A stretch of 32,790 bases of DNA from Collodictyon triciliatum. Lineage: Eukaryota. Every line of letters begins with the position of its first letter. Positions within the stretch are counted from its first letter, which is position 1. The stretch spans positions 1 through 32,790 of the forward strand of contig JBHJMP010000907.1 in the NCBI GenBank assembly GCA_043381765.1. The letters run 5' to 3'. The notes beneath the pieces were generated by a model. That model made no database searches. It had not been told where the DNA came from and was given only the letters and a program-made list of their open reading frames with translations. The position numbers and the translations under genes are program-made. This document shows positions 1 to 32,790 of this stretch, one piece after another.

Positions 1-20
1 CTGGGGCAGTTTGTGCTTAC

Positions 21-195
21 CTCGAAGGCGGACGTAGCAGCCGGCTCCGTACAGGTTCAGCTCCTGGGCTCTCTTTGATCGGCGGATCGGTGTGGCCGAG
101 GGGTCTTGGTCGAGTTGTGTCCTCGATTCTCGTGCGTTCGAGTGTGTTTGTCTCAAGCTTGCGCTTTCGACCTCCACACTCGAGTCGGGCTCCAT
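21..195 (-). CDS. Possible first coding exon of a divergent gene running off the left edge
   Basis: Minus-strand ATG at 195 opens MEPDSSVEVES...CYVRLR and ends at a strong donor AG|GTAAGC (plus-strand cttac at 16-20). No recognisable homology; the 17-307 frame is an alternative. Confidence 0.3.
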
Positions 196-625
196 GAGTT
201 GTTCCCGACAAGATCGAAGAGATTATGGTTGGATTAAACCAGACGAGATCAGCAACCCACACAGATACAGCCATCAAGGCCAACAGCAAGTTACCGAAAG
301 CTGCCATTTAGGGAGCAGACTTGTGGTCGTGTGGCGATACGACTGGGATTGGAAGGTCAGCTCGCAATCGGCAAAGTTTCCATTCAAAATATGCTGCATA
401 AATAATACTGTATGTAATTAACCATAGATAATATACTGCGATATATGTCTCCTTGTGGAATTCCCATTTCCAGCCATTCACTTCGAGCCACACGCCACTT
501 GGATCACACATCCACCTGCGCGCGAGAACCCGGTGCGATCGGACTTCAAAGGGCAACACAGACACAGCAATCGCAGAGAACGGAAGCAAGGGCTAAGCGC
601 ACTCTAAACAGCAGACTCAAGTTTC

Positions 626-3600
626 ATGGCCGCGGATCTGTCAGCGATTGTCGCTTTGCTTCCTCCAGTTGGATCGGGTCGAGCAGCTTCGCACGCGACC
701 AAAGACGATCTGACGCAAATGACCCTGATGGACTTGAGTTGGAAGGGAATCACAGAGTTGAGTGAGGCTATTGGGCTTTTGAGAAACCTTCTCGAGCTCA
801 ACCTAGCAAAGAACGAGGTTTCAGTTGCTTATTTTTTCCCCTCATTTTTGTTATGGCCAATGATATTTCAGACTTTTAAGTTGCCTCTCTTCTGATAGAA
901 ATGGTCCAAGCCATCCCCTCTCTGTCCTTTTCTCTCGCAACCTTCCATTCTTTGTCCATTTACCTTGTGATGCCCACAAACTTCCTTAGTTAACTCTAAT
1001 TCCGGAGAGCATCTCTTCCCTAGTGGACCTGATCTCTCTGTCTCTTGATGAAAATCATGTAAGAGTTTAAACCATTCCCACGCATACAAAGCGCAACCAC
1101 ACGCTCAATTCTATATCCAACACAGATATCGGAACTGCCTCAGTCAATTTATCGACTCAGCAATCTGACCTATCTGTCGGTATTTCATAACAAAGTAGGG
1201 TTCTTTTCTCACAAGCAAGAAAACCACACATGTATTACTCATTATATTAAGACACAGTAATGCCATTATAAGGGTTGCTGATGGATACAGAATCCATTCA
1301 TCAACCGCAAATATTGATCACTTCTTTTACACTAGCTGTCTTACCTTCCAGACTCTTTTCAGAATATGCATAAATTGAAGCACTTCAACGCCGTGCGAAA
1401 TCAGGTTATTTTGAACATATCCCATCGATTACTTCCCACTCAAAACGCCAACTGGTGGCACAGTGATCAGATAGTGCATCTCAAAATCTATTGACCCCCT
1501 CGATATCTTATTTTATGGCCATTAATGCGGCCAAATGAATCTCACACCTTACTTAACTCTATTTCCTTACAGTAAAACATGTGTTATCGTCTTATTTAGA
1601 AAAACCCGATTTTCCCCACTCTAATTTTATTATTCTCTTTTTTCGACACCAAATCCAGATCCGTATCCTGCCACCCTCATTCACTCGTCTGGTCTCTCTT
1701 GAGGAGCTTCATGTTGCTTACAATCAAGTAAGCCATTTTTTTTTTTTTATTCTTCCTTTCAATTTTGTGCAGGATGGTGGAAACAATCAAGTACGTTATA
1801 TACAACATAAACACAACTGTTTCATAAAAGGAACCAACGTGAGAAAAAAAAAAAGGAAAAATAACACGTATAAACTAATCTTTTCAGCTGGGCCTTCTGC
1901 CGTTTGGAATCAGCTGCATGACAAATCTTCGATGCATTACATGCCAATTCAATCAGGTGCCTCTCATACCAAATCTCAGAAAACCCTCCAAATACGTGAA
2001 CACATCGCATATGCACTTGAATTTCACCCCTTATTCTCAACTATTCATTCCAAATCACCAGCTTACTGCTATCCCTCATTCGATCGGCCATCTCACCAAA
2101 CTGACTGAGCTCCGTCTCGGCTGCCGCTCCGGGTCACTGGAAAACCTGCCAAACTCAGTACTTGTTTTAATTATCTTGCCTTTTGCATCAAAGAGTAAAC
2201 ACGAATGCACCTTTGACCTAGAACCATAGCTGACCCAATTTTAAACAGATAAAATTATAAATACTACTCACTAATTCAAACATACAAATGCAGATGACCA
2301 AGCTCCCACTTTCCATGCTGAATCTAAAGAGCCTGCGTCAATTGGAGGTTGCACATGTGCCTCTGCAATTCCCACGCCCATCCGTGATTGAAAAAGGGAT
2401 TTCCGCTCTGCGAGAACATCTCTTCAACTTTGCACACGAGCTTGTTCCCCTCAACTATAGCCGTGTTGTTGTGATGGGGCCAGCAAAATCAGGCAAAACC
2501 ACGCTGATCAACACGCTCGTACAGCAGGCCGCTGCCCACTCGGACGCATACGTGCCGACAAACGGAATTGAGATTTGCCGAGAGCCGTTTTCTGTGGCTT
2601 ACGAAGGTGACTTCATTTCGGTGTTTCTATGGGAGTTTGGCGGGGCCGCCATCAGCCGGATCTACTACCCGTTCTTCCTCTCATCGCAGGCGCTGATCCT
2701 CCTCACCTGGGACGCCGCGGACGAAGTAGATATGACAGATTTGCAGGAGTGGGCTCAGCTTGTGCATCTCTTTGCGCCAAGCGCACCTGTCATTGTGGTA
2801 GGCACGCATATGGATCAGGTTGCCGCCGAAGGGATGCCGCAGGCTGAGGCGCGTCTGGACGCGATACGCCGAGTGCTCCTCTCGCCCGAGCACCGTGTCA
2901 ATGTGGTGGACTTTTGCATGGTGCAGAATGCTTTTGACAATGCTCTGCTGAGGCTGCGTGCACAGATGACCCGAGCCATGAGCACGCACGGAGGTGCGCG
3001 CGACTTGTATCCAAACTACTTTCTGCAGTTCTCGCGAGTCACAGACAGCTACACACGATACCAGCCAAGCCCCGTGGCGTGCACAGCAGACCTGCACGAA
3101 AATCTGCGCATGTACCGCCCAGCCATGCTCCTGGACCAGACATTAGCCAAGCTTCACGACCTCGGCATGATTGTGTGGCCCGACCATCCGGCACTGCAGG
3201 ACTTTGCTGTGTGCCATCCGCTCTTTCTCATCCGCCTGTTTGCTCAGGTCTTTTTCCTCGGCCGCACACGCACGGATATGGGCTTTGTCCCGACCGACCG
3301 CCTGCTGGCTCACTACGAAGACACCTTTCCGGGCTTTGCAGAGGCGGCTGTGGCGCTCCTCCGGCGCTTCTTCCTATCATTCTCCTACGTGCTAGGCCAA
3401 TTTGAGGTCTTGCCAGCCCTCATGGCCGACAGCTCGCCCCATCCAAGTATCTGGTCCTGGTTCGGCTCCATCCCCAATTCTGCACACTGTCATGGGCCCG
3501 GGCTTGGACTCGCCCATGTGGAAGTGACCCTCAATGCCCTACCGCCTCTCGTCTTCCACGCCCTTGTATGCCAGCTTTATCCCGACTTCTGGCACGAGTT

Positions 3601-5110
3601 TGACGAGCTGCCTGCGGCCACCTACGAACACATCTCGGCAAATGTTTTTGCATTCATCCTCCCGCGACTCGGCGACACTCACAAAAGCCCAGCTTATCGC
3701 GGCTGCATCGCACGTCTGCCAGCCACTGATCCGCGTATCTTTCTCTCTGCACAGGCGCTAGCTCCGACGCCAGATGCAACCTCGTTCCACTGTCTGCTTG
3801 ATCTTCTGGAGCGCGTGACTCGCGCACTGGCCGCTCTCCGGTGTGTTTGCGTTGAGTCTCGCTTTCTCTTGTGCCCCGTGTGTGCGCAGACACAGCCATC
3901 GCTTGAATGCTGTGGCCGGATCCCGTTAGATCTGGACGAGCTGGGGCAGATTGCTCCTTCTCAGCTCATCCTCTGTGCAAAGGAGGGCATTGGCCATCAG
4001 CAGGCTGTTTGGGTATCACAGCTCGGGGTAGCTGGCGATAAGAGCATGCGCGGTAACGAGAATCCAGACAAGGATTGGTGGCGGCTGCAGCCCGGATGCC
4101 AGCGTCCAGAAATCGACGGGTGTTTCCTACCCAGTCTGCTGCAGATTGAGGCCACACCCGCACGCATGGGTATTGGCTCAAATCTCATCTTCCATGTGCT
4201 TTGTGATCGACCACACAGCCCGCATCGGACAGAGTCGCTAGGCATCCACGTCACCACACGGCAGATGATGGACAAGAAGCCGTGGCTCCACTTCCTGCTG
4301 CGTTTGTGGAAGCCACGCGTGTCCAACGCCCGCATCGAGGCTCTTGAGAATGTGGATGAGAAGGAACTGGCTGCGTGGTTGGTGCTCAAGGGTGCGCGGC
4401 CCTTTCGTCTGCCCCTGACGAGCGCTTTCCGTGACATGCTCTATGCAATGGACCCCCGCGAGGAATGGCGCTTATTTCTGCAGCCAAGTGTCTTGACTGA
4501 CCATCAGCCTCGGTATCTGTGCAAGCATTGCTCCTTTCTAGCTGAGCAAGGCTGGACTTCACAAATCTCATTCACACAGACAACCATCGGTGGGTATATG
4601 CTGTACCGCCATGATTCCATCTTCAAGCCGTGGGAGCGGAGATACTTTCTTTTGGATAAGGCGCGACGGTGTTTGGTGCGCTACTACGACTCCTCCATGG
4701 TTGGACAGACTGGCGTAATATCACTCTCTGGTTCTTATCAGGTTAGAACCCATAGGCTCTCTTTTCTATCTGCTTTCCCTCCATTCTTTTTTTCTACTTT
4801 ATTTTTTCCACTCTTTTTCCTTTTTCCTCTGTACTTTGTTTAGTAAGTGTATACTTCCAATATTAGGTGTCCATACATAATTATGGTGACGATATGGCTG
4901 GGTTCCAAATGATTGTGGATGGAATTATCTACCAGTTTCGTGTACGATATTATATATTTTGTGCATCTAACTTCGTTTTTAGAATTTGTGCAGGGCTTTT
5001 ATCTCAGAAGAGAATTTACAACGGAATCTCCTTATTAATTGTGTATTCTCATTAAGGTGAAAACCACTATCGAAAGAGATTCGTGGGTTGTGCAACTTCA
5101 GAAATGCTGA
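626..5110 (+). CDS. Roco-family protein: LRRs + Roc GTPase + COR + Cys/His-rich region + C-terminal PH domain, no kinase (~1,069 aa)
   Basis: Exons 626-817, 990-1058, 1126-1194, 1336-1404, 1659-1727, 1888-1956, 2062-2157, 2294-4741, 4867-4941 and 5057-5110 join in frame across GT-AG introns. LRRs such as ISELPQSIYRLSNLTYLSVFHNK; LRR cap PLQFPRPSVIEKG; P-loop GPAKSGKTT; switch I PTNGIEI; G3 WEFGG; Roc-type G4 VGTHMD; COR-like LAKLHDLGMIV; PH motifs GGYML...KPWERRYFLL...ERDSWVVQL. Confidence 0.9.
1734..1782. repeat. Short dispersed repeat, copy 1 (Roco intron 1728-1887)
   Basis: caT(n)attcttcctttcaattttgtgcaggatggtggaa closely matches 13199-13243. The reverse complement ends in AATAAA plus an A run. 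Confidence 0.6.
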
Positions 5111-5313
5111 GTGTGGCATTCACATCATGGCAATGGCACGCCCTCATTGCTCTTTTAACGGCGATGGAATTTAGATGTTCATTTACCAGGATGAGGCTAC
5201 ATGTCATTCACAGCCAATCCTCCATCTCCTCCTCATTTGTCTTTCATTCTAATACCCAGCAGATTTAATGAATTACGACTCGTATCGCCAGCATTTATTT
5301 GCATGAACGCAAA

Positions 5314-5715
5314 TCAGACATCCGATGGCTGAGAGTCGGAGAAGTAGTCGGTAATCAGGAATTGCATCCTGCGGTTTGGCCTGTAGCCTGGGTCTTGTGC
5401 TTGCATGAGAGATACAAGGGCGAGGTTTAATATCCTTCTCAGCTTTTTTTCCACATGTCTCTTCTCACAGGGTCTGGGAAGTAGAGAATATGCAGGTGGC
5501 GAAGGAAGCTGTTGAGGAGTGAGATTTGTATGATGTCATCCAGCCTGTTATCAGGAATGGATGGCTGGTTGTTGAGTCTTGCTTTGCGTGAGTATATGCG
5601 CGCTATCCACATAGTCCATAGCAAATGGCCTCGCGTCACTGCCCAGAATGTTTTTGTATCTGGATGTGTTAGCATTTGGGATGAATCCAACCAAAGCAAG
5701 CATGACTGCTCAGGC
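5314..5715 (-). mobile_element. Putative 5'-truncated non-LTR retrotransposon ORF2 C-terminal fragment with one frameshift
   Basis: FWAVTRGHLLWTMWIAR resembles the WxxWxxRN segment that follows the C-terminal zinc finger of L1/Tx1-type ORF2. After a shift in an A7 run (5444-5450) it continues LRRILNLALVSL...QFLITDYFSDSQPSDV*, with AATAAA ~15 nt past the stop. No RT motifs, poly(A) tail or TSD seen. Confidence 0.35.
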
Positions 5716-5980
5716 TAGGCGAAGGTAATTGAAAACTTAACCCTGAAATAAAGAAATCCCGGTTTCTCCCATATCGTCGTTCGCTGAAAAACTCGAGCCG
5801 AGATGGAGCGCCAACTTTAGGTAAAGATTGAACCGCAGGAAACCTGAAGCCTTAATTTTGCTGTATAAATTCGTATTTGACACCAGAGCTTTCTCTAAGA
5901 AAGACAATGTAATGTTTTTTCAAGCTAATTGCTTATTTGAAGAAAAAGAATTTAAATTGTGCCCAAAGAGCAAGCCAGTA

Positions 5981-8000
5981 TCATTTTTTCGCGTCTGTAA
6001 CCTGGACATTCTCTTCCATAAACAAACCTCTATTTCTCTCAAAGAAGTATCTAAAATAAAAAGCGAAGCGTAAAACTAGTTCCGAAAACGAGGATGTTGA
6101 TAATGCTACTTTGCAAGAAAGAAACTGCAATCCATCGAAGGTTATGTAGTAGTCCTCTTTAAAGGTTTCCCCAAAGTTTAGCTTGCAAAATGCGGCCACC
6201 AAAAAAGACCACGCAGTCCCCACCACGGCAAAGAATGCAGTTTTTTATGCCAAGGTGAAAGTACCGAGTATGATACACTAATTAATATTCAGAATGTAAA
6301 AGAACCAAATTGCCACTCTCCTATCTCACATAGTATTACAAAGGTCAAAGACACTTTAAATATTTAAAAAAAAAACATACCAAAAATCAAAAGACTCCAA
6401 CATGTGTTTTACCATCGCAATTTTTGAAGCTGTGATAGTATGTCTAATCGAAAAAGCAGCACTAATACATGATATCAGTAAGGTTGTCAGTTGAGTTGAT
6501 TCCCAATTTTTTTTTTTTGGTTTCTTTTCAACAGTTTATTGAGAGAAAACAAAGCCGAGGAAACCGCCTTCGCCTCTAGGACAAGAAATGAGCTGTGGTG
6601 AGTTGATTCCCAATATTTACTTCTATGGCCATAGAAAACGAAAAGAAAATCGAAAAAAACGCAGGTCACAATTCCGATGAAATTGTAAACTCTGGGTTCT
6701 AACACCTTCGCGATATTAGGAAATCATAACTTGATAATTTGATGATACAGATATTGGTGCAGGTCATAATCTACAATTTTAGTCTCGTGTATACCATGCA
6801 CAAGGTATCTTCTAAGGTCAATTTTTTCCCCGCCTTTCCTCTGCAGCAGAGCCATCTTTTATCTTATTTCCTCCAGAAAATCTTACTCCAATATTGTATG
6901 GCTTCTCATCCAAATTAACATCCCCGAGTATTACCTGGTTGCAAGCAACAGATATGTCCTCTTTGTCAAGACCAACATCAGGGCTGATTATGATTTATTT
7001 TAAATCTAGCTTATCATCACCCGTAGGATTTTTTGGGTTCTGGATTGGATATAAATCTGATAGAAACGTAATTGTATTTGATCTTCAGGGAGCGAGGTGA
7101 GTGTAGTTGATTAGATGAATGTAAATTCAAATACGATAACATTATCAAGTGCTTGTAGTCATGTATCGGCGAACTCAACGTCCGTAGATTCGTAATATAT
7201 TATAGAATCTTCAAAATCGATTAAGTTGAAAGACAAAATGGAGATAACTGACAAATATGTGAGAGTACCCACAAATGATAGAAAGACCATGTGCTTGAAT
7301 TACTTCGTTGCGTTTGCATCAGAATTCTGCTTCTAAATGAGTGTGTGGCGGCACACAGCGTACTCAACTTTAATCCCCATGACAAGAGGAAGCATAGATG
7401 GAATGATATGGGACTCCACAGGGCGTAAAGGAAGTTGAATGATTTGATCAGTTCCTTAACAATCCCAACGCGAATAAACAGCAAATGCTGCGCGCATAGA
7501 CCGAAGGTGGAGGCACGTTGCATAATAATGTAAACAAGATCGGGCAACATAGAATAACCAAAGCACGTTGCAATATATAGAATGTCGCAGATAACCCACA
7601 GAATGGACATTAAAAAGGCAAACATCATATAATAATAAAAGCGATGTACCTTTCTCTACAGGACTGGATCTTTAGCCAGAAAAGACATTACTGTTTCATG
7701 CGTCTATAAGCTATGTTGACTTTGGCAGACCCCGTTGGACTTTTGAGCAACTGAGTCGCCCGTAATTTGATGCAGAATTTGCTCCTCTCCGCAAACCAGC
7801 GTTTTCCCTGGCATTCTCGGCAACACAACACACCTGACTCTTGTTTTTCCGTTTGGCATTTGGCCCTCCTTGCAGTGGACGGGCACAGACTCTGTGAATG
7901 ACACATCGCGCAACACCCAAATATCTCCGTGGTGTTGCGAATGTTCTCCAGCCGGGTCACGGCCGAGAGAGCGGACTTTCATGCTGTCACGGAGCTGCAA
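5981..8000 (-). pseudogene. Decayed, apparently intronless multipass membrane protein gene with two homologous halves
   Basis: Both hydrophobic halves carry a similar motif (IVKELIKSFNFLY near 7430-7465; MVKHMLESFDFWY near 6378-6415). The frame is broken by frameshifts and TGA/TAG/TAA stops, e.g. NTM*DRRVAIWFFYILNIN*CIILGTFTLA*KTAFF. The 5' limit (7660-8000) is uncertain. Confidence 0.6.
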
Positions 8001-8106
8001 GTGTCAAGGCCGAATACCACAGGGGATGAGCGCTCGCGAGTTTTATTTCTCATATATCCAAACAAAAGTTTGTGCGAGTGACAAGTTTTCTCGTTTTGCA
8101 GTGGTT

Positions 8107-8299
8107 TAGGTTGCGACTCAGCTCATAGTCGGCGAAAAGGAGGAAAGGGTGTTTGCAACTAACCATTATGGAATATATTACAATATAATTAAAACAAGCT
8201 CTTGACATGCAATTTATTTATTTATAGCCCAAAGTCATTATTAATTTTATTATTTTCTGCAACTGTATTCTTTACGACACAGCCAGGATTCGCAACCTA
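8107..8299. mobile_element. MITE-like element (~190 bp)
   Basis: Perfect 10-bp inverted repeat TAGGTTGCGA (8107-8116) / TCGCAACCTA (8290-8299) with TA outermost and an AT-rich non-coding interior. Only one copy in the window. Confidence 0.35.
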
Positions 8300-8569
8300 T
8301 TCCAGTCACCATACTTTGCCACCACGCTCATCTCTCGCAAGGGAAGCTATGCGACGCTTGGTTTATTTATGATAGTTGCACATCTTTCTAGCAGAACGAA
8401 CAATTTGCATTGTTTTATATCTTCGTATGACGCACCTATGATAAAGAGATATAGAATCTCTATTGTAAAGAACTGGAAGGAGATAGATCGGCTTTTTTTT
8501 TTTTTTTGGGCGCACGCAGGCAAGCAGCCTCTGAACTACACAACAGTTGCGCATTCCGGTGGCTTCGGC

Positions 8570-9884
8570 ATGGAAGAGTCGCACGTTTCTAAGGATTCGC
8601 CCTGCTTTCAAGTATTGGCCACACAAAGCCTTCATTTTCGGGTGAGGGAACTGTCCCTTTTTCTTCATTCTTCATTCTTCATTCTTCATTCTTCATTCTT
8701 CATTCTTCATTCTTCTTTTTCTTCATTTTCTTCATTTTCTTCATTTTCTTCTTTTTCTTCATTTTCTTCATTTTCTTCATTTTCTTCATTTTCTTCTTTT
8801 TCTTCATTTTCTTCTTCTTTTTTCCTTTTTCTTTTTTCTTCTTTTTTCTTCTTTTTTCTTCTCTTCTCTTATTTTTCTTCTTCTTCTTTTTTCTTCTCTT
8901 TCTTCTCTTCTTTTTTCCTTTTTCTTCTTCTTTCTTCTTTTTTCTTCTTTTTTCTTCTTTTTTCTTCTTTCTTCTTCTTTTTTCTTCTTTTTTCTTCTTT
9001 TTTCTTCTTTTTTCTTCTTTTTTCTTCTTTTTTCTTTTAATTTATCCCATTTCTTTGACAATCTTCCATGGCTCCCTGTTCATGATGAGACCTCTTTTTT
9101 TTTTTTTTAGCCCGTGGGTTTATCATGGTGTCCGAGTATGGAGATTGTATTCGTCCAAAAGTCAGACACATCTGGTGTCGTGATGCGAACAGACAAGTAC
9201 AAAGTCTCGACAATCACGACACAGAGCCCCATCACTGGCCTGTTCTGGAGATCAGATGGTTGGTTAAGTTATCCCTTAAACACAAGAAAAGAAAATCTGT
9301 AGATGAAAGCACGCAGATGAAAACGAATGCTCGAGTACACTTTTACTGATACCTTTTTGGTGGACGTGCCTTTTGGCTCGGTGCCATTACTTTTATTCTC
9401 TATGGTCACTGCACTTAGGCCGCCAGATTGCATTTTCTGAACAGTCTGGCGTTTTGACTGTTTTCGATGTTGCCTCTGGAAATGTATTTTATAGTCGCCC
9501 TCAATCAGATGTAAAGCTTTGCAAAGTAACTTGGGTCGATTGGCAAACAGACGACTACAGGAGACCCAGCGATGTTTGTCACATTATCTGTATTATTTGT
9601 GCCATACTTAGCTTCTATTTCTCCTTATACCAGCACAACGAAAGACCATATCTTACCGGATAAGAAAACAAAAGCAAAAACAAACAAGCAAAATATGTAA
9701 AAAAAAAATTATTTATTTTTACCAATTTGATAATCAACTAAATACAGGAGAGAAAATTGGTGCCGTTTCGTTCAAGAGTACCGCTCGATCTTGTTCCAAT
9801 CACGTTTGTTTATTTGTGATAAAAAAATATTTACTCATCACGGATCCAAACCAAACTGGGCCTCGCAAATACTTGAACTTTTGC

Positions 9885-9940
<56 letters not shown>

Positions 9941-12900
9941 AACAAAAATAATAACAAGACAAATACTATCAAAATGACACGCCAAAATTCATAGTGGGTT
10001 TGAAGACTCTCCAGATAATAAATACCATCCATTTTCGAAAAACTCTGTGGACGTGGTTTTCACGTTAGATGAAAATGGATGTCTGAATGTTTTGTAAGGC
10101 TTGTAACAATCATTACCGTTCATTGTGATTTTCTCTGATGACGACTCCATCGACGAATTACACTTTTTTATCAAACAAAACTTACATAATTGCTGAAATA
10201 TAACCATTGATGACAAGGCTTTACGGCATGATTAAATATGGACGATTCTCGCTCTTCGAACCTGATGCGGTTGCAGCTACATCTAAAAATTAATTTTATT
10301 CTTGTGGAATTCTCATGTATTGTGCAATCCCTGACAAAATGACATAATTCTTAGGTTTGCGAGGACTCTGGATGGTTTCAAACCAGGACAGATTTGCAGG
10401 AAGTTCTTGTGCTCAGGAACGAGAAGGTTTTTTATCAGAGAAAAACACAGAAAGCTACTAACATTTTATCTGATAAAAGATATTGACTTACGATCACATG
10501 CAATTTATTTATTTATTTCCTTTATCGTGTAATATTTCTGTGGATAACCTACATATTTTCCCTTAGACAGAAGACGAATCCACCTTGATAATGGAATTTC
10601 ATGATTTATCAATGCAGTTTCAAAATAGGAAGCTCCTTCAACAGGTCGGTGATGCTAAGGCGTTCATTTACCTTATTACCTATGGGCTCTTGTGGCAACA
10701 TTCTGTTTTATTTATCTTTTCTCAATTTGTTGTAGTATGCAAGTCACATCATCAATAGCCAGCAAATAACTAAATTTATGACTGCTTCTTTGAACGAAAC
10801 GAACAAAATTGTGAATGGCGCCGATACTTTATTCATAAACCGATGAGATTTGAAACGTCTCTACTTTATATATCATTTGTATCTTTATTATTGTCGCCTG
10901 CTGACACACCAGCTGATATTTATCTCCACCAAATTTTAGTGGAAAGAAGTCAAATCGGCTCTAGAACGTCGTCTTGGAATATTTACATCTGAGCCAGGTG
11001 AAGAGACCACCCATACAACTTTATTTTTCAACAGAAGCAGTCGAGAAAAAGAAGAGGGATGGAAAAAATCAGTTCATTTCTGCATTTATTTCAGTAATAC
11101 CTAAGACGTCGACGCTTCAAGTGACGTTTTGAATTTAGATTTGAAAAAATTCGTCGTATCTCTTTTGGCTGAAGGAACATTTGATGCATGTGGGATTCTC
11201 TCAAAAAATAACAGCACGCAGGCAAGTTTTACGAATTCTATTGCTATTCGGCTATTTATTGATAAGCAAATAAATAAAGTAGAGCCTATTTATGCATCCG
11301 CTTCCTTCATTTTAGATTCTCAAATGATGTTTGATTCATGTCCTTTTAGGCATGTGAAAGAATTATTAACACAGTTCAAACCTCCGTTACAAGTTTAAAT
11401 GCCATTATAACAAAAAACTTGGAAGCCCTTGGCGCAGAACTACTCTTGCTGCTTTCTGATTTAAGAGGAATTTCCGCAAAGTGAGAAGAATGCGCACATA
11501 ATCTTCATGTCGACCATTGACAATCTATTTCACTAAATCGCAATTCATTTTCTTCTCTTTTTTTTTAAAAAAAAAAAGAAAAAGAAGTCCAAATACGCAA
11601 CATTGGCTATGAAATCTAAACATATTTCGCACAGCCCAAAGAGTCGCAGAATATTAGGGATTGATGTAAAGGTTATTCAGAGCATATTTGCACAAGCACT
11701 GGCATGGGTTGAGACCGTCAGAGAGGCACAAAAAATGATATCTGACCTTCGACTTCACGTCACAAAATTTTTCACTTGGGTCTCTGAAAGTAAATTTTTC
11801 TTATCATTTTTGTTTCTCTCTCTTTATTATCTGAACTTGTTGAAGACATGTTTGGAAATAGGAAAGTCTAAAGAAATTTTGTGAATCCACTGAAGAAAAA
11901 CTTACCTTAATGACAATTATTTTACCGTATTTTCTTAAAAGACATCTTCATAATAGTGTGTGTTAATCTTGGCGAAGAGAAGCCTGGGAATCATGTTGCC
12001 GTGAATATGAAAGAGCTCATGAAGTCTGTTTCATTCCTCGAATGCTTCAGACCAAAAATAACAATGCCGAGTCAGGCACTCGGCACTGATTGGTTGGGCA
12101 CTGAAGAAGTCAAACAGAAATCAACAGCAAATCCATTCTCTCGCAGTCAGGATTTGCTCCATTCTTTGCATGAGGCTATCAGCTCTCTAGCAAATTCAAA
12201 CTTATTTGAAGCAGATTCGAGCTATGACGAGCAATCTGTTTGCATCAAGCTTGTATCACAAAGCCGCATCAGGCTGGTGGAATCTTCCTGCAATTCAAAA
12301 GTGGGCCCTTTTCCCCCTTTCATCTTTGAAGCGTGTGCACGAATATAGTATTTGAATTACCGTGCCTGTGATTAACTCCCCACCATTCGTTTCGATTTTC
12401 TTTGCATATGATTATGAAATCGCCTTACGGCAGGAATACGAGTGTATCTTCTGTGAGCCTGAAGATGGAGGTATGGTTGATTTCTCTCCTCAAATCCTTT
12501 ATTTTTTATGCAAAGTAATTTTTGTCTACTAGGTTTATAATCCGTTTTTTTTCTTTTGTTTTCTTTTTGTTTTCCCCCCTTAAAGCAATTATCATCGCTA
12601 AAGTCTCGTACAGCGACAGAACTGCCCGAATATGCCGATTCCTCTTACCAGACGGATACCAACTCGGTAATTAACCTCTCCGTATTTATTACTATGGAGT
12701 GATTTGAATCATCTCCATCTCAACGAACCCTTGTAAGACATTTGTCGATGTAAGTGTTCCAATCATTCTTGCGCTCTAAATTCATCAAACCACTCCAAGA
12801 GACGGCTGGGTTTTACACTGACGAGGAGATTATTGTTTACATGTCCAAGACTGGTTAGAGATTTTGTGCAAAATTCATACTGCTCTATTCATTGAATGTC

Positions 12901-13530
12901 CACGATACCATGCGATAGCGATATCTTACTCAAGTTCTAATCCACGCTAGACACTGATGAAACTATTTTGGCCATCGTGGAGTTCCAGACCCACGATTTC
13001 ACATCCATCAAGACTAGATTGGTGAACCTTCGCCAGGATGTAAGTGTTTTCTCATATATCCACACTTTCCCTCTCAACTATTTCTAACACCGACGCTAAT
13101 TGTGCTTCTTTTTTTTTTTCAAACAAAGGAGAATGCATAGTTTTCTTAAAAAAAAATATTATGGCTAGTTCATGTATTATTTTTTTTTTAGAAACATTCA
13201 TTTTTTTTTATTATTCCTTTCAATTTTTGCAAGATGATGGGAATCTTGATTGTTTGATATATTCATACAGCACTCAATTCCTGCTCGAACTTTATTACTT
13301 TATGTTCATGGCTGCCGTTCTGATTGTCTTTTTCTGTCTTCTTTTTCTTTCGTAAGATTGAGTCTCTAGAGTTGACCGAAAAGATTGCACGCAAGAGGAA
13401 AGAAACACGGGGAAAGTCGATTGCGTGCGTGTCAAGGCAAAGATGTGTGACCTGCATCGCAAGCAGCAACAACTTGGTGGCGTATGCCATGGACGTAGAC
13501 CCCGACAAGCAAGAAGACGAGGACGAGTGA
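8570..13530 (+). CDS. APC4: Anaphase-promoting complex subunit 4 (19 exons)
   Basis: Exons start at ~8570, 9111, 9419, 9748, 9995, 10218, 10355, 10567, 10736, 10940, 11139, 11350, 11635, 11957, 12434, 12586, 12800, 12951 and 13357 and join in frame. APC4-like motifs: LSWCPSMEIV, ITGLFWRSDGRQIAF, LLYGMIK, LLLLLSDLRGIS, ILGID, KFFTWV, ACVSRQRCVTCI, and an acidic C-terminus. The start codon could lie further upstream. Confidence 0.88.
8657..9038 (+). repeat. Pyrimidine-rich simple-sequence expansion in APC4 intron 1
   Basis: Unit drifts from (TTCATTC)n to (TTCATTTTC)n to degenerate (TTC/TTT)n; lies inside intron 8642-9110. Confidence 0.95.
9888..9935 (+). repeat. Poly(T) tract (~48 nt) in APC4 intron 4
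   Basis: Directly visible homopolymer. Confidence 0.95.
13199..13243. repeat. Short dispersed repeat, copy 2 (last APC4 intron)
   Basis: caT(n)attattcctttcaatttttgcaagatgatgggaa closely matches 1734-1782. Confidence 0.6.
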
Positions 13531-13736
13531 ACAGCGCCGCATCTTGGAATCGCTCTTCCACCCTCGCACAACGAACATCATTAAACCTGGAAATACAACT
13601 GCAACCAAAACTGGATGTGAAGGGCTGACCTTGTTTTTGCCTGTCGTTGCGGTGCTGGACACTTTGAAGCGCAGAAGAAGGCGTCGGTTTTCCTACTCCC
13701 AGCAAACCTGCTGAAAACTCCACTCTGCCTACAAGG

Positions 13737-15197
13737 ATGTCCGAGAATCACTGGGAGCAGTTCACAAAGGCAACGTATGACTTGGCTGCAAGTGCTGCTG
13801 ATTTGAGCCGACTGACTCGAACCAGGGAGGAAAAGTCTCAGCAACGCGAAGAACTGACAGACAAGGTTCTGTGTTGGCCCATCTGTCCTTGCGAATTATT
13901 CCACCTTTATTATTGCATTTGCTTTAGTCGCTGCTCCAATAACGAATGAAACTTCAGTTTATTCCATGTCTGTGGTTCGTTTTACAGGAACTGTTTGGTG
14001 AACAAGTGCTCATGCTTACGCGTTTTATATCTCCCTTTCCTTTTCCTTTCATTTTCCTTTTCTTTTCTTTTCTTTTCTTTTCTTTTCTTTTTTCTTTTTT
14101 CTTTTTTCTTTTTTCTTTTTTCTTTTTTTCTTTTTTCTTTTTTCTTTTCTTTTTCTTTTTCTTTCTTTTTTTCTGTTTTCTTTTTCTTTCTTTTTCTTTC
14201 TTTTTCTTTCCTTTTCTCTTTCTTTTCTCTTTCTCTTCTTTTCTTTTCTCTTTCTTTTTCTTTTTCTTTTTCTTTTTCTTTTCTTTTTCTTTTCTCTTTC
14301 TTTTATTTTCTTTTTCTCCCCATCTAGTTAACACAGCTTCGTAGACAAATCGACCTGACAAAGAATCGAGCTGACGCTTTGACAAGATCCATCGGGCTTC
14401 TTGAGAACGATGAGAACGACTATCTGTCAAAAAGGTCTCAGAATCTTAATGTTGGATACAAACTACCTGCCGCATCTATGTGTTGTCTTATCTTGTGCTA
14501 CTTTTTGCATAATGATTTCTTATATATGCATACTTTTGGTTGTAAGAGATGCTGCAGAGGCGGAGAGAAACAGGCTGGATGTATTGTGCCAGAAGATGCA
14601 ACGGGAAATAGAAGAGGTTTCTATCATCAATATTTTCAATGCTTTTTTTTAAGAGCTTCATCATCATTTTACGTGACTTCACATTAAGGCGCAAGATAAA
14701 GTGAACACCCTCAAGCAAGAAGGGCAAGATTGCCAATCCCAGCTGGCGCTCTACCGAGAGGGTAATCGAAAGCTCCAATGTCTCGTGCAGACAGCGCAAG
14801 GAGAGTTGCACATGAAGCAGGTGAGTCTCGCCATTCCCAAGAGTCGAGAAAAGCTCGATTCCGTCTGTGCTTGGGTCTCCATTCTCACACGAGCCCGCTT
14901 GGATATCTCCAGAGAGAAAAGACACGCTACCGACAGGAAATCAGCCGAGCAGACCGGTCGTCGCGCGGGCTTTCTGAAAAGATGAAAGAGTCCCTATCGG
15001 CCGTGTCCGACCTGGTCAATCGCATCGACTTCAACAGGCAAGAGTCCCTCCGGTCCATCTCCACACCAAGCTCGCGTCCGTCCTCGCGCCAGATGAGCCA
15101 CTCTTCCATGAGCAATCGCCCCGCCAGTCGCAGTAGCTCTCGCCCGAAGGAGAATCTGTCCATCGCCCCAGGCATGTCTCTAGTGCTGCCCGGCTGA
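13737..15197 (+). CDS. Uncharacterised coiled-coil protein with Ser/Arg/Pro-rich tail (5 exons, ~240 aa)
   Basis: Exons ~13737-13865, 14328-14434, 14547-14616, 14689-14820 and 14913-15197 join in frame: MSENHWEQF...ELTDK|LTQLRRQIDLTKNRADAL...|...MKQ|REKTRYRQEIS...RPSSRQMSHSS...LVLPG*. AATAAA at ~15298. Confidence 0.75.
14028..14320 (+). repeat. (TTTTTC)n-like expansion in intron 1 of the coiled-coil gene
   Basis: Almost pure C/T tract running up to the TAG acceptor at 14327. Confidence 0.95.
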
Positions 15198-15509
15198 ACT
15201 CGGTCTAATCGGTGCCCAGCGCAAGCACTGATTTGTGATGTCGTGTATGATAAAGTGACTAAAGAAAAAATGGGTGCAGCTGCTGCTTAGACATGCCTAA
15301 TAAAGTATGCAAATCTGGAAAATATAGATGGATATAATTTATATAATCAAAGTGCATGAGCAAGAATCTTTGTGCAGTAAAACTCGAACCAAACCTTTAT
15401 TTTGATCCAAAGACACTTATACAATGATATATTTTAAGCCCCGCGGTGTTGTCTTTCCTATAGGTGTTTGGCTTTCATTATACCACACTTTTCCACACAA
15501 CTCTGGGTA

Positions 15510-15524
15510 TTTCGAGAAGGTTCT
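15510..15524 (+). promoter_or_regulatory. Heat-shock element (perfect, 3 units)
   Basis: tTTCgaGAAggTTCt matches nTTCnnGAAnnTTCn, ~135 nt upstream of the Hsp90 TATA box. Confidence 0.8.
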
Positions 15525-15603
15525 AATATCCACAAATGAATAATTATCTGCACAAATACATAGAAGAATCCCATATTATGATTTGTGAGGGTGGAAGAGG
15601 CAT

Positions 15604-15666
15604 CGAGCAATCCAGAACTTTCTGCAGACTTTTTTAGCCAAACACGAGCAACGCGCCATATATAAA
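15604..15666 (+). promoter_or_regulatory. Proximal imperfect heat-shock element and TATA box of Hsp90
   Basis: GAGcaATCcaGAActTTC (15605-15622) is in HSE register; TATATAAA at 15659-15666. Confidence 0.7.
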
Positions 15667-15901
15667 CCAGTGAAACAGATTCTCCTTCTTCAGCATTGGC
15701 TTACCATGAGCAAAGTCACGACACTGTCGCGCAAATTGGATATGCTCATGCGAGGAAGCAATCAGGAACGCAAGTGATGCACGACGCAAACCCCACCAGA
15801 ACGAAACACACCACCAACGCGGCTGCACTGACGAACTCACCCTTCTCCCAGGAATCTACCGCAACCCCGAACCGCAGAACCCAACCAGCACCAAACCCAC
15901 A

Positions 15902-18501
15902 ATGTCCGACGTCGAGACCTTTGCCTTTCAGGCAGAAATCAACCAGTTGATGAGCCTTATCATCAACACATTCTACACCAATAAGGAAATCTTTCTCCGC
16001 GAGCTCATCTCCAACGCATCGGATGTATGTACCATCCTCCTAACATACGGACACACGCACATTCAGCTGCTCCAACCGAAGCAATCTTGACCCACCCACA
16101 TTCATGCAGTTTTTTTCAAAGACGGATACATGTTTTCTCCTCACATGACTATCTTTCAATCACCAGGCTCTCGACAAAATCCGCTACGAGTCCCTGACCG
16201 ACTCTTCCAAGTTGGAGTCAAACCCAGAGCTCTACATCCACCTCATCCCTGAAAAAGCCAACAACGTTCTACACATTATCGACTCAGGTATCGGCATGAC
16301 CAAGGCTGACCTCGTCAACTGCCTCGGAACCATCGCAAAGTCTGGAACAAAAGGCTTCATGGAAGCTCTCCAAGCTGGAGCCGATGTCTCTATGATTGGC
16401 CAGTTTGGTGTCGGCTTCTACTCGGCTTATCTTGCAGCCAACCGTGTTGTCGTCACCACCAAGCATAACGACGATGAGCAGTAAGTATATTTGATGGGAA
16501 GCATAAGCCACACGACACACTACACACCATTCTTTTAGTGCGATGCGGTATCTACGAGACTCTCAATCTAACAATCGCTAGATACATCTGGGAGTCCGAA
16601 GCTGGAGGCTCCTTCACCATCCGCCGCGACACAGAGGGCGAACCCCTGAAGCGCGGTACCAAAATCACCTTGTATCTGAAGGAGGACCAGCTCGAGTACC
16701 TGGAGGAGCGTCGCCTCAAAGACCTCGTCAAAAAGCACTCGGAGTTTATCAATTATCCCATCTCTCTGTGGGTCGAGAAGACATCCGAGAAGGAAGTCGA
16801 CGAGGAGGAGGAGGAGTCCAAAGAGGGCAAGGAGGATGAGGACACAAAGATTGAGGACGAGCCCGAAGAAAAGGTGACTGAATTTAGCATCTTTCCGCAA
16901 TCAAAGATAACATCATGACCTCTCACTTCCCAAGAGTCACACGGTCTACTGAATGAGCCTTTTCCACACCTAACCACCATCCTGACTGCATACGTCCCAC
17001 CAAAACAGAAAAAGTCCAAAAAGAAGATTAAGGAGGTTCGCAACGAGTTTGAGCATCTCAACAAGCAGAAGCCCCTGTGGTCGCGCAAGCCCGAGGAGGT
17101 GACCAAGGAGGAGTATGCTGCCTTCTACAAGGCCATCACCAACGACTGGGAAGACCACCTTGCTGTTAAGCACTTCTCTGTGGAAGGCCAGCTGGAGTTC
17201 AAGTCCATCCTCTTTATCCCGCGCCGCACCCCCTTTGACATGTTCGAACCCCGCAAGAAGCTCAACAACATCAAGCTGTACGTCCGCCGCGTCTTCATCA
17301 TGGACAACTGCGAAGAGCTCATCCCCGAGTATCTTAACTTTGTCAAGGGTATTGTCGACTCGGAGGACCTGCCCCTCAACATATCGCGTGAGACCCTGCA
17401 GCAGAACAAGATCCTCAAGGTCATCCGCAAGAACGTCATCAAGAAGTGCCTGGAGCTCTTTGCCGAAATCGCTGAGAACAAGGAGGACTTCAAGAAGTTC
17501 TACGAAAACTTCTCCAAGAACCTGAAGCTGGGCATCCACGAAGATTCTCAAAACCGCGCGAAGCTTGCCGAGTTCCTCCGGTAAGCAGAACCACTTCATC
17601 TAGTAACTTTCTCTCCTTTTTATATCACCATCATTCAATCGACCACGGAGTCTCATCCCTACCGCACAGCTATCAGTCCACCAAGTCAGGCGAGGAGGTG
17701 ACAAGCTTCAAAGACTACGTGACGGGAATGAAGGCCAGCCAGAAGAGCATCTACTACATCACGGGGGAGTCCAAGAGCGCGGTGGCCAACTCGCCGTTCC
17801 TGGAGGCATTCAAGAAGCGGGACATCGAGGTGCTGTTCATGGTGGACCCGATTGACGAGTACGCGGTGCAACAGCTGAAGGAGTTTGACGGCAAGAAGCT
17901 TGTGTGCGTGACGAAGGAAGGGCTAGACCTGGAGGATGAGGACGAGGAGGAGAAGAAGCGCAAGGAGGAGGAGAAGGCATCGTTCGAGGGGCTGACGAAG
18001 GTGATCAAGGACATCCTGGGCGACAAGGTGGAGAAGGTGGTGATTGGGCAGCGCATTGTGGACTCGCCCTGCGTCCTCGTGACCGGGCAGTTCGGCTGGT
18101 CCGCAAACATGGAGCGCATCATGAAGGCCCAGGCCCTGCGTGACTCCTCCACCTCATCCTACATGTCGAGCAAGAAGACGATGGAGATCAACCCGCGCAA
18201 CCCCATTGTGGCGTCGCTGCGCAGGAAGGCCGAGGCCGACAAGAACGACAAGACCGTCAAGGACCTCGTCTGGCTGCTCTACGACACCGCCCTCCTCACC
18301 TCCGGCTTCTCGCTCGACGAGCCCGCCAACTTTGCCGGCCGCATCCACCGCATGATAAAGCTCGGCCTCAGCATCGACGAGGACGACGTCTCGGAATCTG
18401 CCGACTCGGCCGCCGCATCTACAGCCAAAGGTGATGAAAACAGCGACGTTCCGGCCCTCGAGGACGAGTCTGCCGAGTCCAAGATGGAGGAGGTCGACTA
18501 A
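15902..18501 (+). CDS. HSP90: Cytosolic heat shock protein 90
   Basis: Exons 15902-16024, 16167-16480, 16582-16873, 17009-17580 and 17670-18501. Signatures [82 protein letters not shown] and C-terminal MEEVD. Confidence 0.99.
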
Positions 18502-19264
18502 GCTGTCAATCCTGGTCTGGAGGCGGTCGCTGCGGTGGGCGGGCTTCAAGGTCATCTCTGCACGAGGCAGAGAAGAAGGGTGCGTGACAGTGTTTTTGCC
18601 TCTTAGAATCATGTTTTCTTCATGTTCTCTTGTTGCTGATGTCAGCGCATCACCACCGCCCGATATCCCAACCAGCTCTCTCTCCTCTCTCTCCGTTTGA
18701 TGCCTCGCTCGCTCCTTGCTGACGGCAACCCACAGGCGCACACATACCATCTTTCTTATGTCTTCTCGGTTACGTATATTTTCCCACACACAAAGTCTTC
18801 CGTCTTCTTTTTCTCTTCCTACATATCCTCTTGTAAATCCTGCCAAGGAATCGCAAGGCATTCACAGACACCAACCCCGCGGCCCAAATGAAACAGTGCC
18901 GAAGAAGCATTCCTGCCGTACAACCTCTGCATCAACCAAACAACGTTGCGCCTTCGTCTGAATAAACAGCCAGCAAACTCAACACCCAAAGACTCGGTTT
19001 GGAAAGTCTGCGCGCAAGTCAGCTGGCGGGATTTCACGCCGACTATGGAGGTGTTACGCGAAGCCGGCATTTCGTGGGCGCGGGTGAGTGAGAGAGAGAG
19101 AGAGAGAGACTGAGTTGGGCATCGCTGGGCCCGCTTCCAGTGGCAGGGTAATGTCATGAGGACATGAGACTTGTAGACAGTTGTGTGTATGTGTATCCGT
19201 TGTCTGGTTTTATTGATGTGGGATGAGGGATGGAGACAAAATCTGATGAGAGCGCCTCGCGCCG

Positions 19265-22200
19265 TCATTTCGAGCCCCATCCGAAGTACGCGAGTGTTGC
19301 AACACCCTGCAGTGAAGTAAAAAGAGAGAAAAAGGAGAAAAGAGAAAAAAAGAGAGAAAAAGAGAGAGAGAGAAAAAGAGAGAGAAAAGAGAGAGAAAAA
19401 AGAGAGAAAAAAAAGAGAGAAAAAAAAGAGAGAAAAAAAAGAGAGAAAAAAAAGAGAGAAAAAAAAGAGAGAAAAAAAAGAGAGAAAAAAAAGAGAGAAA
19501 AATGTGTGTATGAGAAAAAACAGTGCGTTGTTAGGTACTTTTTCTTTGGCTGACTATATTTTTCTTTTGATTTTTCTGTGCGTTGGATGTAAGATTACGC
19601 TGCGTTGGCTTCGTGTGCTGCGGATGTGTGTAATCTCATCGGGCGAAAACTGAAGAAGCGTCGATAGAACAGGGAGAAGTGCCTGATGTAGATTTGCGTG
19701 TAATAATATGTGTTTATTTGCATAGGTGATATGGAAGAGGATAGGAATGTATGTGATGAATATACATAAATATTTGAGCATATTCACTTGTTCAATGATT
19801 AAAATGGTGTGGTTTCTAGCGCGAGTCTGCATATTTTTGATTGGTTGATGAAGAGATGGTATGGCGGTTGTTTTACAGCACCTCGATGTCACCAGTCTCC
19901 AGATATTTAATCATGACATTTTTGAGGTATTCCATGGGCACCTCTTCTCTCTTCTTTGCACGCTTCAGGTCCTCAATCTCTTTATACAGTCTCTGCTCCT
20001 GCTCCAAGTGCCATTCTCTCTCTTCACTCAACTGAAATTTTGATTAAATTCAGAAGATATTATCAAATATCCAACATAAAATATACCAGATTGGAGTTAC
20101 AGCAAAATAAACTTAAATAACATGGTTCAATAAATAGGGGATTATAGCTGATTAGAGGTTAGTTTTTTTTCTTCCGTATTGGTGATATGATTAAAGGATG
20201 TCCTTAATAAGCATTTTCTTTAGTTTTTCATACATTTATAAAGCGCCACGTTTTATGAAATATGTTGATACACTTAAAGCTACCTTTCGGATGGTCTCTT
20301 TAGCGGCTTGAATTTCGAAGTCACGCTGCGCTTGAACCTTTGATCATTTTTTTTTATTTTTTTTATTTATTATTTATTAACATAGATGATCGAAAAAAAA
20401 AAAAAGACAAAAGAGTAAGTGCTTTTACTAAATTTGTAGTCTATCGAGTATTCAAAAAAAATCCTACTTGCGCAAGATGCAGCAATTCCTGGTCTGGATT
20501 CAAAGGTGCATGAATGAGACTTGCAGGATTCATCCTACGAGAAGGAATAGAGTAAACCACATTCTGCGATGCCAATCGTTCAGCTTCTGCGTCAGCCTGC
20601 GCTGATGCACTTTGATTATCACTTTCTCGAATGGACTGAGTATCCTTGTCCTCCAACTCGCTTGTAAACATACTAACTAAGGCCTCTCTTTGTCCAGATG
20701 CAATCAACTCAGACGACTTCAGGCCTAAGGTCAGTCCATCCATTGAATATGCGTTTTAAAAACACACCGAATCAATCAAGGAGGTTGAACACTTAATTCT
20801 TCATTATGGATTTGAAAAAACATCAAGTTAACAAACTGATATTTCCGTCCTGCGCAGAACTTATTTGAGCCCTGTCTGATTGTCGACCTAATATTGGTAT
20901 ATATCATTACAATTCCTTTTGATCCATTTCAATCTCAGCGTCTCATTTTCTTCTTATATTACATACATTTAAGGGATCATGAAACAAAAGCCTGGCTGTT
21001 GGTAATAATGATTTTTCCCCTTTATTCGATTCAAAGTGTTGCTAATAATGATTATCATAATATTAAGAAGCTGAAATTAACCTTGTGATGAGGTGTCCAG
21101 GCTCCCCGTAGATATATCAGCTTGTTGCTTTCCCATACTCCCATTAGATGCTGGTAGCTTTAGCTAAAAAAAATCATAATTGCACATGACGGATTCTCGG
21201 TATTAGTCTCATTATAGCTTTTCTATTGACAAGACCATTAATACCTTTTGTAAACATAGTACTTGCTCTGAATATTTCGTATGAAACCTTTTCTCGAAGC
21301 TGAGCTATTTCTTTATCTTTTTCTTCAAAGAGAACTTGGTTGCGTTCCCTTACTTTGTTGATTTGACCTCGAAGCTCTTCTGTTTTTTCATTTTGCAGTT
21401 GCTCGAGTCTTTTGACAACTAAAAGAGTTGTCCAACATGAAGGAAAATTTGTTGGTAAGATAGTGTTTGAACCATTCAATTTGAACCAAATGTTTTCTCT
21501 TTCTTAAGAGTTCGATGGAACCATTTTTATCACTATTTTTTTCACCTGTTTGATGATCTGCGACTAGGCGCCCTATTTCGGCGTCTTTTTCGAGGGATTC
21601 TTTTCTAATCACATCAATTTTTTCTTCGTACTGAGCTTCGCAGCTTGTCAAGTTGATTTTTAATTGTTCTGACTCATCAAAGAGCACATAATACCGCGAT
21701 TCGATGTCAGTAAAGTGGTTGAGCTGTTCCTATGATTAGATGTTCTCATTAGATATTGCATTGAGGTGATTAGAATTTAGATAATCCGGCGTACATTGAG
21801 GGAGTTTATTTGCAGTTCCAGGTCTCTAATCATTTTTTCACTGTCATGCAAACGTGCTTGCAAATCAGCTGCTTTGGCTTCATAGTGCTGCATCTATTTG
21901 CAAATTCAGAGTCAACATCTTTTAGGATACTATAGAATTGGCATGGCAGACAATATTTTCTTCATTCTAATACATATTTTGCGGATAAATAATTGCATTT
22001 CAATTAAAAAAATCAAAACATCTGAATAACCTGAGATGCGCCTTGCTTGGAAGTAAGGCTTTTGATTGCAAGTTGTGCTTTACTCTTGTATTTCTTAAAT
22101 TCTACTCTCCAGAAAACAAGAAAATAAAATGAAATAAAACCTGAATTAGATCCACACATAGCCTCATGATATTTCAGAGCTTTTCTTTCTTGAATAGTAA

Positions 22201-25200
22201 CATGTAAACTGTGGTAACCTTCCTCCTTCTCTTCAATTACTTGATAAGCTCCTCGCAGCTGTGCATCCTACAATATGTACAATGTGATTTTCTCCTCCTT
22301 GTAGAAATAACCCTTAGCGATTTTAATCGACAATTTTTTGAGGTGATAAAAAGTCTCCAAGGATATTTAGACGTAATCATGAAATAGAAACGAACCAGAG
22401 TGGCAACCCTCTCTTTGTATGGAGCTATCTGTGCTGCAATGTGTTCTTCGTTGGTATCAATCCTGGAGGAAACCTTCTCCACAGAAGGCACTTGGGCTTT
22501 CGGGAACTTTATTTTTATTTATTTACAATCAAGAAAAAGTCATAAAATCATAGAACTCAAAGTTGGAACTTTGCTTTAATTTGCGGGATTAAGTCATTTT
22601 TTTTTAAAAAAGATATAAATTGAAAATGTAATAAAATACTAAGAAAAGAGGGGAAAGAAGAGGAGCCATATAGATTAAAAAATAAGAAAAAAAAGAAAAT
22701 CATTTAGAGAGCACATAAACTAAATCAAACGATAAAGAATTGATTAGAGTAATAAAATATTCATCTCATACCAATTCCGTGAAAGAATCCAACTTCATCC
22801 ACGACTCTTCAACCTTCCCTGACACTGAATACCGCACATAAATCCATGAAAATGGAGGAATGTCGACTCTTTTGACAGTTGATAGTAATTCCCTCTCTTC
22901 TTTGAGAGCGGGCAACGCAGAGGACTGGTAATGGATTTATGGTAATTTGTAAACGAAGCACATTATATTCAAAGCTTTTACAATGTTTTTGGTTTGCTTA
23001 AATCTTTTCTAATTTCAAAATTCTATGCCAAAGCTATCCTACAATGACAGGGTTTGTGATGTTGTATACTTACGTCTTTCTTTGGGAAAAAAACTGGTGT
23101 CACTACGTGCTTTCCCAGGTCAGTAAACTTTTGACCAATAGATGAGTGACTCGACTTCAATTCAGTTTTCAGTTGGGCCAGTTCCCTTTCTCTTTCTTTC
23201 AACTGGTGTTCAAGTGAAGTGATCTAAGTATGATGGTTACTTTTAAGTATGAATATATTGGCAAACTGAATTATATAAAAATTACAAAAAATCCAAAAAA
23301 AATCCAAAAAAATCCAAAAAAATCCAAAAAAATCCAAAAAAATCCAAAAAATCTAAATATGAAACAAAATAATTGAAAAAATAAAACGAATTGAAAAAAA
23401 AGGGAGTGCATAACATACTTTTGATATATTCTCAAAGTTTTCGAGCTGTATTCCAGGGCTTTTCTTCTGCAATATATATATATATATACATATTACAAGA
23501 AAACCGATTACTTATTAGGCATACACTTTCTGATATGCTTATAAGCAGAGAAATGAAAAAATTAAAAGCATTATACAAAGAAAAGATGCCATTACCACCG
23601 AAACAGCGCTATGTAGTCCTGCAAGAGAATCAAGTATGCCGAGTTTTTTCTCATACAATTCATTAAGTCTTTGAAAGATAGAGTTCAAACTGTCAAAATC
23701 GATCTGATTTTGAGAAGGTAAATCCATGGAACTCACCAGAGCATATATCCCATCCAGTGTTGTTCTGTCATCTTTTGTATCTGAATCAATTTTTGAAAGC
23801 AACTCCACAAAAACCTTATATTTGATCTCCTCTGGTTCCTTTTCATCAGCAGATTCCTTTGGGGTCATGCTTTTACTTTCCAAACTCAAGTCTTTATCCC
23901 GCAGCAAATTTTCGAGATGGTCTCTTTGAGCTGACAAATGAGAAACCTCAGACTCTAGTTGGCAGATTTTCTCGAGAGTGTCTTTCATCCAGAGAATCAG
24001 GTGGTTCTTCAATCCTTCTTTGAACGACTCGATATCCAACACTTGGTTAGTGCTCAATTCACAAACTTGAAGGCCTTCACACTCTTTGTCAATGATTGAT
24101 TTCATATCCCTGTCGATATTGACATTCAATGTGCGTTCAGAAATTCTGCTTTTTGCAACCAAATTTGACCTTTCATCAACCTTAGATATTTCTGCACGCA
24201 GAGATATGCACTCACTCTCCAATGAAGAGTTCTTGTGGCGCAAATCGGTGATGGTTTCTTTGGCTTTATCTTTAATAGCTTCATACTTTTGAATTCTTGA
24301 CTGAAGGTCATTTATGATTCTGTCATATTTTCCAGATTCCACAAGCCACCATTCCTCTTTCTCATGTGCAATTTGTTTCAGAGAGATGATTTCCTTCTCT
24401 GTTTGGCTTTTAACGTCGCTCAGGATTTGATCTTTGGTTCTGAGTTCCTCGAGTAATATCCCTTTTTCATCAGCAAAAACATTTTCATTTTGTTTCAGTG
24501 CGACTATTTCTTGTTTGTGTCTAGTGGCGATTGCCTCACAAGATTCTTTCAATTTGGTTACCTCCTGGCTCTTCCCCTCACACTCTAGTCGAAATTTATC
24601 CCTTTCCTGTTCTAATAGGGTTATTTTACTCTTGAACTCTGTCAGAGTGCTCTTGGCTTTTGATTTGAATGACTCTAATGTTGCTTGGGATTGTCTCAGA
24701 GATTCCTCATGTTCTCCTGTCATGAGCCGAATCCTTTCATCAAGATTTTGAATCATCTCTTCCAGTTGGGCGGTTTTCGATGCTGCTGTATTAAGTTTCA
24801 TAATTTCAGTTAGTTGAGATTCTTCATTAATGTCCTTAGCCAAAATAAGATCTTCTAATGACGCAATCTTGAGTTCTAGTTGGTGAATTTGTGACGTTGA
24901 ATCTTTCATATAATTTTCTCTTTCAGTATCAAAAGTTGATTCCATGTGAAGTAATTTTTCGTTCTCTCTTTCAAGTAAGCTACACTTTTCTTCCAGCTTG
25001 TGAATTATTGCGGATTTTTCGGTTAATTCGCGAACTACAGCTTCCTTTTCCTTTGTTAAAGAACCCACTTGCTCCCTTAGTTGAGTGATAGTTGATTTTG
25101 CCTTGGATTTAAGAGATTCTAATGTTGCGTTAAGCTGACCCAGTTCTTCTTCTTTAGATTTTTGGACATTTGTCAGCTCCTCTGACATGATTGATAATCG

Positions 25201-28200
25201 TGATTCATATTCCGATTTTTTTTGCTCATAAACACTAGACATACTGTTCGTTTCAAATGAAACCTCAGAGGCAAATGTTTTCAACTTATCTAACTGTTGA
25301 TTGCTATCTACGACCTGTATTTTTAAGTAACCTACTTCTTGTTCGAGGCTATTCTTTTCATCTGTAAGTTCTTTAATGCATTCATTTTTTTCATTCAAAG
25401 TCAGAATATGAGACTCTATTTGGTCCTTCAAGGAGTTAGCTTGAGTAGTAAGTTTCTTTATTTGTGACTCACCTTCCTCTATTTGATGGATTAAGTCAGT
25501 AATATCCCCCTTTAAACCACTAATGTCTGCCTCTTTCTCAATTTGAAGCATATCGATTCTCTTTTGATAGTTGGATATTAATTCTTGGCTACCTATTTCA
25601 TCTCCTTGCAAATTCTCGATAATGCCTTCTAATTTGTTTATATGCAGTTGAAGTTGCGATATGCGTTCCTCTAATTTTTTATTAATTTCAGTAACTTCTA
25701 AATTTAGAGATACTTTTTCATCAATGCTTTGCTGAAGGTAAAGAAGCTTTTCTTTCATTTCAAAAGCATCATGAGCTATACTTTGAGCTGGATGCTCACT
25801 GTGAGTAAGCGAAGGTTTCTGAGGTTTAATCACTATCTGCAATCCAAGCTCACTTTGAGAAAAAGTTTCATTTTGCCCATCTTTGAATTCGGAATGCACT
25901 TTCTGTAAATCGATTTGCTCATATCGTTTTCTTTCCTCTGAAATTTGAGTCATTTCCTTGGCCATTTTCAATTCACATCCATGTAGTCTGGCCTTTAGAT
26001 TCTCACATTCTTCTTCAAGATCCATCACTTGTATTTTCAGGTCTGTATTCAAAGACTCCATCGCACGTTTCAGCAATTCAGACTCCTTTTGATGCTGTTC
26101 AATTAAAATCCATTCTTTTTTTGAGAAGTTCGACGAGATGATATCCCATTCTTTTTGCATAGAATCGATTTGCTGCTTCAGTTCCGCAACTTGAGTTTCC
26201 TTTTCACCATCAGTGGAAGATATTGCCTCTTTTTCTTTTTGCAAACCTTCAATCTGTTGCCTCAGTTCCACAATTTGCGTTTCTTTTTCACCATCAGCGG
26301 AAGAAAGTGTCTCTTTTTCTTTTTGCAAAGACTCAATACGCTGCCTCAGTTCCGCGATTTGCGTTTCTTTTTCACCATCAACGGAAGCCAGTGTCTCTTT
26401 TTCGTTTTGCAGAGCTTCAATATGTTCTTTCTGCTCCATTAACTTCGCCTTTGCTTTTGATTTGACTGCCTCAATCAGCTGCCTCAGTTCCGCAATATGC
26501 TTTTCTTTTTCACCATCAGTGGAAGACAGTGCCTCTTTTTCTTTCTGGAGAGCTTCAATACGCTGCCTCAGTTCCACAATTTGCGTTTCTTTTTCACCAT
26601 CAGTGGAAGACAGTGTCTCTTTTTCTTTCTGTAGAGCTTCAATACGCTGCCTCAGTTCCGTAATTTGCATTTCTTTTTCACCATCAGCGGAAGACAGTGC
26701 CTCTTTTTCTTTCTGGAGAGCTTCAATCTGCTGCCTCAGTTCCGCAATTTGCGTTTCTTTTTCACCATCAGTGGAAGTCAGTGTCTCTTTTTCTTTCTGT
26801 AGAGCTTCAATCTGCTGCCTCAGTTCCGCAATTTGCGTTTCTTTTTCACCATCAGCGGAAGTCAGTGTCTCTTTTTCATTTTGGAGAGCCTGTATCTGCT
26901 GCCTCAGTTCCGTAATTTGCATTTCTTTTTCACCATCAGCGGAAGAAAGTGTCTCTTTTTCATTTTGGAGAGCTTCAATCTGCTGCCTCAGTTCCGCAAT
27001 ATGCGTTTCTTTTTCACCATCAGTGGAAGTCAGTGTCTCTTTTTCTTTCTGTAGAGCTTCAATATGCTGCCTCAGTTCCACAATTTGCGTTTCTTTTTCA
27101 CCATCAGCGGAAGTCAGTGTCTCTTTTTCATTTTGGAGAGCCTGTATCTGCTGCCTCAGTTCCGCAATTTGTGTTTCTTTTTCACCATCAGCGGAAGTCA
27201 GTGTCTCTTTTTCTTTTTGGAGAGCTTCAATCTGCTGCCTCAGTTCCGTAATTTGCGTTTCTTTTTCACCATCAGCGGAAGACAGTGCCTCTTTTTCTTT
27301 CTGTAGAGCCTCAATATGTTCCTTCTGCTCCATTAACTTCGCCTTTGCTTTTGCCTTAATATTTTCAATCAGCTCATTCAGTGAGGCTACTTCATCGTTT
27401 TTTTCAATTCTCAATAATCTGATTTGTTCCTCTAGAGTCTTGATAGTACTTTCGAATTTTTTGAATGACTCCTCCGTGGAGCATACACTTTTCTGTGAAA
27501 TAGCGTCATTCTCTAATGCAGATTGTGATTCCAGGGCACAAATTTTTATCTCCAAGTCTGATCTGATTTTCTCTAGAGTAATGATTTCCTCTTCTTTACT
27601 TTTGAGGACTTGGCTAAGTTCGATTATCTTTCTTTTAGCCTTTTCTTTTAAACTTTCGATCAGTAAGTTATTGTGCTGCACGATATCATTCTTTTCTGCT
27701 TCTAGTTTCTGAATGACTGATTGTAAATCATGAAAGTTGGTGCTTGTTTCCTGTGGCGTATCTGTCGAAGAAGGGATATTTGATACATTACCTTCTTTCA
27801 ATCGCTCTTCAAGCAGTTTAATTTTACTCTGTTGCTCGTCAAAGAGTTGCTTAGTTCTGGTCTTTATTTTATTTACCCGGTCTTCATTTTGTGACTGTAT
27901 CTCAGTAATGGTTTGCTGCATGCTTTGGATCAATGAAATAAGATCTTCTTTTGATTTTGTGTCGTAATCTGAAATCTTGCGGTCAGCAGAGATGCTGTTT
28001 TCAAAGACACACTCTTTTTGTCCTTTTTGTTTAAGATCTTCTATTTCCCTCCTCAAGTCAGTGATCAGTTCTTGATTCCTAGTTTGGAAAGATTTGAATT
28101 CCTCCTCCGCACGGTTAAGCATGCTTGTTTTCTCTTCTAATTGATGCTGCAAAGTAGAGATGATAGAGTCATGAGCTCTGGAATCTTCCAGCAGCCTAAG

Positions 28201-29508
28201 ACTTTGATGCTCAGAACCTGCTATGGATTCAATTATGGACCTGCATGATTTTTTTAATTCTTATAAGTACCTGACCAAAATCTGTGATTTGTGTATCAGT
28301 TTATTTTATTTATTTAAACAAAATAATGTAATACAATTTTATAACAGTAGTTACAATAGTAATAATAATAACAATAATAATAACAATAATAATAACAATA
28401 ATAATAACAATAATAATAATTATGATAATAATGACAATAATGACGAAAATAATTATAATAATAATGGAACATGTAATCAAACTTGATCTTTTCTTGATCG
28501 CTAGCGCACAAATATTGCACAGTGCATCTTATTTTCTCAATAACGGATTCATACTCTGAGATATATGATCTAATGGATTCCCTCAAGTAGTTCTATCATG
28601 ATGATGGCAAAATAAGCAAATAATTTAAGTTTGAGAAAATGATTCCACGTCATTTTCAAATATACTTGCAAAGAAGAGGACTAAAAGCCAATGGTATTTG
28701 ATTAAAGTACAATTCAAACTTTAAAATAGTTAAACACAATAGCATAGTATAGTAAAATGGTAGGCACTACATCGAGGACAGGCAGGATTGAAAGAGAAAA
28801 GGAAAATGAACACGATATGGAATAGAGACTCAGTAACATGTGTTTAATATGAAAATAAGGACTCTCGAATATTTTAGGTACTATAAAAAGACCTGGTCGG
28901 TAGGATTCTTTGTTTGTTCTACTGCAACTCTGCCGTCTGTTCTTTTCAGCGACGAAATTATTTCTTCTCTCTCATTTTGAAGCTCACGAAGGTCTTTCAA
29001 ATATAATAGAATATATTTGGAAAAATGAATAAAGATGAATAAAGATGAATAAAGATGAATAAAGATGAATAAAGATGAATAAAGATGAATAAAGATGAAT
29101 AAAGATGAATAAAGATGAATAAAGATATAAAAACGAATAAAAACGAATAAAAAGTGAATAAAAAGTGAATAAGTATATAAATAAAATACGACTCAACAGT
29201 CATTTATCACAATAATACCTCCAGTCAACTTGGCAAGATCAGAGCGAAGCTTATCATTTGAGTCGGCCATTATTTGCAGCTCTTTGCTTTTATCTTTCAC
29301 AGCAATCAAACAAACCCACCCCAAAAAAAGATAAAAGAAAAGTAAGGCGTGAGAGAGACATACAAGAATGGCTTCATACGATGCATCATTTCACTGCACT
29401 GGCGTAGTTTTTTCTCCGTTTTTGTTTCCATGAGATACCTCGCAATGCAGAGTGCGCAGTCTCTAAGTCCAACTCCATGCTGTGGGGCTGTGGAGAGCCG
29501 TCTTCCAT
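19265..29508 (-). CDS. Giant GRIP-domain coiled-coil golgin (plant GRIP/GCC185-like; ~21 exons, ~2,240 aa)
   Basis: ATG at 29508 (MEDGSPQPHSMELDLE); exons traced in frame, including a 4,645-nt exon at 28240-23596. C-terminus LLHLAQ|VQAQRDFEI...KREEVPMEYLKNVMIKYLETGDIE|ALLPVLSTLLQFSPDEI...|GVATLAYFGWGSK* contains the GRIP consensus. EFKKYKSKA motif present; AATAAA ~55 nt after the stop. Confidence 0.9.
19320..19502 (-). repeat. GA-rich (sense-strand CT-rich) expansion in the last golgin intron
   Basis: (GAGAGAAAAAAA)-like units within intron 19307-19598. Confidence 0.95.
23286..23355 (-). repeat. (AAAAAAATCC)n intronic repeat
   Basis: About six ~10-nt units in a golgin intron. Confidence 0.9.
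26170..27315 (-). repeat. Coding tandem array: 13 x 84 nt (28 aa) plus one 54-nt insert
   Basis: Consensus IEALQKEKETLTSADGEKETQIAELRQQ; 10 units, then IEAVKSKAKAKLMEQKEH, then 3 units. 13 x 84 + 54 = 1,146 nt. Confidence 0.97.
28360..28465 (-). repeat. (AAT/AAC)n intronic microsatellite
   Basis: Visible trinucleotide repeat in a golgin intron. Confidence 0.9.
29023..29170 (-). repeat. (GAATAAAGAT)n intronic repeat
   Basis: About ten 10-nt units decaying rightwards, in golgin intron 2. Confidence 0.9.
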
Positions 29509-29808
29509 CTGCAACTCTGTTGAGACCCTATACCACAAAGCCTTAGATGATCCAGCCCTTGGAAAGTTTCGTTGGAAGAGTTGTTCTTCAACCGCTTCAT
29601 TTATTCTTCGGCTTCCTTTGTCTTGTTTTGTTGCCTTAACACGCAAGGTTCAGGACACGGCTTGTGAATAAAGGAATCTCACGGGACAAACAAAACACAA
29701 CAGGCGCCGCCCTGATCCGCTTTGGCTGTATCGAGCACCGAACATGGCGCTTAGCCAATTCGCATAAATCTGGCCGTAGAAGCTTCATTAGGGTTATGCA
29801 GGCGAAAG

Positions 29809-31060
29809 AGATAAAAAAGATAAAAAAGATAAAAAAAATAAAAAAGATAAAAAAGATAAAAAAGATAAAAAAGATAAAAAAGATAAAAAAGATAAAAAAG
29901 ATAAAAAAGATAAAAAAGATAAAAAAGATAAAAAAGATAAAAAAGATAAAAAAGATAAAAAAGATAAAAAAGATAAAAAAGATAAAAAGATAAAAAAGAT
30001 AAAAAAGATAAAAAAGATAAAAAAGATAAAAAAGATAAAAAGATAAAAAAAGATAAAAAAGATAAAAAAGATAAAAAAGATAAAAAAGATAAAAAGATAA
30101 AAAGATAAAAAAGATAAAAAGATAAAAAAGATAAAAAAGATAAAAAAGATAAAAAAGATAAAAAAGATAAAAAAGATAAAAAAGATAAAAAAGATAAAAA
30201 AGATAAAAAAAAGATAAAAAAGATAAAAAAGATAAAAAGATAAAAAAGATAAAAAAGATAAAAAAGATAAAAAGATAAAAAAGATAAAAAGATAAAAAGA
30301 TAAAAAAGATAAAAAGATAAAAAAGATAAAAAAGATAAAAAAGATAAAAAAGATAAAAAAGATAAAAAAAATAAAAAAAGATAAAAAAGATAAAAAAGAT
30401 AAAAAAGATAAAAAAGATAAAAAAGATAAAAAAGATAAAAAAGATAAAAAAGATAAAAAAGATAAAAAAGATAAAAAAGATAAAAAAGATAAAAAAGATA
30501 AAAAAGATAAAAAAGATAAAAAAGATAAAAAAGATAAAAAAGATAAAAAAGATAAAAAAGATAAAAAAAGATAAAAAAAGATAAAAAGATAAAAAAGATA
30601 AAAAGATAAAAAAGATAAAAAAGATAAAAAAGATAAAAAAGATAAAAAAGATAAAAAAGATAAAAAAGATAAAAAAGATAAAAAGATAAAAAAGATAAAA
30701 AGATAAAAAAGATAAAAAAGATAAAAAGATAAAAAAGGTAAAAAAGATAAAAAAGATAAAAAAGATAAAAAAGATAAAAAAAAACATAAAAACATAAAAA
30801 ACATAAAAAAGATAAAAAAGATAAAAAAGATAAAAAGATAAAAAAGATAAAAAAGATAAAAAAGATAAAAAAGATAAAAAAGATAAAAAAGATAAAAAAG
30901 ATAAAAAAGATAAAAAAGATAAAAAAGATAAAAAAGATAAAAAAGATAAAAAAGATAAAAAAAGATAAAAAAAGATAAAAAAAGATAAAAAAGATAAAAA
31001 AGATAAAAAAAGATAAAAAAAGATAAAAAAGATAAAAAAACATAAAAAACATAAAATAAA
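29809..31060. repeat. ~1.25-kb (AAAAAAGAT)n satellite
   Basis: 9-nt unit with shorter and longer A-run variants and a few CAT variants; begins ~300 nt upstream of the golgin ATG. Confidence 0.97.
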
Positions 31061-31339
31061 ATCATCTTTTATGATTGACAGAAAGGGACATATTGCCCCA
31101 ACCAAGGTATCTTAGAACAATCAAATAATATCGGAGCAAACGCTACTAGACATGACAGACTCAAAGGACATGCTATTTCTTGGATAATTGCTTTATTCAT
31201 CGAAGGGTCGACGTAATAATACTAGCCAATCTGCCGAAGCGATGATGTTATGTAGGCCTCATCCTATCGTCAAGAAAAGTCCTGTGTTAAGCGGTACTTT
31301 CCTTGGATGAAGAGGCCCATTAGGCTCTTCGTTGTCACT

Positions 31340-31978
31340 TTAAGATGAATTAAGACGCGCCCTGACATTCTTGACATATTCCTCAATCTCCAGAAACTGT
31401 TTTGTCGTCCAGAAAGCCTTATTCGAAGCAATGGCCCATTCCTCCGCCCTTTGAAGACTGCATAGTCTTTCGCCAATCTCGCCTTCGAGCTCCGACTCAA
31501 ACCATTTGATGAAAGAATCTTCGTCCATATCCCCATTTCTTTGATATTCGGCCCAAGTCTCCCAGTTTTCTCTCAACCCATTCCAGTACGCAGCACGGTC
31601 TTCTCTGGGCCTCTTGGCTTCGTTTTCCTCGACTCCTTCCGCCTCTTCGCTATTTTCCTCTTGCTCCTTCTCCTCCTGCTCCAACATATCTATGATTCGT
31701 TCTCTGATATTACAAGCTTTGTAAAATAAGCCTGACATGGTCTCCTGCACACAATTATCTACGCAGATAGGGCACCCATATTTCTCGCAAAAGCGGCAGT
31801 ATTGACTTCTCGATCCATCGCGGCAATGGCAACATCCAAATCTGCTGGTATTCGGTTCTACTCGCAAGATCCACTCAGTCTCGATCTTCTCCTGGATTTC
31901 CGTCACAGTCGGGGCACCCAGTTCCTTGAGCACTGCCTGGAGCCTCTCTGTCTCGCTTCCCTGCTCTTGCTTAGACAT
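31340..31978 (-). CDS. Intronless orphan protein with a Cys-rich putative Zn-binding motif and an acidic tract (~212 aa; alternative start at 32074)
   Basis: MSKQEQGSETERL...FGCCHCRDGSRSQYCRFCEKYGCPICVDNC...EQEEKEQEENSEE...; protein-like composition; minus-strand TATATAAA at 32207-32214 and AATAAA at ~31192. Confidence 0.6.
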   Translation of the reverse strand: MSKQEQGSETERLQAVLKELGAPTVTEIQEKIETEWILRVEPNTSRFGCCHCRDGSRSQYCRFCEKYGCPICVDNCVQETMSGLFYKACNIRERIIDMLEQEEKEQEENSEEAEGVEENEAKRPREDRAAYWNGLRENWETWAEYQRNGDMDEDSFIKWFESELEGEIGERLCSLQRAEEWAIASNKAFWTTKQFLEIEEYVKNVRARLNSS

Positions 31979-32659
31979 TCCGGGACAACGTTGGTCGTGC
32001 AGAACTCGACCTAGTGAACGACATGACCGGCTGGATAAGCAGAGCTGGGCTACAGGCGACATATGAGGAGTCATACGGATTGCGTTTTTCTCTGCATCGT
32101 TGGTGTTTAGTTCCTGTGGAGGAGAAGCTCTCGCACCTGGTGCGTTTGCTGAGTCTGCTCTAATGACTTGTAGTGAAAGGATACAGAACTCTGTCGCACA
32201 TGTATATTTATATATCACTTTTTTGTGACAGGCTAAACATGCCAACGGAACCACAGCTGGCTTTTAGGCGAGAACTGCTGCCCTGGAAGTAACAAAACGC
32301 CAGAAAAGGGAGCTGGCTACATTAGGTATGAGTAAAATAGTACCGTGCCTTGTGGAGGCTTTTTCGCGCAATGTGTTTCGTTGTGTGCGCTGCGCAAGAC
32401 GCATGAGCCTGTCCAGCCGGTTGTGTGCAAAGAGCGAGTGCGGTTGTGCCTGTTGGTTGTATCATGTCTTGAAATGATGGAAAGGAATGAATCTGTTTCT
32501 TTATTTTAGGGTGTCTTTTTGGCTTGCTTCTTCTAGGTGATGCCCGTTTGCTAGAGTTTATTAAGACAGCAAGCATTGTGTGTTCCGTCTCTTATATCTG
32601 GGACAGACGCAACTCGGAGGGCACGGGACTAACAAGGTGTTTGGTTACATCATTACCAC

Positions 32660-32790
32660 AAAAAAACAAAAAACAAAAAACAAAAAACAAAAAACAAAAA
32701 AACAAAAAAACAAAAAACAAAAAACAAAAAACAAAAAACAAAAAACAAAAAACAAAAAACAAAAAACAAAAAACAAAAAACAAAAAACAA
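32660..32790. repeat. (AAAAAAC)n simple repeat running to the window end
   Basis: 7-nt unit, directly visible. Confidence 0.95.

Follow-up and report, generated by a model that had tools for sequence, protein, structure and literature searches.

Arrays with one LRR on each exon have been put forward, for brown algae and for ciliates, as raw material from which receptors diversify. We wondered whether an array of this kind in a ROCO gene of a different eukaryotic lineage is a working generator of diversity, or whether it is the trace of an older event that has since become fixed. The gene lies at positions 626-5110 on the forward (+) strand of a 32,790-nt stretch of eukaryotic DNA with short, AT-rich introns (the window, which here denotes the whole stretch that was analyzed). 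It comprises 10 exons, which upon splicing encode a product of 1069 residues with the order LRR-Roc-COR-PH. The original prediction for this locus had described five exons of 69 nt, each with one 23-residue LRR, had noted that any of these units could be skipped, duplicated, or swapped in frame, and had suggested that the gene may be a modular recognition receptor outside the brown algae.

The exon layout itself held up in full. Borders, lengths, and frames of the five 69-nt exons were all confirmed, and so was the placement of phase-0 introns at one and the same repeat position: all nine introns of the gene are GT-AG introns in phase 0, and introns 1-7 are each positioned after the "N-x" of an LRR unit. 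Exons 2 to 6 (990-1058, 1126-1194, 1336-1404, 1659-1727, and 1888-1956, all on the + strand and phase 0-0) are 69 nt long each, are flanked by AG upstream and GT downstream, and carry a stop-free frame for one 23-residue LRR apiece, with the consensus [LI]xx[LI]Pxx[IF]xx[LM]xxLxx[LFI]x[LVAC]xxNx. In total, the gene holds eight LRR units, of which these five fill their own exon and the others are located in exons 1, 7, and 8. Exon 1 (626-817, +, 192 nt) contains the start codon, an N-terminal cap, and LRR unit 1 (749-817) and ends in phase 0 after "N-E"; exon 7 (2062-2157, +, 96 nt, phase 0-0) contains unit 7 and nine further residues. The large exon 8 (2294-4741, +, 2448 nt) carries unit 8, the Roc GTPase, a COR-like region, a conserved Cys/His region, and the start of the PH domain, which continues in exon 9 (4867-4941, +) and ends in exon 10 (5057-5110, +; including the stop). 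Borders were computed for exons 1 to 6 and exon 8 and read by hand for exons 7, 9, and 10. As for the noncoding parts, intron 5 holds a multicopy piece, and a search of Rfam at gathering thresholds returned no RNA family anywhere in the window.

The gene model was then compared with P0001, the complete open reading frame of a Trinity transcript from Diphylleia rotans (EukProt EP00002). The alignment of the spliced product with this protein runs from the first to the last residue, with 434 of 1035 aligned residues identical. Exon 1 aligns with P0001 from residue 1, and its unit 1 shares 16 of 23 residues with the corresponding unit. For the units in exons 3, 4, 5, and 6, the identities with the P0001 unit at the same position are 14/23, 7/23 (the most diverged unit), 10/23, and 14/23, respectively; exon 2 scores 29.8 bits with a unit model that was built from these same units, and exon 7 aligns with P0001 without gaps. 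Residues 42-234 of the window protein, within which the five 69-nt exons have 53 of 115 residues identical, match P0001 with zero gaps, and therefore no exon border produces an indel. As far as sequence comparison can tell, the whole-length alignment with a transcript-derived protein confirms that the gene model is more than a product of chance.

Sequencing runs cover the gene in places, the share of window words found in them being small (0.07-0.15). An RNA-library contig (run X7, record 21) shows position 2157 spliced straight to position 2294 with 0 differences, its short side measuring 19 letters against the 31-letter rule of the tool. Exon 8 is partly covered by RNA-library contigs of runs X3 and X7 and by contigs of run X1, with 0 to 3 differences. 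Within exons 1 to 6, the contigs of runs X1, X2, X3, and X7 reach exon 4 only, by way of a DNA contig of run X2 that spans 1280-1547, that is, exon 4 and both its intron flanks, with 4 differences. Constitutive splicing of the five 69-nt exons is an assumption of our model.

What kind of protein carries the array is indicated by the remainder of the product. The Roc GTPase domain (2462-2815, +; residues 57-174 of exon 8) matches PF08477 with an E value of 1.7e-13 and 51.3 bits against a cut-off of 27, and it contains the P-loop GPAKSGKT, the switch II sequence WEFGG, and the G4 motif THMD. In the DxxG motif, the window protein has an E where its relatives have a D. Residues G62, G67, K68, W113, G117, T171, and D174, which include positions of the P-loop, the switch II glycine, and G4, are invariant in nine family sequences. 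The best match of this domain by sequence in the PDB is the Roc domain of LRRK2 (E 9.9e-13), and alignments with LRRK2 extend to query residue 321; the solved structures with the best sequence matches comprise the Roc domains of LRRK1 and LRRK2 as well as Roco proteins from Chlorobium tepidum and Methanosarcina barkeri. A COR domain directly after Roc is predicted by fold and not by profile. Pfam COR-A is absent from the window protein at E ≤0.01, and in five of seven relatives it stays below its cut-off (21-29 bits versus 35.3). The AlphaFold2 model of exon 8, built with eight relatives (mean pLDDT 71.7), on the other hand, retrieves with Foldseek LRRK2 and LRRK1 with E values down to 3.1e-21, the Roc-COR structure of C. 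tepidum (3dpu_A; E 1.3e-17, TMt 0.67), and COR alone (3dpt_B; E 1.7e-8, TMt 0.65). We place this COR-like region at 2966-4020 (+), with limits that are approximate because the fold search returns no ranges.

The PH domain (4586-5110, +) occupies the end of exon 8 together with exons 9 and 10 and is split by introns 8 and 9. It aligns with residues 946-1039 of P0001 (PF00169, E 3e-6), 48 of 94 residues being identical. With respect to the repeats, the LRRs of P0001, which align gaplessly with the eight units of the window protein, match LRR_8 at E 1.6e-19; Pfam returned no match for exon 1 alone. From the Roc match, the predicted Roc-COR fold, and the PH alignment, it follows that the gene encodes a kinase-less ROCO protein with the architecture LRR-Roc-COR-PH, its COR domain being assigned by predicted fold, and the assignment to the Roco family in the original prediction thus proved correct. 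Animal MFHAS1 is likewise a kinase-less LRR-Roc-COR protein. The predicted fold of exon 8 matches the Roc-COR core of the C. tepidum Roco protein (3dpu, 6hlu), LRRK1, and LRRK2. In contrast to these, the window protein continues after COR with an additional stretch of about 270 residues with conserved Cys and His, followed by the PH domain. This stretch and the C-terminal PH domain distinguish the subfamily from the LRR-Roc-COR proteins described so far, and a literature search on ROCO proteins with a PH domain returned nothing on an LRR-Roc-COR-PH architecture.

To place the gene in a lineage, exon 8 was searched against 1.84 billion protein representatives, of which 3589 matched at E ≤0.001 and eight at E ≤1e-30. 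All eight of the latter come from D. rotans, each being the transcript of a different Trinity gene. Ten further representatives were looked up, and five of them also belong to D. rotans, such that ROCO transcripts of this species account for 13 of the 18. Scans of metagenomes for genomic relatives, both with alignment A2 and with a single protein, found none. Elsewhere in the window, an HSP90 piece (17476-18501) has its best named relative in D. rotans, with 84% identity; a metagenome protein reaches 92%, and no other protein listed exceeds 77%. The source of the window is accordingly a relative of Diphylleia, a freshwater protist other than D. rotans itself. Since the best named relatives of both the ROCO gene and the neighboring HSP90 piece come from D. 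rotans, the lineage is not that of the brown algae, and this part of the original suggestion of a modular receptor in another lineage stands, whereas its other part, a modular, diversifying receptor, finds no support, as detailed below. A literature search for ROCO in Diphylleia found no paper, and the LRR-Roc-COR-PH subfamily, which at E ≤1e-30 turned up in D. rotans transcripts only, did not emerge from the literature on this lineage.

We consider it likely that the locus is a conserved, ordinary intracellular ROCO signaling gene with an old LRR array that has diverged and has become fixed in the number and order of its units. The strongest competitor to this reading comes from the family itself. 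D. rotans has at least eight paralogous transcripts of the same Roc-COR-PH subfamily, all old and diverged and none near-identical. While the length before the Roc exon is the same (about 211 residues) in the window protein, P0001, and P0002, the residues that precede Roc in the eight paralogues range from about 160 to 733, and hence LRR units must have been gained or lost sometime in the family. The 69-nt LRR exon could accordingly be a slow module that diphylleids commonly use to build ROCO and surface LRR genes, such that long-term gain and loss gave rise to paralogues of a few to about thirty units, the present gene being an old member that is now frozen. The span of N-terminal LRR lengths among the paralogues and the single repeat position shared by seven introns would both fit such a history. 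However, the paralogues are known from transcripts, such that LRRs on single exons in them are presumed, as is the timing of any gain or loss of units; we hold this scenario to be rather unlikely.

A more dynamic scenario, and the one that the original prediction had favored, is that the array is a working diversity generator. Splicing, or recombination with other loci, would skip, duplicate, or exchange the LRR exons, such that the binding surface of an immune-type receptor varies in the manner proposed for the LRR-ROCO genes of brown algae. Equal exon lengths and phase 0 at every border would keep all such rearrangements in frame, and in purely arithmetic terms skipping or duplicating a unit does preserve the frame; moreover, ROCO transcripts are numerous in D. 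rotans, to which 13 of the 18 representatives that were looked up belong. Yet this scenario is very unlikely in light of what the array itself looks like. In the first place, its exons have diverged: in pairwise comparisons, the five 69-nt exons have 23-34 of 69 bases alike, and across all eight units 21-34 of 69 bases agree, as do 4-10 of 23 residues. Direct or inverted repeats of more than 24 nt were absent from positions 500-5300. The same holds for the family, where even the two units of a gene that resemble each other most share at most 10-11 of 23 residues, in nine out of nine proteins (44 units, strict filter).

Secondly, the surroundings of the exons contain next to no debris of exon shuffling. 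An LRR-unit profile made from 16 units and run over six frames of the whole window scored the eight coding units, which match by construction, at 23.6-36.5 bits, the best intronic hit at 3.3 bits, and the best hit elsewhere at 10.5 bits, and in this search no second LRR or ROCO gene was found within the 32.8-kb window. Neither the unit profile nor a comparison of exon with intron DNA on both strands (70 comparisons) disclosed a decayed or antisense LRR exon in the introns. This comparison yielded two small matches only, of 20 nt and 11 nt. The first, at 1547-1566 in intron 4, resembles the acceptor and start of exon 2 in 18 of 20 bases (z 6.6 versus mononucleotide shuffles, 0/200); it might be the relic of a lost exon copy, with a likeness that stops at 20 nt. 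The second is a repeat of the exon-5 donor.

Thirdly, the order of the units is held in common with P0001, a protein of the species whose HSP90 is only 84% identical to the piece in the window, and their number is the same. When the units are compared with those of P0001, units at the same position (the diagonal) share on average 11.1 of 23 residues, against 7.0 of 23 off the diagonal. For all eight units, only 4 of 100,000 random orders reach the observed sum; for the five 69-nt exons, 813 of 100,000 permutations reach it, about 1 in 120, and the true order is therefore the best of the 120 possible ones. Exons 2 and 4 each have their best match in P0001 in a unit other than the one at the same position. 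Against the more distant P0002, the observed sum for the eight units is reached by 270 of 100,000 orders, whereas with only the five exons the test falls short of significance (15,606 of 100,000 permutations). The original prediction had named a fixed exon order and a single-copy gene as findings that would speak against a diversifying receptor. The first is what we see in the collinearity with P0001, whereas a single copy fails at the level of the family, given the D. rotans paralogues.

Fourthly, the LRR part has diverged no more than the Roc-COR part. Identity to P0001 amounts to 90/193 residues (47%) for the LRR units and to 46% for the five 69-nt exons, as compared with 83/211 (39%) for the Roc part and 136/338 (40%) for the COR-like part. 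By these values, the LRR units are conserved no less than Roc and COR, which points to constraint on this part of the protein. We also counted by hand the identities with the P0001 units by position class, taking as concave-face positions the five x of LxxLxLxxN; these classes, concave face versus scaffold, are presumed ones. Scaffold positions are identical in 46 of 72 cases, the presumed concave-face x in 15 of 40, and the other x in 28 of 72, and the presumed concave-face positions hence display no excess of change over the other x.

Finally, no isoforms that differ in LRR units were found among the D. rotans isoforms inspected (P0151 to P0156 and their representatives, P0015, P0161, and P0164). 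The differences that we did see consist of PH-domain intron retention, 5' truncation, or a 6-residue indel. In particular, the isoform pairs P0002/P0151, P0007/P0155, and P0008/P0156 diverge into unrelated sequence at the sites of intron 8 or intron 9, a pattern that fits intron retention at conserved positions. The claim of a diversifying receptor is thus not supported, in view of the diverged exons, the fixed order with respect to P0001, the lack of intronic relics, and the lack of LRR isoforms among the inspected transcripts.

Least probable of all, and in our opinion hardly credible, is a parallel gain of introns, in which a single exon originally encoded the LRR arc, introns were inserted later at the same context of each repeat, and equal exons are no trace of duplication: the units are indeed mutually as unlike as unrelated LRRs, and the introns are without common sequence, but it would take seven independent insertions, each of them at exactly the same codon border, and an old exon duplication covers the same data by one process.

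The reading of a conserved signaling gene with an old, fixed array can be put into functional terms by what is generally known of ROCO proteins. The LRR arc of about eight units may hold a fixed protein partner or fold back onto the GTPase, Roc would cycle between GTP and GDP inside a COR-mediated dimer, and the PH domain would put the protein on a membrane. The arc itself may have been built long ago, when an exon-plus-intron unit was copied in tandem, such that the 69-nt exons would be a relic of this process; afterwards, the units would have diverged with their number and order held constant. The array looks stable rather than like a working diversity generator, and although the layout permits skipping and swapping in frame, we see no sign that this is exploited at present, be it by the cell or by the lineage.

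How does this array compare with those already described? The LRR-ROCO genes of the brown algae Ectocarpus and Saccharina have "type I LRR exons" of 72 nt (Zambounis et al. 2012, PMC3341825; Teng et al. 2024, PMC11378527), which are in phase 2 (Teng et al. 2024, PMC11378527). As further signs that shuffling is under way, the two papers describe noncoding and antisense LRR exons in introns, two recent, near-identical Ectocarpus duplicates with 13 versus 17 LRRs, concave-face residues under positive selection, and alternative isoforms of the LRR part; the unit is GxxPxxLxxxxxLxxLxLxxNxLx, with the exon border after N-x-L-x in Ectocarpus (PMC3341825, PMC11378527). Measured against these descriptions, the window gene shares with the brown-algal genes the LRR-Roc-COR order without a kinase and successive LRRs on their own exons of constant length and symmetric phase. 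It differs from them in exon length (69 instead of 72 nt), in phase (0 instead of 2), in the border, which lies two residues earlier, after N-x, and in its C-terminal PH domain. Also unlike what is described there, its introns contain no relic exons, noncoding or antisense, and none of its exons are near-identical; the inspected isoforms of D. rotans showed no alternative use of LRR units; and the number of units is equal among distant relatives, in contrast to the recent Ectocarpus duplicates.

Two further systems offer parallels. The LRR genes of Tetrahymena, which are young and species-specific and number in the thousands, contain arrays of exactly 90-bp exons in phase 2 (Xiong et al. 2019, PMC6564038). 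Both there and here, LRR exons of equal length stand in arrays with one uniform intron phase, which is read as a trace of exon duplication, but the window gene has one short, old array of 69-nt phase-0 exons in a conserved gene. In the gonadotropin (LH) receptor, as cited in PMC11378527, each LRR occupies an exon of its own, and every intron is in phase 2. This receptor resembles our gene as a stable gene with single-phase one-LRR exons, whose layout is a historical trace; it differs in its phase, in that its LRRs form the extracellular domain of a G-protein-coupled receptor, and in its animal lineage. Because exon length, phase, and border all differ from the known systems, the 69-nt layout likely arose independently of the brown-algal and Tetrahymena ones. 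It is tempting to extend this thought and to speculate that diphylleids (CRuMs branch) evolved their own symmetric-phase, 69-nt one-LRR exon, independently of brown algae and ciliates, and used it across expanded ROCO GTPases and surface LRR proteins, with gain, loss, and exchange giving arcs of about 5 to 30 units and with the present gene as a frozen member. If true, the exon-based diversification of LRR receptors would have arisen independently a third time; we regard this as doubtful.

Taken together, the locus is a real but ordinary further example of the known one-LRR-per-exon layout, and an immune-type diversification reading has no support at this locus. As a further example, found in a ROCO gene of a deep and little-sampled branch of the eukaryotes, it suggests that the layout arises repeatedly, here with another length, phase, and border. 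At the same time, it provides a control case for the arrays in which diversification has been proposed: since the same layout can persist unchanged inside a conserved gene, layout alone is not evidence of immune-type function.

Two of the introns that separate the single-repeat exons of the ROCO gene carry short sequences resembling the exons themselves. In intron 4, positions 1547-1566 match 18 of the 20 bases at 984-1003, a segment that spans the acceptor and the first 14 bases of exon 2 (990-1058), with the acceptor AG of exon 2 replaced by AC. The likeness ends beyond these 20 nt, and the intron 4 segment could be the remnant of an exon copy that has since been lost, or could have arisen by chance in pyrimidine-rich sequence. 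The second look-alike lies in intron 5, where the end of exon 5 (1659-1727) together with its donor (ACAATCAAGTA) is repeated at 1781-1792, 63 nt downstream. Reading the sequence by eye, we find that this repeat offers a candidate second GT donor, use of which would add 21 codons in frame and without a stop.

Intron 5 also contains a piece of about 45 nt (1734-1783) in which unique sequence comes after a run of T. Many different contigs from two sequencing runs, X1 and X2, match this piece with 2-5 differences, and their flanks differ both from the window and from one another. Its summed word depth in X1 is 1278, it occurs as a single copy inside the window, and no matching family was found in Rfam. 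The piece may be a short dispersed repeat.

Elsewhere in the window, an HSP90 gene at about 16919-18501 (+) is spread over a pair of open frames that overlap (16919-17584 and 17476-18501) and match PF00183 with E values of 1.8e-100 and 1e-109, respectively; the two frames must therefore be separated by an intron or a frame change. The best named relative of this HSP90 is that of Diphylleia rotans, with 84% identity. On the reverse strand, an open frame of 1573 codons (23539-28260) has no Pfam match above the cut-off, the sole match being DUF6127, whose 21 bits fall short of the cut-off of 27. Positions 30001-31000 form a purine-rich, A-rich low-complexity stretch, as indicated by a G+C of 0.11, a GC skew of 0.95, and an AT skew of 0.75.

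Among the D. rotans ROCO transcript proteins, one transcript (P0015, P0161, and P0164) encodes up to 2409 residues, with approximately 1100 extra residues beyond the Roc-COR part; by eye, this extension appears to contain a second P-loop-like motif. Within the protein encoded by exon 8 of the window gene, the Switch II DxxG motif at residue 114 (2633-2635) reads E-F-G-G, versus D-F-G-G in P0001, the D. rotans ORF that aligns end to end with the full spliced product of the gene. Between COR and PH (exon 8 residues 527-746, window 3872-4531), a CPxC motif (C527, P528, and C530) along with C637, H644, C743, and C746 is invariant in the nine family members. These cysteines and histidine may form one or two putative metal sites.
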